Under the pieces are notes generated by a model that saw only the letters and a list, made by a program, of their open reading frames with translations, was not told the DNA's origin and made no database searches. From contig CAXXKT010000003.1 of the NCBI GenBank assembly GCA_963662405.2, positions 128,001 through 192,000 of the forward strand: a DNA stretch of 64,000 nt, read 5' to 3'. This stretch comes from Syntrophales bacterium. GTDB lineage: Bacteria; Desulfobacterota; Syntrophia; Syntrophales; UBA2210. Of the stretch, positions 1 through 64,000 are shown in pieces. Numbering within the stretch: position 1 is the stretch's first letter; the number at the start of each line of letters is the position of its first letter. The translations under genes were made by a program, and so were the position numbers.

Positions 1-1172
1 GGGAATTCTTCAATGTCTTAAAGTCAAATCCACGCGATAGTAATCATAATAAAGCTGTATTTGATCAATTTCTTAAAGACAATGCGGTCACTGCCAGGGT
101 TTTGGAGAAATATCTAGAATGTATAAGGGCGATGTATGATTATACTGAACCTCTTGAAGTGTATGATAAAGCACTTGTCAGGTGGATTGACACAAATTTG
201 TCTGACAATATAGGTAAGATGAGTGAAGATATCCAAAAATACATATATGATAATAACATTTCTGGCAGATTGGGTGGCATCAGATGGTGCTTGACTAGAC
301 TGTCCTCTCACTTGTCAAGCAATGATTATAAGGTACCTATCAATAGAGACGAACATAAAGCTCGACTATTAAAAAATGCATTAAATAGTGAGGAAGAAAA
401 GAACCTTCGAGAGCTATTTGATGTAGCAATTGATTTCCTTGGAAAAATCAATGTATTGAAAAATTCAGATGGACCAATATCAGAACTGGTACATGACCAG
501 TTAGGTCAAAGTATTAGGATCTGGAGCGAAATGTTTGAAAACAGTTGGCAAGACTCTATCTATTCTCCAATAACTAACAGAGGCGTATATTTGAAACCAA
601 TAAGAGTCACCATTGATAAAATTAGTGACAACTATAATGATAGATTTGTGGGATGCATCATTAATGGGGAAGAAAATTCAAGTCATTCTGATAGTGCAAC
701 ATTCAAAGGTATAGATTTTCATAAATGGGATTTTACGGGGTCGATATTTAAAAATTGTATATTTGACGATTGCACTTTTTCTCAGGCTCAATTGCAGGGT
801 CTTATTTTCTGGAATTGCATATTTAGAAATAATACTTCCATAAAGGATATAACATATGAAAGCAGTCAACTGGATATACGGGGAGGTAAAATTGAAGATT
901 TGTCCATAATAGATAGTTGCTTAGAGCAATTAAATTTGTATCCAAATATTGATGACGACATTCCAATAATATTTACAAAAAATAGTTCACTTGTCCTGAG
1001 GAATACCTGTGTGAGGCTTTCTTGCTTCAAGGATCTTCACGGAGAGGCCGAAGCGATTTCGTTGGATGAAAAAAGCCGATTTGAATTCTGTCTGTGGGAT
1101 AAAGTAAGTGCGAATTATATCAAGGCTTCTGCACATCAAATGATATCATGTGGCCTATTGAAAGAAGAGTAA
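1..1172 (+). CDS. Pentapeptide-repeat-containing protein, 5' end outside window
   Basis: Frame is open from position 3 (EFFNVLKSN...) into the ORF-track protein; ATFKG-IDFHK-WDFTG-SIFKN-CIFDD-CTFSQ-AQLQG 5-residue periodicity; AT-rich. Confidence 0.65.
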   Translation, partial: EFFNVLKSNPRDSNHNKAVFDQFLKDNAVTARVLEKYLECIRAMYDYTEPLEVYDKALVRWIDTNLSDNIGKMSEDIQKYIYDNNISGRLGGIRWCLTRLSSHLSSNDYKVPINRDEHKARLLKNALNSEEEKNLRELFDVAIDFLGKINVLKNSDGPISELVHDQLGQSIRIWSEMFENSWQDSIYSPITNRGVYLKPIRVTIDKISDNYNDRFVGCIINGEENSSHSDSATFKGIDFHKWDFTGSIFKNCIFDDCTFSQAQLQGLIFWNCIFRNNTSIKDITYESSQLDIRGGKIEDLSIIDSCLEQLNLYPNIDDDIPIIFTKNSSLVLRNTCVRLSCFKDLHGEAEAISLDEKSRFEFCLWDKVSANYIKASAHQMISCGLLKEE

Positions 1173-1202
1173 GAAAATGAACGAAGTATTCAGGATAGTA
1201 TA

Positions 1203-2273
1203 GTGCTATCTACACCTCAACAAGCTAAATTTGAAATCTTTTCGCATGGGCTTTCTGTTCACTCAACTGCCAATGATTTGTTACATGATCTTTGGAATGA
1301 TAGGCCATTATCATTAGTAGATTATACGACAACTTCAGGTTTGACTATTAGACTCGAAAATGATGTCTGGATCAATTCGCCATTATCCAGTTACAATAAA
1401 AATTTTGTTAAATCACCAAAATGGGAATTAGTTGTATCAAACGGGCATTTTTACATCGAATCATCATCTGCGCAACTTAAAGCAGAGCCGATATCAGTTC
1501 CCCAGTATTACAATAAAAAAAATCAATGGGGAGAGCCATATATAAAATATATTAAAACACATGCTGACCGTGCACGGATATCGCCGATCGAAGGTTGTAG
1601 TTATTCATGTCATTTCTGTAACTCCAGCTATAAAAATAAATACAAGAAAAAGAAGATCGAATTTATGATTGACGCCATTAATATGGCCCTGCACGATCCT
1701 TGGTTGCCTGCTCGTCATTTGTTAATATCTGGTGGAACCCCTTTTTTAAAGGATTATGGCTATTTGCAAGAAGTTTATTGTGCCGTCCCAAAAAAATTCC
1801 CAGACTTGGAAGTAGATGTGATGATGGTTCCAACTCCTGGTTTATTACAGTTTGAAGAGTTGAAAAATGGAGGTATTAAGGGAATCTCTATCAATATGGA
1901 AATCTACAATGACGATGTGGCAAAGAAAATTATGCCTCAAAAAGCATTGGAAACCCGTGAAGGGTTTCTAGGGCATCTTCATCATGCGGTGAAAATATTT
2001 TCTCAAGGTAAAGTAAGGTCTTTACTTTTGGTAGGACTTGAGCCGATTGAAGATACGCTAAAAGGAGTTGAAGCACTGGCAAGAATTGGTGTTGATCCTG
2101 TATTGAGTGCCTTTCGACCTGATCCTAATACCCCGCTTGGAAATTATCCTCCGCCATCAGTAGAATTTCAGAAAAATGTGTATTTGCGAAGCTTGGAAAT
2201 AGTTTGTAAGTATCCAGGAGTGAAGCTTGGTCCCCGATGCAAACCTTGCCAACATAATGCGATTGCCTTTTAA
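1203..2273 (+). CDS. Radical SAM protein of unknown function
   Basis: CxxxCxxC motif (CSYSCHFC), ISGG motif, extra C-terminal CKPC; AGGA upstream of the GTG start. Confidence 0.85.
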   Translation: MLSTPQQAKFEIFSHGLSVHSTANDLLHDLWNDRPLSLVDYTTTSGLTIRLENDVWINSPLSSYNKNFVKSPKWELVVSNGHFYIESSSAQLKAEPISVPQYYNKKNQWGEPYIKYIKTHADRARISPIEGCSYSCHFCNSSYKNKYKKKKIEFMIDAINMALHDPWLPARHLLISGGTPFLKDYGYLQEVYCAVPKKFPDLEVDVMMVPTPGLLQFEELKNGGIKGISINMEIYNDDVAKKIMPQKALETREGFLGHLHHAVKIFSQGKVRSLLLVGLEPIEDTLKGVEALARIGVDPVLSAFRPDPNTPLGNYPPPSVEFQKNVYLRSLEIVCKYPGVKLGPRCKPCQHNAIAF

Positions 2274-2369
2274 TTCTGGCTTTGTCCATGAAAAGTAGTG
2301 GCAGTCCGCTTTCTTTTTGGGGTACCCTGTCTTTTCTATAAAAATGGCGAGTATTCCTGAATTCTGTGG

Positions 2370-3305
2370 TCAAACAGCAAGTCTGAACTTTTCATATCTC
2401 CGTTCTAATAGATTGGGGTCGGGCCAGGCGTTTGAGGATCGTGGGAGTATGATTTTCTTCAGGTGCATTCCCTGGAGTCCATGGAGCAGCATGGGGCCGT
2501 CTTTTTCTTTCAGGATATCGTCTCGAACTTCGATGACGTAGTCGGGTCGTATCCCGATCATGAAACGGTCAAAGGCCGCATGGTGGAATTTGCAGAGGGC
2601 AACACCGTTATTCACAATGGGTTCACCGTCGGGCTCTCCATCAGGGATGATATGTGCCGCATCCAAAAGTTCCAGATGTTTGAGACGACAAAAAGCGCAC
2701 TGCTCCCGATATGCATGCAGCACCCGCTCGCGGAAGCCGCGTTGGTGTAATCTCTGTTTGACGGAGGTTGTGATATACAGTCTGCGGATGTCTGAATCCG
2801 TTTCCGAGATTGGCGGAGCGCAGTCTTCGGAATCAAAGTATTGATTCACTGTTTTATAATCATCAACGGCAACCGTGAACGTCAATTTCTTCGGATCATC
2901 TCCTACAATATATACAGGCCATGCGGCCAGATATTTGCCCGGCACAACGCTGTGGAAGTAAATGAGCGGAATATTGTGGAGCATAGCATTTCGAAGCCCT
3001 ACATTTGCACGGTGGCGTGGATTGGTCCCTCGATACCTGTATAAAAGGAGTCCTTCCGGTGTAAACCCATCATCATAGTGTCCGGATGTTGTTGTCGTAA
3101 TCGAAAGGGGATATTCGGGAAGTATCTTTGGCTTAAAAATGCCTTCTGGGGAAACGAGAGAAATTCGCTGATCTTCAAAAACAAATCCCTGCGCAAGGAT
3201 TGTTCTCTGAAGCACATCGCCGTGAAGGTTGACCTGTTCGGATAGCCACGCGAAAGCTGCAATGCGTAAACGCCTATCCAAGTCTTGTTCAAGATTGATG
3301 CGCAT
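2370..3305 (-). CDS. HNH endonuclease with N-terminal SRA/PUA-like domain (putative modification-dependent restriction enzyme)
   Basis: RLHQRGFRERVLHAYREQCAFC...LDAAHII...NGVALCKFHHAAFD HNH_2-type motif; N-terminal YDDG...YRYRG...N..LRNAM..NIPLIYF resembles SRA; alternative TTG start at 3317. Confidence 0.8.
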   Translation of the reverse strand: MRINLEQDLDRRLRIAAFAWLSEQVNLHGDVLQRTILAQGFVFEDQRISLVSPEGIFKPKILPEYPLSITTTTSGHYDDGFTPEGLLLYRYRGTNPRHRANVGLRNAMLHNIPLIYFHSVVPGKYLAAWPVYIVGDDPKKLTFTVAVDDYKTVNQYFDSEDCAPPISETDSDIRRLYITTSVKQRLHQRGFRERVLHAYREQCAFCRLKHLELLDAAHIIPDGEPDGEPIVNNGVALCKFHHAAFDRFMIGIRPDYVIEVRDDILKEKDGPMLLHGLQGMHLKKIILPRSSNAWPDPNLLERRYEKFRLAV

Positions 3306-3365
3306 ATAATCAATCAAGGTTTGTTATTGTTCATTTATAAAAAAGAGTTTTTCCATATTATCTTT

Positions 3366-5057
3366 TTATTTTCTAAGTCTTGCCTTTTTAGCTTTTACAA
3401 TAATTGATGCAAATCCAATGGCTTTTTCCAAACCATCTTCCTCTGCTGCATAACTTAAGAGTTGTTTTCCTATATCCTTTTCATTGAAACCATTCTTTAT
3501 TATGTGATCGGTTATTCTATCAAGGGTTCCTTGTTCAAGAGGCAAATTTGTTTGCGTTTGTTTTTGTGGTCTGGTAGGCCAAAAATGAGGTGTTTCATTG
3601 ATCAATACACCTTCGCTTTTCGTAAAAGTATCTTTTAGTTGCATGCTTTCATCCTCAATCCCATTTGGGGGCACACTTTGGGGGGATATGTTTGAAAGTT
3701 TCTCACGATGTTTTAACAAAAGTGTCTGGTTAAAAGAAGCTTTGTAAAAACGCCAATATTGGGAGCCCGTAGCATTTTTCTGTGTAATCGCTTCACCTAA
3801 TGGATTTATAATTCCCAAACCGTAAAGTGCTACTTCTTTATTGTTTAATTGTCCGACAAAATCAATTGTTGATTTTGGCAGATTCCAGTGCAAGAGGTCA
3901 GGGTAAAAAAACTGAGGCTTAGGTCTCCCACAACTGATCTCATATAGCCTTTCTGCCTGTGAAACAAGATAGTCATAATCGAGAACCCTCTGAGGAGGTT
4001 CACTGTTACTGTAGGTTCCTAATATTGCGCCAGCCATCGTTGCAATGGTATCGGTATCACTATCGAGAGTATTGGCACATATTTCTATGCCTTTCGCTGG
4101 ATCTCCTGAAAAGAAATAAGCGATGTAAGTGGCTAAAAGAGCGGTCTTAGTAGCTGATCCACGTTTTGCAGGATTAAATGCATCAATGTTTTCCGCTATT
4201 GAGCGATATCTTTCCTCTTTGTCCCTTTCTTCGCGAAGTAAACCAATCCCCGTTTCCTGCAATATCTTGTTGGTCGTTTTGATATCCCCCATCATCTCGT
4301 CGATAGTATCTTCTACGGCACTTTCCAATTTCGTTTGAGCTTGTTTTTCCCAAGAGGGAAGCCATATATGATTTAGAAGCTTATCTTCTTTGCAAACATT
4401 AACAATTAATTTTGCTTTAGTTAGAATCTTATCCCAAATATCTGGGGGAGGACACTCCCCTCCAATCAATGCCTGACGTAGAATCAAACCATGGAATACT
4501 GCACCTACCCAGCCGACAGGATGTCCATGGGTAATAATTGAATCTCTTATAATTTCTCTAATTAATGCTTCGTCTGATAAAGCACTTGACGCCGTCCATA
4601 CATGAGGCTGAATACGCATTGCAGCGCCATTACCTCCAACATCAGTATAACGATGTGTTGGGGTTTTAAAAAAGTTAGTATTCCACTGAACCGTCTTCTT
4701 TTTTAAAGATTCAGCCGCAGCTTTCGTACCTTTGCCCATCCCCAGACCATACGCAAGAAAGACGGGTATTTCAATTTTAGAAAACGTCTCAAAATCGAAT
4801 TCCCCATCTTTTCTTATGCTACGACATACTGCCAATCGTAACTGGGTATCATCCGAATAAACACCTTCCGGAAGTTCAATTGAAACACCGTATTGCCCTC
4901 CAAGCTTTCGCCTCCATCCAATAAGTCCTTTCACACGACCAAGTCCGCGTGTTCTATATTTAAGCCTTTTTACATCACTAAGCTCCGTGATAAACCCTAA
5001 GGCATCACCATATGCAGCCCAAAGCATTGAATTTTTAATTGATTCGAAAGTATTCAT
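3366..5057 (-). CDS. ADP-ribosylglycohydrolase (ARH/DraG family) with ~190-aa C-terminal extension
   Basis: AAYGDALG, YSDDTQL, GNGAAMRI, ITHGH, DTDTIATMAGAILG motifs. Confidence 0.9.
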   Translation of the reverse strand: MNTFESIKNSMLWAAYGDALGFITELSDVKRLKYRTRGLGRVKGLIGWRRKLGGQYGVSIELPEGVYSDDTQLRLAVCRSIRKDGEFDFETFSKIEIPVFLAYGLGMGKGTKAAAESLKKKTVQWNTNFFKTPTHRYTDVGGNGAAMRIQPHVWTASSALSDEALIREIIRDSIITHGHPVGWVGAVFHGLILRQALIGGECPPPDIWDKILTKAKLIVNVCKEDKLLNHIWLPSWEKQAQTKLESAVEDTIDEMMGDIKTTNKILQETGIGLLREERDKEERYRSIAENIDAFNPAKRGSATKTALLATYIAYFFSGDPAKGIEICANTLDSDTDTIATMAGAILGTYSNSEPPQRVLDYDYLVSQAERLYEISCGRPKPQFFYPDLLHWNLPKSTIDFVGQLNNKEVALYGLGIINPLGEAITQKNATGSQYWRFYKASFNQTLLLKHREKLSNISPQSVPPNGIEDESMQLKDTFTKSEGVLINETPHFWPTRPQKQTQTNLPLEQGTLDRITDHIIKNGFNEKDIGKQLLSYAAEEDGLEKAIGFASIIVKAKKARLRK

Positions 5058-5075
5058 TATTGCTCCCTGTTAATA

Positions 5076-5708
5076 TTAGAAAAGCTCTCTCCGTACTTCG
5101 CATTCTATATGGTTCCAATCCCTAAATAATGATTTTATACTGTCAAACGCATTGGCATCATCGTCATTTGCTACATAAGCCTTATTAAGGTAGCGTAGAG
5201 ATACTTCTCTCGGGTAAAGAACTTCTGCTTGATTACAAGTCGGTTGATTATCAGACAAAGATGCCGGACGAGTGATGCCGTTTCCATACCATTTGACTAT
5301 GTTTGGAGCAAACATTGCCTCCAGACCTACAGAGCCTTGATGGCGTTCAACACCACTATACATATTGTTCGTGGTGGTAAAGTATACGCCATCGTGCGCG
5401 CAAATTTCCGGAGAAAAAGATAGGATACACCACCACCCATCTTCACGCGCATGCCAGTTGCCGGCAGCAATTCCAAAAAGGTGGCGATTGACTGATGTAA
5501 TCGATAAATTTACATAATCCCACCATTCTTTATCTCTTTCTCGGTCCGCACAGTTATATTGATAGATATACTCGAGATAGTCATCTTCTGCTAGAAGGTT
5601 ACGAGCTTTCAAAGAACCAGTAGCCAAAATACCAGTAACACCTTTATTTGTTGTAAAATGAAGGATTTCTTTTATTTTCCGCTTTTTTATTATTTCTTGG
5701 ATAGTCAT
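5076..5708 (-). CDS. darT: DarT-family (DUF4433) DNA ADP-ribosyltransferase toxin
   Basis: LHFTT..GIL..GSL N-terminus, VNLSI, FTTTN, LEAMFA, PTCNQAEVL with the catalytic Glu. Confidence 0.8.
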   Translation of the reverse strand: MTIQEIIKKRKIKEILHFTTNKGVTGILATGSLKARNLLAEDDYLEYIYQYNCADRERDKEWWDYVNLSITSVNRHLFGIAAGNWHAREDGWWCILSFSPEICAHDGVYFTTTNNMYSGVERHQGSVGLEAMFAPNIVKWYGNGITRPASLSDNQPTCNQAEVLYPREVSLRYLNKAYVANDDDANAFDSIKSLFRDWNHIECEVRRELF

Positions 5709-7105
5709 AGTACAATATCGTTATAAGTATCTGTAGCCAAACAGTCAAGAAGGGAAGAGGGATCATCGGGCTTACACCCGAGAGTTACCGTCATGCGAGC
5801 TCTCGTTATTGTCATGGCAAGTAATCGTCTCAGATTTTCCCAAGAAGTATCACCATCTTCATCTCCATGTTGTGTAATTTCTTCATTCAATCCTAAAATG
5901 TATATGTGATCAAATTCCAATCCCTTTGCCGAATGCATGCTAATTAAGGCGACATTGTCATGCCCTTGAGGCCACTCTGACTGTCGGGTCAATTCGACAA
6001 AATTGAGTCCGTTTTTAGTTAAATCTGTGCGAAGCGTCTTAAACCATCCCCCAGCCTTGGGGTGAACAAATGCAACGGACTCTTCGTCAAGGTTAATATG
6101 TTTAATTTCTGAAATAACATAGGTACACTGTTCTGAATACCTGCCTCTAAGCAGTTTCGGCTTTGATCCATTGCGAAAGCACGAATCCAAATCTGGGATT
6201 GTACCATCGTCACTTAATTCCAAGCCCTCTAATAGCGGCTTTGCCAATCGACAGATTTCGATGGTGTTGCGGTGATTTTCTTCAAGACGAAAGCTGCGAT
6301 TGGGGTTTAATGTAATACCAACTTCACGCCAGGTCCAACCCCTCGGATAGATCTGCTGTGCCTTATCTAGAACAAATACCATCGTACACGGATCAGCAGC
6401 GTGTTGCTTAACAGCACGTATCTGGTTTGCAGAGAAATCTTGTGTTTCATCTGCAATAATAATATCGTATCTTATATTCTTCGGCGAATTGATAAGTTCT
6501 AGTGCTAAATCATTCCAGTCTCGGATTGCTTCCTCTTGTTTAAATTTTTCATAAGGTACTATTATTTCATTGACAAGGCGTTCTCTTGTTGCTTGTTCCA
6601 TTCGCGGCGTGATGCCACGTCCTTCCCGTTTAATGCTTAAGTATTTACCCCTATCATCAGGGTGGAATCGTCCCATACAGTATTCAACTTCGTCACACAA
6701 AAAATCTTCTGGCAGCCGCAACCCTTCATTGAACTCAATCAGCTTTTCCTTTTGCAGTCTATAGTCGATAATATTTTCTATACGTGTCAAATCCTTAGAC
6801 CATTTCCCGAACGTAGAGACATTGATTTTTACTCGTGAATGTGTCGTAATTTGTTGTTGTGCAAGATGGGAGATGTATCCACGGAGAGTCCTGTTATACG
6901 TAAGCACAAGAATCTGAACAGGGTTAGGGTTATCATTTCTTTCACGGTGGCGGAGCCAGAACTCCGACAGTTGCTTAAGCATCAGGAGTGCTGTAGTGGT
7001 TTTACCAGATCCGGCAGCACCGCGAATTACAGTAACACCTGCTTGGGGATTCGAAATAATAGGTAATTGTTCCGCAGTCGGAGGAACGTCAACTAGTACT
7101 TTCAT
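5705..7105 (-). CDS. Superfamily 1 (UvrD/Rep-like) helicase
   Basis: GAAGSGKT Walker A, LTYN motif Ia, DETQD Walker B, ENHRNT, HSAKGLEFD, ITRAR; ATGA overlap with the darT start. Confidence 0.9.
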   Translation of the reverse strand: MKVLVDVPPTAEQLPIISNPQAGVTVIRGAAGSGKTTTALLMLKQLSEFWLRHRERNDNPNPVQILVLTYNRTLRGYISHLAQQQITTHSRVKINVSTFGKWSKDLTRIENIIDYRLQKEKLIEFNEGLRLPEDFLCDEVEYCMGRFHPDDRGKYLSIKREGRGITPRMEQATRERLVNEIIVPYEKFKQEEAIRDWNDLALELINSPKNIRYDIIIADETQDFSANQIRAVKQHAADPCTMVFVLDKAQQIYPRGWTWREVGITLNPNRSFRLEENHRNTIEICRLAKPLLEGLELSDDGTIPDLDSCFRNGSKPKLLRGRYSEQCTYVISEIKHINLDEESVAFVHPKAGGWFKTLRTDLTKNGLNFVELTRQSEWPQGHDNVALISMHSAKGLEFDHIYILGLNEEITQHGDEDGDTSWENLRRLLAMTITRARMTVTLGCKPDDPSSLLDCLATDTYNDIVL

Positions 7106-7169
7106 TACATACTCCCACTCACATTTTTGGAGTTAGTTTTCTGCCATCTATCCGGTCTTTCAATACTCA

Positions 7170-7252
7170 AAACAAAAAACCCCGCTATCTCCTCTCAAGA
7201 AACGGGGTTTTGCATTCAATCACTACACGGTACTCTCCTGTGTCGGGTGTAG
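7170..7252 (-). promoter_or_regulatory. Conserved leader element copy A (hairpin, SD-GTG-TAG-TGA, intrinsic terminator) upstream of the helicase operon
   Basis: Stem CTACAC/GTGTAG around CAGGAG; terminator AAAACCCCG..CGGGGTTTTTT; TTGACA at 7318-7323 on the minus strand; resembles copies at 9101 and 50861. Confidence 0.55.
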
Positions 7253-7376
7253 ATGAAACATTTCAAACTTTTGAAAGAATCTGAACAGTTAGGGTAAAAT
7301 ACACCCTGAGACAAAAATGTCAAGTAATTTCGTTGTGAAGCTTAATGTGTAAAAAATATATAATCCATGGCCCGAT

Positions 7377-8774
7377 CTATTGATACTCCCCCATAAATTT
7401 TCTGTACTCCGGGTGTTCGACGAGCAGGCGGCCGCCGACTTCGATGAGTTTGTCGACTTGTGTTTCGCTGAGGTTGAACGATGTGGGGAGGTTGTTGAAA
7501 TATTCCTTTTCCTGTTCGTCGGCAAGGTTGTTGAAGCAGAGATCGGCGACGTAGAGTTTCAGGTTGCCTCCCGCGAGAGGTTTTATTTTGAAACCGTCGG
7601 TGCTGTGCCGGTCGAGGAGGTTCTGACAGGCGGTGGAGTATTGCTGGGCCTTGATCCGTTCGCCCATCGTCTCTTTGAACATCTCCACGGTCTCGAAGGA
7701 GTAGTTGTCCATGGAGACGGTGGCCGTCTTGAATCCCACCTTTGCCAGTCCCGGCGGGCTCTCTTTCCGGTCGCAGTTCTCGCGTTTCTCCGTCTTCGCG
7801 TTGACGACGATGACGAGGAGGCGCTTGATCTTCCCGTTGTTGATCTTCTGGCGGATATCGCTCCGCACGTACAGGTCGTAGATCGCCCGGAGGCCGAGGT
7901 TGTCGGCGAGCCCCCCGTCCATCAGGTGGAGCCAGGGGTGCGCCTCCCGGTCCGCGTAGATGGTGTTGTTGTATGCCGCCCAGTAGCGGCGCTGGTTGAC
8001 CCAGTAGTCCCGGAGGGCGAGGGTGTCTTCCGTATCGGGTGCGCAATCCGCGGCGCCGCAGTAGTTCGCGAGGCTGATGGGGGAGAGGAGAAAGGGAAAG
8101 GCGGATGACGCGGCGACGGCCCGGGCGACGGGGTAGGTGAGAAGGTCGGACCCGATGTAGTGGAACTGGCGGCCGGTGAATTCGAAACGGGCGCCGGTGG
8201 AGAGGTTGGTCGCGTTCATGATCAGGAAGGGGCGCGCGGCCTTTTCGGCCAGCGCGGCGAAGGTCCGGGATTGGAAGATGGTGTCGTTGTACAGTTCGGC
8301 GGCCAGGTCGATCCGGCTGAAGTACGGGGAGGCGAGGCGGACCCAGTTGTAGGGATTGGTGAGTTTGAGGAAGAGTTCCCGTTCGATGTTCCGGTTGAGG
8401 AATCTCTCCTCGAAATCGTCAAAGATCCGTTCCCCGAAGAGAGCGTAGTAGGCCCCCGTGAAGGACCCGCCGGAGACGGTGGATATGACGTCGACCTCGT
8501 CCAGGAGCGACCGGCCGTCGGGGAGGCGGATCTCCCGCATCTTCCTGAGGACGCCGTAGGAGAGGGCGGCCGCGCGGGTGCCGCCGCCGGAGAAGGTGAG
8601 GATGACGAAGGTCTCGTCGGCGTCGGCGGGTTCGGTGAAGCGGTCGAAGGCGTACGGGGCGGCCGGTTCGGGTTGCGTGAGGGGCTCGTTGAGCGGGTAG
8701 TGGGCGCAGCCGCACAGAACGACAACCGCGACAACCGCAAGGGCGAGACGGATGGTATGATTATACCTTTTCAT
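7377..8774 (-). CDS. Patatin-like phospholipase, predicted lipoprotein
   Basis: Signal peptide with LCGC lipobox; SGGGTRAA, STVSGGS nucleophile elbow, DGG motif. Confidence 0.88.
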   Translation of the reverse strand: MKRYNHTIRLALAVVAVVVLCGCAHYPLNEPLTQPEPAAPYAFDRFTEPADADETFVILTFSGGGTRAAALSYGVLRKMREIRLPDGRSLLDEVDVISTVSGGSFTGAYYALFGERIFDDFEERFLNRNIERELFLKLTNPYNWVRLASPYFSRIDLAAELYNDTIFQSRTFAALAEKAARPFLIMNATNLSTGARFEFTGRQFHYIGSDLLTYPVARAVAASSAFPFLLSPISLANYCGAADCAPDTEDTLALRDYWVNQRRYWAAYNNTIYADREAHPWLHLMDGGLADNLGLRAIYDLYVRSDIRQKINNGKIKRLLVIVVNAKTEKRENCDRKESPPGLAKVGFKTATVSMDNYSFETVEMFKETMGERIKAQQYSTACQNLLDRHSTDGFKIKPLAGGNLKLYVADLCFNNLADEQEKEYFNNLPTSFNLSETQVDKLIEVGGRLLVEHPEYRKFMGEYQ

Positions 8775-8979
8775 AACGCACCTCTTTGGGTGAGAGGGCA
8801 GTGGTCTCTTCGAGAATGATGAGGACCTCTTCCTCCGGCCGGAAATCGTATGGTGGCACCTGGAGGGTGACGAGATGGCTCCCTCCCTCCACCTCGATCA
8901 CCTCATTGGTCTTGCCCTGGGGTGTTTTGTCGATCATGACCTGCCGGTCGTCTTCGAACGTGACGATGAGATATTCCAT
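8761..8979 (-). CDS. Small acidic beta-rich (PEGA-like) protein, 72 aa
   Basis: MEYLIVTFEDDRQVMIDKTPQGKTNEVIEVEGGSHLVTL; AAGGAGG RBS; overlaps the patatin start. Confidence 0.6.
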   Translation of the reverse strand: MEYLIVTFEDDRQVMIDKTPQGKTNEVIEVEGGSHLVTLQVPPYDFRPEEEVLIILEETTALSPKEVRYEKV

Positions 8980-9100
8980 GACTGTCCCCTCCTTGTGTCC
9001 CGGCCATTCGGACATCCCCCTGATGTCCGACGGCGGTTTTCTCTGGGTAAGCGTTGAAGAGGCGTGCGGCGGCGCGTTTTCCTGAAAATCGGATCGCCCC

Positions 9101-9180
9101 AAACAAAAAAGCCCTCATTCCTCACGATCGAGAAACAGGGCTTTCGATGATCAGACCATAACCCCTCCTGGTTTACGGCT
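9101..9180 (-). promoter_or_regulatory. Conserved leader element copy B (hairpin, SD-ATG-GTC-TGA, terminator)
   Basis: Stem GCCGTAA/TTATGGT around CAGGAGG; terminator AAAGCCCT..AGGGCTTTTTT; TTGACA at 9238-9243 on the minus strand. Confidence 0.6.
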
Positions 9181-9254
9181 GTTCACAAATGCGTCTACAT
9201 TTCAGATTATAACTTTATGCCATAAAATAAACAGGATTGTCAATACTTACGCGA

Positions 9255-9341
9255 TAAATAGGGACAGCGCCCATTTTTCACTTTCCTCACAAAACGATAT
9301 TTTATTCAACCATTTACAAAAATGGGCGCTGTCCCTATTTA
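9255..9341. repeat. REPIN-like element 1 (24-bp perfect inverted arms, 39-bp spacer)
   Basis: TAAATAGGGACAGCGCCCATTTTT ... AAAAATGGGCGCTGTCCCTATTTA. Confidence 0.9.
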
Positions 9342-9512
9342 CCGGAAGCTTGCTTTTCCGATTTTTCTATAGTAGTTCACGTTTCGTGTTATTCGGTCAT
9401 AGAAAATCGCTTCCGCACAAGCACCCGAAGGGATACGATAATGCCCGGCAAATCGTGCTTCCAGTGAACAGCGAAAGACTCCTGAAAACAACCGTACAAC
9501 AAAAATAATTCT

Positions 9513-11159
9513 ATGATCTACGATTCCATCGCTCTGCTCCTTGGAGGCTTGGGGCTCTTTTTCGTCGGCATACGGATGGTCAGCAGCAATCTGAAACTGA
9601 TGACCAGCAGAAAGCTCAAGCTGACAATTGCCCGATTAACCGATAGTGGAATCGCCGCCGGAATATGGGGTACGCTTTTCGGATTCATCACACAGAGCTC
9701 TTCAGCCGCGGCCTTTATCATGGCCGGCCTCAATTCGAGCGGCCTTCTGTCGGTACGCAAATCCCTCCCCATAATACTTTGGTCAAACGCGGGTTGTACC
9801 GCGCTTGTCCTGCTTGCCGTTATCGATATCCGAGATGCCGTTCTGATACTCCTCGGCATCTCCGGCATCTGCTACGCCTTTGAACAACCGAAAAAATTTC
9901 AACACGTACTGGGAGCGCTTTTCGGCATATCGCTCCTCTTCCTCGGCCTGCACATGTTGAGCACCGGGGCGGCACCCATTGCCGAAACCCGATGGATCAA
10001 GGATCTTCTCTATAACACGAGAAGTTCCTATGCTCTTACCTTTCTGATCGGGGCGGTACTGGCCTTTGTTACGCAAACCGCCATGGGCGTCATCATCATT
10101 GCCGTCGCCATGACCAAATCGGGGCTTTTTACCATCGATCAGACCCTGATGATCATATACGGCGCTCACGTGGGAGCCAGTATAACAGACAGCATCCTCT
10201 CCATGAGTCTCAAGGGTTCACCCAAGCAGTCCGCGATGGCTCAAGTTTTTTTTGACGGATCCGCCGGCATCATATTCATGCTGTTGCTGTATGTCGAAAT
10301 CTATACCGGCATTCCACTGGTCAAGGCCCTTTTGGGCTTCCTCTTCGAAGATATCGCGCAACAGGCGGCCTTCGTGGTGATCTTTATGAATATTCTCATA
10401 CTCACCCTGTGGTCCTTTATGCTGGATCCCTTTTATCGTCTTCTCGAACGTTTCTGGCCTCCCCTTGAAGAAGAGGCGCTGTCAAAGATAAAATTTATTC
10501 ATGAGCATACCGCTGGGGAACCGGACACGGCTGTTCTGCTTATAGAAAAAGAGGTGCACCGCCTGATGCAGCGTATCCCTCTCTATCTGGAAAAACTGCG
10601 TTTGGACAATAATTCCGATCAAGGGCCCTCTCTTGAGTCTTATCACGCCGCATTTGCCGAGGTTTCAAGTGAAATCAAAGCGTTTATCACCGATGTGTTC
10701 CGCCGGGATCTTTCCTTGGGGACATCGGAGGCACTCATCAATGTACAGGATCGCCACAATCTTGTCATCGCTCTTGAGGGTAATTATTATGGTCTTATCG
10801 GGACAATGCGGGAAACAGCTGTCTCTGAGGGAAAAGCCGCCAGCCTTGCCATGAACATTGCCGAAAGTCTCGACTCCATCGTACTCACTGCTATTGATGT
10901 TACGGAGGATCCCGATCAAAGGGATCTGGATATCCTTTTGTCACTCACATCGGATAGGGGACAGTTAATGGAAAAGATTCGCCGCAGCTATCTTTCATCA
11001 GAAGACGATCTCGGCATCGAGGAACGCTCGCTGATTCTCTATGTAACCAACCTTTTTGAGCGATCCGTCTGGACACTGGGACGCTATGGAAAACTATTGA
11101 AAATAACGGGGCAGACCAAGGTAAATAGGGACAGCGCCCATTTTTTACTTACCAAATAA
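9513..11159 (+). CDS. Na/Pi cotransporter family protein with PhoU-like C-terminal region
   Basis: GGLGLFFVGI, TQSSSAA, repeated hydrophobic halves, helical soluble C-terminus. Confidence 0.8.
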   Translation: MIYDSIALLLGGLGLFFVGIRMVSSNLKLMTSRKLKLTIARLTDSGIAAGIWGTLFGFITQSSSAAAFIMAGLNSSGLLSVRKSLPIILWSNAGCTALVLLAVIDIRDAVLILLGISGICYAFEQPKKFQHVLGALFGISLLFLGLHMLSTGAAPIAETRWIKDLLYNTRSSYALTFLIGAVLAFVTQTAMGVIIIAVAMTKSGLFTIDQTLMIIYGAHVGASITDSILSMSLKGSPKQSAMAQVFFDGSAGIIFMLLLYVEIYTGIPLVKALLGFLFEDIAQQAAFVVIFMNILILTLWSFMLDPFYRLLERFWPPLEEEALSKIKFIHEHTAGEPDTAVLLIEKEVHRLMQRIPLYLEKLRLDNNSDQGPSLESYHAAFAEVSSEIKAFITDVFRRDLSLGTSEALINVQDRHNLVIALEGNYYGLIGTMRETAVSEGKAASLAMNIAESLDSIVLTAIDVTEDPDQRDLDILLSLTSDRGQLMEKIRRSYLSSEDDLGIEERSLILYVTNLFERSVWTLGRYGKLLKITGQTKVNRDSAHFLLTK

Positions 11160-11210
11160 AACAGACTTCTATTCAAACATTTACAAAAATGGGCGCTGTC
11201 CCTATTTACC
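11120..11210. repeat. REPIN-like element 2 (26-bp arms, 39-bp spacer)
   Basis: GGTAAATAGGGACAGCGCCCATTTTT ... AAAAATGGGCGCTGTCCCTATTTACC; spacer 28/39 identical to element 1. Confidence 0.9.
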
Positions 11211-11600
11211 CTAGTGAACATAGACCTCGACGGAACACCCCGACCGTTTGAGGATCACTTTGATGTCACGGCATTTTGTTAATGTTCTTACTTTCCATTG
11301 GGGGGCGGGGCAGCCTTCCCATTGCTTGTTCGGACAAACGCCTATGTCGTCCCAGCAGAGGCCTTTATTGTACCATTTGTCATTTGAGTACGTCACCGTC
11401 TCTCCCGGGTGGATGCCTTGGCTGTCGTTAAAATTATGCACGTTCTCCAACAATCCCCAACGGACGGCTGTATAGACCTTTCCATCTTCCTCGGATAATT
11501 CGCTCGTCACGGTAATGGTATATGCCCCTGCCGGGATGACGCTGCAAACGGACAGTACGATAATGGCAAGGCACCCTAACAAAACGGCTTTCTTTTTCAT
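11211..11600 (-). CDS. Small secreted cysteine-containing hypothetical protein
   Basis: MKKK plus hydrophobic signal ending AGA; GGAGGG RBS; 5 Cys in the mature part. Confidence 0.65.
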   Translation of the reverse strand: MKKKAVLLGCLAIIVLSVCSVIPAGAYTITVTSELSEEDGKVYTAVRWGLLENVHNFNDSQGIHPGETVTYSNDKWYNKGLCWDDIGVCPNKQWEGCPAPQWKVRTLTKCRDIKVILKRSGCSVEVYVH

Positions 11601-11777
11601 GGTCTTCCCTCCATTTTGTGCGTAAGCAGAGAATCGAAACGATTATGATAATGAAATGTACCGTTTAGTGCCTTGAGGGTCAAGAAGAATGTGCCCCTCT
11701 TTTACAATGGTGCATCAGGGGCGGGAACGTGTTATGGGGTACAGGGCAGTCAGTTGCCAGATGATAAGGAGAAGAGG

Positions 11778-12296
11778 GTGAAGATATCCGAGATGAGCTT
11801 TCCCCGCCAACTGGAGGCGGACGGCTCGGCCGACACGATTCGCGGGGCCTTGATGACGCGCACCGCGAAGCTCTGGGCCGGGGGCAGGGGAGAGGTGCCG
11901 GTCATCGCTCTCAGTGAGCCGCTGAAAACGGTATTACAACAGGCGCGGGGGCAGGGGCGGATCAGGATCGGCTTCGATCAGATCCTCCGGAAGCTCACCG
12001 GCGAGAAGAAGGGGATTGCCGGTGTCAGGGAGCAGACGGATGCCCCGTACGGGGACCGGATTTCGCGGCTGCTTCTCTTTTCCAACGACGGGGCGGAGCG
12101 CTTCTACCGCAATGTCGAACAGCTCCTGGAGGGGCACGCGCCCCGGGTGCTCGGCTGTCTCCTGGAGGCCGACAGCGCCGCCCTGGGCGGGCTGTTCTCG
12201 AATAATGGGGGGGCGATCAAGATCGTCATGGCCGAACACAAGGATGTCGTCGCCGATGTCCTGCGTATTTTTAATAGGGACAGCGCCCATTTTTGA
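11778..12296 (+). CDS. Hypothetical protein, possibly L7Ae/L30e-like RNA-binding fold
   Basis: LQQARGQGRIRIG..LLLFSND..SAALG..IKIVM pattern resembles L7Ae/YlxQ; AAGGAG before GTG 11778. Confidence 0.5.
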   Translation: MKISEMSFPRQLEADGSADTIRGALMTRTAKLWAGGRGEVPVIALSEPLKTVLQQARGQGRIRIGFDQILRKLTGEKKGIAGVREQTDAPYGDRISRLLLFSNDGAERFYRNVEQLLEGHAPRVLGCLLEADSAALGGLFSNNGGAIKIVMAEHKDVVADVLRIFNRDSAHF

Positions 12297-12361
12297 ATGC
12301 GCAGTAATGGGGTAATCTCTTGAAGTTGTGTTACAAAAAATGGGCGCTGTCCCTATTAAAA
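12269..12361. repeat. REPIN-like element 3 (26-bp arms, 41-bp spacer)
   Basis: TTTTAATAGGGACAGCGCCCATTTTT ... AAAAATGGGCGCTGTCCCTATTAAAA. Confidence 0.9.
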
Positions 12362-12368
12362 GGTGTGT

Positions 12369-13109
12369 ATGCTTGAGTTGAGCGTGTTGAGCTGGGTGCT
12401 GGTCGCGTTGTGCTCGATCATGGTCGGGGTGGCCAAGGCGGGGATCCCCGGCGTGGGGGTCCTCATCGTTCCCCTCATGGCGACGGCGCTCCCCACGGGG
12501 ACATCGATCGGGTTTGTTCTGGGGGTTCTGATTGTGGGCGATCTCTTCGCCATCATCTACCACCGGCGCAACGCGAAATGGGCCTATATGCTGCACCTTT
12601 TCCCCGCCGCGGTGGCGGGGATCGTCGCCGGTTATTTAATCCTCGGGCTCGTCACCGAACAGCAGCTCCGGCCGATGATCGGGGGGATTACCCTGGTGAT
12701 GCTCGCCGTCAATTACTGGCGCGAGAGGGATCGGACCGAAGAGACGCGCGTCCCGACGCAGTGGTGGTTCGCCGCCGGGATCGGCTTTATCGCCGGGATC
12801 ACCTCGATGATGGCGAATGCCGCCGGTCCCATCATGATGATCTATCTCCTTGCGATGCGGCTGCCCAAGATCGAATTCGTCGGGACCGGGGCCTGGTTCT
12901 TTTTCATCGTCAACTGGATCAAGGTCCCCTTCAGCGCACATCTGGCCCTCATGACGCCGGAAACGATCACAGTGAACCTCATGATGGTGCCCTTCGTCGC
13001 CGCCGGCGCGGTCCTGGGCATATTCCTCCTGCACCGGGTCCCCCAGAAGGCCTTTAACGCCATCGTCGAGGTCCTGGCGGTCGTTGCCGCGGTGAAGCTG
13101 ATGATCTGA
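12369..13109 (+). CDS. TauE/SafE sulfite exporter family membrane protein
   Basis: GVAKAGIPGVG, TSMMANAAGP, about 8 TM segments. Confidence 0.8.
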   Translation: MLELSVLSWVLVALCSIMVGVAKAGIPGVGVLIVPLMATALPTGTSIGFVLGVLIVGDLFAIIYHRRNAKWAYMLHLFPAAVAGIVAGYLILGLVTEQQLRPMIGGITLVMLAVNYWRERDRTEETRVPTQWWFAAGIGFIAGITSMMANAAGPIMMIYLLAMRLPKIEFVGTGAWFFFIVNWIKVPFSAHLALMTPETITVNLMMVPFVAAGAVLGIFLLHRVPQKAFNAIVEVLAVVAAVKLMI

Positions 13110-13126
13110 TTGTCGAGCAGTCGAGG

Positions 13127-13147
13127 AAAAGGGCGCTGTTCCTCTTT
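13127..13147. repeat. Degenerate single REP arm
   Basis: AAAAGGGCGCTGTTCCTCTTT versus AAAATGGGCGCTGTCCCTATTT, between convergent gene ends. Confidence 0.5.
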
Positions 13148-14903
13148 AAAGTGCGGTGACCACGCGGTTTTTCCCCTGACGTTTGGCCTGGTACAGGGCC
13201 TGGTCCGCCCGGCGGATCAGGCCGGATGCGGTTTCTCCCCGGACCAACTGGGCGACGCCGATGCTGACCGTGGCCGAGACGGTTATCCCGCCCCCCGGCT
13301 TGAAGGTCCGGGCGGCGAAGCTCTGGCGGATCCGCTCCGCGGCCTGGAAACTCTGGGCTGCCTCGGCGTCAGGGAAGACCACCGTAAACTCCTCGCCCCC
13401 GTACCGGAATCCCGCGTCCTGATTCCGGATCTCGCCCGTTATAACATCTGCCAGGGCCTGCAGGACACTATCTCCCTCGGGATGCCCGTAGGTGTCATTG
13501 TAGCGCTTGAAATCGTCCACATCCATGATGATCAGAGAAAGGGGGAGGCCGGTTTCCTCCGCCTCGCGCACTTCCTCCTCCAGCCTCTGCATGAGGTAGT
13601 CCTTGTTGTACAGGCCGGTCAGTCCATCGGTCTCGCTGGCCTTCTTGTACAGGGCCCGTGATCGGGCCAGGACCAGTTTTTCTCTTTCCAGGGCCCGAAT
13701 CCTGTCGGCCAGGGCGAAGGACAGCAGCACGGCTTCGATGGCCGGACCCAGGGTGAAGAGCGTGTTGCTCGGGATGTTGACCGGTATGACGCCCAGGGTC
13801 CAGAGGACGTAGATCAGCGTCCCGATCATGAAAAACAGGTTTGCCAGGATATAGTACCTGGCCGTTTCGAACCCCTGCCGCCACCGGAGAATCCCCACAA
13901 TGATCAGGTTGACCGGGCCCAGGATACCGGCAGCGTTGGCCACAAGGGCGGCCGCCTCGTGCCAGCTCAGGAGCCCGAACAGAGCGATAATCAGGGCGGC
14001 GACCTTGAAGAATACCAGCACCCGGTGCCAGCGGGGCGTGTGGATCCTGGTGTCAAAGAAGCGCTGGCAGAAGCTGATGGAGAAGAAGATCGATGTCCCG
14101 AGGAAGACCCACTCCAGTACCTGTAACATGTTCCCGTCCAGTTGAACGACCGCGCTGGCATGCCCGTTGAAGAGAAGGAAGTACGTAATGAATGAAAGCA
14201 TGTAAAAGACGTAGATGAGGTAGATGCCGTTCCTGAGGGAAAAGAAGATGAAGAGGTTGTACAGGACCATGGCGAGCATGATTCCGTAGATTAGCCCGAA
14301 GTAGAAATAATCGTACATCGCGTACGTGTTGAAGATATCATCCGTCCTCAGGACGAGCGGAATCGTGTCGGGGCCGAACGAACCGAAGCGGAGGTAATAG
14401 GTCGCCGTCTGGTTTGACCGGGTATCGATATGGAAAGAATAGTTTCGGAAAGGCAGGGTCGTTGGATTTCCCCTTTGGGAGCGGTTCCCCTCGACCGGAC
14501 GATAGCCGGTCTCTGTGTCCGGATCGGGAAGGTACAGCTCCACCATGTCCACGATGGAACAGTTTATCTCCAGCACCCACCGGTGTTTTCCCTGAGCCGC
14601 CGGTGTGCGGTCCCGCAGTTGCAAACGGACCCACGTCCTGTCGGGTTCACCGGGGAGATGCACGTGGCTGGTCGTGTTGGGCTCAAACTGCCGGGCCGCC
14701 GAAGGCGCAAGGACACCCTTGATGGTCATCGTCCCGCCCGGGTCTCTCAGAACCGAGATATGAGAACCCACATCGATGCGTCCCGTCTCCACGGACAGAT
14801 CGATGGGAGCGCCGGACGTCGGACAGGGCCCCTGGAAGACGCAGAACCACAGCGCCGGAATGCAGAACACAATCCGCCTGAAGATCATCGAGGAGTTCGG
14901 CAT
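13146..14903 (-). CDS. 7TMR-DISM sensor diguanylate cyclase
   Basis: Periplasmic DISMED2-like region, FGLIYGIMLAMVLYNLFIF 7TM, DGLTGLYN, RYGGEEF, ADQALYQAK. Confidence 0.9.
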   Translation of the reverse strand: MPNSSMIFRRIVFCIPALWFCVFQGPCPTSGAPIDLSVETGRIDVGSHISVLRDPGGTMTIKGVLAPSAARQFEPNTTSHVHLPGEPDRTWVRLQLRDRTPAAQGKHRWVLEINCSIVDMVELYLPDPDTETGYRPVEGNRSQRGNPTTLPFRNYSFHIDTRSNQTATYYLRFGSFGPDTIPLVLRTDDIFNTYAMYDYFYFGLIYGIMLAMVLYNLFIFFSLRNGIYLIYVFYMLSFITYFLLFNGHASAVVQLDGNMLQVLEWVFLGTSIFFSISFCQRFFDTRIHTPRWHRVLVFFKVAALIIALFGLLSWHEAAALVANAAGILGPVNLIIVGILRWRQGFETARYYILANLFFMIGTLIYVLWTLGVIPVNIPSNTLFTLGPAIEAVLLSFALADRIRALEREKLVLARSRALYKKASETDGLTGLYNKDYLMQRLEEEVREAEETGLPLSLIIMDVDDFKRYNDTYGHPEGDSVLQALADVITGEIRNQDAGFRYGGEEFTVVFPDAEAAQSFQAAERIRQSFAARTFKPGGGITVSATVSIGVAQLVRGETASGLIRRADQALYQAKRQGKNRVVTAL

Positions 14904-15379
14904 GTATTTTTCCTTTCTGCGCATTCCGTGAGCCATGCGCGGCACGGCCGGTAATCCGATCCGTGGGCGGTCCGTCGGCAGTCTTTGTGTGGTAAGAATA
15001 ATCCGTGGCAGTGATTTGTGCGACGCACAACACGCAGTGAGACATATAAATAACGGTTCTCAAACTGTCAATACAATATATCGAAAAAGGCATAGAATTT
15101 TCGATATCTGCTCCTCTGTGCTTTCGGTGAGAGGGAAGAGAGACTGTCCCTGTGTTCACGGAATGAATCATTCATATGTTTTTAAATTAATTTTGACAGA
15201 GAACCCATATTGTGTCAGACAAAGCATGCATTTTTGTTGAACGCCGATACATCTTTTCGGCATGAGAAATACCGCGATAGTGATAACAAGCGATAACGCG
15301 CTTTCCGTGAGGGAGAGGGAACAGGACTCGGCCCTTTTTCTTTTCCTGTTTATTTGATTTCCATTTCGGAGGTTTCGGT

Positions 15380-16228
15380 ATGAACGGAAACAAAATTCTT
15401 CCACTGTTTTTATTTGTCTGTTTTTCACTTATCCTTTCTTTTGTAATGATCCCGTCGCCTGTGCGTGGGGCCGTGGGAGATCTGACCATCAGCACCCCCG
15501 CGGCGAACCCGTCGCAGGGTTCCACCTTTACGTCGGAGATCACCGTGGATGTGGGCACTCGGGTTGTCGGGGCTTACGACGTGGTTTTCACCTTCAACAG
15601 GAATGTCCTGCAGATCCAGACCGTAGGAGCAGGGGCGCCGGAGTTGGGGACTCCAGTTGACAGTGGTATTGCGGCGGCAAACACGAACGGATGGATTCTC
15701 GTGAACGCGCTGAATGCGGCCAGTCTTACTGCTCCCACGGGGATCGTGGACTTATTCAGCATCACCTTTCAGGTCGTCGGTGCGCCGGGCACCACCAGCA
15801 CACTCCAGGTAGCGATAACCAGTTTTTGGGATGTCAATTTCAGCGATATTCCGTGCACACCGATCGATTCCCAGGTCACGGTCGCATCCCCACCGATCGT
15901 TGTCAGCTTCACGGCGACCCCCTCGTCGATCACCGCCGGGGAAACCGCAACCCTCGCGTGGAACGTGACGGGCGCGACAACCGTGACTATCGGCCCCGGT
16001 ATCGGTACGGTGGACCCTTCCGGCGGGACAACAGTCGTGTCTCCCGCCGCCACGACAACCTACACCCTGACGGCGACCAACGCCGAAGGTTCGGTAACCG
16101 CTCACGCGACGGTGATCGTCATAGAGACAGTTCCCACCCTGAACCGATGGGGGATGATCCTCATGGGATTGGCTGTGGTGTGTATCGCATTCCTGACGGT
16201 GAGGAAACGGGACGCGACGACCGCCTAG
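15380..16228 (+). CDS. Cohesin-domain surface protein with IPTL-CTERM sorting signal
   Basis: Signal peptide; cohesin-like GAYDVVFTFN..LFSITF; Ig-like SFTATPSSITAG; C-terminal VPTLNRWG-TM-RKR. Confidence 0.75.
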   Translation: MNGNKILPLFLFVCFSLILSFVMIPSPVRGAVGDLTISTPAANPSQGSTFTSEITVDVGTRVVGAYDVVFTFNRNVLQIQTVGAGAPELGTPVDSGIAAANTNGWILVNALNAASLTAPTGIVDLFSITFQVVGAPGTTSTLQVAITSFWDVNFSDIPCTPIDSQVTVASPPIVVSFTATPSSITAGETATLAWNVTGATTVTIGPGIGTVDPSGGTTVVSPAATTTYTLTATNAEGSVTAHATVIVIETVPTLNRWGMILMGLAVVCIAFLTVRKRDATTA

Positions 16229-16310
16229 ATGAAAATTCTCGTTGTACTGGTCTGTTCGTTTTGTTATGTTTCCCGGGCTTTTCTCTATCTCGTATCCACA
16301 GGAGCCACTT

Positions 16311-17696
16311 ATGCTGATTGATCATACTATTGTTGTCATCTATCTGCTGGCGATTCTGGTTATGGGACTCCTGTCGGGGCGTGGGGTCAAGACGCTGAAC
16401 CAATTCTCCGTCTACAAACGCTCGTACGGTTCGATGGTCATTTTCGCCACGCTGGCCGCCTCCTTTATCGGCGGCGGTTTTTCCATGGGCAATGCCGGCA
16501 AGGTGTACGCCATCGGCATTATCTCCGTGGTTGGTCTGTGGGGATTCAGCCTGAAGGAGCTCCTGGTGGCCGCCTTTATCGCGCCGCGGGTGCAGGGTTT
16601 CCGGGATTGCATCTCCGTGGGCGATGTGATGGAGATCAACTACGGCAAATCCGGGCGGATCATTACCGGCGTGCTGGGACTGCTGGTCTGTATGGGCATC
16701 ACCGGGGCGCAGGTGGGCGCCATGGGGGCGGTATTCGAACAATTCACGGGTATGTCGCGCAACGTGGGTATCCTGGCCGGCTGTGGTATCGTGATCGCCT
16801 ACACCACGGCCGGGGGGATGCGCGCCGTGGTACGGACCGATGTTATCCAGTTTTTCCTGCTTGCCGTGGGCATACCGCTCATGCTCTTTCTGGGGCTGCA
16901 GGAAGTAGGCGGGATTGACGGATTGCAGGCCAGGGTCCCTGCCTCTCACCTCTCGCTGTCCAACGTCCATATGACGCCGATGATGGTCTTTTCGCTGTTT
17001 CTGTCGTTCATGATCGGAGAAACACTGGTCCCACCGTATCTGCAACGGCTGTTGCTCGGTAAAGACGCCCGTGCCACGGCGGAAGGCACGCTTTACAGCG
17101 CGCTCTTTTCCATCCCGTTCTTCGCGGTCACGGGGTTGATCGGGCTGGTGGCGTTGGCATTGACCCCGGACCTGCAGGGCAACGCGCCTATGCCCTACGT
17201 GGTGCAGCACATTCTGCCGGTGGGGCTGCGCGGGCTTGTCATCGCCGGCATCATATCCATTGTCATGTCTTCGGCCGACTCATTCCTCAACTCGTCATCC
17301 GTGACGCTGGTGAACGATGTCATCAAACCGCTTTCGTCGCGGCCGATCAGCGATCGTGCCGGCCTGATCCTCGCCCGCGTCACCACACTGGTGGTGGGGG
17401 TCGGATCGGTCTGGTTTGCACTGCGCATTGAAAACGTGCTTGATATTCTTTTGTTTTCATATAATTTCTGGGCGCCGGTGGTGCTGGTGCCGATGGCGGC
17501 CACCCTGCTGGGGGTCAAGGCGCGCCCCAAGACGTTTCTGGCGGGCGCCTTCTGCGGCGTGGTGACACTCGTCATCTGGCATTGGTTCCTGAAGGATCCC
17601 GGCGGTGTCGACGGGCTGGTCATCGGCGTGCTGGCCAACCTGGTTGCCTTTGCCTCCATGCATCATATCGACCGCACGGTAACAACACTAAAATAG
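16311..17696 (+). CDS. Sodium:solute symporter (SSS) family protein
   Basis: ASFIGGG, YTTAGGMRAVVRTD, MSSADSFLNS motifs; stop codon lies inside a REP arm. Confidence 0.88.
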   Translation: MLIDHTIVVIYLLAILVMGLLSGRGVKTLNQFSVYKRSYGSMVIFATLAASFIGGGFSMGNAGKVYAIGIISVVGLWGFSLKELLVAAFIAPRVQGFRDCISVGDVMEINYGKSGRIITGVLGLLVCMGITGAQVGAMGAVFEQFTGMSRNVGILAGCGIVIAYTTAGGMRAVVRTDVIQFFLLAVGIPLMLFLGLQEVGGIDGLQARVPASHLSLSNVHMTPMMVFSLFLSFMIGETLVPPYLQRLLLGKDARATAEGTLYSALFSIPFFAVTGLIGLVALALTPDLQGNAPMPYVVQHILPVGLRGLVIAGIISIVMSSADSFLNSSSVTLVNDVIKPLSSRPISDRAGLILARVTTLVVGVGSVWFALRIENVLDILLFSYNFWAPVVLVPMAATLLGVKARPKTFLAGAFCGVVTLVIWHWFLKDPGGVDGLVIGVLANLVAFASMHHIDRTVTTLK

Positions 17697-17709
17697 GGAC
17701 AGCGCCCAT

Positions 17710-18372
17710 TTATTGCTTGCGGGGTCTTCCCCGAGGGCGGACACTGAGCGACCTTCCCAGAAGCGCCTCAATATCCTTTCTGAATTTTTCATCCCCGCAG
17801 GGCCTGCCTGACAGGGCACTTGTCCTTAATCGTTCGACGACTTCCGGTGATTCGGTATCACTGAGATACCGGGACCAGTCATCAATCTCGTCACAGAGAT
17901 GACAGGTCTTCGAAAGAATGTTATCCGAGGTGACCCCGCAGTGGCCACGAGCGCTCGACCAGGGATAGTCTTCGGGGGCGTGGACTGCTCCCGCGCGTAC
18001 CGGGTTGTTTTCTACGTAACGGATCGCAGCGTAAAGATGCCTTTCGTCAAGAATACTGGAATAAAATCGCCCCTGCCAGAGGTATCCGGTTATCCCCTTC
18101 TTGCGGTTGTAATACTGCGAGTATCGCATATGGAGGGTATTGAGGGTCCGGGCAAGTGAATCGTCCTTCCGGGGGACGCACACAAAATGAACATGATTGT
18201 TCATTAAGCAGTACGCCCAGATCTCCAGGGAATATTTCTCCGCGTATTCCTTGAGCCATGCGAGGTATTGACGGTAGTCCGTATCCGATTCAAAGACGGT
18301 CTGCCGGTAGTTTCCCCGCTGGGTTACATGGTACGGATAATCTCTGGCAATGATTCTCGCGACTCGTGGCAT
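17710..18372 (-). CDS. REP-associated tyrosine transposase (RAYT/TnpA-REP, Y1 HUH)
   Basis: MPRVAR, YHVTQRGN, YCLMNNHVH (HUH), LWQGRF, RYVENNPVRAG, YPWSS, C-terminal RGRPRK. Confidence 0.92.
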   Translation of the reverse strand: MPRVARIIARDYPYHVTQRGNYRQTVFESDTDYRQYLAWLKEYAEKYSLEIWAYCLMNNHVHFVCVPRKDDSLARTLNTLHMRYSQYYNRKKGITGYLWQGRFYSSILDERHLYAAIRYVENNPVRAGAVHAPEDYPWSSARGHCGVTSDNILSKTCHLCDEIDDWSRYLSDTESPEVVERLRTSALSGRPCGDEKFRKDIEALLGRSLSVRPRGRPRKQ

Positions 18373-18379
18373 GATGTAA

Positions 18380-18408
18380 AGTCTATGACATGACTCTCAA
18401 GCTGTCAA
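18380..18408 (-). promoter_or_regulatory. Sigma70-type promoter of the RAYT gene
   Basis: TTGACA-17 bp-TAGACT, 7 nt before the ATG. Confidence 0.6.
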
Positions 18409-18448
18409 TGAAAAATGGGCGCTGTCCCTATTTAAGGCCTCTTTTCTC

Positions 18449-18477
18449 TTGACAATCCTGTTTTGGGTCACTATATT
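18449..18477 (+). promoter_or_regulatory. Sigma70-type promoter of arsR
   Basis: TTGACA-17 bp-TATATT. Confidence 0.6.
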
Positions 18478-18504
18478 CCAAAAAGACGATATGGAGGCAT
18501 GAGG

Positions 18505-18849
18505 ATGAAGACATTTCTGAAGGTGATGAAGGCACTCTCCGATCCGAGCCGTGTCAGGATCATGAAGATGCTGCAGAAACGGGTCATGTGTGTCTGCGAG
18601 ATCACGGTGGGCCTGGGAGTCGCCCAGTCCACGGCCAGCAAGCACCTGAAGATCCTGGAGGATGCCGGTCTGATTACTTCCTATAAGGAGGGCCTGTGGG
18701 TCAACTACGCATTGGCGGACGGCGAGGCGAGCCCCTACGCGGCATCGCTCATCGGCAATCTGAAGCACTGGCTGGAGGATGATCCCGGCATTGCCGAACT
18801 GGCGCTCCGACTGCCCTTGATTCACCGGGAGGAGATCTGCGGGAAGTAG
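18505..18849 (+). CDS. arsR: ArsR/SmtB family transcriptional regulator
   Basis: KALSDPSRVRI, MCVCEI, QSTASKHLKILEDAGL; GGAGG RBS. Confidence 0.9.
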   Translation: MKTFLKVMKALSDPSRVRIMKMLQKRVMCVCEITVGLGVAQSTASKHLKILEDAGLITSYKEGLWVNYALADGEASPYAASLIGNLKHWLEDDPGIAELALRLPLIHREEICGK

Positions 18850-18924
18850 GGGCTTTTTTTGTCTTGACTATATCGATATATCGCGAAATATAAAATTGGG
18901 GCATAACACGAGGGATCTGTTTTG

Positions 18925-20097
18925 ATGAAAGAACGCACCAAATTACTCATAATAGCCGCGGTCTTTCTGGCGGCCTATTACATCCCGTGGGATCATCCGT
19001 TGATCCGGCAGTCGGGACTGGAGGCCTTCATGATGCTCCGCGAGTACGCCCGCGAGCACGTCCTGACCTGTCTGATCCCCGCCTTCTTCATCGCGGGGGC
19101 GATCGCCGTCTTCGTCTCGCAGGCCTCGGTCCTGAAATATTTCGGCGCCCAGGCGAGCAAGATCCTCTCCTATTCAGTGGCCTCGGTCTCCGGCTCCATA
19201 CTGGCGGTCTGTTCCTGCACCGTCCTGCCCCTCTTTGCCGGGATCTACACCCGGGGGGCGGGGATCGGTCCGGCAACGGCATTCCTCTATTCGGGACCGG
19301 CGATCAACATCCTGGCGATCACCCTGACGGCGAAGGTCCTGGGCTGGGAGATGGGACTGGCACGCGCGATCGGCGCCATCATCTTTGCCGTTATCACCGG
19401 TCTCCTGATGGCGATGATCTTCCGAAAGGACGACGCGGCGCGGACCACCGGCCAGATCTATGTCCCGGACAGTGATGACGGCGGGCGCACCCTCCTGCAA
19501 GACACCCTGTATCTTGTGACGATGGTCCTGGTCCTGATCTTCGCCTCTTTCGCCCGCCCCGCCGAAGGGGCGGCGGGTGTGTGGTCGCTGATCTTCGCGT
19601 ACAAGTGGTATATCACCGCTGTCCTCCTGGCCGTCCTGGCCTGGATGGTGACGGCCTGGTTCCGAAAGGATGAGCGCGTCGCCTGGGTGGATTCGACCTG
19701 GGGCTTCATGAAGCAGATATTTCCCTTCCTGATCGGAGGCGTCCTGGTGGCCGGGTTCCTCCTGGGGAGGCCGGGGCATCCGGCCCTGATCCCGGAGGAG
19801 TGGGTCCAGTCGCTCCTCGGGGGGAATTCGTTGTGGGCGAACCTCTTCGCCTCGGTGGCGGGGGCGCTCATGTATTTCGCGACGCTGACGGAGATCCCGA
19901 TCCTGCAGGGGCTCCTGGGTGCCGGGATGGGGAAGGGGCCCGCCCTGGCCCTGCTCCTGGCCGGTCCAGCCCTGTCGCTACCGAACATGCTGGTGATCGG
20001 GAGCGTCATGGGGGTTAAGAAAACGGCCACCTTCTGCGGGATTATTATCATTATGTCGACAATCGTGGGGCTGCTGTACGGCGCCCTCGTCGGATGA
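18925..20097 (+). CDS. ArsP/DUF318 permease
   Basis: AVCSCTVLP, FLYSGPAIN, MYFATLTE, LLAGPALSLP. Confidence 0.85.
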   Translation: MKERTKLLIIAAVFLAAYYIPWDHPLIRQSGLEAFMMLREYAREHVLTCLIPAFFIAGAIAVFVSQASVLKYFGAQASKILSYSVASVSGSILAVCSCTVLPLFAGIYTRGAGIGPATAFLYSGPAINILAITLTAKVLGWEMGLARAIGAIIFAVITGLLMAMIFRKDDAARTTGQIYVPDSDDGGRTLLQDTLYLVTMVLVLIFASFARPAEGAAGVWSLIFAYKWYITAVLLAVLAWMVTAWFRKDERVAWVDSTWGFMKQIFPFLIGGVLVAGFLLGRPGHPALIPEEWVQSLLGGNSLWANLFASVAGALMYFATLTEIPILQGLLGAGMGKGPALALLLAGPALSLPNMLVIGSVMGVKKTATFCGIIIIMSTIVGLLYGALVG

Positions 20098-20122
20098 GCA
20101 TTTTTTGAAAGGAGATACGATT

Positions 20123-20356
20123 ATGGAAATAAAGGTACTGGGTCCTGGTTGTCCTAAATGCCAGCAAACGGAAAAAATAGTAAAAGAGGCGGTGGCGGAA
20201 GCCGGCGTGGACGCCGAGATCGAAAAGGTCTCCGATGTCATCAAGATCGCCGGGTACGGCGTCTTCGGGACCCCGGCGGTGGTGATCGACGGGGAGGTCA
20301 AGTCCGTCGGAAAGATCCCCGACAAGGAAGAGATCAAGGGGTGGTTGAAGCCCTGA
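20123..20356 (+). CDS. Small redox-active disulfide protein (MTH895/TM0996-type thioredoxin)
   Basis: IKVLGPGCPKC, TPAVVIDG. Confidence 0.88.
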   Translation: MEIKVLGPGCPKCQQTEKIVKEAVAEAGVDAEIEKVSDVIKIAGYGVFGTPAVVIDGEVKSVGKIPDKEEIKGWLKP

Positions 20357-20464
20357 CCCGAACCGGTGGATTGAATCTCGCTGGGTATCCTCTGTATGAG
20401 GTAATGCCCCGCCGCATGAGGCTTATGAACCAGAGAACTTAGTGTGTGAAGGAGTAAACAGACG

Positions 20465-21295
20465 ATGGAAATGCAAGCAGCACAAATCATGGCGTTATTG
20501 GTTACGGGTGTAGCCGTCGGTTTCGCCTCGGGGCTTCTGGGCGTGGGCGGGTGTTTTATCATGGTCCCCGTGCAGTACTGGGCGTTGACCTCCATCGGCG
20601 TGGACCCGACCATCGCCATACGGATCGCCTTCGGCACCAACCTGCTGGTGGTGCTTCCCACGGCCTTCAGCGGCGCCATGACCCATCACAGGAAAGGGGC
20701 GGTGCTGTGGAAGGCGGGGGTCACCTTCGGCATTGCCGGTGCAGCAGGCGCCTTTTTCGGTGCCTTTATCGCCTCCCATTTGCCCGGCACGGTGCTGACC
20801 GTGGCCTTCGGTATCGCCGTCATTCTCGGTGCCGTTCGGATGCTCACCGCAAAACCGCCTCAGGTTACGGATGAACCATCGGACAGCCTCGCCTCGTGTA
20901 TCCTCTGGGGTATTCCCCTGGGGATCGTTTCCGGCATCATCGGTATCGGCGGCGGTGTCCTGATGATCCCCGTCATGGTTTATTTCCTGCGGTTCAAGAT
21001 GCACCAGGCCGTGGGGACGTCAACGGCCCTGATGATCTTTACGGCTGCCGGGGGCGCGCTTTCATTCCTGATCAACGGTCTGGGCGTCGAGGGTCTTCCG
21101 CCGTATTCAACGGGGTACCTGAACTGGCTCCAGTGGATCCTGCTGGCCGGGGGCAGTATCCCCCTGGCGGTGGTGGGGGCGAAGACGGCCCATCTCTTAC
21201 CGGCCAGACAGCTCAAATATATATTTATTGCCGTCATGCTTTACATGGGGTTGAAGATGACCGGACTGTTCGCATACCTGGGCCTCCCCATCTAA
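20465..21295 (+). CDS. TauE/SafE family membrane protein
   Basis: SGLLGVGGCFIMVP and SGIIGIGGG repeats, AVGTS. Confidence 0.85.
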   Translation: MEMQAAQIMALLVTGVAVGFASGLLGVGGCFIMVPVQYWALTSIGVDPTIAIRIAFGTNLLVVLPTAFSGAMTHHRKGAVLWKAGVTFGIAGAAGAFFGAFIASHLPGTVLTVAFGIAVILGAVRMLTAKPPQVTDEPSDSLASCILWGIPLGIVSGIIGIGGGVLMIPVMVYFLRFKMHQAVGTSTALMIFTAAGGALSFLINGLGVEGLPPYSTGYLNWLQWILLAGGSIPLAVVGAKTAHLLPARQLKYIFIAVMLYMGLKMTGLFAYLGLPI

Positions 21296-21531
21296 ACATT
21301 CACGATATGGGACGAAAGGAATGCGGTACGGTCCTGCTGTCAGGATGACGTGCGAAACGACGCCCCCGAACAGCGGGGTCCGATGGCGGTAGCTGCTGCG
21401 GGTAGGAATGCTCGCCTGTCGACAGTCAGCGGTATGATCGGGAAAGAATCATCGCAACATGACAAATTAGTAATCTTCAGGTCACGTTGTCGTAAACTTC
21501 CGGATATATGAAGAACGAAGGAGAAACACAT

Positions 21532-21921
21532 ATGAAACGTATTGGCATAACGGTGGCCGTAAGCGCCCTGCTTCTGGCCGTTACGGTGGGAATACTGTCC
21601 GCCGCCGAGCAGACGAAGGACTTTGAACAGGTCCCCGTGAAGGGGATGGTGACCATGATCGATCTGGGGGCGAAAAAGTGCATCCCCTGCAAGATGATGG
21701 CCCCCATCATGGAAAAGATGGACACGGTGTACGAAGGGAAGGCGGCCATCGTATTCATCGACGTGTGGAAACACCGCGAACAGGCCCAGCGCTTCGGTGT
21801 CAAGGCCATTCCCACGCAGATCTTCTTCGACCCGGAGGGCAATGAGATCTTCCGCCACGTCGGGTTCCTGGCGGAAGATGATATTGTGAAACAGCTCGAA
21901 AAAATGGGCATATCGGGATAG
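21532..21921 (+). CDS. Exported thioredoxin-family protein
   Basis: Signal peptide, CIPC, IPTQIFFD. Confidence 0.85.
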   Translation: MKRIGITVAVSALLLAVTVGILSAAEQTKDFEQVPVKGMVTMIDLGAKKCIPCKMMAPIMEKMDTVYEGKAAIVFIDVWKHREQAQRFGVKAIPTQIFFDPEGNEIFRHVGFLAEDDIVKQLEKMGISG

Positions 21922-21952
21922 AACCCTGTCGGTTTGAAAGGAGAAGGGCTGG

Positions 21953-22678
21953 ATGTTTGAGACGTTTTTGGTAACGATCAACCAGTGGATCGGCAGCGGC
22001 GTGGCCCTTGCCGCGCTGGGGTGTTTTCTGTGGGGGATGACGAGCGTCCTGCTCAGTCCCTGTCATCTCGCGTCGATCCCCCTGATCGTCGCGTACGTCG
22101 GCGGCCAGGAACGGGCCGTCGAGCCGCGGCAGGCCGCCGTCTATTCGGTCCTCTTTGCCGTGGGGCTGTTTATCACCATCGCCCTGATTGGGGTCGTCTG
22201 CGCCCTCCTGGGGCGGATGCTGGGGGATGTGGGAAACTACTGGCAGATCCTGATCGGCGCCGTCCTGATCTGGGTGGCCCTCGGGATGCTCGGGGTGGAG
22301 AAGTGCTCCATGTCGGGCAGTCTGCTGTACCGTCTTAACCTCAGGGGCTTTGTCGGTGCCTTTGCCCTGGGGCTGGCCTACGGCGTCCTCTCCGGCTCCT
22401 GCACCTTCGGCTTCATCGCCCCGATCCTTGCCATTATCACCGTCCAGGGGAAGATCGCCACCGGTATCCTCCTGATCGTCCTGTTCGCCGTCGGCCATTG
22501 CCTGCCCATCGCGATCGCGGGGAGCTCCACGGCCGCGGTGAGGAAACTGATGGAAAGCAGCACCTGGCAGGGGGCAGGGACCTGGTTCCGCAAGGGGGCG
22601 GGGGTCCTGATCTGTCTCCTGGGAGTCTACTTCATCGTTAGTCCTTTTACGGGTTTCATCAATGCGATCGTATCGTGA
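21953..22678 (+). CDS. CcdA/DsbD-like disulfide interchange membrane protein
   Basis: LSPCHLASIP and second Cys in GSCT; multiple TM segments. Confidence 0.82.
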   Translation: MFETFLVTINQWIGSGVALAALGCFLWGMTSVLLSPCHLASIPLIVAYVGGQERAVEPRQAAVYSVLFAVGLFITIALIGVVCALLGRMLGDVGNYWQILIGAVLIWVALGMLGVEKCSMSGSLLYRLNLRGFVGAFALGLAYGVLSGSCTFGFIAPILAIITVQGKIATGILLIVLFAVGHCLPIAIAGSSTAAVRKLMESSTWQGAGTWFRKGAGVLICLLGVYFIVSPFTGFINAIVS

Positions 22679-22820
22679 AAAGCGAGTATGAAGGTATCGG
22701 AAAGATGGTTCAGTATGTCTGACGGCAGTGAAATTTTTGGCGGTTATTGATAAAAATAGACAATATGAAATATTTAATATATGAATCGTCTGCCATATAC
22801 GGCGCGTGAGAGGAATGGTA

Positions 22821-23330
22821 ATGCGAAACCGGAATCAGTCAGATTGGCGACAGGCCCTGTGGCAGATCCCCCTCATCATTTTCATGGCCGGGCTTGCCGG
22901 GCTCTGCGTCAACTGTCTGCGCCCCGACTCGCTTTCGCTGGTCGGCGACTGGTCGGCGAAGGCCGATACAGCCGAGGTCGAAACCGGGGAAAATATCGTC
23001 ATACCGATTGAAGGGGCACAGAAGCTGTTCTCGGCCGGGCTTGTCCTGTTCATCGACGCCCGTGATGCGGAGGATTACGCGTACTGTCATATCAAGGGGG
23101 CGTTGAGTCTGCCGCTGCACGACGCAGAGCGGCGTTTCCCGGAGATTGCCGGGGGGCTTCCCACGGACAAGATGATCATCACGTATTGTGACGGGGAGGG
23201 GTGTCACATGGGACATGACCTGGCGCTCTTCCTGCGGGAAAAGGGATTTTCCACTGCCTGGGAACTGGTCAACGGGATGACCGTCTGGCTGGACGCCGGT
23301 CTGCCGGTTGAAGAGGGAAACGGGGCGTAA
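22821..23330 (+). CDS. Membrane-anchored rhodanese-domain protein
   Basis: FIDAR, HIKGA, ITYCDG, GMTVW..AGLP. Confidence 0.82.
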   Translation: MRNRNQSDWRQALWQIPLIIFMAGLAGLCVNCLRPDSLSLVGDWSAKADTAEVETGENIVIPIEGAQKLFSAGLVLFIDARDAEDYAYCHIKGALSLPLHDAERRFPEIAGGLPTDKMIITYCDGEGCHMGHDLALFLREKGFSTAWELVNGMTVWLDAGLPVEEGNGA

Positions 23331-23348
23331 TCCTGAAGGAGCAAAGAA

Positions 23349-23813
23349 ATGAAATATATCGACATGTTTTTTAAAAATGCCGGCCTCACCGGTATCGTGT
23401 ATTGTGCTGCGCGATGGGTACTCGGCGTGGTGTTTATCTATGCCAGTATCCACAAGATCCTCGATCCGGCGGCCTTCGCGCAGGCGGTCTATAACTATCA
23501 GATCCTCCCGGACGGGTTGGTGAATCTGGCCGCCCTGGTGCTTCCCTGGGTGGAACTCTTCCTGGGCATCTTTCTCATCGCCGGACTCTGGATGCCGGGA
23601 GCCGCGGTGATCAGTACGTTCCTCTTCCTGATCTTCATGGCCGCCCTCTCGTATAACATCGCGCGCGGTCTGGATATCAGCTGCGGGTGTTTTTCCACCG
23701 CTCCATCGGAAGAAGCGGCCGGTATCGGGATCGTCCTGCGGGATGGGATGTTCCTGGTCGTTTCTCTGTACCTTCTCCTTGTTACATGCAGGCCGGCTCC
23801 GGCAGGTAAATAG
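23349..23813 (+). CDS. MauE/DoxX family membrane protein
   Basis: FIYASIHKILDP, LPWVE, ISCGCF. Confidence 0.85.
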   Translation: MKYIDMFFKNAGLTGIVYCAARWVLGVVFIYASIHKILDPAAFAQAVYNYQILPDGLVNLAALVLPWVELFLGIFLIAGLWMPGAAVISTFLFLIFMAALSYNIARGLDISCGCFSTAPSEEAAGIGIVLRDGMFLVVSLYLLLVTCRPAPAGK

Positions 23814-24149
23814 GGATCATCACGCCCTTGTATTACAATCGGAAGTCAATTACCAGGGCCCACTACGCCCTTCTGGCGCCTGATATACCTTTTCACGGCA
23901 CGGATATCATCCCGAAACCATACATGACTGGCGGGTTTTTTTGACAGAAGCAGCGGATTATGTCAACAAAGGCTTAAGATTTTGCGAGCATCTGCCGATA
24001 GATATTGTTGTGACGAGAGTAGCGATGGCGGCATGTGGCGCAGAGTTCCCTATGATCGTTCCATATAAAGGCGTGTGATGAATTTCATGTTTCATGTGAG
24101 AAGACGTTCACTGCAATTACAGTATGAATGAGTTATAAGATCCACGGAA

Positions 24150-24228
24150 ATCGAAGAAAAACAAACCGCTCGTAAGGGCAAGACGCAAAGCCGGGGGGTT
24201 GCTTGCGTGAATTGCCCGGGTGCTGAAT
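24150..24228 (+). promoter_or_regulatory. GEMM-I (c-di-GMP-I / cGAMP) riboswitch-like aptamer, possibly degenerate
   Basis: ATCGA..CAAACC-GCTC-GTAA-GGGC-AAGACGCAAAGCC..GCCCGGGTGCTGAAT follows the GEMM-I layout with a GNRA tetraloop; some P2 pairs are broken. Confidence 0.55.
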
Positions 24229-24421
24229 CCCTCAGGTGGAGGGGACGCGTTGCCCGAATCGTTGAGCTTCATATCGGTCAACGTTCCGGCTTCAGCAATT
24301 TTACATCCAGCGGGCATGTTCTTCTCCAACGTTCTTGTTTATTTATGCTTTTTTGAATCCAGTTCAGGATAACGTCAGGGGACCAACCGTAGAACCATTT
24401 TTCTCGGGGGGTAGGGGGACG

Positions 24422-26038
24422 ATGAGACGATCTTTTATTCTGAAAAGCGCAGACAATCAAAGGGGATACGTCTTGGTCGTCTGCCTGTTGGTTGTCGCCG
24501 CACTTCTCTTGTTGGGGACGACGGCCGTTTTACAGACAGCAACCGATCTCAAGATCAGCAGTAATTATCGAGGGACGGTTCAGGCGTTCTATGCCGCCGA
24601 AGGGGGGGTGGCGTATGGTATTGCAAAGCTGGATAAGGCGCTGCAATCCCTCACACCCAACCTTACTATCTGTTCCCCTTCTCTGTCCGGGTTTACCTTT
24701 TCCGAATTCAGTATCACACAGGGAGCGAGTTCCTACCCGGAGACCCTGAGCAGTGGTACCTTTACCGGTCTGTCCGCTTATTGTAGGAATTACACGATTA
24801 CCAGCAGCGTCAGGGGAGGTGACAATTCCGCCGCGAAGATTGTCGCCGTCGTGAAGGATATCATGATCCCCCTCTTCCAATTCGGGATTTTTTACGAAGA
24901 TGATCTGGAAATTCTCCCTGGGGCGGATATGGCCTTTACGGGGGGAAGAATCCACTCGAACAGTGATATCTATCTGAATCCGGACGGAGCAACCCTCTCT
25001 ATCGACTCCCTCGTCACGACGGCCGGCAATATGTATCGCAGGAGAAAAGGATCGACCGGTTCGGATGGCACGGTCCGGATCAAAGATGGTGATGATCAGT
25101 ATCAAGACATGACCGTCGACAGCGATAGCACAAACTGGGAGACTGAATCCCAGAGTACCTGGGACGGCCGGGTCCAGACGGAGGCTCATGGTGTATCCGA
25201 ATTGGCGCTTCCCTTGGATACAAGCGATTCAAAGGAGATACTGGGAACAGGGAGCGGAAGCCTCTATGCGAAATCCGGCTTGCGCATTGTTGACGGGATT
25301 GCCAGAGATAAGGATGGGAATGTGGTCGATCTGACCTATCCCGATCCGAACGATCCCTCGGTGACAATCAATCCCATCTCCACGTCCACCTTCTACGACC
25401 AGAGGGAGGATGCGACGGTCACCGTCACCGAGGTGAACATGGAGTCTCTCATGGGGAACAGTACCGCCATGGCCACGCTGGCCGATCCACCGGAAGGGGG
25501 GGACGCCGGTATCCTGTACATATCATCTTCGTCGGATTCCATTCGGTTGACGGACGGTGACACCCTTCCGTCAACCGGCATGACCGTGGTAACCGACCGA
25601 TCTCTCTATATCCAGGGAGATTACAATGTATCCAACAGCCCGGCATCCGTCATTGCCGATGCCGTGACCGTCCTCTCCGGCGCGTGGGACGATGCCGACA
25701 GCTATTCTTCCGACCTCAATGACAGGACCGCATCTGATACGACGGTAAATGCCGCGATCATGGGGGGGAACAGGAATACCCAGGGGAACCAGTACAGTGG
25801 CGGCGCCGAGAATTTCATCCGTTTCCTCGAGGATTGGGGCGGCAAGACATTGACCTACACCGGTTCCCTCGTTTGTCTCTGGGAGAGTCAGTATGCGACG
25901 GGGAATTGGTCGTACGGATCTCCGGTGTATACTGCCCCGACCCGAAACTGGTCCTACGGAATGAGCAGCAGCACACTTCCCCCGGGAACACCGCGGGTGC
26001 ACACGCTGCAGGTCAAATCGTGGCAGCAGATCTATTAA
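24422..26038 (+). CDS. PilX-like type IV pilus minor pilin-domain protein
   Basis: NQRG|YVLVV prepilin-like site, hydrophobic helix, QAFYAAEGG, IHSNSDI. Confidence 0.75.
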   Translation: MRRSFILKSADNQRGYVLVVCLLVVAALLLLGTTAVLQTATDLKISSNYRGTVQAFYAAEGGVAYGIAKLDKALQSLTPNLTICSPSLSGFTFSEFSITQGASSYPETLSSGTFTGLSAYCRNYTITSSVRGGDNSAAKIVAVVKDIMIPLFQFGIFYEDDLEILPGADMAFTGGRIHSNSDIYLNPDGATLSIDSLVTTAGNMYRRRKGSTGSDGTVRIKDGDDQYQDMTVDSDSTNWETESQSTWDGRVQTEAHGVSELALPLDTSDSKEILGTGSGSLYAKSGLRIVDGIARDKDGNVVDLTYPDPNDPSVTINPISTSTFYDQREDATVTVTEVNMESLMGNSTAMATLADPPEGGDAGILYISSSSDSIRLTDGDTLPSTGMTVVTDRSLYIQGDYNVSNSPASVIADAVTVLSGAWDDADSYSSDLNDRTASDTTVNAAIMGGNRNTQGNQYSGGAENFIRFLEDWGGKTLTYTGSLVCLWESQYATGNWSYGSPVYTAPTRNWSYGMSSSTLPPGTPRVHTLQVKSWQQIY

Positions 26039-26043
26039 ACAGG

Positions 26044-26130
26044 TAAACAGGGACAGCGCCCATTTTCCGCCTGATGCACGAAACTGCTTAATATTCAGGC
26101 AGTTATAAAAATGGGCGCTGTCCCTGTTTA
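26044..26130. repeat. REPIN-like element 4 (23-bp arms, 41-bp spacer)
   Basis: TAAACAGGGACAGCGCCCATTTT ... AAAATGGGCGCTGTCCCTGTTTA. Confidence 0.9.
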
Positions 26131-26407
26131 ATGGTCATGAAATTCCCCTTGCGTATATCAAATCATGTATTATGTTATAGCTGTTTTTCTTCCTGAGTAA
26201 CTCACTGCAGGACACAATCTCAATAGATCTGTGGCTGTATTGTTGGATCCGGACATTTCGGAAAGGCGGAAAGAGATACTCTGGAATTGGCTCATGACGG
26301 ATTGCACCCCATATCAACAAAAAAAGGTACTCAACACTGGTGCAAAAATGGGCAAAATAGTGTAATGCTTGTCGGAATTTCACAGATAGACAGGAGAAAA
26401 AGATCAT

Positions 26408-27388
26408 ATGGACATTACAGAGATTACCCGCCGAATTGAAAAGGAGAGCCTCACGTTCCGGCAGGTCGCGGCCGAAATCGAGAAGGTGATCGTCGGGCAG
26501 ACGGGTCTGGTGAACCGGATGCTGATCGGCCTTTTGTGCAGAGGGCATCTCCTCCTGGAGGGACTCCCCGGTCTTGCCAAGACGACCGCCGTCAAGGCGC
26601 TCGCGGATGCCATCAACACCTCCTTCAAACGGATCCAGTTTACGCCCGATCTCCTCCCGGCGGATATCATCGGGACCCAGATCTACCGGCCGGACAACGG
26701 ATCGTTCGAGGTCAACAAGGGGCCGATCTTTAATAATATCATCCTGGCGGATGAGATCAACCGGGCGCCGGCCAAGGTCCAGAGCGCCCTGTTGGAGGCG
26801 ATGCAGGAGCACCAGGTGACGATCCGGGACGCCACCTTTACCCTTCATGACCCCTTTCTCGTCCTGGCCACCCAGAACCCCATCGAGCAGGAGGGGACGT
26901 ACCCCCTCCCCGAGGCACAGATCGACCGTTTCATGATGAAGATCACGGTCGACTATCCCTCGGCTGAGGAGGAAAAGGAGATCGTCAAGCGGGTCCGGGG
27001 CGGCTTTCCCCAGGACAATCCGCAGGTGGTGGATATTTCCGACCTCAATGCGGCACGGGAGGCGCTCCATGAGATCCACATGGAGGAAAAGCTGGTCGAT
27101 TATATCGTCAGGGTGGTGAGGGCCACCCGGGAACCGGGTCGGTATCAGGCGGATCTGGAACATATGATCGCCTACGGCGCCTCCCCCCGGGGATCGATCT
27201 GGCTCGAAGAGGCGGCGCGGGCGCACGCCTTCCTGAGTGGAAGGGGATATGTGACGCCTCAGGATGTCAAATCGATGGCCCCCGATGTCCTCAGGCACCG
27301 CATCATCCTGAGTTATGAGGCGGAGGCCGAAGGCAGGACGACCGACGATATCATCAATATACTCCTGGAGCGTGTCGAGGTCCCGTAG
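26408..27388 (+). CDS. moxR: MoxR family AAA+ ATPase
   Basis: GLPGLAKT, RIQFTPDLLPAD, ADEINRA, ATQNPIEQEGTYPLPEAQ. Confidence 0.95.
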   Translation: MDITEITRRIEKESLTFRQVAAEIEKVIVGQTGLVNRMLIGLLCRGHLLLEGLPGLAKTTAVKALADAINTSFKRIQFTPDLLPADIIGTQIYRPDNGSFEVNKGPIFNNIILADEINRAPAKVQSALLEAMQEHQVTIRDATFTLHDPFLVLATQNPIEQEGTYPLPEAQIDRFMMKITVDYPSAEEEKEIVKRVRGGFPQDNPQVVDISDLNAAREALHEIHMEEKLVDYIVRVVRATREPGRYQADLEHMIAYGASPRGSIWLEEAARAHAFLSGRGYVTPQDVKSMAPDVLRHRIILSYEAEAEGRTTDDIINILLERVEVP

Positions 27389-27389
27389 G

Positions 27390-28265
27390 ATGCTGTCCGA
27401 AGAACAACTCAAGAAGATCCAGAAATTCCACTTCAGCACCCGAAAACTGGCCAGTGGACTCTTCGCCGGGCAGTATGAGAGCGCCTTCGCGGGGCAGGGC
27501 CTGGAGTTCGCCGAGGTCCGTGAATACCAGCCGGGGGACGATGTCAGGTCCATCGACTGGAACGTCTCGGCCCGGTTCGGGCACCCCTACGTCAAGGTCT
27601 TCCACGAGGAGCGGGAGCTGACGGTCATGCTTCTCCTCGACCTGTCCGGGTCCCAGCGGTTCGGGACGAGGCAGCGATTCAAGCGGGAGATCGTGGCCGA
27701 GGTGGCGGGGATGCTGGCCTTTCTTGCCATCAGGACCAACGACAAGGTCGGAGCCATCCTCTTCAGTTCCCAGGTGGAGCAGTATATCCCGCCCAAGAAG
27801 GGGGCCTCCCATGTCTGGCGGTTGATCAAGGAGATCTTTACCTACGAGCCCACCGATATGGGGACCGATATCAAGGCGGCCCTCGATTACCTCAACCGGG
27901 TCGTGAAACGTCACGCCGTCGTCTTTCTCATATCGGACTGTATGGATGGTGGCTTTGATATCCCCCTGCGGATCGCGGCGCGGAAGCACGACCTGACCAT
28001 TATCCGGATATCGGATCCGGCGGAGGAAGAACTCCCCGATGTGGGGATGGCCTGCCTGCGTGATCCCGAGACGGATCAGATGGCGCTGATCGACACGGGA
28101 AGCGGGGCCTTGAAAGAGCGGTGGCGCCGGTTCCGGGAGGAACAGCGTTCCGGTCTCTCCGATCTCCTGAATCGGTCCGGGGTCGACCTGGTCGATATCA
28201 CGACGGACGGATCGGTCTCGGAGCCCTTGGTACACCTGTTTGAAAAGAGGAGAAGGCGGCGGTGA
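27390..28265 (+). CDS. DUF58 protein
   Basis: EFAEVREYQPGDDVRSIDWNV, EERE, FLISD. Confidence 0.92.
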   Translation: MLSEEQLKKIQKFHFSTRKLASGLFAGQYESAFAGQGLEFAEVREYQPGDDVRSIDWNVSARFGHPYVKVFHEERELTVMLLLDLSGSQRFGTRQRFKREIVAEVAGMLAFLAIRTNDKVGAILFSSQVEQYIPPKKGASHVWRLIKEIFTYEPTDMGTDIKAALDYLNRVVKRHAVVFLISDCMDGGFDIPLRIAARKHDLTIIRISDPAEEELPDVGMACLRDPETDQMALIDTGSGALKERWRRFREEQRSGLSDLLNRSGVDLVDITTDGSVSEPLVHLFEKRRRRR

Positions 28266-29221
28266 CGATCTTCCCGGCACGAAACATACGTCTCCGAATG
28301 CGACTTTTCCTGGGTGTCCTGATCTGTGTCTCCCTTGCGGCACTGCCGGCCCGGTCCGGCACGGGGAAGGCGGTCTCTATCCCGAAACTGACCGCGTCGA
28401 TGGAAACGACCGGCGCACGGGTCGGCGATCAGCTGTGGCTGGAGCTCAGGTATGCGCTCCCCGAAGGGGCCCGGTTGTCCAAAGACGCTCCCATCGAAGG
28501 GATCGAGGGTGTGACCGTCATCGAACAGGAACGCCGGCCGGGGACGGTCAGGATCCGATTCCTGGTTGACCGGCTGGAGTCGTTCGATCTGGGGCCTTTC
28601 GCGCTGAAGTGGCTCGACGGAGACGGAAAGGAAGAGACGATCCAGGCTGACCCGATCGCCGTCGAGGTCGCATCGAACCTGGGGAAGAAACCGGAGGAGG
28701 CAACGCTCAGGCCGATCCGGGATATCATGCCGGTTGAGCCCCGGTGGCCCTTATATCTGATGGCCGCCCTCGCCCTCATCGGCATTGTTGCCGCCCTCGC
28801 GTGGTGGAGCAGGAAACGCCGTGTAAGAGATAGCCGGACGGTCATGGAGGACCCGCCTCATGTCCGGGCGGAGAAGGAGATCGATCGGCTCCTCGCCGCC
28901 GGTCTCTTTGAGAAGGGGGAGACCAAGGCCTTTTATTTTTCCTTTTCCGAGACCGTCCGTCGCTATATAGAGGCCATCCAGCACTTCCCCGCCGCGGAGA
29001 TGACAACCGAAGAGATCCGGCGACACATGGGTCCCAATGGGGATGACCAAGAGGTCCTGCAGCTCCTCGGGCAGGTGGATCTCGTGAAATTCGCCGACGC
29101 AGTTCCCACACCGGATCGCAAGGAGCGGGACATACGGATGGCTCGGAACTATATCCGGCAGACCGCCCCGGCACCTGCCGAAGGTCCAGCGGGACCGGCC
29201 GGGAAGGAGGCGGGGAAATGA
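28262..29221 (+). CDS. Bat-operon single-pass membrane protein
   Basis: Signal, Ig-like region, TM helix, EMTTEE and DLVKFA motifs; position between DUF58 and batA. Confidence 0.7.
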   Translation: MTIFPARNIRLRMRLFLGVLICVSLAALPARSGTGKAVSIPKLTASMETTGARVGDQLWLELRYALPEGARLSKDAPIEGIEGVTVIEQERRPGTVRIRFLVDRLESFDLGPFALKWLDGDGKEETIQADPIAVEVASNLGKKPEEATLRPIRDIMPVEPRWPLYLMAALALIGIVAALAWWSRKRRVRDSRTVMEDPPHVRAEKEIDRLLAAGLFEKGETKAFYFSFSETVRRYIEAIQHFPAAEMTTEEIRRHMGPNGDDQEVLQLLGQVDLVKFADAVPTPDRKERDIRMARNYIRQTAPAPAEGPAGPAGKEAGK

Positions 29222-30213
29222 CGTTCCGCCTGGCCTATCCCGAGGTGCTGGTCCTGTTGATCCCTGTCGCCGGTTGGCTCGTCTGGGCCCTCAGACGCAG
29301 ACCGATCGGGATCACCTATTCCATGACCACCATGATAGCACGACTCGCCGGGGGCACCGGACGTCTGGTAGGACGGATCCCCCTGGTGCTCAGGGCCCTG
29401 TGCCTGGTTCTGCTCGTCATCGCCGCCGCCCGCCCCCAGCTGTACAATGTCTCGCGGGAGATCAAGTCGCCCGGTGTGGACATCATGATCTGTCTGGACA
29501 CGTCCGGGTCCATGCAGGCGCTCGATTTTACCCTCGACGGAGAGCCGGTCTCGCGGCTGGCGGCGGTGAAAAAGGTGGTGGGGGAGTTCATCGAGAAGCG
29601 GGAGATGGACCGGATCGGACTGGTGGTCTTCGGAACGGAGGCCTTTACCCAGTCCCCCCTGACGCTGGATAAGGGGCTCATCATGGATCTGGTGAAGCGG
29701 ATGGAGATCGGCATGGCCGGGGAGAAGACGGCCATCGGCTCGGCGATCGCCGTGGGGGGCAAGCGGATGAAAGACCTGAAGGCCAAATCGAAGATCCTCA
29801 TCCTCCTGACGGACGGCAAGCAGACCGCCGGGTCCCTCACACCGGCCGAGGCCGCCGAGGCGGCCCGGGCGCTGGGGATCAAGATCTACACCATCGGCGT
29901 GGGGAGTACGGGCTCGGCGCCCTTCCCGGTACAGACGCCCTTCGGTCCGCGAATCGTCCGACAGGTCGTCGAGATGGACGAAGAGACGCTGATGAAGGTC
30001 GCCGACATCGGACAGGGACAGTATTTCCGGGCCGCCGATACCGAGCGGTTGCAGGAGATATACGATATTATTGACCGTCAGGAGAAGACCGAGGCTGTGG
30101 TCAAGGAATTTTTTCACTTCAGGGAACTCTATCCCTGGTTCCTGGTGCCGGCCCTTCTCCTGCTGATTGCGGAGTTTCTCCTCCGCGCCACCGTACTGAG
30201 GGTGATTCCATGA
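29218..30213 (+). CDS. batA: BatA-like VWA protein
   Basis: ARPQ, DTSGSM MIDAS, TAIGSA, LLTDG. Confidence 0.85.
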   Translation: MTFRLAYPEVLVLLIPVAGWLVWALRRRPIGITYSMTTMIARLAGGTGRLVGRIPLVLRALCLVLLVIAAARPQLYNVSREIKSPGVDIMICLDTSGSMQALDFTLDGEPVSRLAAVKKVVGEFIEKREMDRIGLVVFGTEAFTQSPLTLDKGLIMDLVKRMEIGMAGEKTAIGSAIAVGGKRMKDLKAKSKILILLTDGKQTAGSLTPAEAAEAARALGIKIYTIGVGSTGSAPFPVQTPFGPRIVRQVVEMDEETLMKVADIGQGQYFRAADTERLQEIYDIIDRQEKTEAVVKEFFHFRELYPWFLVPALLLLIAEFLLRATVLRVIP

Positions 30214-32078
30214 CACTGGCGCACCCATGGGTTTTACATCTTCTCTGGATACTGCCGGTGGCGGGCTGGCTCCTGATCGCCCAGAGACGACGACGGCGGA
30301 AGGCACTGGAGCGGTTTGCCGAGAGCGGCCTCCTGGCGCGCCTGACGCCGGAGGACCATGACGGAAAGCGTCTCCTCAAGGGGCTCCTCCTGCTCTGTGC
30401 CCTGGGGGTCCTGATCCTGGCCCTCGCCGGTCCCCGCTGGGGGAACCACTACCAGGAGGTCAGCCGTCGCGGCGTGGATATCATGGTGGTGGTGGACGTG
30501 TCGAAGAGCATGGAGGTAGAGGATGTCAAACCCCACCGCCTGGAGCGTGCCCGGCGGGAGATCATCGATTTTCTCAAGGTGGTCGCGGGGGACCGCGTGG
30601 GGCTGACGGCCTTCGCCGGGGCTGCCTTTGTGCAGTGCCCGCTGACCCTGGACTATGCGGCCCTGGAGATGTTCCTGACCGCCCTGGAGCCGGGGATCAT
30701 CCCGGTCCCCGGGACCGACCTCGGGTCTGCCGTCGAGACGGCCCTTTCGGCCTTCGATTTCAAGACGGAAACGGATAAGGTGATGCTCATGATCACCGAC
30801 GGCGAGGACAACGAAGAGAACGGCCTGGAGGCCGCACGGAAAGCGGCCGGGCAGGGGGTCAAGATCTTTGTCTTCGGTATCGGAGACCCGTCCGGCGGAC
30901 CGATCCCTGCCGGGGACAACCGGGGCGGCTTCAAGAAGGACGCCGACGGCAAGCTGGTTCTGTCCAAACTCGACGAGGGTACCTTACGGGAGATCGCGTC
31001 CGTGACCGGGGGAGGGTATGTCCGTTCGGTGGCGGGGGACCTGGATCTGGACATGCTCTATTTCGCGGGCATAAAACGAAAGACCGAGGCGCAGGTACTG
31101 AAGAGTGGGAAGATCAAGGTGCACGACGAGCGGTTCTTCGTCTTCGTCCTGTTCGCCTTCCTCATGCTCCTGGCGGAGGCGATCATCGATGACAAACGGC
31201 GGCCGACGGGGAAGAAACGGTTCGGGTTCCTGCTCATACTGGTGATTTTTTCCCTGTGTGTTATTCCAGAGCCGAAAGACGCCCTCGCTGCCGAATCCTC
31301 GCCGGATGAACTCTATCGTCAGGGCCGGTATGCGGACGCCGAAGAAGGGTATAACCGGCTCGACATGGATCACCCCAAGGACATTCGCTACCGCTATAAC
31401 CGGGGGTGCGCCGCCTTCCAGGGGGGGAAATACACGGCCGCCACGGCCGCCTTCTCCAGCGTCCTGAAGAGGACGGAAGACCCCGCGGTGCGCTTCAAGG
31501 CCGCCTACAACCTGGGGAACACGGCCTTCAACCAGGGTGATTTTGAGGCGGCGGCGGGGTTTTTCAGGCAGGCCCTCGCCGACGATTCCACCAGCGACGA
31601 CGCTCGGTATAACCTGGAACTGTCGCTGCGGGCACTGGAGAAGGCGAAAGATCAGGCGTCCGATTCGAAGCAATCCCCGACCGGGGAAGGGTGCGATAAG
31701 AAGGGCGGGGATCAGGATCGGAAAAACGGCGGGGAGGGGAACGAGGAAAAATCTCTGGAGGGGTCTAGATCCGAACAGGAAAAGCAGTCTGAGTCGGGGC
31801 AGAAACAGCAATCCGATACATGGCAGGACCAGGAGGCGGACGGAGATACACGACCTGAAAGACAGGCCGATGAGGATCTGTCCGGAGAACTGAAGGTGCG
31901 CGGAGAGATGGCGGAGATGAAGGAACGGAAAGATACCCCGGAGGATGGCACGGTCGCCACGGATGCGAAGAAGGCGGAGGCCCTCTTCGATAACGTCCGG
32001 GAGAATCCGTCTCAGATGCTGCGCTATATGGTTCCCGAGAAGGACCGGCGGGGGGGCGTGTCGGGGAAGGACTGGTAG
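30210..32078 (+). CDS. BatB-BatC fusion (VWA plus TPR)
   Basis: DVSKSM MIDAS, ITDGED, TPRs (YNLGN), low-complexity tail, KDW C-terminus. Confidence 0.82.
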   Translation: MTLAHPWVLHLLWILPVAGWLLIAQRRRRRKALERFAESGLLARLTPEDHDGKRLLKGLLLLCALGVLILALAGPRWGNHYQEVSRRGVDIMVVVDVSKSMEVEDVKPHRLERARREIIDFLKVVAGDRVGLTAFAGAAFVQCPLTLDYAALEMFLTALEPGIIPVPGTDLGSAVETALSAFDFKTETDKVMLMITDGEDNEENGLEAARKAAGQGVKIFVFGIGDPSGGPIPAGDNRGGFKKDADGKLVLSKLDEGTLREIASVTGGGYVRSVAGDLDLDMLYFAGIKRKTEAQVLKSGKIKVHDERFFVFVLFAFLMLLAEAIIDDKRRPTGKKRFGFLLILVIFSLCVIPEPKDALAAESSPDELYRQGRYADAEEGYNRLDMDHPKDIRYRYNRGCAAFQGGKYTAATAAFSSVLKRTEDPAVRFKAAYNLGNTAFNQGDFEAAAGFFRQALADDSTSDDARYNLELSLRALEKAKDQASDSKQSPTGEGCDKKGGDQDRKNGGEGNEEKSLEGSRSEQEKQSESGQKQQSDTWQDQEADGDTRPERQADEDLSGELKVRGEMAEMKERKDTPEDGTVATDAKKAEALFDNVRENPSQMLRYMVPEKDRRGGVSGKDW

Positions 32079-32079
32079 G

Positions 32080-33831
32080 ATGAAGAAGATCGCCGTGATA
32101 ATCGTACTCATACTGTCCTGTCTCCTGCTCTCCGTGCCGGCCGCGGCGGAGATCGGCGTTGCGCTCAGACTGGATCGGGCCGAGGCGACCCCGGCGGACA
32201 CCATTCGTATGCAGGTCAGCGTGTCCGGGACCCGCAGCCGGGACGGAGAGCCCGTCATCCGGGGGCTGGAATCGTTCCATGTCAGCCGGGGCGGCACGTC
32301 CAGCCGTGTCCAGATCATCAACGGGGAGATGAACGCGGGGATCGAATACTCCTATTTCATCCAGCCGAAGAAAACGGGGGCCTTCACGATCGGACCGGCC
32401 GAGATAGAGGTGGAGGGCAGGAAGCTGGAGAGCAAAACGGTCACGCTCGTGGTGAAGGAGGCGTCATCACAGTCCGGCGCGGACCGCGGCACCGTTTTCA
32501 TCGAGGCATCGCTCTCTTCCGGAGACGTGTATGTCGAGGAACAGGCGATCTACACGGTCAAGCTGCTCTACCGGGTCGGCGTCGACAACCTCTCCCTCGG
32601 TCTTCCGGAGATCGAGCATGTGACGTTCAAACAGCTCGGGCGGCCCGGTGAATATCAGACCTCCGTGGAGGGGAAGACATACGGTGTCGTGGAGATCCGG
32701 TATGCCCTCGTGGCGTCACGAGCAGGAGAATATGTCATCGGCCCCACCACGATGAAGATGACCGTCCGGCAGCAGGGGGGGCGCTCACGGGTTGACGATT
32801 TTTTCAGAGACCCCTTCGCCGGTTCGTCCGGCCGCCCGGTGACCGTGGGCAGCGACCCGATCGAACTGGTGGTACGTGATCTCCCTGCGGGAAAGCCCTC
32901 TGACTTCAGCGGTCTGGTGGGAGATTTCGGGATGGAATCGACCCTGGAGCCGACCGATCTGAAGACAGGTGACTCGGCTACACTGACGATCCGGGTCAGC
33001 GGGGAGGGAAACGTTCAGCGGATACCCGATATTAGAATTCCCGAACTTGCCTTCGCACGGACGTACTGCGATCAGCCGGTCCTGGAAACCACGGAGGACG
33101 AGGACGGGATCGGCGGGGCCAAGACGATGAAATGGGCGCTGGTCCCCGAAAAGGCCGGCACGCTTAGCATTCCGCCCATTACCCTGAGCTTTTTCAACCC
33201 GGATGCGGAGCGATACACCACACTGAAGACGCCCGCGTATACCCTGTCCGTTTCACCCGGCGAAAAACCGGAGATGACACCGTTCCAGGCGACCCCGGGA
33301 GTTGGAAAGCCGGCCGAAGGTTCGGCCAAACAGGAGGTCCGGCAGGTCGGCACGGACATCCTGCCGATCCACACGCAGATCGGGAACCTGTCGGTCCCGT
33401 GGCGGTACCTGGCCACCGGCTGGCGCCTCTGGCTTGTCCTGTTTGGTCCCCTGCTTGTGTATCTGGCGCTCCTCGGCGGGGTGAAGGTCTATAACCGGTC
33501 CCCTGAGCACGTCTTGCAGTTCAGGTCCCGGAACGCCTATCGATTGTTGCAGAAGCGGTGCCGTCGCCTGCCCCCCGGCGATACCGATCTCATCGATGCC
33601 TTCACGGAATACCTGAACGACCGTTTCGGCCTCTCCATCGCTGTCCTGACGGCCGATGACGCCATGAGGGCATTGCGGGAACAAGGCGTCGGCGCCGATA
33701 CCGCAGAACGAATCCGTGTCATTATCCAGCGGCTCGAACAGGCCGTCTATGCGGGAGAAGACCCAGGGGATGCGGACGCGGCTGGGGATCTGGTGAAACT
33801 GGTCGAGAGGGTGGAAAAGGAGATCCGATGA
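32080..33831 (+). CDS. batD: BatD family protein
   Basis: Signal peptide, SSRVQIING, GLVGDF, GEGN, C-terminal TM. Confidence 0.82.
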   Translation: MKKIAVIIVLILSCLLLSVPAAAEIGVALRLDRAEATPADTIRMQVSVSGTRSRDGEPVIRGLESFHVSRGGTSSRVQIINGEMNAGIEYSYFIQPKKTGAFTIGPAEIEVEGRKLESKTVTLVVKEASSQSGADRGTVFIEASLSSGDVYVEEQAIYTVKLLYRVGVDNLSLGLPEIEHVTFKQLGRPGEYQTSVEGKTYGVVEIRYALVASRAGEYVIGPTTMKMTVRQQGGRSRVDDFFRDPFAGSSGRPVTVGSDPIELVVRDLPAGKPSDFSGLVGDFGMESTLEPTDLKTGDSATLTIRVSGEGNVQRIPDIRIPELAFARTYCDQPVLETTEDEDGIGGAKTMKWALVPEKAGTLSIPPITLSFFNPDAERYTTLKTPAYTLSVSPGEKPEMTPFQATPGVGKPAEGSAKQEVRQVGTDILPIHTQIGNLSVPWRYLATGWRLWLVLFGPLLVYLALLGGVKVYNRSPEHVLQFRSRNAYRLLQKRCRRLPPGDTDLIDAFTEYLNDRFGLSIAVLTADDAMRALREQGVGADTAERIRVIIQRLEQAVYAGEDPGDADAAGDLVKLVERVEKEIR

Positions 33832-34604
33832 ACGCACGTCTCCATTGTATCATAGTACTGTTGATTGCATGCCTGCTGGTCCCGCTTACGGCGCAGGCGC
33901 AGACCGGCGGGTCGGCGGAAGGGGTCTTTTTCGAGGCCAACCGTGCCTATAACAACGGGGCCTTCCAGGATGCCGTCGACGGATATCGCCGGCTCATCGA
34001 AGACGACCGTGCAAGCGGCCATCTCTATTATAACCTCGGCAACGCCTGGTTCCATCTCGACCGTCTTGGGAAGGCGATCCTCGCGTACGAACGGGCGCGC
34101 CTCCTCATTCCCCGTGACAGCGATCTCGCTTTCAACCTTACCCAGGCCCGGGACCAGACGCGGGATGAGACCGGCGATACCGCCGCGGTTTCCTTCCTGG
34201 ATATCCTGGGGATCGAAAATATGAGCCGGTACGAGGCCTTCGCTGTTTTTGCCCTGCTCAATATCCTCTTTTTCGCCGTTCTGTGCCTGCGGATCTTCAG
34301 AAAGGCGGAGTGGACCTACTATCTGACGATCTTCCTGGCCATCTTCGTCGGCATCGGCGGATCTGTCAGCGCCTTGAAGTGGTATGAATCACTGACCGAT
34401 GATCGGGCGGTTGTCATCGCCGAAGAGGTCGAGGTCCTGGCTGGTCCCCATCCGGAAGACACCATCCTTTTCAAGATCCACGAAGGGACGGTGGTCCGTC
34501 ATGAACGATCCGAGGACGGGTGGGTGTTACTCCGGTTATCGGAAGGAAAACGGGGATGGGCGCAGGCCGATCAGGTGGAGCGGGTCGTGAGGCCGTCCGG
34601 ATAG
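33828..34604 (+). CDS. batE: BatE-like TPR/SH3 protein
   Basis: LYYNLGNA, AILAYERA, IHEGT..GW. Confidence 0.8.
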   Translation: MNARLHCIIVLLIACLLVPLTAQAQTGGSAEGVFFEANRAYNNGAFQDAVDGYRRLIEDDRASGHLYYNLGNAWFHLDRLGKAILAYERARLLIPRDSDLAFNLTQARDQTRDETGDTAAVSFLDILGIENMSRYEAFAVFALLNILFFAVLCLRIFRKAEWTYYLTIFLAIFVGIGGSVSALKWYESLTDDRAVVIAEEVEVLAGPHPEDTILFKIHEGTVVRHERSEDGWVLLRLSEGKRGWAQADQVERVVRPSG

Positions 34605-34798
34605 AGGAAAGCACAGGACGTGACCCATACCGTAAAAAAGGGTCTTCAGATCACGCGGCCGTCCCGATGACACCCGCGTGGTGACGTGGCTGGCTATGGT
34701 CTTTTCCATCATGCTCTTCGTCCGTTCCCTTCCTGTTCCTGCGTACCGCCGCCGTTTTTTTATTGACTTATCGAATCTGTTTTGTTTGAATCCATCTC

Positions 34799-34981
34799 GT
34801 TTCGGTGCCCGGAAGGGATTAAAAGGGAACTCCGTGTAAATCGGAGACGGGCCCGCCGCTGTTACTCTTCCCCATTCCACCGGGAGTGGGGAGTCTGATG
34901 GGCGTGAGGATGCCACTGTTGCTTTCCAGGGCAATGGGAAGGCGGTCCATCGGATGGAGAAGTCAGAAGACCTGCCGAAAC
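34799..34981 (+). promoter_or_regulatory. Cobalamin riboswitch 1
   Basis: AAAAGGGAA..GTGTAAATC..GCCCGCCGCTGT..GCCACTG..GGGAAGGC..AAGTCAGAAGACCTGCC; P1 GTTTCGG/CCGAAAC. Confidence 0.9.
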
Positions 34982-35046
34982 AAATAGCGGGTGAGCCGCG
35001 TGGACCACGGCACGCCTGAGAAGATAGATTCGTGGATAAAAATGGG

Positions 35047-35083
35047 AAATCCCGGATTGCGCAATGCGGTCCGGGATTTTTTT
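35047..35083 (+). terminator. Intrinsic terminator, expression platform of riboswitch 1
   Basis: AAATCCCGGA..TCCGGGATTTTTTT. Confidence 0.8.
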
Positions 35084-35141
35084 GTGCCGGGTATCCACGG
35101 GTGCTTTCTGCTGTTTTACGAGGAAAAATAGAGGGTTGGAA

Positions 35142-35342
35142 ATGGCGGATATGAATGAAGCATATGATGTTTCCAGCGTCGGGAGGGTGTATCGGAAAAG
35201 CCTCGAACTCTTCGCGCACCGTTACGAAAATGAAAACGGGATCGGGATAGACCTGGACGACCTTGGCGTGGGGCAGAAATTCTTTGTTGTTTTTCCCAGC
35301 GGAACCGGTTTTACCCGCACGTCGGCGGTGAAAATCGCGTAG
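35142..35342 (+). CDS. Small hypothetical ORF (66 aa) or gene remnant downstream of riboswitch 1
   Basis: GAGGG RBS then MADMNEAYDV...; no recognised motif. Confidence 0.35.
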   Translation: MADMNEAYDVSSVGRVYRKSLELFAHRYENENGIGIDLDDLGVGQKFFVVFPSGTGFTRTSAVKIA

Positions 35343-35634
35343 AGAGGAGAAGACGATGGGCGAGTCACTGTTGGAAATCGATTTACAAAACCTGGATTTT
35401 TGAACCAGGTTTTCTCCTCAGCGGACCGGTTGATCCATCTGTACGAGGCGCATGATTCAGGGGGAAAGGGGTAAACAACCGCACCCGGGCGGAGGGATGG
35501 AACACCTGAAGGCGGGATGCGCATGACTGATAAGACACCGTTGAGAAATATGAGAATCAAGGAGAACCCGGCCATATCAACCGATATGCCGTCGGTATGT
35601 CTTTTTGCTCTTAAACAATAGAGTAAGAGAGCGT

Positions 35635-35771
35635 GATCAGGACACGGAAGACGGTGTAAATCCGTCGCGGACGCGCCACTGTAACTGACGAAAACCCATC
35701 ACAGTCACTGCCGTTTACCGGTGGGAAGACGGAGATATCTGAGGGGTCAGAAGCCAGGAGACGACCTGATC
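35635..35771 (+). promoter_or_regulatory. Cobalamin riboswitch 2 (metE leader)
   Basis: GGAAGACGGTGTAAATCCGTC..GCGCCACTGTA..GTCACTG..GGGAAGAC..AAGCCAGGAGAC; P1 GATCAGG/CCTGATC; downstream GTTGCTCCTTCA can pair with the metE SD. Confidence 0.85.
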
Positions 35772-35925
35772 GGGTGGAGTACGACTGTCTCGCGAACAGG
35801 CAGGAATGCGATCGGGTGTCGCCCGGCAGCGGCTTTTTGCCATATGAATTGCTGTGCTTCGTGCCGCGCTTTGCCGGACATGTCGTTGCTCCTTCAACCA
35901 TTACTGTGATGAAAGGAGTAACACA

Positions 35926-38223
35926 ATGAAAACACACGTCTTAGGCTTCCCTCGTATCGGCGCCCGTCGCGAACTGAAAAGGGCCCTGGAAGATTACTGG
36001 TCAGGGGCCATTTCTCCCCGGCAGTTGATCGCGATCGGCAACTCACTGAAAGAAACCCACTGGAAGATTCAGCGTGATGCAGGGCTTTCCTACGTTACCA
36101 CGGGGGATTTTTCCCTGTATGACCATATGCTGGATACCTCTGTCATGCTGGGCGCTGTTCCTGCGCGTTTCGGGGCTTATACTCCGGACGCCCACTTCGA
36201 GATCTATTTCAAGATGGCCAGGGGCGACGCCTTTCATAATGCCGCCGCCATGGAGATGACCAAGTGGTTCAACACCAACTACCACTATATTGTTCCCGAG
36301 ATCACTGCTGACCTGACGCTTTCTCTCTCTTCGCGGTCTGTCCTGGACGATACCCGCCGGGCCATTCGACTGGGCTATTCCCCCAAGCCTGTGCTGGTCG
36401 GACCTGTAACCTATCTTTCTCTGGCAAAGGGAACCGGTGAAATCACCTCGTGGGACAGGCTCGAAGAGATCACGGATATCTATGCCGCGGTGATTGCCGA
36501 GTTGGGTGACCTGTGCGACTGGATCCAGGTCGATGAACCGATTCTGTGCTGTGACATGACCCCTGAGGCTCGACAGGCCATTCCGCGGGTCTATGCACGA
36601 CTCAACCAGGCGGTCGGGAAAGGGAAGATACTGCTGACGACCTATTTCGATTCGCTTGATGATAACCTTGATCTGGCCGTGTCTTCCGGGTGCGCCGGAC
36701 TGCACGTTGATCTGTCGGGTGGTGGGGATCAGAATCTTGACAGGATTCTTGGCTCCCTGCCCGGTGACATGGCCCTCTCCGTGGGGCTGGTGGCCGGCCG
36801 CAATGTCTGGAAAACGGATCTGAATGCCGCGCTGGCGACCCTCAGAAAGATTCAGTATCACATCGGCGAGGAACGGATGTTCATAGCCTCCGGATGCTCG
36901 CTGTTGCACTGTCCGGTTGACCTGGATCTGGAAACGCAGCTCGATCCCGAGATCAGAAACTGGATGGCCTTTGCCGTGCAGAAGTGTCGTGAGATCAGTC
37001 TTCTGGGCGATATCATGGCGGGGGAAAGGCGGTTCGATGAGCTCAAGGCCAATGTCTCCGCTATCCGTTCGCGTCGGGAAAGCCCCATGACGAGGAACGA
37101 ACGGATCAGGGATGCGTGCGGGGCCGTTGGACAGGAAATGCTTTGTCGCGGGCACGGGTATGCCGAACGGAAAAAGGCCCAGGCCCGGCTGGGGCTGCCG
37201 TTGTTTCCCACGACCACCATTGGTTCCTTCCCACAGACCCCTGAGATCCGCAGGAATCGTCTCCTGTTTAAGAACGGTGATCTTTCCCGTGAGGACTACG
37301 AGGTATTCCTCCGAGACGAGATCAAAAAAACCATTGAGATCCAGGAGGATTTAGGGATTGATGTGTTGGTCCACGGGGAACCGGAGCGAAACGATATGGT
37401 TGAATACTTCGGGGAACGTCTGGACGGCTTTTGTTTTACGGAGAACGGATGGGTCCAGAGTTACGGGAGCCGTTGCGTCAAACCTCCCATTATCTACGGG
37501 GATGTCTCCCGTCCGGCGCCGATGACTGTCGAGTGGTTTGCCTACGCCCAATCACTGACCCGAAAGCCGATGAAAGGAATGCTGACCGGTCCGGTGACGA
37601 TCCTGTGCTGGAGTTTCATCCGCGACGACCTCGACCGTTCGGAGGTCTGCCGACAGATCGCCCTTGCCCTCAGGGACGAGGTGCTCGGTCTGGAGGGGGC
37701 CGGGGCGCGGATCATCCAGATTGATGAACCGGCCTTTCGCGAGGGTCTTCCGTTAAAAGAACGGAATGGCGATGCGTACCTGCGCTGGGCGGTGGACGCC
37801 TTCCGACTGGCCTCTTCCGGGGTCTCCGATCAGACGCAGATCCACACGCACATGTGCTACAGCGAATTTAACGCCATTATCCGTTCCATCGCCGAGATGG
37901 ACGCCGACGTCATCAGCATCGAATCGAGCCGCAGTAAGATGGAGTTGCTCGACGCATTTCGAGCTTTCGATTATCCCAACGATATCGGTCCCGGCGTTTA
38001 TGATATTCACAGTCCGCGCGTTCCCACGACGGAAGAAATCATTGATCTGATTCAGCGGGCGCTCCGGCACATCCCCCTGGAGCGGCTCTGGATCAATCCC
38101 GACTGTGGTCTCAAGACGCGTGACTGGCCGGAGGTTCTGAGGTCTCTTGAGAATATGGTAACAGCCGCTACGACGATACGTGAGCTATGCGCCACCGGGG
38201 ATCATTCCGCCGTACCATCGTGA
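35926..38223 (+). CDS. metE: Cobalamin-independent methionine synthase
   Basis: LGFPRIG, MTKWFNTNYHY, PTTTIGSFPQT, HGEPERNDMV, HTHMC, NPDCGLKTR. Confidence 0.97.
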   Translation: MKTHVLGFPRIGARRELKRALEDYWSGAISPRQLIAIGNSLKETHWKIQRDAGLSYVTTGDFSLYDHMLDTSVMLGAVPARFGAYTPDAHFEIYFKMARGDAFHNAAAMEMTKWFNTNYHYIVPEITADLTLSLSSRSVLDDTRRAIRLGYSPKPVLVGPVTYLSLAKGTGEITSWDRLEEITDIYAAVIAELGDLCDWIQVDEPILCCDMTPEARQAIPRVYARLNQAVGKGKILLTTYFDSLDDNLDLAVSSGCAGLHVDLSGGGDQNLDRILGSLPGDMALSVGLVAGRNVWKTDLNAALATLRKIQYHIGEERMFIASGCSLLHCPVDLDLETQLDPEIRNWMAFAVQKCREISLLGDIMAGERRFDELKANVSAIRSRRESPMTRNERIRDACGAVGQEMLCRGHGYAERKKAQARLGLPLFPTTTIGSFPQTPEIRRNRLLFKNGDLSREDYEVFLRDEIKKTIEIQEDLGIDVLVHGEPERNDMVEYFGERLDGFCFTENGWVQSYGSRCVKPPIIYGDVSRPAPMTVEWFAYAQSLTRKPMKGMLTGPVTILCWSFIRDDLDRSEVCRQIALALRDEVLGLEGAGARIIQIDEPAFREGLPLKERNGDAYLRWAVDAFRLASSGVSDQTQIHTHMCYSEFNAIIRSIAEMDADVISIESSRSKMELLDAFRAFDYPNDIGPGVYDIHSPRVPTTEEIIDLIQRALRHIPLERLWINPDCGLKTRDWPEVLRSLENMVTAATTIRELCATGDHSAVPS

Positions 38224-38372
38224 AAACGAGCATTCTGTGCAGGCATGCGCCGCGACGGTGAGGAAAGAGGAGAGATAACGAGAATACCGGTCAGTGATGT
38301 ACATGGAAATTGAAACACAAAGGAACAGAAGAGTTTCCTGTTATTTATTCGAGACGAGGAGGAAGTACAGGT

Positions 38373-39740
38373 ATGGAAGTAATTGATATGGTGCGTAGGG
38401 CGAGAGTTGCCCAGGAACAATTTGAAAAGGAGTTCAATCAGGAACAGGTGGACCGCATTGTCAAAGCCATGGCAAAGACCGTATATGATAACGCGGAGGA
38501 ACTGGCGCGGCTGGCTGTGGAAGAGACACAGATGGGCGTGTATGAAGACAAGGTGGCAAAATGCAGGAGTAAATCCATGGGGGTCTGGCTCGATCTGGCG
38601 GATAAGAAATCGATGGGCGTCATCGGTATGGATGAACGCACCAGGCTTATCGAGATCGCCAAACCGGTGGGTGTTGTCGCCGGCATAACCCCCATGACCA
38701 ATCCGGTCGTTACCCCCATGTCGAAGACCATGTTTGCGCTCAAGACGAAAAACGCCATCATTATTGCCCCGCACCCGAAGGCCGAGAGATGTTCTTCCCT
38801 GACCATGGAGATGATCCAGAAGGCAATCACCCCGTTTCATGTGCCTGACGGGTTGGTGCAGGTCATGAGAGGGACCTCCATTCAACGGACACAGGAACTC
38901 ATGGGGTTATGCGATGTCGTGGTCGCCACCGGTGGTATGCCCATGGTCAAGGCGGCTTACTCCTCAGGAAAGCCGTCGTTCGGTGTCGGAGCGGGAAACG
39001 CCCAGGTTATTCTGGATCGGGATATAGACTTCCGCGAGGCCGCGGAGAAGATTATCTTCGGCCGCGGCTTTGATAACGGGATCATCTGCTCGGGGGAACA
39101 GAGCTTCGTCTATCATGAGGACGACCGGGATGCGGTCATGCGTGCGTTTGAAAAAAACCGGGCCTACATCGTCAAAGACGAGGAGCGCGGCAGGATCCTG
39201 AACGCGATCTTTGAAAACGGGCATATGTCCCGCGATGTGGTCGGTCAATCCGCCACGTTCATCGCCAGCAAGGCGGGGATCACGATACCCGACGATACCC
39301 TGGTATTGATAGTGGAGGCCAAGGGAATCGGTGCGGACGATCCGATCAGCAAGGAGAAGATGTGTCCCGTTCTCGGCGCCTTCCAGTACAGGACCATTGA
39401 AGAAGCCATCCGGATCGCCAAGGCCAATCTGGCCTACGAAGGGAATGGTCACACCGCCGGCATCCATTCCAACGACCAGGAGAATATCCTGAAGGCCGGG
39501 AGCGGGCTTTCGGTATCGCGTTTTATCGTGAACGCGCCCTGTGCCACCACCGCGGGCGGATCCATTCAGGCGGGCCTGCCCTTTACCAATACGCTGGGAT
39601 GTGGCACGTGGGGAAACAACTCCATCTCCGAGAACTTTACCTACAAGCATTTACTCAACGTCACACGGATCGCTTCCGTGTCTCCCGCGATATCGGTCCC
39701 TTCCGCCGATGAGGTGTGGCGGGGGGCGGGTGCCCGATAG
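38373..39740 (+). CDS. CoA-acylating aldehyde dehydrogenase, succinate-semialdehyde dehydrogenase (clostridial SucD)-like
   Basis: PMTNP, VATGG, GVGAGN, FDNGIICSGEQS, EKMCP, LGCGTWGNN. Confidence 0.8.
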   Translation: MEVIDMVRRARVAQEQFEKEFNQEQVDRIVKAMAKTVYDNAEELARLAVEETQMGVYEDKVAKCRSKSMGVWLDLADKKSMGVIGMDERTRLIEIAKPVGVVAGITPMTNPVVTPMSKTMFALKTKNAIIIAPHPKAERCSSLTMEMIQKAITPFHVPDGLVQVMRGTSIQRTQELMGLCDVVVATGGMPMVKAAYSSGKPSFGVGAGNAQVILDRDIDFREAAEKIIFGRGFDNGIICSGEQSFVYHEDDRDAVMRAFEKNRAYIVKDEERGRILNAIFENGHMSRDVVGQSATFIASKAGITIPDDTLVLIVEAKGIGADDPISKEKMCPVLGAFQYRTIEEAIRIAKANLAYEGNGHTAGIHSNDQENILKAGSGLSVSRFIVNAPCATTAGGSIQAGLPFTNTLGCGTWGNNSISENFTYKHLLNVTRIASVSPAISVPSADEVWRGAGAR

Positions 39741-39906
39741 ATGGATCTCCGGGCCGTTTCGAGGGTGACATCCGCAGGGGATTCGGCTATAGAGCCGATG
39801 AAACAGATGGAATGCCTGAGTCATCACCGATGCGGTCCGGACCGGGGGCTTATGACCCGCGGTAAGGCATTGCCGCCGAGAGATTCATAGTCAGGAGGAA
39901 AAAGCC

Positions 39907-40167
39907 ATGAAGAGGATAACCGGTTGCTCAAAGGCGGCGATTTGCCCCCTCTGCGGGAGGAAATTCCCCTGTGGTGTTTCCGGACGGAAGGATGTATGCT
40001 GGTGTTATTACTTTCCTGTTGTCGATGATCGTTCCTTAAAGGAACAAGGGCTTGCAACATGTGTGTGTCCTGTATGTTTGCGGCACATTGCACTTCAGCA
40101 GTACTACTCTGAGGAGCACCTTCCTCATATTGAGTTTACTGAGACCGAGTGGGTGATAGAGCTGTAA
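39907..40167 (+). CDS. Cysteine-rich CWC family protein
   Basis: [29 protein letters not shown]. Confidence 0.75.
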
Positions 40168-40369
40168 CGCTGTTCTTTGCAGGAACGCTGTTCAGGTAGC
40201 AACAGCGTGGTTGAGAATGCTTCGATATGGCTACCGTCCAGCCGCCGATGATGGCGTGCCGGTTATGGTCACCTTCTGGCGGTGGTGTCAGGCCAGATCC
40301 ATCTGCGGGCTTGCTTTTGCCCAAAAGGTGTGCGAAATATCCTTCGTTTTTGACAACAGCAGAAGGGAC

Positions 40370-42070
40370 ATGATCATGACGAACACAGATACCGGTTCTC
40401 CCACCGATTTCATTCGTGAAATCATTGACAAAGATCTCAAGGACGGCAAAACCACCGGGCGGGTGGCGACGCGTTTTCCCCCCGAGCCGAACGGTTATAT
40501 CCACATCGGCCACGCCAAGTCGATCTGCCTCAATTTCGGAATCGCCGCGCAGTACGGCGGGACCTGTAACCTCCGGTTTGACGACACCGACCCGAGCGGC
40601 GAATCGCTCGAGTACGTGGAATCGATTATCGACAATATCCACTGGCTGGGATTCGACTGGGGAGACCGCCGGTTCTTCGCCTCGGACTACTTCGATCAAC
40701 TGCACGCATTCGCCGTTCAACTGATCAAGGCGGGGAAGGCCTACGTCTGCGACCTGAACGCCGACGAGATACGCGAGTACCGCGGGACCTTCACCGAACC
40801 GGGGCAGGACAGCCCCCACCGGGGCCGGACCGTCGAGGAGAACCTGGATCTCTTTGAAAGGATGCGAGCCGGCGAGTTCCCCGACGGTTCCCACGTCCTG
40901 CGCGCGAAGATCGACATGGCCTCCCCCAACATCGTCATGCGCGATCCCGTGATATACCGGATCAAGCGGGAGCCCCACTACCGGACGGGGAACTCATGGG
41001 TGATCTACCCCATGTACGATTTCGCTCACTGCCTCTCCGACGCCATCGAGAGGATCACCCACTCGATCTGCACCCTCGAATTCGAGAATAACCGGCCCCT
41101 GTACGACTGGATCCTGGATCAACTCCTGGAGGGGGACCGCCCCCGGCAGATCGAATTCGCCCGTCTCAACCTGAGTTATACCGTTCTCAGCAAACGGGTC
41201 CTGATCGAACTGGTTACTAAGGGGTATGTCGCGGGCTGGGACGACCCCCGGATGCCCACCGTCGCGGGGATGCGGCGGCGCGGTTTCCCGCCGGGGGCGA
41301 TCAGGGAGTTCTGCGCCCAGATCGGCGTCGCGAAGAACGACAACCTGATCGACGTCGCCCTCCTCGAACACTGCGTCCGCGAGGAGCTGAACGAGACGGC
41401 GCCGCGGGTGATGGGTGTCCTCCGTCCCCTGAAGGTCATCATCGACAACTATCCCGAGGAACAGGTCGAGGAATTCGAATGCGCCAACCATCCGCAGAAA
41501 CCGGAGATGGGGACGCGGACGCTCCCCTTCTCGCGGGAGCTCTACATCGAGCGGGACGATTTTCAGGAGGATCCCCCCGGCAAGTACAAGCGGCTCGCCC
41601 CGGGGCGGGAGGTCCGTCTGCGGAACGCCTATGTCATCAAATATGAGAGCATGGTGAAGGACGAGGCAACCGGGGAGGTCGTTGAGCTGCACTGCACCTA
41701 CGACCCCGAGACGCGGAACGCCCCACCCCCCGACGGGCGCAAGATCAAGGGGGTCATCCACTGGCTCTCCGCCCGGCACTCTATCCCCGCCGAGGTGCGC
41801 CTCTACGACCGTCTCTTCCAGGTCCCCAACCCCGCCGCCGGGGAGGAGGATTTTACCCACTATCTGAACCCCGCATCGCTGGAGACCCTGACCGACTGCC
41901 GGGTGGAACCGGCCCTCAAAGAAGCGGCGCCGGGGAGCCGGTACCAGTTCGAGCGCATCGGTTACTTCTGTATCGACGTGAAGGATTCGACCCTCGAAAG
42001 GCCGGTCTTCAGCCGCGTCGTGGCGCTCCGGGACGCGTGGGGGAAGATCGCGGAAAAGGGTGGAAAATAA
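40370..42070 (+). CDS. glnS: Glutamine--tRNA ligase
   Basis: [41 protein letters not shown]. Confidence 0.97.
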
Positions 42071-42185
42071 CAGCCTCGCGGTATGCTGCGGGGGAATGTC
42101 ATGATGTGTTATTTCGCCACGACTGGCGAAGTAGCGACAGCGAAACAAACAAAACTGATTCTGGTAATAAAATCAAAACGTACAG

Positions 42186-42218
42186 AAAAAGGGTTGCAAC
42201 TTCCAGTTGCAACCCTTT
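42186..42218 (-). terminator. Intrinsic terminator downstream of tRNA-Gln, possibly bidirectional
   Basis: AAAGGGTTGCAAC..GTTGCAACCCTTT with A-tract. Confidence 0.7.
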
Positions 42219-42227
42219 GATATGTCA

Positions 42228-42301
42228 TGGCTGGGGGACAAGGATTCGAACCTTGATTGACGGAGTCAGAGTCCGCTGTCCTACCATTGAACGATCCCCC
42301 A
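42228..42301 (-). tRNA. tRNA-Gln(CTG)
   Basis: TGGGGGA acceptor, GCGGA-CT-CTG-AC-TCCGT anticodon arm, GGTTCGAATCC, encoded CCA; TTGACA-17-TATATA upstream. Confidence 0.97.
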
Positions 42302-42605
42302 GTAAAACGGATCGAATGATCTTCACGCCGCAGCATGATTGACGAACCTATATAGTTGCCCCGGCCTTTTTTGTCAATACCTTTTCTTTCTCTTTTCTTT
42401 TCTGGGTCAGACAAAAGCAACCGAACGTCACCGATAGGGTGATTGAGGCCTTCTCACGCTCCTGATCAGAGAATCCTTGACATATATGTTCAATATTCTT
42501 ATAACTGTCAGCTAGAAGTAGGACCTGCTCTATTCAATGCGAGGGATTGAACTGTAAACGTTCCAAAGTTTCCGCTGGCTGTTTCGGCCGAAGGGGGGTA
42601 CGCCG

Positions 42606-45600
42606 ATGGATCGTTTAGCGAGCGTGCAGGACGGCTTCAGGTTGTTCCAAAGAAAATCGGAACTATCCCTGCCGATAATAATACTTACCATTGTCGTATC
42701 CCTTATGATTTTTTTCGGTAGTGCAGCCTGCGGGGGCGTGCATCCACCCATCTCACCCGTGGTGACAACGGACAAGGGTGACTATCAGCCCGGTCAGACC
42801 GCGATCATAACGGGTTCCGGCTTTCATCCGAGAGAACCAGTAAGACTTCAGGTCGTACATACCAATCCGGTCGAAAAGCCGGGCGCCGGTCATGAATTGT
42901 GGCATGTCGCTGCAGATACATCCGGTCGTTTTTCAAGTAGATGGTTTGTCAACCCTGACGATTCCCTGGGTGCCAGCTTCCTGTTGACGGTGGTTGGCGT
43001 CACCTCGGGTTTGTCCACGTCGACCACCTTTACCGATGCGGCGGGACCGCTGACCATCGCAGTCGGTTCCCAGCAGACCCTGTGGGTTGACGCCAACATG
43101 TGCAGCGGTGAGGGCCCACGCGGTGCCTGGCTCTCTTTCATCATTACCAATACCGGCACCGATCCCGCTACGGATGTTACCGTGACCTTTGCGGATTTTA
43201 CCGGAACGAACGCGTCATATTTTTCAGCCCCGGACGATCTGACACGGACCTTCAGCTCCATCGCGGCGGGAGCCGAAGAACCGGTCTATTTCTATGTCGA
43301 CTACTCGGAGGTCTGTACCCATTCCCAGGGGGGCGGGTCACCCTATGCCGGCTTTACGGCCGACTACACGGTCACCGCAACGGCAACGGGGCTCGTGCCT
43401 GTCGTGTACAACGGAACGGTGATTACCGATCAACTCCTCAACGCCAAGGCCGCCGGGCTGTCACTCAGCACGGTTCTGGGCTCGGGGTTTTATGTGGGCC
43501 AGTTATTGACCCAGACGGTTGCCTACCAGTTTGGAAACAACACCGATCTCTTCTTTCAACCGGCTGGTGAGGCGGGATTCGATGCTGGTTGTATCCGGCT
43601 GGTGGGGTCGGAGATCACCGGTGTCTCCGGGACCGTGTCGCCGACCCTCATCGGGTTGAAAGATCGGTTGTGGTTTCCCACGGTCAGTGTGCCGGGGGGC
43701 GGTGGGAACATCTACGTGACCTATACGTGGGAGATCCTCTGTGTCAACAGGGTCCAGACCCTGCACCCGTGGGCTGCGGCAAAGAGCGGAGCCAGGTACA
43801 AATATTCGGGATTTCAGTCATCGACGATCTTACCCGCCTCCGCTCAGGCCCTGACGGCGGATAAGTCGGTTTCCCCTTTATCGCTCGTCGACGATTCCGG
43901 GGGGGCGGTCACCTGGACCGTGACCTACTCGAACCCGGCGCCGGTGCCGTTACGTCTCTCGAAGATCACCGATGTGCTTCCCCCGTGCATGTCGATCAAT
44001 GATCCGGACGCGCCCGGGAGCGATGTAACGGCGGCAAATTCATCCGGCATACCCGCTGTCGACGCAACCGGCACTGTCGACTGGATCGGCAATGATCTGG
44101 GAGACAGCCCGAGCAGCACGTACCTGGTGCCGGCAGGGGGGACAACTGTCCTGAAATACACGACCAACATTCTCGGGTGTGCCTCCCCCGCCTCCTATAC
44201 AAACTCCGCGACGGGAACGGTCGGCGAAACGACCGTCGGCCCGGCCGCCGCTACGCTTGAAATCGGAAGCCAGCCGGCAATCACGCTGAGCAAGGATGCA
44301 AGTCCTCGGCTATACGGTACTCTCGGTGAGACGATCACCTATACCTATACGATTGTCAACAGCGGGAACGTGACGCTGGATGGGCCGTTCACGGTAAACG
44401 ACAGCAGACTGGGAACGATTTCCCTGTGTGGAAGCGGACCGATTCTCCCCGGAGCATCGACCTCGTGCACGGCCCCGTATCTCATAACACAGGCGGACCT
44501 TGATGCCGGGTCCGTCGTGAACACGGCAACGGCGTCCACGTTGTACAACGGTCAGACCGTCACATCCAATCAGGCCTTGGTGACTGCGGGGATGCTGAGG
44601 AGCGTCAAGAGTGTGACCGACGAGAACGGCGGGAATCTGGAGCCGGGGGACAGTCTTTTGTACACGGTGGTGCTGCAGAACCGGAGCGGTTATGCGGTGG
44701 ACGATCTGGAGCTGACGGACGTGATCCCGGCGGACACGACCTACATTGCGTCGAGCGTGACCCATCCCGGTGGGAGCACGGTGGTGAGCGAGACGCCGGT
44801 CTTGCACATTGAGGGTATCGATGTTCCGGCGCACGGACAGGTGACGGTGACCTTCCGCGTTGTGGTGGACAATCCGCTCCCGGCTGGAGTGACGCAGATC
44901 ACGAACCAGGGGACGGTATTTTACGACAGTGACGGGGACGGTACGAACGACTCGACGCAGCAGACGGACGGCGACACGGCGCAGCCGGGGGAGCAGTCGA
45001 CGGACATCCCGGTGACGGCGGGAGCGAACTTCGATGAGACGACGAAGGGAGTGGTGCTGCAGACGGATGCGGACGCCAACGGAGCGGTGACGCCGGGGGA
45101 CACGCTGCGGTACACGGTGGTGATTCCGAACACGGGTGATCAGGACGCGACGGGCGTGACCTTCAGCGATCCGGTTCCGGCGAACACGACGTACATCGCA
45201 TTGAGCGTGACGGCAACGGCGGGGACGCCGACCTACAATGCCGGACTGGACCGTATCGAATGGGCGGGAGACATAACCGCCGGTACGAGCGTGACGATCA
45301 CCTTCGACGTGACGGTGGACAGCGGTATTGTGGTGGGGACGGTACTCTCGAACCAGGGGACGGTGACCTACGATTCGAGTACACAACTGACGGACGGGGA
45401 TGTGACGGAACCGGGGCGGCAGCCCACGGACGTGACGGTAGGGGGGATGCCCGAGGGCGTGGCGATCAAGGGCGTGACCGACGAGAACGGCGGGAATCTG
45501 GAGCCGGGGGACAGTCTTTTGTACACGGTGGTGCTGCAGAACCGGAGCGGTTATGCGGTGGACGATCTGGAGCTGACGGACGTGATCCCGGCGGACACGA

Positions 45601-48600
45601 CCTACATTGCATCGAGCGTGACCCATCCCGGTGGGAGCACGGTGGTGAGCGAGACGCCGGTCTTGCACATTGAGGGTATCGATGTTCCGGCGCACGGACA
45701 GGTGACGGTGACCTTCCGCGTTGTGGTGGACAATCCGCTCCCGGCTGGAGTGACGCAGATCACGAACCAGGGGACGGTATTTTACGACAGTGACGGGGAC
45801 GGTACGAACGACTCGACGCAGCAGACGGACGGTGACACCGCGCAGCCGGGGGAGCAGTCGACGGACATCCCGGTGACGGCGGGAGCGAACTTCGATGAGA
45901 CGACGAAGGGAGTGGTGCTGCAGACGGATGCGGACGCCAACGGAGCGGTGACGCCGGGGGACACGCTGCGGTACACGGTGGTGATTCCGAACACGGGTGA
46001 TCAGGACGCGACGGGCGTGACCTTCAGCGATCCGATCCCGGCTAACACGACATACATTGCATTGAGCGTGACGGCGACGGCGGGGACGGCGACCTATAAC
46101 GCCGGTCTGGACCGGATCGACTGGACGGGGGACATAACGGCCGGTACGAGCGTGACGATCACCTTCGACGTGACGGTGGACAGCGGTATTGTGGTGGGGA
46201 CGGTACTCTCGAACCAGGGGACGGTGACCTACGATTCGAGTACACAACTGACGGACGGGGATGTGACGGAACCGGGGCGGCAGCCCACGGACGTGACGGT
46301 AGGGGGGATGCCCGAGGGCGTGGCGATCAAGGGCGTGACCGACGAGAACGGCGGGAATCTGGAGCCGGGGGACAGTCTTTTGTACACGGTGGTGCTGCAG
46401 AACCGGAGCGGTTTTGCCGTGGACGATCTGGGGCTGACGGACGCGATCCCGGCGGACACGACCTACATTGCGTCGAGCGTGACCCATCCCGGTGGGAGCA
46501 CGGTGGTGAGCGAGACGCCGGTCTTGCACATTGAGGGTATCGATGTTCCGGCGCACGGACAGGTGACGGTGACCTTCCGCGTTGTGGTGGACAATCCGCT
46601 CCCGGCTGGAGTGACGCAGATCACGAACCAGGGGACGGTATTTTACGACAGTGACGGGGACGGTACGAACGACTCGACGCAGCAGACGGACGGCGACACG
46701 GCGCAGCCGGGGGAGCAGTCGACGGATATCCCGGTGACGGCGGGAGCGAACTTCGATGAGACGACGAAGGGAGTGGTGCTGCAGACGGATGCGGACGCCA
46801 ACGGAGCGGTGACGCCGGGGGACACGCTGCGGTACACGGTGGTGATTCCGAACACGGGTGATCAGGACGCGACGGGCGTGACCTTCAGCGATCCGGTTCC
46901 GGCGAACACGACGTACATCGCATTGAGCGTGACGGCAACGGCGGGGACGCCGACCTACAATGCCGGACTGGACCGTATCGAATGGGCGGGAGACATAACC
47001 ACCGGTACGAGCGTGACGATCACCTTCGACGTGACGGTGGACAGCGGTATTGTGGTGGGGACGGTACTCTCGAACCAGGGGACGGTGACCTACGATTCGA
47101 GTACACAACTGACGGACGGGGATGTGACGGAACCGGGGCGGCAGCCCACGGACGTGACGGTAGGGGGGATGCCCGAGGGCGTGGCGATCAAGGGCGTGAC
47201 CGACGAGAACGGCGGGAATCTGGAGCCGGGGGATACGCTGTTGTACACGGTAGTGCTGCAGAACCGGAGCGGTTTTGCCGTGGACGATCTGGGGCTGACG
47301 GACGCGATCCCGGCGGACACGACCTACATTGCGTCGAGCGTGACCCATCCCGGTGGGAGCACGGTGGTGAGCGAGACGCCGGTCTTGCACATTGAGGGTA
47401 TCGATGTCCCGGCCCACGGGCAGGTGACGGTGACCTTCCGCGTTGTGGTGGACAATCCGCTCCCGGCGGGGGTGACGCAGATCACGAACCAGGGGACGGT
47501 CTTTTACGACAGCGACGGGGACGGGACGAACGACTCGACGCAGCAGACGGACGGTGACACATCCCAGCCGGGCGAACAGTCGACGGACATCCCGGTGACG
47601 GCGGGAGCGAACTTCGATGAGACGACGAAGGGCGTGGCGCTCCAGACGGACGCGGATGCCGACGGAGCGGTAACGCCGGGCGACACGCTGCGGTATACGG
47701 TGGTGCTGCACAACACGGGGAACGCCGACAGCGGTGTGGCAACGGTTTTTGCGGATCCGGTTCCATTCAATACGACCTATGTAACCGGGAGTGTAACGGC
47801 GACGGCGGGGACGCCCACCTACAATGCGGGATTGAACCAAATTGAGTGGACGGGTGATGTGTACGCGGGTGGTGCAGTAACGATCACCTTCGACGTGACG
47901 GTGGACAGCGGTATTGTGGTGGAACGGTGCTCTCGAACCAAGGGGCGATATACTACGACAGCAACAATGACGGGACGAACGACAGCACCCAGGAGACGGA
48001 CGGCGATGTGACCGAGCCGGGGAGGCAGCCCACGGACGTGACGGTAGGAGGGATGCCCGAGGGCGTGGCGATCAAGAGTGTGACCGACGAGAACGGCGGG
48101 AACCTGGAGCCGGGGGATACTCTGTTGTACACGGTGGTGCTGCAGAACCGGAGCGGTTATGCGGTGGCGGGTATCGAGCTGACGGACGTGATCCCGGCGG
48201 ACACGACCTACATTGCGTCGAGCGTTACCCATCCCGGTGGGAGCACGGTGGTGAGCGAGACGCCGGTGCTGCACATTGAGGGTATCGATGTCCCGGCCCA
48301 CGGGCAGGTGACGGTGACCTTCCGCGTCGTCGTGGACGATCCGCTTCCGGCGGGGGTGACACAGATCACGAACCAGGGGACGGTCTTTTACGACAGCGAC
48401 GGGGACGGGACGAACGACTCGACGCAGCAGACGGACGGCGACACCGCGCAGCCGGGGGAGCAGTCGACGGACATCCCGGTGACGGCGGGAGCGAACTTCG
48501 ATGAGACGACGAAGGGCGTGGCGCTCCAGACGGATGCGGACACGAACGGAGCGGTGACGCCGGGCGACACGCTGCGTTACACGGTGGTGATTCCGAACAC

Positions 48601-49459
48601 GGGTGATCAGGACGCGACGGGTGTGACCTTCAGCGATCCGATCCCCTTTAACACGACGTACGTCGCATTGAGCGTGACGGCAACGGCGGGGACGGCGACC
48701 TATAACGCCGGTCTGGACCGGATCGACTGGACGGGGGACATAACGGCCGGTACGAGCGTGGCGATCACCTTTGACGTGACGGTGGACAGCGGTATCACGG
48801 TAGGGACGGTGCTCTCGAACCAGGGGACGGTGACCTATGCTTCCGGGACACAGTTGACGGACGGAGATGTGACGAAGCCGGGGCGGCAGCCCACGGACGT
48901 GACGGTAGGGGGGATGCCCGAGGGCGTGGCGATCAAGAGTGTGACCGACGAGAACGGGGGGAACCTGGAGCCGGGCGACAGCCTCTTGTACACGGTGGTT
49001 TTGCAGAACCGGGGCGGTTTTGCGGTGGAGGGTATCGAGCTGACGGACGTGATCCCTGCGGACACGACCTACATTGCGTCGAGCGTGACCCATCCCGGTG
49101 GGAGCACGGTGGTGAGCGAGACGCCGGTGCTGAACATCACGGGCATCGATGTCCCTGCCCACGGGCAGGTGACGGTGACCTTCCGTGTTGTGGTGGACAA
49201 TCCGCTTCCGGCGGGGGTGACGCAGATCACGAACCAGGGGACGGTCTTTTACGACAGCGACGGGGACGGGACGAACGATAGTACGCAGCAGACGGACGGT
49301 GACACCGCGCAGCCGGGGGAGCAGTCGACGGACATCCCGGTGACGGTGTCGATGACTCTGATCCCGACATTGAGCGCATGGGGAGTGCTGCTCCTGGGAA
49401 TATTCTTGGTTCTGGCCGGGGTTGCGGCATTGGTTGTCAGGCGAGTTGATCAGGTATAA
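42606..49459 (+). CDS. Giant DUF11/isopeptide-type Ig-repeat surface protein with IPTL-CTERM, interrupted by a 1-bp frameshift near 47921
   Basis: ORFs 42606-48011 and 47927-49459 continue the same repeat; K..PGD.L.YTV..N..D.IP..NQG domains; DSDGDG Ca-binding-like loops; [12 protein letters not shown] tail. Confidence 0.85.
44613..49345 (+). repeat. Intragenic tandem repeat, 861-bp unit, about 5.5 copies
   Basis: Unit starts at 44613, 45474, 46335, 47196, 48080, 48941 (spacings 861, 861, 861, 884, 861). Confidence 0.92.
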
Positions 49460-49502
49460 ATTTCAGTGTTTCACCACCGGCAGGTAAGACCGAGGGATAC
49501 TC

Positions 49503-50321
49503 TTATCCAGACGGTTTGAGAGTTGCCGGGAGGGCGCGGACGCCCGCACCGTAGAACGCGCTCGCGAGGCGATTGAAAGTCTCGAGGGGACCGGTCGAGT
49601 AAAAGATCTGTCTCCCCTCACGGGAGATTCTCCCTTCCACCTCCGGGTGTCTCCTCAGGTAATCCTCCAATTTGCCGGCGATGATCGGTCCCTGGCCGAG
49701 GAGACCGACATGACAGGGGGTGTGTTCCCTGAACAAATTGTACAGTAGCGGGTAGTGGGTGCATGACAGGAGGACCGTGTCGATCCCGTCGTCCTGGGCG
49801 AGAAGGTCGGTCAGGTATCCCGAGACGACCCGGTCACACCGGTCACCTCCCTGCTCACCGGCCTCTATGATCGGAACCAGGAGAGGGCAGGGCTGATAGA
49901 ATATCTCGATCGGTGGGTCGAGCTCTTCGAGTTCCTCCGTATAGATCCGCGAGTCGACCACCCCCTGGGTGGCGAGGATCCCCACCTTCCGGCATTTCCT
50001 GTCTATCAGTTCCTCGGCTGATGGCCTGATCACGCCGAGAACACGCCGGTCCGGATACCTCCCCGGGAGAAACTCTTGCTGGATCCGTCGCAGGGCCCGG
50101 GACGAGACGGTGTTGCAGGCGATGATGACCAGGAAACACCCCTTCTTGAAGAGAAACTCGATGGCCTGGAGGGTGAATTCGTACACCGTTTCCTGTGGCC
50201 GTTCCCCGTAGGGGACCCGCGCGTTGTCGCCGAGGTACAGGTAGTCATACGGGGGGAGTCTTTGGACAATGCTTTTCAAGACCGTTAGCCCGCCGAAACC
50301 CGAATCAAAGACACCAATCAT
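49503..50321 (-). CDS. murI: Glutamate racemase
   Basis: IGVFDSGFGGLTV, PYG, IACNT, CTHYP. Confidence 0.95.
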   Translation of the reverse strand: MIGVFDSGFGGLTVLKSIVQRLPPYDYLYLGDNARVPYGERPQETVYEFTLQAIEFLFKKGCFLVIIACNTVSSRALRRIQQEFLPGRYPDRRVLGVIRPSAEELIDRKCRKVGILATQGVVDSRIYTEELEELDPPIEIFYQPCPLLVPIIEAGEQGGDRCDRVVSGYLTDLLAQDDGIDTVLLSCTHYPLLYNLFREHTPCHVGLLGQGPIIAGKLEDYLRRHPEVEGRISREGRQIFYSTGPLETFNRLASAFYGAGVRALPATLKPSG

Positions 50322-50860
50322 CTCAAACTCCTTTGCGGGCGGATTCTAACAACATCTCTCCGGGAATGACAACAGAAAACCGGTGATCGACTGTTTTCTC
50401 CGGTCATCGAGAGATAGCGGCGACCGCGTGCCTCCCGGTTTTTCTCCGGCGCACGGGTCGGTTCTGGCGGCTTCTTGCAGCGGCTCTCCTCTTCTTGGAA
50501 CGTGTATCTTCGGAACGGCATACGAACACCGGAAAGCAGCAAGAAGACAGCACAAAAAACCAGTATCTTTTCTGCCGGCATCGTCGAATCATTGGCAACC
50601 GGTTTTCCCCGGATGAGTCGTTCCGCGGGTCCCTCTCAATCTTCATTCTTCCGCGAACGGTGTCGATCGCGTCCATTGTCCCACACCGTCTCGTCCGTCG
50701 CTGCAGAGACCGCAATCAGGGACCGGAACGCGCGTTACGGAACGTGAGAAGGGGGTATAAGCAGCTATTATTTTTCATGTATTGGCGCACTATTTCTTGA
50801 CATATGGGGGAAAAGAAGATAAGGGATCTATGAAATCTTTATAATTCGATGTGTTTAACC

Positions 50861-50944
50861 GGCTGTAACCAAAGGGGGGATTATGGCCTGACCATGCAAA
50901 GCCTTATTTTCTCGGGATAGGAGAGATAGGGCTTTTTTTGTTTT
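50861..50944 (+). promoter_or_regulatory. Conserved leader element copy C (hairpin, SD-ATG-GCC-TGA, terminator)
   Basis: Stem GGCTGTAA/TTATGGCC; terminator AAAGCCTTA..TAGGGCTTTTTTT; TTGACA at 50797; clearly similar to copy B. Confidence 0.6.
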
Positions 50945-51001
50945 GCCTGCCTGATTCATCGCCCGCCGTTACCGCTTAATTCGGAGAGAGAGGAACACGC
51001 T

Positions 51002-51580
51002 ATGAATGCATTTGACCTTGCATATGAGCATGATTCTGCGCTCCATGTCGTTCGTGAATGGATCGAAGCAACGCTGGACGAATACCGGAGCCAGGCCGTT
51101 CCCGTCAGTGATTTCGACTTTCCTCGGCTGCAGAAGGTGCTCCCCCCCGATCTTCTCAGCAGGGTAAAGGTGGTGGTTGTCCCGGGGGACGTTCCGCTGC
51201 CGCCATTGGACAGTATGGGCTTTCCTGAATTTACCCGTATGGGAAGCAGGGCCGCGGCAGGCGTAACGTATGAAGATACGTTCTTTGTCAACAACCGTTG
51301 CCGGACCGAGAGTCTCTGCTTTCACGAGCTGATCCATGTCCTCCAATGGGCCCGGCTCGGGACCGATCATTTCCTGGTTGCGTATGGTACCGGCCTGATC
51401 CAGCTCGGATACCGGAATTGCCCCCTGGAACGGATGGCATTTTCCCTCCAGGCCAAATTGAGCCTGAAGACACTCCCCGAAGATGTTGTCAGTTGGGTTT
51501 ATGAGAAGACCGATGCCGTCTGGGACCGCGTGACCTCGTTCCTGAACGAGGGGTCTCGGCAAAGAGCGGTGATCGGCTAA
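51002..51580 (+). CDS. Hypothetical HExxH (DUF4157-like) metallopeptidase-domain protein
   Basis: AAGVTY..FHELIHVLQW..GYRNCPLE..A. Confidence 0.65.
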   Translation: MNAFDLAYEHDSALHVVREWIEATLDEYRSQAVPVSDFDFPRLQKVLPPDLLSRVKVVVVPGDVPLPPLDSMGFPEFTRMGSRAAAGVTYEDTFFVNNRCRTESLCFHELIHVLQWARLGTDHFLVAYGTGLIQLGYRNCPLERMAFSLQAKLSLKTLPEDVVSWVYEKTDAVWDRVTSFLNEGSRQRAVIG

Positions 51581-51805
51581 TTGCCGGTTTTCGGCGGGAA
51601 AGAGATGAGGGAAGTGCCCCTCGTTTTCCAGCCTCCCTTCAGGGCAATAGAATATGGGTGCAGACGCCACCGGTTAACTATGAGGCGAGGGTGTGCCCTT
51701 TTCTTTTCCCCGTGCCTGTCGCGCTCGCTTCCGATCTGAACCAATCTTCGCGGCGCATTTTATCAGAGATTGTGGTATTTCACTCCTGATTACCGAGAGA
51801 GGGCG

Positions 51806-53347
51806 ATGGGCATGGGATATAGAGATCTGTCATTGAATCTGCCCCCCGACTACGGGGAGGGGGATCTGCGGGAGGCGATCGAAAAGGAGTTGGGGATCGG
51901 ATCGTTTTCCTGGCAGATCGTTCGGAAGGGGCTCGATGCCCGAAAAAAAACCAATATCCACTGGCAGGTGCAGGTGTTGGCCCTGTCGGATGAGCTTGCG
52001 GGAGGGGAGATGCCCGTTTTGCCGACCCTCGTTGTCCCATCGTGTGCACGGGATCAGCGGGTAGTCGTTGTCGGGAGTGGTCCTGCGGGATTCTTCGCCG
52101 CCCTGGTGTTGCGGAAGGCGGGGTTTCAGACAACCCTGATTGAGCGGGGGGGAAAAGTGGATGAACGGGCTCGGAGGATCGGCATCTTTGAGGCGACCGG
52201 TTGTTTCGACCCGGTGAACAATTACGCCTTCGGGGAGGGGGGAGCGGGGACCTTTTCGGACGGAAAACTGACGTCGCGGTCCAAGCACATATCGAAGGAA
52301 AGAAGCTTCATTGTACAGAGCTACATACGGGCTGGGGCGCCCGAAGAGATACGATATCTTGCCCATCCGCATCTGGGGAGCGACAACCTGAAGATGATTG
52401 TTGCAAACCTGAGGGAGGAGTTTCTGGAGCTGGGGGGGAGCTATCTCTTCGAGACGCAGCTGCAGGATATCAGGGTCGACGGGGGGAGGGTTGTCGAGGC
52501 GGTGACCTCCGCCGGGATCATCGAGACCGATTGCTGTATCATTGCGCCCGGTCACTCGGCTTATGAGACGTACCGCATGCTGATCCGACGGGGTGTCAAA
52601 TTCCGTACCAAGCCGTTCGCCCTTGGCTCACGGGTGGAACATCCCCAGGGGTTGATCAATCGTGCCCAGTGGGGGCGGGAAGAGCTGCCCGGGGTCAGGG
52701 CCGCCGAATATCGCCTGACCTCGCGAGCGGGTGTTCTCCCGGTCTACACCTTCTGCATGTGCCCGGGCGGGGTGATCGTCCCTGCCGCCGCTTATGCGCA
52801 TATCAATGTCGTCAACGGGATGAGTCACTACCGGCGGGACGGGAGATTCGCCAACGCGGCCTGCGTCGCGGCGGTGGTCCCGGAGGCCCTGACGGGGAGG
52901 GAGGTGACCGCTCTGGAGGTCCTCGACTGGCTGGAAGGGTTGGAGGAGCGATTCTTCCGGTACGCGGAGGGGTTCGCGGCGCCGTGCTGTCCGATCGAGG
53001 ACTTTCTACTGGAACGGGACTCGGGAAGGACCTGTACATCGAGCTATCCGCTGGGGGTGAAACCGGCCCCTCTGTGGGAGCTGCTCCCCCCGCCGGTGAG
53101 CGATGCCCTTCGGCAGGGGCTCAGGGATTTCGGCAAAAAGATACGGGGATTCGGGACCGGTTCGATCATGGGACTTGAAAGCAAGACCTCGGCGCCGGTC
53201 CAGGTAGTGCGGGAGAAGAGCGGTCTGTGCGCCGGTTTTGAGAATCTCTATCTGGTGGGGGAAGGGAGCGGCTGGGCCGGGGGGATCATCTCGAGCGGTG
53301 CGGACGGTATACGGGCCGCTATGCATATTGCAGAGGCGACGCCCTGA
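51806..53347 (+). CDS. FAD-dependent oxidoreductase (COG2509-like)
   Basis: VVGSGPAG, GEGGAGTFSDGKL, FCMCPGG, GEGSGWAGGI. Confidence 0.88.
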   Translation: MGMGYRDLSLNLPPDYGEGDLREAIEKELGIGSFSWQIVRKGLDARKKTNIHWQVQVLALSDELAGGEMPVLPTLVVPSCARDQRVVVVGSGPAGFFAALVLRKAGFQTTLIERGGKVDERARRIGIFEATGCFDPVNNYAFGEGGAGTFSDGKLTSRSKHISKERSFIVQSYIRAGAPEEIRYLAHPHLGSDNLKMIVANLREEFLELGGSYLFETQLQDIRVDGGRVVEAVTSAGIIETDCCIIAPGHSAYETYRMLIRRGVKFRTKPFALGSRVEHPQGLINRAQWGREELPGVRAAEYRLTSRAGVLPVYTFCMCPGGVIVPAAAYAHINVVNGMSHYRRDGRFANAACVAAVVPEALTGREVTALEVLDWLEGLEERFFRYAEGFAAPCCPIEDFLLERDSGRTCTSSYPLGVKPAPLWELLPPPVSDALRQGLRDFGKKIRGFGTGSIMGLESKTSAPVQVVREKSGLCAGFENLYLVGEGSGWAGGIISSGADGIRAAMHIAEATP

Positions 53348-53399
53348 AGATCCCGATGGCCAAGGAATAGGCGGGGAGAGAAACAGCCGTCCGGGGAAA

Positions 53400-54149
53400 T
53401 CAATCCAGTCGGTTGATCATGCCGGCGAGGTATCCGGCCCCGAAGCCGTTGTCGATATTCACGACCGCCGTCCCGCTTGCGCAGCTGTTCAGCATGGCCA
53501 GGAGGGCGGACAGGCCCCCGAAGCTCGCCCCGTAGCCGACACTGGTGGGGACGGCGATGACGGGTTTGTCGACCATCCCCCCGATAACGCTTGCCAGGGC
53601 TCCCTCCATCCCGGCAACGGCGACCACCACCCGCGCCCCCGTGATGATATCGCGATGGGCGAGGAGTCGATGAATGCCCGCGACACCTACGTCAAAGACC
53701 CGCTCCACCCGGTTCCCCAGCATCTCCGCCGTGATCGCCGCCTCTTCCGCCACCGGGATATCGGACGTCCCCGCCGTCACGACGGCGATATAGGTATCCG
53801 TGAGGATGGGATCCTTTTTTCTGATCGTGATAATACCGGGAAGATCGTGATATTTTGCCTCCGGGCAGACCTCTCTGACCGCTTCATACGTTCCTCGTGC
53901 GGCCTTGGTCCCCAGGATGTTGTTCCCCCTCTTCAGCATCTCGGCGATGATGGCGGTCACCTGTTCATTCGTCTTTCCCGCGCAGTAGATAACCTCGGGG
54001 TAGCCGGTCCTGAGTTCACGGTGGTTGTCTATCTTCGCGAAGCCCAGGTCCGTGAAGGGGAGATCCTTGAGGATCTCCGCCGCGGCGTCGACGGGCAGCC
54101 GGTTCTCTTTCACATCTTCCAGCAATTTTTTGATCGCTTCTCCGTCCAC
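53400..54149 (-). CDS. larB: Nickel pincer cofactor biosynthesis protein LarB
   Basis: AGTSDIPVAEEA, DVGVAGIHRL, PTSVGYG, NIDNGFGAG. Confidence 0.93.
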   Translation of the reverse strand: MDGEAIKKLLEDVKENRLPVDAAAEILKDLPFTDLGFAKIDNHRELRTGYPEVIYCAGKTNEQVTAIIAEMLKRGNNILGTKAARGTYEAVREVCPEAKYHDLPGIITIRKKDPILTDTYIAVVTAGTSDIPVAEEAAITAEMLGNRVERVFDVGVAGIHRLLAHRDIITGARVVVAVAGMEGALASVIGGMVDKPVIAVPTSVGYGASFGGLSALLAMLNSCASGTAVVNIDNGFGAGYLAGMINRLD

Positions 54150-55010
54150 TTACAACCCCTCGTCCAGGCTTCCCGTCCGGTACCCCGGCAGATCCAGCGT
54201 CGCGTAGGCAAAATCAAAGTCTCCCATCTTTTCCGCGACGGCGTCCAGCATCTCCGTGTCGAAGAATCTCTCACGCTCTTCGGGGGAGACCTCTATTCGC
54301 GCCACGTTCCCGTGGAGCCTTACCCGTACGGTCTTGAATCCCAGGCCCAGCAGGTATACCTCGGCCTGTTCTATCTTCCTCAGGTCCTGTTCCGTTACCT
54401 CCTGGCCGTAGGGGATGCGGGAGAGGAGGCAGGCAGAGGCCGATTTGCCCCAAATGGTAAGACCGATCTCCCGTGAGATGACCCGTATGCCCCTCTTCGT
54501 CACACCGGTCTCCAGGAGGGGGCTTCGTATGCCGAGTTCCTGCAGCGCCTGCATCCCCGGCCGGTACTCCGCCCTGTCATCCGCGTTTGTCCCGTCGGCC
54601 ACATGCCGGAACCCCTCTCTCTCGGCGAATCTCACCATTTCCGCGAAGAGGGCCTTTTTACAGAGGTAACATCGATCGGGGGGATTCTGCCGTATTGCCG
54701 GCGGGATGGTGTCTTCTTGGACGAGGATCTGTCGCACCCCTATCCGCTCCGCCAGTTCCGCCGCTTCCCGGATCTCCCATTGGATGTGATAGGGGGCCGC
54801 CACGGTATAGGCCGCCACCCGGTCGCCGAGGGCGTCCTTCGCCGCCTTGAGCAGGAAGGTGCTGTCCGTCCCGCCCGAGAAGGCGATGACCAGACTGCCC
54901 ATGGATCGGAGGTGATCGATCAGTGTGGTGTATGTGCCTTGTATCTGCAGCGGATTATCCTTTTCACGTGTTTTGCTTCTACTCGGAACCGGCGCGACCG
55001 GTGCGGTCAT
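54150..55010 (-). CDS. larE: ATP-dependent sulfur transferase LarE
   Basis: AFSGGTDS PP-loop, RCYLCK, DGTNADD..RPG, ACLLSRIPYG, GYRTGS; start position uncertain. Confidence 0.92.
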   Translation of the reverse strand: MTAPVAPVPSRSKTREKDNPLQIQGTYTTLIDHLRSMGSLVIAFSGGTDSTFLLKAAKDALGDRVAAYTVAAPYHIQWEIREAAELAERIGVRQILVQEDTIPPAIRQNPPDRCYLCKKALFAEMVRFAEREGFRHVADGTNADDRAEYRPGMQALQELGIRSPLLETGVTKRGIRVISREIGLTIWGKSASACLLSRIPYGQEVTEQDLRKIEQAEVYLLGLGFKTVRVRLHGNVARIEVSPEERERFFDTEMLDAVAEKMGDFDFAYATLDLPGYRTGSLDEGL

Positions 55011-56184
55011 ACGCCTCCCGAACCATCTCGTAGATGCGGGTGAGGGGCAGCCCGTGCTCCACCGCCAGCCGGGCGCACTGATCGTATTCCGGCTTGAATT
55101 TCAGAACTGTATCCCGATACATCCCCACCTTGACGTCAACCGGCCCGTACGGGGTCCGCACGCTCACCACCTGCCGGTCGAGCATGGTTCGCTGGACGCG
55201 GTATTCTCGGACCCCGAGGGTGGTTGTCTCTTCAAAGAGGATATCCGCCATCCTGCCCGCATCTTCCTCACCGCAGAGGACGCTCATCCGGACGGCGGGC
55301 CTGCTTTTTTTCATGATGATCGGGGTCAGGGAGGCATCCATCGCGCCGTTTGTGAGGAGCCTGTCTATGAGGTGCTCGTACAGTTCGGGGTTCATGTCGT
55401 CCATGTTGGTCTCGATGACGACCGCAGTTCCTTTGGTCTCACGGCAGTACTCATCATCCGTTTCCCCGAGGAAGACCCTGAGGAGATTGGGGATGTCCGT
55501 GTCCCGCTCGCCGACGCCGTAGGCCGTCTTCAGGATTGTGAAATTCTTTTTGACCGTAAACTCGTCGGTGAAGGTTACCGCGATGGCCGCCCCCGTGGGG
55601 GTCGTGAGTTCACAGGGGGTGCCGTCCGACCTGATGGGGATGTTCTGCAGGATTTCAGCCGTTGCGGGCGCGGGGACCGGCAACCGGCCGTGGGCGCAGT
55701 CGACGAAGCCGCTTCCGACCTCGATCGGCGAACAGAGGACCCTATCCACGTCCAGCCTGTCCCTGCATATGGCTGCCCCGACGATATCCACGATGGAATC
55801 GACGGCCCCTACCTCATGGAAATGTACATCGTCTATGTCTTCCCCGTGTACCTTCGCCTCCGCCTGCGCCACTTCTCCGAATATCTCCATGCTCCACCGT
55901 TTGACCCGGTCGCCCAGATCGCTCCCCTCGATGATCTGCCGTATATCGGAGAGGCTCCTGTGGCCATGACGGTCGTGGGGTTCATCCGGCAGCACATCGA
56001 CCTTCGTCCCGGTGATTCCCTTCCGTTCGGCCCGGCGTATGGCGAGCCGGTAGCCGCCCAGGTCGATTTTCCCCAGTTCCGCCTTGAGATACCCGGCATC
56101 TACCCCCAGATCGATCATTGCACCGAGGTGCATGTCGCCGCTGATCCCCGAAAAACAATCATAATACAGTATCTTTTGTGTCAC
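54979..56184 (-). CDS. larC: Nickel insertion protein LarC
   Basis: DCFSGISGDM, HFHEVGAVDSIVD, PAPAT, ETNMDD, MKKSRP, KPEYD. Confidence 0.93.
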   Translation of the reverse strand: MTQKILYYDCFSGISGDMHLGAMIDLGVDAGYLKAELGKIDLGGYRLAIRRAERKGITGTKVDVLPDEPHDRHGHRSLSDIRQIIEGSDLGDRVKRWSMEIFGEVAQAEAKVHGEDIDDVHFHEVGAVDSIVDIVGAAICRDRLDVDRVLCSPIEVGSGFVDCAHGRLPVPAPATAEILQNIPIRSDGTPCELTTPTGAAIAVTFTDEFTVKKNFTILKTAYGVGERDTDIPNLLRVFLGETDDEYCRETKGTAVVIETNMDDMNPELYEHLIDRLLTNGAMDASLTPIIMKKSRPAVRMSVLCGEEDAGRMADILFEETTTLGVREYRVQRTMLDRQVVSVRTPYGPVDVKVGMYRDTVLKFKPEYDQCARLAVEHGLPLTRIYEMVREAYDRTGRAGSE

Positions 56185-56361
56185 AACGGTTTGCGCCCCT
56201 TTTGATCTATTTGTCTCAGGATCGTGCCGCCTCCCCTGCGGTCGGAAGATCTACAAGCAGGGTAGTTTTGTTTAGCTTTCCGCTAGGTTGTAACGTCAAA
56301 CTCCCGGTGAGTCAAGGCATTTCGGCTGCTCCGGGGGAGGGGGGAGCAACACCGTCGGTTA

Positions 56362-57159
56362 TCAGGATTTCGCGAAACCGGGAAGAAACAGCTCCGGCAG
56401 TGAGCCTGGCGCCCTGAGGATATCCCCATCGTAGATGACCTGTTCCAGGAAGAGCCCTGAGGGGGGTGCGGTGACACGGGCCGGCAGATCGGAGGGATGG
56501 GTGAGCATACCCTCCACATCACCCGGGGTTAGGGTCCCCCGTCCCACCTCCACGAGGACCCCCACGATACGCCGGACCATCTTCCAGAGGAAGTGCGAAC
56601 CGGCGATCCGGAAGACGATCAGATCGCCCGCCTCGATCAGTTCCACCCGGTCTATCAGGACCTTGGTCGAGGTCTCCTTTCCACTCCTCTTATCGGCGAA
56701 GGAGAAGAAGTCGTGAAAACCCACGAAGAGTTGCCCCGCCTCCGCCATCGCCAAAAGATCAAGGCGGTCTTTGATCCACCAGACGTATCGTTTGCCGAGG
56801 GCCGTCCGGCGCCGTGAGATCAGATAAATGTAGCTCCGGGTCTTCGCGTGATGGCGGGCGTGAAACCGGGGGGCGGCCTTTTCGACTTTGGTTATGTTGA
56901 TACCGGTGGGGAGGAGGCCGTTGAGTCCTCCCATGAGGTTGCGGGGTTCTATCTGTTTCCCCGTCTCCAGGTGCGCGACCTGGGCCAGGGCGTGGACCCC
57001 GGCGTCCGTTCTCCCCGCCCCCTGGATATCCACCGTGGCACCGGTCAGCCGGGTCGCAGCCTGCAGGAGGGTTTCCTGGATGCTTCGTGCGTTCTTCTGG
57101 GCCTGCCACCCGTGATATCCGGTTCCGTCGTATTCAAGGGTGATCTTGTATCGGTGCAT
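56362..57159 (-). CDS. truA: tRNA pseudouridine(38-40) synthase
   Basis: LEYDGTGYHGWQ, AGRTDAGVHA, FLWKMVR, TAPPSGLFL. Confidence 0.93.
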   Translation of the reverse strand: MHRYKITLEYDGTGYHGWQAQKNARSIQETLLQAATRLTGATVDIQGAGRTDAGVHALAQVAHLETGKQIEPRNLMGGLNGLLPTGINITKVEKAAPRFHARHHAKTRSYIYLISRRRTALGKRYVWWIKDRLDLLAMAEAGQLFVGFHDFFSFADKRSGKETSTKVLIDRVELIEAGDLIVFRIAGSHFLWKMVRRIVGVLVEVGRGTLTPGDVEGMLTHPSDLPARVTAPPSGLFLEQVIYDGDILRAPGSLPELFLPGFAKS

Positions 57160-57298
57160 GGAATCTCCTTGCTCTGGGTGCGTCAGTATCGTTCGATCGG
57201 CGGACAAATAGCAACCATTTTTAACGTAGTCCAATTTTTTGTTGACAACGGTGTCGATCCGTATTATCAACACATCTCGTTTTTTTGAGAGGATACCG

Positions 57299-57385
57299 AT
57301 GCTGTCGAGAAACCTTATTACCACCATCATAATTAGCGGGCTCCTTATTGGGAGGACGCATATGTGTGACTTGATGATGGAGTAG
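57299..57385 (+). CDS. Ile/Leu-rich leader peptide (28 aa) of the cimA-leu operon
   Basis: GAGAGGA RBS; MLSRNLITTIIISGLLIGRTHMCDLMME; followed by a terminator. Confidence 0.7.
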   Translation: MLSRNLITTIIISGLLIGRTHMCDLMME

Positions 57386-57410
57386 GTTTCCCGCAAAAGA
57401 AAGAAATTGA

Positions 57411-57446
57411 AAATCCGTTATCAGGTCCGCTGATAACGGATTTTTT
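57411..57446 (+). terminator. Attenuator terminator upstream of cimA
   Basis: AAAATCCGTTATCAG..CTGATAACGGATTTTTT. Confidence 0.8.
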
Positions 57447-57467
57447 GTTTTCGGGGAGGTGGATTCC

Positions 57468-59069
57468 ATGACACGAGCGGATATATTGATCTACGACACG
57501 ACACTACGGGATGGGACACAGGGACACCGGATAAGCTTTTCGGCGGAGGATAAGCTGCGGATTGCCGTTCGGCTGGATGACATCGGCTTTCACTATATCG
57601 AGGGGGGGTGGCCGGGATCAAACCCCCGCGACATGCGGTTTTTCAAGATGGCACGGAACGTGTCCTTCAAAAACGCTCGCCTGACGGCCTTCGGCAGCAC
57701 AAGACGATCCGATTTGTCGGTCGAGGCCTGTCCGAATATTCAGGCCCTCATCGCGGCGGATACCCCGGCGGTGGCCATTTTCGGGAAGAGCTGGGACCTC
57801 CATGCCACGGAGATCCTGGGGGTCTCACTGGACGAGAATCTTTGCCTGATCGACGATTCCGTCCGCTACCTGAAAGCGGAGGGAAAAGAGGTCATCTACG
57901 ATGCGGAGCATTTCTTCGACGGATATAAACACAACCCCGCTTATGCCCTCAGGACCGTGCAGACCGCGGTGGAGGCGGGGGCCGATACGATCGTCCTCTG
58001 CGATACCAACGGGGGGACGCTCACCTGGGAAGTAACGGAGATCTTTAAGGAGACGGCGGCGGCGATAGCCCCGGCCTGCATGGGGATTCATGCCCATGAT
58101 GATTGTGGCCTGGCTGTCGCCAACTCACTTGCCGCCGTCGTTTCGGGAGGTGTTATGATCCAGGGGACGGTGAACGGGTACGGTGAGCGGTGCGGGAATG
58201 CCGACCTCCTCTCCCTCATCGGCAATCTGGAACTCAAGATGGCCCGGCGGTGTCTCCCCGAAGGGGCACTTCGGCATCTGACGGGCCTCTCGCGGTATGT
58301 GAGTGATGTGGCCAATACCCCGCCCGCTCATTCAAAACCCTATGTGGGGAGCAACGCCTTCGCCCACAAGGGGGGGGTGCATGTGAGTGCCATCCAGAAA
58401 AACCCGGTGGCATACGAACACACCGATCCTGAGTTCGTCGGGAATCGGCGCGGGGTGATCGTCTCGGACCTCTCGGGGAGGAGCAATATTGAGCACAAGG
58501 CACAGGAACTGGGGATCGATCTTGGAACCGGAACCGATGTGAGTAAGAGAATTGTCCGCGACATCAAGAAGATGGAGGATGAGGGATATCAGTTCGATAC
58601 GGCCAACGGTTCTCTTTCTCTCCTGATGCGGAAGGCGATCGGTACCTTTGACGAGCCGTTTTTCCTTGAGTCGTTTCGCGTGATTGATGAAAAGACAAAA
58701 CGGAACGTGTCCCATTCCCAGGCCACGATCAAGATCTCGGTAGGCGATGAACACGAGATCACGGCGGCAGAGGGGAAGGGACCCGTCAATGCGCTGGATA
58801 ACGCCCTGAGGAAGGCGCTCAAAAAGTTCTACCCACGGATCAGCGAGATGCACCTGGTGGACTTTAAGGTGAGGATCCTGGAGGAGACCGACGGGACGGC
58901 GGCAAAGGTCCGCGTCCTTCTGGAGTCGCGCGATGACACCGATGTGTGGACCACGACCGGCGTATCGGAAAATATCATCGAGGCAAGCTGGTACGCGCTG
59001 GTCGATAGCATGCAGTATAAACTCAGCAAGGATAACGGCTCTCATCATGCCGTCCAAGGAGGGGAATAG
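57468..59069 (+). CDS. cimA: Citramalate synthase
   Basis: YDTTLRDG, IEGGWPGSNP, YDAEHFFDG, FAHKGGVH, GPVNALD. Confidence 0.9.
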   Translation: MTRADILIYDTTLRDGTQGHRISFSAEDKLRIAVRLDDIGFHYIEGGWPGSNPRDMRFFKMARNVSFKNARLTAFGSTRRSDLSVEACPNIQALIAADTPAVAIFGKSWDLHATEILGVSLDENLCLIDDSVRYLKAEGKEVIYDAEHFFDGYKHNPAYALRTVQTAVEAGADTIVLCDTNGGTLTWEVTEIFKETAAAIAPACMGIHAHDDCGLAVANSLAAVVSGGVMIQGTVNGYGERCGNADLLSLIGNLELKMARRCLPEGALRHLTGLSRYVSDVANTPPAHSKPYVGSNAFAHKGGVHVSAIQKNPVAYEHTDPEFVGNRRGVIVSDLSGRSNIEHKAQELGIDLGTGTDVSKRIVRDIKKMEDEGYQFDTANGSLSLLMRKAIGTFDEPFFLESFRVIDEKTKRNVSHSQATIKISVGDEHEITAAEGKGPVNALDNALRKALKKFYPRISEMHLVDFKVRILEETDGTAAKVRVLLESRDDTDVWTTTGVSENIIEASWYALVDSMQYKLSKDNGSHHAVQGGE

Positions 59070-60626
59070 ATGAAAGAAGACAAAGGGAGGGTATTCATAT
59101 TCGACACCACGCTGCGCGACGGGGAACAGGCCCCGGGTTTCAGTATGAACCCCGGCGAAAAGATCCGGTTCGCCAAGCAATTGGAACGGCTCGGTGTCGA
59201 TATCATAGAGGCGGGGTTTCCCATCGCGTCCGATGGGGATTTCGAATCGGTTCGGCAGATCGCCGGGGTGATCAAAAAATCCCAAGTTGCCGGCCTGTGC
59301 CGTACCAGTCTGGGGGATATCGACCGGGCGTGGGATGCGATCAAAGAAGCCCCCCTGCCACGGATACATACCTTTATCTCGACCTCCGACATCCATCTCG
59401 ATCACATGCTGCGGATGACGCGGGCGCAGGTCCTTGTGGAAGCGCGCGCGGCGGTGAAACACGCCCGCAGCCTCACCGAGAATGTGGAATTCTCCGCCCA
59501 GGATGCCACGCGGACCGACCGGGCCTATCTGGCGGAGATCGTGGAGGCCGTTATCGACGCGGGGGCGACCACTGTCAATGTCCCCGACACCGTGGGGTAT
59601 GCCATGCCGGACGAGTACGGTGAAATGATCGCGTATCTCTTCGATACGGTCAGGAACATAGACGGGGCGATCCTCTCGGTTCACACCCACGATGACCTCG
59701 GTGTTGCCGTCGCCACCTCCCTCGCCGGTCTGAAGGCGGGTGCCCGGCAGGTGGAGTGCGCGGTGAACGGAATCGGAGAACGGGCGGGGAACGCCTCCCT
59801 TGAGGAGGTCGTGATGGCCCTCGAAACGCGCAAGGATATCATGAAACTCCATACGCGGATCAAGACCAAGCACATCTATCCCACGTCGCGACTCCTGGCC
59901 GAGATCACGGGTGTGGAGGTCCAGCCGAACAAGGCGATCGTCGGGGTGAATGCCTTTGCCCATGAATCCGGGATCCATCAGGACGGCCTGATCAAGGAGA
60001 AGATTACCTACGAGATCATGACACCGGCGACGGTGGGGGTGTCGGACACGAATATCGTTCTGGGTAAGCACTCGGGACGGGCCGCTATCAGGGATCGTCT
60101 CAAGAAGATGGGATTCGATCTTGCCAAGGAAGAGGTCGATACGGTATTCAAACGGTTCAAGGAGCTGGCGGACATCAAGAAAGAGATGTTCGACGAGGAC
60201 CTGGAGGCGATCATTGCCGAGGATGTCTTCCGGCGTCCCGAAAAATACAAACTCCTGTACCTCAGCGTGGTAAGCGGGAACGTGGCCATTCCCACCGCGA
60301 CCGTCCAGATGGAAATCGACGGCGAGGTCGTGCGGGAGGCCTATTTCGGGGTAGGACCGGTTGACGCCACCTTCGCCACTATCAGGAAAATGACGGGAAC
60401 AAACCACCGGCTGGTCAAGTACCAGGTACATGCCGTGACGGAGGGGACCGATGCCCAGGGGGTGGTGACCGTTCAACTCCGCCACAGGAAACGGATCATC
60501 TCGGGGCGCGGGTCCGACCCCGATGTGTTGGTCGCCTCGGCGAAGGCGTATATCAACGCCCTCAACAGGGTCCAGTCGTTTCAGATGCTCAACAACGCCT
60601 CGTCGGATACTGTCCGCCCGGTGTAA
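59070..60626 (+). CDS. leuA: 2-isopropylmalate synthase
   Basis: [37 protein letters not shown]. Confidence 0.95.
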
Positions 60627-60659
60627 ACTCATGCAGATAACAGACAGGAGATACAGACA

Positions 60660-61919
60660 ATGCCGATGACCATTACGGAGAAGATCCTGGCCGCTCATGC
60701 CGGGAAGGACCGGGTTTTGCCCGGAGACCTGATCGAGGTACGGGTTGATGTGGCCCTTGCGAACGATATCACGGCTCCCCTCGCCATCAAGGTGTTCGAT
60801 GAGATCGGGGTGGAGGCGGTGTTCGACGCCGACAAGGTGGTCCTGGTAGCCGACCACTTTGTTCCTAATAAGGATATCGCCTCGGCGCAGCAGGTCAAGC
60901 TGGTGCGTGAATTTGCCACGAGGCAGAAACTCGCACATTACTACGAGGGAGGCGATTCGGGGGTGGAACATGTGATCCTCCCCGAGAAAGGGATCGTGCT
61001 TCCCGGACAGGTTGCCATCGGTGCCGACAGCCACACCTGTACGTACGGTGCCCTGGGGGCCTTTTCCACGGGGGTGGGGAGCACCGACCTCGGGGCGGTG
61101 ATGGCCACCGGCGAGATTTGGCTCAAGGTCCCCCCGACCATCCTTTTGAACTATGTCGGGGAACTGCGTCCCCACGTGGGGGGCAAGGACCTGATCCTCC
61201 ACACGATCGGTCTTCTCGGGGTGGAAGGCGCCCTGTACTGCGCCATGGAGTATGCCGGTCCCGTCATCAGATCGCTCCCCATGCACCAGCGGTTCACCAT
61301 GTCGAACATGGCGATCGAGGCCGGGGGGAAAAACGGGATAATCGAACCGGACGAGACGACCCTTGCCTACCTGGCGGAGCGAACCTCCGAGCGATTCGAA
61401 CTCTTCACCAGTGATCCCGATGCCGCCTATGACCGGGTGATCGATATCGACGTGAGCGGGATCGAGCCGCAGGTCGCCTTCCCGCATCTCCCCTCGAACG
61501 TGCGTCCCGTTTCCCGGGCGGGGGATGTCCCGATCGATCAGGTGGTGATCGGGTCCTGCACGAACGGGTGGCTGGACGACCTGCGCGATGCGGCGCGGGT
61601 CCTGAAGGGGCGAAGGGCCGCGAAAGGGGTGCGGCTCATTATCATGCCCGGTTCTCCATTGATCTATACCATGGCTCTCAAGGAGGGGCTCCTGGAGACC
61701 TTTCTTGCGGCGGGGGGTGTGATCGGTCCTCCCTGCTGCGGGCCCTGCCTGGGAGGACACATGGGGATCCTCGCGTCAGGAGAGCGAGCCGTGGCCACTA
61801 CGAACCGTAACTTTATCGGACGGATGGGACATCCCGAGAGTGAGGTCTACCTCGCCAATCCCACTGTTGCCGCTGTGTCCGCGGTCCTGGGGAGGATCGG
61901 TGGACCCGATGACCTGTAG
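60660..61919 (+). CDS. leuC: 3-isopropylmalate dehydratase large subunit (short homoaconitase-like type)
   Basis: GADSHTCT, IGSCTNG, CGPCLG, TTNRNF. Confidence 0.92.
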   Translation: MPMTITEKILAAHAGKDRVLPGDLIEVRVDVALANDITAPLAIKVFDEIGVEAVFDADKVVLVADHFVPNKDIASAQQVKLVREFATRQKLAHYYEGGDSGVEHVILPEKGIVLPGQVAIGADSHTCTYGALGAFSTGVGSTDLGAVMATGEIWLKVPPTILLNYVGELRPHVGGKDLILHTIGLLGVEGALYCAMEYAGPVIRSLPMHQRFTMSNMAIEAGGKNGIIEPDETTLAYLAERTSERFELFTSDPDAAYDRVIDIDVSGIEPQVAFPHLPSNVRPVSRAGDVPIDQVVIGSCTNGWLDDLRDAARVLKGRRAAKGVRLIIMPGSPLIYTMALKEGLLETFLAAGGVIGPPCCGPCLGGHMGILASGERAVATTNRNFIGRMGHPESEVYLANPTVAAVSAVLGRIGGPDDL

Positions 61920-61938
61920 AGGGGAGGATTTATCAGAA

Positions 61939-62439
61939 ATGGAGAAGATGAACATAGAAGGACGAGTATGGACATTCGGTGATGACATCGACACGGATGT
62001 CATTATCCCCGCACGGTACCTGAATGTCTCGGCGGAGGACGAGCTGGCGAAGAACTGTTTTGCGGATATCAGGCCGGAATTCGCGACGGAGGCCGCGGAA
62101 GGTGATATCATCGTCGCCGGGAAGAACTTCGGATGCGGATCGTCGCGCGAACACGCCCCCCTGGCGATCAAGGCCGCGGGAGTCCGAGTGGTGATTGCCG
62201 AAAGCTTTGCCCGGATCTTTTACCGGAATGCCTTCAATATCGGTCTCCCCCTCCTCGAATCGGCGGAGGCGTCGAAGGGGCTCTCCGATGGTGAGCGGGC
62301 CGTTGTCGATCTCGCTACCGGAACAATCAGGGGAGAGGGCGGCATCTTTCAATCCAAGCCGATCCCCGCGTTTATGGCGCAGTTGATCGCTGCCGGGGGA
62401 TTGGTGGAGTATGTCAGGAAGGTAAAAATCGGGAGATAA
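61939..62439 (+). CDS. leuD: 3-isopropylmalate dehydratase small subunit
   Basis: DIDTDVIIP, NFGCGSSREHA, SFARIFYRN. Confidence 0.93.
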   Translation: MEKMNIEGRVWTFGDDIDTDVIIPARYLNVSAEDELAKNCFADIRPEFATEAAEGDIIVAGKNFGCGSSREHAPLAIKAAGVRVVIAESFARIFYRNAFNIGLPLLESAEASKGLSDGERAVVDLATGTIRGEGGIFQSKPIPAFMAQLIAAGGLVEYVRKVKIGR

Positions 62440-62498
62440 GGGGGAAAACAGGAGGAGGGCGAAGCAGTCTCGCCCTCCCCACGCACCCCCCCCCCTGC

Positions 62499-62533
62499 AC
62501 GCCGGGTCCGGTGCGAGGACCCGGCGTTTTTTT
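62499..62533 (+). terminator. Intrinsic terminator after leuD
   Basis: ACGCCGGGTCC..GGACCCGGCGTTTTTTT. Confidence 0.75.
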
Positions 62534-62536
62534 GTT

Positions 62537-63622
<1,086 letters not shown>

Positions 63623-63807
63623 TCACCTATCCCTTTCCTTGTGAATTATTATTCCCCCGATGCTCCCTCTCATGAAACGTACATCTATTCACAAGAGCCG
63701 AATTATTGCAATAGCTTTTGCGCCATGCATGGTATTTTCTGTTGACTTAGAGGGGGCGAAATGATAGTGACGTTCCCTCTTTAAAGGATTTCAAGGAAAG
63801 TCGCGCT

Positions 63808-64000
63808 ATGCTGGATATACGATTCGTACGTGAGAATATCGATCTTGTCAGGATGAAGCTTGAGGAGCGGGGTGACGCCGTTGATCTGGATCGATTCGTT
63901 GCAATGGATAAAACCCGGCGGGATATCCTCCAGGAGGTGGAGTCACTCAGGAGTGAGAGGAACACCGTCTCAAAAGAGATCGGGGTGCGGAAGAAGAACG
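63808..64000 (+). CDS. serS: Serine--tRNA ligase, 5' part (runs off the window)
   Basis: MLDIRFVRENIDLVRMKLEERG..LRSERNTVSKEIG coiled-coil N-terminus; absent from the ORF track. Confidence 0.85.
   Translation, partial: MLDIRFVRENIDLVRMKLEERGDAVDLDRFVAMDKTRRDILQEVESLRSERNTVSKEIGVRKKN

Follow-up and report, generated by a model that had tools for sequence, protein, structure and literature searches.

The three-gene operon on the minus strand of the window (the whole stretch of 64,000 nucleotides of Syntrophales DNA analyzed here) is a new member of DarHTG, a system that has already been named, and not a new system. DarHTG (Liu-DS3: DarH-DarT-DarG3; Nucleic Acids Res. 2026;54:gkag308, 8 April 2026) is presented in PMC13069673 as a validated E. 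coli defense system consisting of a DarH helicase without a 2B domain, DarT and an ARH-like DarG3. According to the same paper, the E. coli system defends against four phages, and defense requires the active site of DarT as well as the ATP site of the helicase. Of 5426 complete E. coli genomes, 21 carry a matching trio in unchanged order, and no other trio of this kind turned up in E. coli. Its proteins align with those of the window over their full length, with identities of 41% for DarH (E = 8e-128), 43% for DarT (E = 1e-56) and 36% for DarG3 (E = 8e-120). From its architecture, host species and frequency, which fit the published description, we infer that the E. coli trio is Liu-DS3.

The original prediction had proposed a distinct, unnamed defense system, and this proposal has to be given up since the trio matches DarHTG as named in PMC13069673. 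The defense role it had assumed gains support by analogy: the E. coli trio, whose proteins are homologous, agrees in description with a system reported there to block phages experimentally. Because all three proteins are full-length homologs of that trio, we consider it likely, with a probability of roughly 85%, that the operon acts as a toxin-antitoxin-type abortive-infection defense against phages. It shares with DarHTG the gene order helicase-DarT-ARH, a UvrD-like helicase that lacks 2B and has intact ATP-binding motifs, the catalytic Glu of DarT, and an ARH-fold predicted antitoxin that is neither a macrodomain nor a NADAR protein. With 36 to 43% identity to the E. coli trio, the locus is a distant, intact addition to a family tested so far in one E. 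coli representative, from which it further differs in its GC-rich host and in being known from sequence alone. A literature search returned DarHTG and DarG3 only in PMC13069673, and nothing relevant on other DarT-ARH pairs. PADLOC v2.0.0 (2023 library) would not call the system, because the ARH partner is missing from its models and DarT matched only weakly (2.6e-7).

ORF calls and translation gave three frames without stops: darH (7105..5705), encoding a 466-aa UvrD-like SF1 helicase without a 2B domain; darT (5708..5076), encoding a 210-aa DarT-family ADP-ribosyltransferase, the predicted toxin; and darG3 (5057..3366), encoding a 563-aa ARH-fold hydrolase with a C-terminal extension, the predicted antitoxin. 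The tight coupling of the genes seen originally was read again in the sequence. The darH stop and the darT start share a 4-bp ATGA overlap (5705..5708, minus strand, reading ctATGAct), which probably couples their translation and recurs in 57 of the 77 related loci with both ORFs callable. An 18-nt spacer (5058..5075, minus strand), in which a ribosome-binding-like GGGAG before the ATG was read directly, separates darT from darG3. The translations contain the motifs GAAGSGKTT, NLSITSVNRHLF, PTCNQAEVL, YSDDT and DSDTDT, and the corresponding residues are near-invariant in relatives, in line with the earlier statement that the catalytic motifs are intact. Upstream of darH, a terminator-like hairpin with a U-run (7169..7212, minus strand; MFE of -24.6 kcal/mol, z of -4.0 versus shuffles) lies between a promoter-like TTGACA/TATTTT site (7323-7296) and the darH ATG (7105). 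A clear sigma-70-like site in front of darH was not found; the best candidate is followed by this hairpin. An Rfam scan of positions 2000-9500 returned zero RNA families at E ≤ 0.1.

Of 80 related loci, which span about ten phyla, 78 show the unchanged gene order helicase-DarT-ARH, and the other two lie at contig ends. The neighborhood check for co-occurrence that the original prediction had called for thus came out in its favor, and a chance juxtaposition of the trio is ruled out by the same count. Among the 142 nearest flanking ORFs of the relatives there was no recurring fourth gene and no Macro or NADAR protein, and the variable flanks rule out a conserved fourth operon gene. Many of the flanking ORFs encode integrases, transposases or members of defense- or toxin-antitoxin-type families (HEPN, WYL, KAP, BrxA, ApeA, SIR2, Eco57I and ImmA/IrrE). 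The DarHTG family emerges from these comparative data as a tightly conserved three-gene unit over about ten phyla. Catalytic residues are near-invariant across relatives in all three proteins and, judged from the sequences, are under purifying selection. The system is not always maintained, since in seven of the 80 loci the helicase, DarT or ARH frame is short or split, which suggests degradation.

The GC content is 0.39 to 0.43 across positions 3000-7500 versus 0.59 to 0.63 beside the trio at 7500-9000, which bears out the AT-rich island described originally. This island spans about 12 kb, from around position 15000 of the stretch L084, upstream of the window, to around position 7400 of the window, and also contains SIR2-like, nSTAND1, radical SAM and HNH genes. 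As tRNA genes are absent at both edges, no integration site was identified. The location in a horizontally acquired island, the degraded relatives and the ambiguous promoter evidence would all suit a trio that in this host is chiefly an addiction module stabilizing the island, or is silent, without meaningful phage defense. We regard this as improbable given that neither the three frames nor any catalytic residue is disrupted at the locus, that the E. coli homolog is active against phages according to PMC13069673, and that the flanks in other genomes are rich in defense genes.

A search of the whole genome, which is 100% complete, revealed one DarT and zero NADAR proteins (PF08719, PF22397). 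The sole Macro match is a 185-aa ORF (159 bits) on another contig that does not adjoin a DarT. These results agree with the earlier remark that no macrodomain or NADAR gene is recognizable in the window.

DarH matches the Pfam UvrD-helicase N-terminal (E = 5.9e-11) and UvrD_C (E = 1.6e-10) families. In an alignment with E. coli UvrD, residues 13-294 correspond to UvrD 14-299 and residues 382-442 to UvrD 551-612; because the alignment skips from 299 to 551, about 165 aa constituting the 2B region are missing from DarH. Being naturally 2B-less, the motor is probably uninhibited. Walker A K35 is kept in 71 of 72 relatives, and the DExQ residues D219/E220/Q222 together with R279 and R435 in all 72. 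The best PADLOC matches of DarH, weak and partial, were the NERD+UvrD and GajB models. Gabija likewise employs an SF1 UvrD-like motor, GajB, as a defense component, but its partner is the nuclease GajA, and DarH is much shorter (466 aa versus about 500 to 640 aa for the GajB/NERD+UvrD models). Scanning the trio and the island genes with PADLOC gave no match to GajA, an OLD-type nuclease, and the neighbors of darH are the DarT and ARH genes.

DarT belongs to Pfam family PF14487 (E = 3.5e-22). Its sole solved relative found was E. coli C7 DarT1 (8baq), with E = 2e-12 for the protein and 1.3e-16 for the family profile, while none of the DarT2 chains in the PDB matched either query at E ≤ 1. In a tree of 39 DarTs, the DarH-linked clade (support 98/96) and the Macro-linked clade (99/94) were separate, and the one NADAR-linked DarT, on a long branch, fell on the DarH-linked side. 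By sequence, DarT is nearer to DarT1 than to DarT2 and sits in its own well-supported DarH-linked clade, in a tree with a single NADAR-linked row, in keeping with the DarT1-like character suspected originally. A plasmid collection yielded eight DarT matches, too few to label a tree. DarT and 8baq have H17, F18, T19, R36, S69, F78, N114, Q160 and E162 (DarT numbering) in common, and E162 aligns with E152, the residue mutated in 8baq. All 80 relatives retain H17, S69, N114 and E162; 73 of them have K or R at position 58, and 71 have D59. With the roles of DarT1 residues taken from PMC11543638, the Asn that coordinates the base (N104 in DarT1) is invariant in the 80 relatives, and the equivalent of R52 is Lys in 51 of them. 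The guanine O6/N7 readers K74/Y75 have no alignable counterpart because the DarH-linked clade carries a four-residue insertion in this loop.

By the proposed mechanism, DarT would transfer ADP-ribose from NAD+ to a base of single-stranded DNA (ssDNA), which would stop replication of the phage and in the end that of the host as well. Guanine is the predicted target, because DarT lies on the DarT1 side and keeps H17, K/R58-D59, S69, F78, N114, Q160 and E162; another base is possible because the guanine-reading loop of DarT1 cannot be aligned. DarH may unwind DNA and hand ssDNA to DarT, or may sense phage replication intermediates. It is also conceivable that DarT modifies protein or RNA rather than DNA, and that the ARH partner reverses Arg-linked, Ser-linked or phosphate-end ADP-ribose in the usual way. 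Protein side chains and nucleic-acid phosphate ends are the characterized ARH substrates in PMC11833690 and PMC12879935, and ART-ARH toxin/immunity pairs (6drh, 8za7) are among the structural neighbors of DarG3. We nevertheless give this reading little credence: ssDNA bases are the target of all characterized DarT enzymes covered by PMC11543638, the base-coordinating Asn is kept throughout the relatives, and a DNA helicase as obligatory partner is in keeping with DNA as the substrate.

The pairing of DarT with an ARH-fold protein in place of a macrodomain or NADAR protein, noted from the start, was verified by Pfam and by structure prediction. DarG3 matches ADP_ribosyl_GH (PF03747, E = 2.2e-35) over residues 11-349, and its AlphaFold2 model (pLDDT of 90.8, pTM of 0.82) has an ARH fold. 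The top Foldseek matches were MJ1187 (1t5j, E = 6.9e-10), ARH3, ARH1, DraG and the ARH immunity proteins in 6drh and 8za7. Within the catalytic domain (residues 1-375; 3933..5057, minus strand), YSDDT aligns with 'YTDDT' and DSDTDT with 'GDTDT' of ARH3. D18, D70 and D336 are kept in 77/77 relatives, and E25, D69 and D334 in 76/77.

The C-terminal extension was predicted to consist of three parts, all on the minus strand. A small all-beta domain of six strands (residues ~398-457; 3687..3866; pLDDT >90) carries a conserved YPDL..W..P...D / GLG / W.W / FGQ motif. It is followed by a disordered linker of variable length (residues ~467-506; 3540..3659; pLDDT below 50), which is gap-rich and unconserved among 45 homologs, and by a three-helix bundle (residues 512-562; 3372..3524) with helices 512-521, 526-536 and 542-562 (pLDDT >90), a conserved LD..T...I.SGF....IG motif and an invariant G530. 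Foldseek returned zero matches to this region in the PDB at E ≤ 0.001, and an ESM Atlas search gave no usable match. A wide VIA-align search with a 184-aa model gave only generic helical-bundle matches (Z ≤ 6.6) and barely probed the beta domain. The module of about 185 aa was matched by 574 cluster representatives, always at the C terminus, and 20 of the 23 module-bearing representatives scanned carry an ARH or ARH fragment. The conserved module is restricted to DarG3-type ARH proteins, and more distant DarT-linked ARHs end differently.

In uninfected cells, the conserved two-metal ARH site of DarG3 would remove the adduct; the N2 linkage of ADP-ribosyl-guanine chemically resembles the ADP-ribosyl-arginine bond cleaved by ARH1/DraG enzymes. 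The C-terminal module, specific to the lineage, may in addition serve to tether DarT or DarH or to block either of them. According to PMC11833690, guanosine ADP-ribosylation is not reversed by the ARH enzymes tested, and according to PMC12879935, ARH1/ARH3 do not act on thymidine-ADPr in DNA; no ARH-fold enzyme tested so far in these accounts frees a DNA or RNA base of ADP-ribose. This precedent, and the confinement of the conserved module to DarG3-type proteins, would fit a DarG3 that neutralizes DarT mainly by binding it as a type II antitoxin, through the beta domain or the helical bundle, with another role or none for the ARH site. The C-terminal domain of DarG2 reportedly binds DarT2, which offers a parallel. 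We consider neutralization mainly by binding unlikely, as retention of the ARH metal-binding and catalytic residues in 76 to 77 of 77 relatives argues for an active enzyme; moreover, binding and enzymatic modes are not mutually exclusive. Cleavage of base-linked ADP-ribose, if true, would extend ARH chemistry to nucleic-acid bases. Knowing which base DarT modifies, what the C-terminal module of DarG3 binds and why a 2B-less motor is obligatory would clarify the coupling between a DarT toxin and a DNA motor.

DarTG1 (DarT1 plus NADAR) contains the closest solved DarT, that of E. coli C7, which shares the N terminus and catalytic set; the trio differs in its ARH antitoxin, its obligatory helicase, the non-conserved guanine-reading loop and a genome without NADAR. 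Likewise, DarTG2 (DarT2 plus macrodomain DarG, modifying thymidine in ssDNA) combines a DarT toxin with a downstream antitoxin that removes ADP-ribose, often in defense islands, but it has no helicase and an antitoxin of another fold, its Macro-linked DarTs form a separate clade, and no Macro gene adjoins darT here. In ART-ARH pairs and DraT-DraG (Tre1-Tri1, 6drh; Listeria, 8za7; DraG, 2woc), an ARH-fold enzyme undoes the modification made by its partner transferase, and 6drh, 8za7 and DraG are structural neighbors of DarG3; in contrast to the trio, these transferases belong to other ART families and have protein targets, with neither a helicase nor a DarG3-type C-terminal module.

In 2012, de Souza and Aravind reportedly noted that genes for DarT-like transferases can neighbor MACRO or ADP-ribosylglycohydrolase genes. 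We tentatively suggest, at somewhat less than even odds, that DarG3 takes ADP-ribose off a DNA base as the first enzyme of the ARH fold to do so, the likeliest site being guanine N2 with its arginine-like linkage, and that the trio is one branch of a wider, undescribed radiation of ARH-linked DarTs. To this radiation would belong forms without a helicase, located within type I restriction loci, and a second lineage with a helicase, each ARH having its own C-terminal adaptor. New in this analysis are the placement of the clade on the DarT1 side, the C-terminal architecture of DarG3 and the occurrence of ARH-linked DarTs in at least two further lineages.

Between positions 7105 and 3366 of the window, three head-to-tail genes on the minus strand, all with clean translations, encode a UvrD-like helicase (darH, 7105..5705, 466 amino acids; Pfam UvrD-helicase N-terminal domain, E = 5.9e-11, and UvrD_C, 1.6e-10), an ADP-ribosyltransferase (darT, 5708..5076, 210 amino acids; DarT PF14487, 3.5e-22) and an ARH-fold hydrolase (darG3, 5057..3366, 563 amino acids; ADP_ribosyl_GH PF03747, 2.2e-35, residues 11 to 349). 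The darH stop and the darT start form an ATGA overlap, and 18 nt separate darT from darG3, whose ATG is preceded by GGGAG. GC content is 0.39 to 0.43 across the trio versus ~0.6 past position 7500; once the upstream stretch of the same genome (L084) is added, the AT-rich island spans ~12 kb, from L084 ~15000 to window ~7400. The source genome (3.8 Mb, 100% complete) encodes a single DarT. Neither Pfam model found a NADAR in it, and its sole macrodomain gene, a 185-amino-acid ORF, lies on another contig with no adjoining DarT. The original prediction of a tightly coupled operon in AT-rich DNA, lacking a NADAR or macrodomain partner, was thus borne out, and the motifs that it quoted are all present.

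The protein collection holds more than 1,400 relatives of this DarT, at least 120 of them with an identity of 51% or above. A profile of 23 DarT relatives was searched in contigs from one genome per species, and the best 80 of 124 candidates encoding a DarT relative were taken as the locus set. In tblastn with the three window proteins, 78 of these 80 loci proved to share the order and orientation of helicase, DarT and ARH; the other two stop at a contig edge (L007 upstream, L034 downstream). The gene association proposed originally therefore holds elsewhere. Hosts belong to Thermodesulfobacteriota, Planctomycetota, Victivallales, Alpha-, Beta- and Gammaproteobacteria, Actinomycetota, Acidobacteriota, Bacteroidota, Chloroflexota, Myxococcota and Vulcanimicrobiota, and the nearest relative within the best 80 of 124 is a Desulfocapsaceae metagenome-assembled genome (65/63/54% identity for helicase/DarT/ARH). 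The helicase/DarT ATGA overlap recurs in 57 of the 77 loci having both frames callable. Frames are short or split in seven loci (L033, L035, L039, L047, L052, L057 and L071). Unusually long frames occur for the ARH in L042 (7646-10882, Syntrophorhabdus; 1079 amino acids) and the helicase in L070 (3306-6905; 1199 amino acids), and the ARH frames of L015 and L066 reach ~700 amino acids; gene fusion or wrongly called starts may account for such lengths. Among the 142 nearest flanking ORFs, taken one per side, there was neither a fourth recurring gene nor a Macro or NADAR protein. About 15 encode integrases, transposases, resolvases or other mobile-element proteins, and ~20 fall into families linked to defence or toxin-antitoxin systems (HEPN-NTase, WYL, HNH, KAP NTPase, BrxA, ApeA, SIR2, Eco57I, SNF2, ImmA/IrrE and Gp49).

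This architecture is that of the E. coli anti-phage system DarHTG (DarH-DarT-DarG3; Liu-DS3), described in Nucleic Acids Res. 2026;54:gkag308 (PMC13069673). In the excerpted text of that report, DarH is a UvrD-like helicase without a 2B domain, and the antitoxin DarG3 differs from the NADAR DarG1 and the macrodomain DarG2, its resemblance being to ADP-ribosylglycohydrolases of archaea and eukaryotes. In E. coli MG1655 carrying the system, T7 led to culture collapse and growth was retarded under T4, T5 and SSL_2009a; defence required the active sites of DarT and DarH, and a DarG3 mutant could not be constructed (PMC13069673, same excerpts). The same text gives a frequency of <0.5% of E. coli genomes and names Thermodesulfobacteriota and Bacteroidota as the commonest hosts. 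With the DNA of an enterobacterial member of our locus set as query, 21 (0.39%) of the 5426 complete E. coli genomes searched carried the trio, the proteins of which match those of the window over their full lengths (helicase 41%, E = 8e-128; DarT 43%, 1e-56; ARH 36%, 8e-120). From architecture, species and frequency, we infer that this E. coli trio is Liu-DS3. The window trio is best read as a member of the system named DarHTG in April 2026, and the claim of a distinct new system falls, a match to a named system being an outcome that the original prediction itself had counted against it. PADLOC v2.0.0 (2023) does not model the ARH partner, and our literature search returned no paper besides PMC13069673 using DarHTG or DarG3 in this sense. 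In the E. coli genome NZ_CP021722.1 (L083), the DarH homologue (6001-7398) bears the RefSeq name "3'-5' exonuclease", which masks its helicase identity, and the trio has IS elements, an integrase and a 1300-amino-acid P-loop NTPase as neighbours.

Residues 13 to 294 of the window DarH align with residues 14 to 299 of E. coli UvrD, and residues 382 to 442 with UvrD 551 to 612. Since 87 residues stand between these blocks where UvrD has ~250, the sequence fits a loss of the 2B domain. The Walker A Lys is conserved in 71 of 72 relatives, and all 72 keep DExQ and the motif IV and motif VI arginines.

Among solved structures, the only DarT relative was DarT1 of E. coli C7 (8baq; E = 2e-12 with the protein, 1.3e-16 with the family profile), and neither query matched a DarT2 chain at E ≤ 1. 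Following residue roles in the excerpted text of PMC11543638, the window DarT retains H17, F18, T19 and, as R36, the Arg that binds phosphate. DarT1 R52/D54 become the adjacent R58-D59, S63 corresponds to S69, F72 to F78, the base-coordinating N104 to N114, Q150 to Q160 and the catalytic E152 to E162. H17, S69, N114 and E162 are invariant in 80 family members; D59 occurs in 71 of them, and position 58 is K in 51 and R in 22. The loop corresponding to the DarT1 guanine readers K74/Y75 has a four-residue insertion in the window DarT clade and cannot be aligned. For a labelled tree, 401 genomes of the window's phylum were sampled, 34 of which had a DarT; the partners in the scanned loci, a set that leaves out nine fetched DarT loci, were Macro in 17, NADAR with DarT1 in one (L111) and ARH in two (L107, L109). 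The tree of 39 rows (the window, 22 of 79 DarH-linked, 13 Macro-linked and one NADAR-linked DarT, L107 and L109) separated a DarH-linked clade (support 98/96) from a Macro-linked clade (99/94). The DarH-linked side also took in the two other ARH-linked DarTs and the NADAR-linked row; L109, L111 and L107 have long branches, which leaves their exact placement unsure. The DarT1-like pattern noticed originally thus stands as an affinity, seen in the 8baq match and the side of the tree, and not as membership: the sequence comparisons support a sister group of DarT1.

An AlphaFold2 model of DarG3, built with an alignment of 45 homologues, was confident (pLDDT 90.8, pTM 0.82) and comprises an ARH domain (residues 1 to 375), a six-stranded beta domain (~398 to 457), a disordered linker of variable length (467 to 506) and a three-helix bundle (512 to 562). 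Foldseek neighbours of the ARH domain were MJ1187 (E = 6.9e-10), ARH3, ARH1, DraG and the ARH immunity proteins of ART toxins (6drh and 8za7). The YSDDT and DSDTDT motifs align with the metal-binding motifs of ARH3, and D18, E25, D69, D70, D334 and D336 are each conserved in 76 to 77 of 77 relatives. Structure searches gave no informative match for the C-terminal region. Of 1.84 billion cluster representatives, its profile matched 574, each time at the C-terminus; among 23 of these that were scanned, 20 carried a complete or N-terminally cut ARH domain and three had no Pfam match, with no other protein kind seen.

Upstream of darH, the minus strand carries a promoter-like TTGACA-16-TATTTT site (7323-7296) and then, ~60 nt ahead of the darH start, a strong hairpin that has a U-run (7212-7169; -24.6 kcal/mol, z -4.0). 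The hairpin could be the terminator of the upstream patatin-like phospholipase gene (7377-8774, minus strand, 465 amino acids; PF01734, 3.8e-19), which lies in GC-rich DNA just beyond the island edge, or a leader/attenuator of the trio operon. On the other side, an HNH_2 endonuclease gene (2370-3317, minus strand, 315 amino acids; PADLOC HNH PDLC04132, 2.6e-18) lies 48 bp downstream of darG3. It was ruled out as a conserved partner, such a neighbour occurring in L011 alone among 80 relatives, on the opposite strand. The same island holds a packed five-gene run on the plus strand, from L084 15989-19999 into window 1-2273, encoding an ORF without Pfam match (165 amino acids), an ATP-grasp protein (286), a SIR2_2 protein (600), an nSTAND1 NTPase with pentapeptide repeats spanning the window edge (~677) and a radical SAM protein (356; weak PADLOC pVip match, 3e-4). 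Because PADLOC matched no system to it, this run is a candidate undescribed defence operon.

Gene order, coupling, folds, conserved catalytic sites and mobility of the trio are read directly from sequence and tool results. In the mechanism that we propose, DarT would ADP-ribosylate a base in single-stranded DNA. We favour guanine N2 on two grounds: the active site is of DarT1 type and, by our own reasoning, the linkage resembles ADP-ribosyl-arginine, the substrate class of ARH1/DraG. DarG3 would clear the adduct in uninfected cells, its private C-terminal module may tether or block a partner, and the 2B-less DarH would provide single-stranded DNA or sense phage DNA. Against the proposed erasure step count, in the excerpted texts, the failure of the ARH enzymes tested to reverse guanosine ADP-ribosylation, which NADARs alone among the families tested reversed (PMC11833690), and the lack of action of ARH1 and ARH3 on thymidine-ADPr in DNA (PMC12879935).

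What the locus still offers is the predicted chemistry of DarHTG and a pointer to a wider set of ARH-linked DarT systems. The ARHs of two more distant DarTs (L114, L115) have the ARH core in common with DarG3 (30-31% identity), with C-termini unrelated to that of DarG3. L114 (4489-8346, G166:C1) stands for a second helicase-DarT-ARH lineage, at 28-31% identity a distant one, in which helicase and DarT overlap by 4 bp as in the window; its DarT clusters with the NADAR-linked DarT1 on long branches. L115 (6087-8922, G316:C3) encodes a DarT of 335 amino acids with a C-terminal extension and an ARH of 607 amino acids (core 30% identical to DarG3), without a helicase. This pair lies directly 3' of hsdM/hsdS-like genes, ORFs of 479 and 534 amino acids, the latter with a type I restriction S-subunit domain.

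Follow-up and report, generated by a model that had tools for sequence, protein, structure and literature searches.

To our knowledge, attenuators that work by ribosome occlusion have been described from single loci, for example ampC and pyrBI. In the ampC attenuator of Escherichia coli, reportedly described by Jaurin et al. in 1981, ribosome binding blocks the leader terminator. Passages in three reviews present ampC as an attenuator with growth-rate-dependent expression (PMC3660660, PMC4811930, PMC9241650). For E. coli, sections of PMC4824070 report that the ribosome represses a terminator almost completely when that terminator lies a few bases past a stop codon, and that terminators within the first 100 bp of an ORF are active since coupling has yet to form there. 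Among NusG-type factors, LoaP reads through a leader terminator according to part of PMC12691694, and RfaH is treated as stand-alone in part of PMC7819879.

The window, a stretch of 64,000 nucleotides from a Syntrophales bacterium, holds three copies (A, B and C) of a short promoter-plus-leader unit. Their features and the genes behind them are given below; the SDs, start-to-stop codons and terminators were read from the sequence, and the TTGACA boxes of copies A and B from the sequence and the family promoter pattern.

7318-7323, minus strand: copy A, -35 box TTGACA
7296-7301, minus strand: copy A, predicted -10 box TATTTT, 16-nt spacer from TTGACA
7165-7259, minus strand: copy A, leader with a weak hairpin over SD and start (45.5 bits)
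7233-7239, minus strand: copy A, SD
7220-7228, minus strand: copy A, GTG TAG TGA (start-stop)
7174-7211, minus strand: copy A, terminator with T-tract
5705-7105, minus strand: UvrD-like helicase, first gene behind copy A (Pfam PF00580/PF13361)
5076-5708, minus strand: DarT ssDNA ADP-ribosyltransferase, second gene behind copy A (Pfam PF14487, E 3.5e-22)
3366-5057, minus strand: ADP-ribosylglycohydrolase-family gene, third behind copy A (Pfam PF03747)
2370-3317, minus strand: HNH nuclease, fourth gene behind copy A (Pfam PF13391)
9238-9243, minus strand: copy B, TTGACA
9206-9211, minus strand: copy B, TATAAT, 26 nt from TTGACA, an atypical promoter spacing
9096-9191, minus strand: copy B, leader with a hairpin over SD and start (77.2 bits)
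9162-9169, minus strand: copy B, SD
9151-9159, minus strand: copy B, ATG GTC TGA
9105-9144, minus strand: copy B, terminator with T-tract
8761-8979, minus strand: 72-aa ORF, first gene behind copy B (no Pfam family)
7377-8774, minus strand: patatin-like phospholipase, second gene behind copy B (Pfam PF01734)
50797-50825, plus strand: copy C, promoter TTGACA, 17 nt, TAAGGG (family pattern TTGACA-N17-TA)
50850-50947, plus strand: copy C, leader with a hairpin over SD and start (71.7 bits)
50872-50879, plus strand: copy C, SD
50883-50891, plus strand: copy C, ATG GCC TGA
50898-50939, plus strand: copy C, terminator with T-tract
51002-51580, plus strand: 192-aa gene behind copy C (no Pfam or NCBIfam family)

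All three copies lie where the original prediction had placed them, each with the TTGACA, the complementary stems and the purine-rich SD it had described, and each with a TTTCT-arm terminator 63-126 nt ahead of a co-oriented gene. The claimed RTG-NNN-TGA register held in so far as every copy has a start with TGA at codon 3, but codon 2 of copy A (TAG) is already a stop. Two further marks did not survive the comparison with the family: TGAAAT, proposed as a common feature, occurs in only 9/54 of the genome's own copies and TTTTTTGTT in only 5/54, and both were rejected as defining marks. Copies A and B fold more stably than their own shuffles (z about -2.9), and copy C, taken alone, folds no better than its shuffles (z -0.39). 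The patatin-like gene ends 54 nt short of the copy A promoter.

A profile built from the three copies recovered 56 copies in the source genome at E<=1e-4, including those of the window, while the best match in a reversed-genome control reached E = 0.55; the family size is far above chance expectation. In an even sample of the order, the element was present in 65 of 101 Syntrophales genomes, and it was also found in 10 genomes from other orders, so that further homologues, which the original prediction requires, do exist. As a whole, these short promoter-plus-leader units form a large family, with more copies across related anaerobic bacteria. The family matches no known riboswitch, as had been suspected: with Rfam 15 at the gathering score, the whole window returned two cobalamin riboswitches and one tRNA, all of them away from the copies, positions 7050-9350 gave chance-level matches only at E<=10, and 14 loci including relatives gave a single tRNA. 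A literature search found no description of the element, although the supplements of RNA-motif surveys, which lay outside that search, could contain an uncurated version. Viral contigs gave 0 matches to one exact pattern, which diverged copies would escape.

The most constant part of the leader is a ribosome-binding site at a set distance from the terminator. An SD followed by ATG, GTG or TTG lies 15-23 nt upstream of the terminator in 128/132 distinct copies (116 ATG, 8 GTG and 4 TTG, with six copies re-anchored by hand), and this mix matches the usage of real start codons. SD binding is -4 kcal/mol or stronger in 95% of copies, with a mean of -8.3 kcal/mol compared to -6.7 kcal/mol for 1199 genes. 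As a control, an SD and start were found 13-24 nt upstream of 46 of the 52 family terminators examined, in contrast to 84 of the 694 remaining hairpins of terminator-like form; codon 3 was a stop for 36 of the 52 and for 1 of the 694. In the other orders, the start is kept 15-22 nt before the stem in 27/30 matches (with a strong SD in 25) and in 22 of 25 further matches, part of which reflects ascertainment, since the homologue models score the ATG and the terminator sequence. The codons and the stop vary there (TAA, TAG, TGA), and the stop falls at codons 2-7 in 16/27. Judging from these alignments, the SD and start at a fixed distance from the terminator survive phylum-wide.

The short ORF itself is far less constrained. 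It comprises 1-4 sense codons in most copies, and in 113/132 copies a gap of 2-15 nt, mostly 9-10 nt, separates the end of its stop from the stem's first C. Unlike in classical leader-peptide attenuators of the trp/his type, no conserved control codons were found, codon 2 onward varying freely, and no 2:3 antiterminator was found. In Syntrophales, positions +2 to +4 pair with +10 to +12 in 124-125 of 132 copies, a pairing that could account for part of the ATG conservation. Outside the order this small stem is lost (kept in 1/27 copies), and a RAT-like small stem was rejected as a core feature.

The terminator stem covaries, as the original prediction requires, with two-sided changes at 11 of 14 pairs and 0 of 500 shuffles scoring as high. 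Its strength is about -19.5 kcal/mol, and it dominates ribosome-free folding (P 0.91). Furthermore, the sequence of its 5' arm (CCCYRTTTCT) is conserved beyond pairing needs, which fits a protein-recognised site. The upstream hairpin is another matter: SD-hiding pairing is present in the window copies but is only partly conserved family-wide, with 79.6% of cells paired and the own partner more stable in only 19/32 sequence clusters, and RNAalifold predicted the terminator alone and not the first hairpin. A pause that would buy the ribosome time, stabilised by a hairpin ending 11 nt ahead of a Y/G step within the 5' arm, was not supported and was dropped, its pairing probability being only 0.17-0.19. 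Upstream, a TTGAC-N17-TA promoter pattern is found in 45/56 copies. The conserved core, as read from these sequences, is a predicted sigma70-type promoter, an SD with ATG, GTG or TTG, a covarying intrinsic terminator and a gene in the same orientation that mostly lacks a promoter of its own. Copies differ in whether they keep the codon-3 TGA, the SD-hiding hairpin and TGAAAT.

The next gene is co-oriented for 47/56 copies against a background of 53%, and a promoter-like site between terminator and gene was found in only 5 of the 47 co-oriented cases. Gabija, Thoeris, PD-Lambda-5, DarT and an integron integrase are among the genes behind copies. More specifically, one copy does head a DarT row in the window, DarT being the second gene behind copy A (PF14487), without a PADLOC match at 1e-20. 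The expectation of accessory or toxic genes was borne out in part: defence genes are enriched but form a minority, and a defence-only regulon was ruled out, as most genes behind copies are unknown, signalling, transport or metabolic. Several copies are followed by attI-like sites. A diverged copy with ATG AAC TAA precedes the integron integrase; it is the sole hairpin with a codon-3 stop in the control set described above.

With a probability of roughly one in two, we read the element as an occlusion attenuator of the ampC/pyrBI kind, in which a timely ribosome would block the terminator and let the genes behind be read through. The promoter would fire, and the RNA would by default end at the leader terminator. 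Translation would begin at the SD-start site, and the terminator would be kept from folding by a ribosome that occupies codon 2-3 or the stop; such a ribosome, loaded in time, would cover the base of the terminator stem and permit read-through into the genes behind. The weak upstream hairpin may slow ribosome loading and so set the basal leak. The peptide would be irrelevant, and the stop could shift or vanish, so that ribosome loading or dwell time, rather than one amino acid, is the likely input. Initiation capacity, growth state and slow release are candidate inputs, and one gate before many acquired genes would tie these genes to the translational state of the cell.

At the level of sequence, the fit to this architecture consists of a promoter, a leader terminator and a co-oriented gene mostly without its own promoter. 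No competing RNA antiterminator was found, and occlusion attenuators need none, pairing of SD or AUG with the 5' arm being no better than in shuffles, swaps or ordinary RBSs. The start-to-stem spacing and the usual position of the stop fall inside the repressed range given in part of PMC4824070. In a masking model, terminator formation was not lowered by an initiating ribosome (0.93) or by one at codon 2 (0.92); only a ribosome with its P site on codon 3 lowered it, to 0.76, which places the geometry at the edge of the ribosome footprint. Counted against occlusion is that transcription and translation may not be coupled in Desulfobacterota; they are uncoupled in Bacillus subtilis, as reported in part of PMC7819879. 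A cis-acting attenuator, as originally proposed, is supported by the orientation bias, the rarity of promoter-like sites behind the terminator and the conserved spacing of SD and start from the terminator, but without the codon-3 stop and the SD-hiding hairpin as invariant parts. A wider version, which we regard as tentative and rather doubtful, makes the element a Desulfobacterota-wide, portable translation-sensing gate with up to 56 copies per genome, a single global switch that ribosome loading would throw, with the help of an orphan NusG paralog linking ribosome and RNA polymerase. It would amount to an RfaH-like master control of acquired genes and would cover anti-phage systems, integron cassette rows, the integron integrase, c-di-GMP enzymes and catabolic genes.

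The NusG paralog could also act by itself, loading at the leader and carrying RNA polymerase past the terminator, so that the copies form one RfaH-like regulon of acquired genes; it might do so by bringing a ribosome to the SD-AUG, a mechanism proposed for RfaH. The second NusG-family gene of the genome (167 aa, behind ribD) passes the UpxY cut-off (106.4 vs 100), and across seven Syntrophales loci no polysaccharide family was seen among the scanned neighbours of the paralog, ribD adjoining in four. The paralog occurs in 83/101 genomes of the order at 50-85% identity, and the element is present in 58 of these 83 compared to 7 of the 18 genomes without it (Fisher p 0.027, with kin that are not independent). 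The conserved sequence of the 5' arm would suit such a factor as well. However, 25 of the 83 show no copy, and seven genomes have copies without a detectable paralog, one of them (G093, 99% complete) with nine matches, although draft genomes may miss the gene. An obligate link, which 0/7 paralog-less genomes with copies had suggested in a set chosen by element status, was not borne out by the 7/18 of the even sample. No copy lies beside the paralog gene in nine loci searched, no ops-like or UNCG-hairpin element was seen in the alignments, and the paralog alone does not explain the SD and start pattern, all of which makes this reading doubtful, tending to unlikely. We consider it unlikely that the element is an unregulated damper, a strong portable promoter with a leaky terminator and a ribosome site that gives fixed low output and a safe platform for acquired genes, spread by duplication and mobile elements. 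A recently spread subfamily with an extra upstream module that IS110 has entered five times at one site, the attI-like sites behind several copies, genes without a single theme and promoter modules that lack the terminator all speak for it. Yet a fixed leak needs no conserved SD-start-terminator distance, and it persists from order to order even where the spacers are unrelated in sequence, while stop codons reappear at new positions.

It is quite improbable that the copies are RNAs of about 110 nt acting in trans, either to sequester CsrA or as decoys for ribosomes, while the genes behind have transcription of their own. Their own promoter-like site and strong terminator imply that short RNAs would be made in any case, and CsrA is encoded in the genome, but the cis orientation and the scarcity of promoter-like sites behind the terminator argue against this. 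GGA motifs are also few, with at most two in 112/132 copies and at most one in 67/132, and csrA sits in a flgL-csrA-fliW cluster, which we take to be of the type under FliW protein control; the GGA-loop small RNA of the original prediction was set aside on these grounds. Most improbable in our view is an RNA switch of opposite sign, in which the SD/AUG, when free, would serve as antiterminator by base-pairing to the 5' arm and turn the genes on when ribosomes fail to load, as in translation shut-off, for example during phage infection. Complementarity between the 5' arm and the opening four bases of the ORF holds in 94% of cells compared to 28-60% in slid registers, and blocking the upstream hairpin strand leaves 54% of the arm paired to the ribosome site at a stage when the 3' arm has yet to emerge. 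The duplex is, however, no stronger than that of ordinary gene RBSs (-7.7 vs -8.05 kcal/mol), own partners are no better than swapped ones, two-sided covariation is not clear, and the terminator wins without a ribosome.

Under the occlusion attenuator that we favour, the new element is an occlusion-type architecture that slow-growing syntrophic anaerobes carry as a dispersed family, placed before dozens of acquired genes with integron platforms and anti-phage systems among them. A regulated gate would let the cell silence a large set of costly or foreign genes and switch them as a group, with no need for a DNA-binding repressor. The family also draws attention to the orphan NusG paralog present in most Syntrophales. 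Due to its small size (<200 bp), sigma70-type promoter and intrinsic terminator, the unit can be tested in E. coli or in a cell-free system.

Among known systems, the short promoter-to-terminator RNA with purine-rich loops resembles CsrB/RsmY sponges, from which the family differs in its few GGA motifs, the missing Rfam match, the strong cis orientation bias and the csrA-fliW arrangement. The weak small stem upstream and a G-run able to pair with the terminator 5' arm resemble BglG/LicT RAT and ANTAR dual-hairpin elements. Unlike in BglG/LicT RAT, the small stem is not kept outside Syntrophales; CAT_RBD (PF03123) has no match in the genome, with a positive control in four genomes, and ANTAR (PF03861) has none there either, although its control also gave none anywhere, and the dual hexaloop was not seen in the alignments. 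With LoaP (dfn/mln leaders), UpxY and RfaH/ops, as covered in parts of PMC12691694 and PMC7819879, the family shares an intrinsic-terminator leader ahead of genes that are acquired or costly, and most genomes of the order encode an orphan NusG paralog. In contrast to LoaP and RfaH, it shows no UNCG hairpin or ops and no obligate co-occurrence with the paralog, and LoaP leaders are not defined by SD and minigene. As in pyrBI (pyrL) and tR2, described in part of PMC4824070, a ribosome near or on the 5' arm is proposed to repress an intrinsic terminator without an alternative RNA fold; the same source gives pyrL as a 135-bp leader gene with a UTP-sensitive pause. Unlike pyrL, the family has mostly 1-4 sense codons, no supported pause and no metabolite theme. 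The likeness to ampC lies in a start and a stop codon directly ahead of the leader terminator: the ampC K-12 record has ATG TAA ending 3 nt before the stem, and copy A is likewise a start-stop. The ampC attenuator is single-copy, lacks a purine-rich SD directly before its ATG and has its start 9 nt from the stem, whereas the family described here combines a strong SD, a start 15-23 nt from the stem and unrelated sequence with up to 56 copies per genome before unrelated genes.

The three leader copies in the window (A, B and C) lie where the original prediction placed them, and are listed here with their surroundings.

2370-7105, minus strand: four-gene operon behind copy A (UvrD-like helicase, DarT, ADP-ribosylglycohydrolase of 563 aa, HNH nuclease)
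7165-7259, minus strand: copy A
9096-9191, minus strand: copy B, followed by a 72-aa ORF and patatin
34786-34993 and 35621-35784, plus strand: two cobalamin riboswitches
42231-42301, minus strand: tRNA gene
42606-49459, plus strand: two large proteins with DUF11 repeats (1801 and 510 aa) that likely act at the surface or as adhesins
50850-50947, plus strand: copy C, followed by a 192-aa gene of no recognised family

Each copy has TTGACA upstream, a weak hairpin across a purine-rich SD and start codon, and a long terminator with a T-tract, with a co-oriented gene 63-126 nt further on. TGA as codon 3 is found in all three, with GTG TAG before it in copy A, whose minigene is a start-stop. The original prediction recognised no known riboswitch in the element, and the copies match no Rfam family. 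The TGAAAT proposed as a shared mark did not hold up, occurring in only 9 of 54 source-genome copies.

DarT is usually paired with a macrodomain or NADAR protein; the gene 3' of DarT behind copy A belongs to the ADP-ribosylglycohydrolase family, and the operon is possibly an unusual DarT system. PADLOC at 1e-20 matched none of its DarT, ADP-ribosylglycohydrolase and HNH genes. Upstream of the copy B promoter lies a long inverted repeat (window 9258-9334; arms AAATAGGGACAGCGCCCATTTTT and its complement); short sequences resembling it occur near other leader copies, with contig breaks at these.

The leader has many homologues, as the original prediction required: with a cut-off of E≤1e-4, a profile iterated from copies A-C detects 56 copies across the 3.8-Mb genome (best E in the reversed genome, 0.55), and more occur in relatives. 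TTGAC[A/C] (one TCGACA) is followed by TA 17 nt on in 45 of the 56. Since TA also peaks at 17 nt after other intergenic TTGAC sites (203 of 683, versus 67 at 16 nt and 88 at 18 nt), TTGAC-N17-TA looks like the organism's sigma70 promoter. The final -10 position is T at 79 of these 203 sites and at 5 of the family's 45, so a looser -10 box may be acceptable to this sigma70.

Conservation was assessed on 132 distinct copies, 54 from the source genome and 78 from relatives, leaving out two source-genome copies without an anchor and one duplicate. The start column reads ATG in 116, GTG in 8 and TTG in 4 (six copies re-anchored by hand). Against the canonical anti-SD, 95% of the copies have an SD of ≤-4 kcal/mol, with a mean of -8.3 versus -6.7 for 1199 genes. 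TGA is codon 3 in 99 copies, and where it is lost codon 5 is often a stop. From the end of the stop to the first C of the stem there are 2-15 nt in 113 copies and 9-10 nt in 90. An SD and start 13-24 nt upstream accompany 46 of 52 family terminators, compared with 84 of 694 other terminator-like hairpins; for a stop at codon 3 the counts are 36 and 1, the single exception (ATG AAC TAA) being a diverged leader copy before an intact integron integrase. The terminator stem covaries, as the original prediction implied, with 93% of cells paired and two-sided changes at 11 of 14 pairs, a level that none of 500 shuffles reached. Pairing is less complete in the first hairpin (79.6%), which RNAalifold does not predict; a copy's own partner arm is the better one in 19 of 32 clusters and in 6 of 7 multi-member clusters.

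Of the 30 matches in other orders, 27 have a start codon that precedes the stem by 15-22 nt and 25 have a strong SD; 18 fall within a strict window, which shuffles do 7% of the time. Their minigene codons are unrelated, with a stop at codons 2-7 in 16 of 27 and all three stop codons in use. Among 25 additional matches of a broader model (R2, 84 diverse copies), the start is kept in 22 and the SD in 19. As start, SD, distance and terminator are kept while first hairpin and codons vary, the invariant core is a promoter, a ribosome site, a fixed distance and a terminator, although this conservation is partly ascertainment, as the homologue models score ATG and terminator sequence.

The family is real and spread across the phylum. 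A model of 55 of the 56 source-genome copies (R1; one without a terminator omitted) matches 47 of 101 Syntrophales genomes, and R2 matches 65. R1 also matches 12 of 151 phylum genomes, 10 of them outside Syntrophales, with up to 16 matches per genome among the candidates scored, which are not copy numbers. An exact pattern occurs at 35 loci in GTDB genomes: 28 carry the title Syntrophales or Syntrophaceae and 3 Deltaproteobacteria, while 4 lie on short contigs of other taxa. The copies at loci L042, L045, L061 and L062 are almost perfect; their short contigs bear the titles Ca. Theseobacter, an archaeon, Spirochaetaceae and Draconibacterium, which reflects either cross-phylum transfer or mis-binned contigs. 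One exact pattern found no leader in viral contigs. The family is apparently undescribed: literature searches at the level of listings gave no description, and a paper on upstream RBSs in Sinorhizobium (PMC13285730) does not describe the element.

NCBIfam and PADLOC scans covered 75 of the 99 ORFs in first or second place behind copies, and a Pfam scan covered 53 ORFs. At E≤1e-20, PADLOC matched 9 of the 75, seven of them system-specific by our judgement (Thoeris ThsB, Gabija A and B, PD-Lambda-5 A and B, PDC-S31, PDC-M14A). PADLOC also matched 4 of 80 random genes: three generic (helicase, SMC-type ATPase, radical SAM) and a fourth itself located behind a leader copy. Source-genome copies also precede GGDEF and HD-GYP enzymes, a kinase, HU, MscS, transporters, secreted proteins, transposases and many genes without recognised function; those of relatives precede Shedu, a KAP NTPase, a TIR protein and a methylase, as well as formamidase, a carboxyltransferase and oxidoreductases. 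This mixture of signalling, transport, metabolic and unrecognised genes rules out a defence-only regulon and points to one made up of accessory genes, some of them defence genes.

Four source-genome copies (contig C1:236262, 245797, 306490, 2668647; L003, L005, L026) have, by a strict pattern, an attI-like site 40-75 nt downstream. Two of them, 306490 and 2668647, are followed by attC-like hairpins, and a PD-T7-4-like gene stands in the row behind 2668647. The diverged copy (SD, ATG AAC TAA, terminator) precedes the intact integrase (L171, G000:C1:2211783-2212934); a second integron integrase (C1:30608-31553) is split by a stop. An identical 26-nt sequence follows the terminator T-tract at G000:C1:442038 and C3:212121, running into an IS1595 transposase at the former, which suggests that IS1595 inserted at a terminator end twice. 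A 1.2-kb IS110 element has entered one short site five times. The site opens a conserved module some 70 nt 5' of the family promoter, and three of the insertions stand before full leader copies.

IS110 insertions in the source genome (G000)
C1:158540-159800
C1:164030-165271
C1:305115-306363
C1:1415772-1417019
C2:343270-344515

The next gene is co-oriented behind 47 of 56 copies, versus 53% of intergenic gaps, by a crude gene caller; at least two of the nine exceptions are in fact followed by a co-oriented gene (HU; a CGGC-domain gene), and copy C is a further such case. A promoter-like site follows the terminator in only 5 of the 47. Given this bias and the few promoter-like sites, a leader fits better than a free small RNA, and trans-acting RNAs are less likely. 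GC is below 0.45 in 19 of the 47 genes, versus 7% of 3208 genes. The GGA-loop small RNAs of the original prediction fare poorly, with 0-2 GGA motifs in 112 of 132 copies and csrA in a flgL-csrA-fliW cluster; with so few motifs, the family is not a CsrB-type RNA.

The terminator is predicted to form without a ribosome (P 0.91). No candidate RNA antiterminator did better than shuffles, swapped partners or ordinary RBSs; read-through would thus need a factor. A fixed leaky damper and an RNA switch of opposite sign are less likely. The one conserved binding site predicted in the leader is the ribosome's. We therefore consider a race between termination and ribosome loading, to which we give roughly one chance in two: transcription would terminate in the leader by default, and read through if ribosome loading is fast or if the ribosome stays longer at codons 2-3 or at the stop. 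In E. coli, according to PMC4824070, a ribosome almost fully represses a terminator lying a few bases past a stop codon, and terminators less than 100 bp into an ORF function, coupling being still to be established there. Against the race, terminator formation in our masking model falls (to 0.76) only when codon 3 occupies the P site, and pairing analysis does not support a hairpin pause.

The main rival is protein antitermination in trans by an orphan UpxY-like NusG paralog, for which LoaP leaders (PMC12691694) are the model system. The gene (L170:1734-2237; G000:C1:1449233) lies directly behind ribD, scores above the UpxY cut-off and is matched once per genome in 83 of the 101 Syntrophales genomes; its neighbours are housekeeping genes, with no obvious target operon. 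The leader occurs in 58 of the 83 genomes with the paralog and 7 of the 18 without (p 0.027, kin not being independent), a link that is suggestive but not obligate. Ribosome and paralog could also act jointly, much as RfaH is believed to recruit ribosomes (PMC7819879).

Among known systems, a RAT is rejected, as CAT_RBD is not found in the genome and the small stem is not kept in distant copies; nor is this a trp-type leader, since codons vary and there is no antiterminator. In ampC attenuation, ribosome binding blocks the leader terminator, and in the E. coli sequence record ATG TAA ends 3 nt before the stem. PMC3660660, PMC4811930 and PMC9241650 describe this attenuator as giving growth-rate-dependent expression. 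By analogy, the family likely works like ampC or pyrBI and is, in mechanism, likely a variant of a known attenuator type. It differs in its unrelated sequence, its strong SD, its longer start-to-stem distance and its dispersal in many copies.
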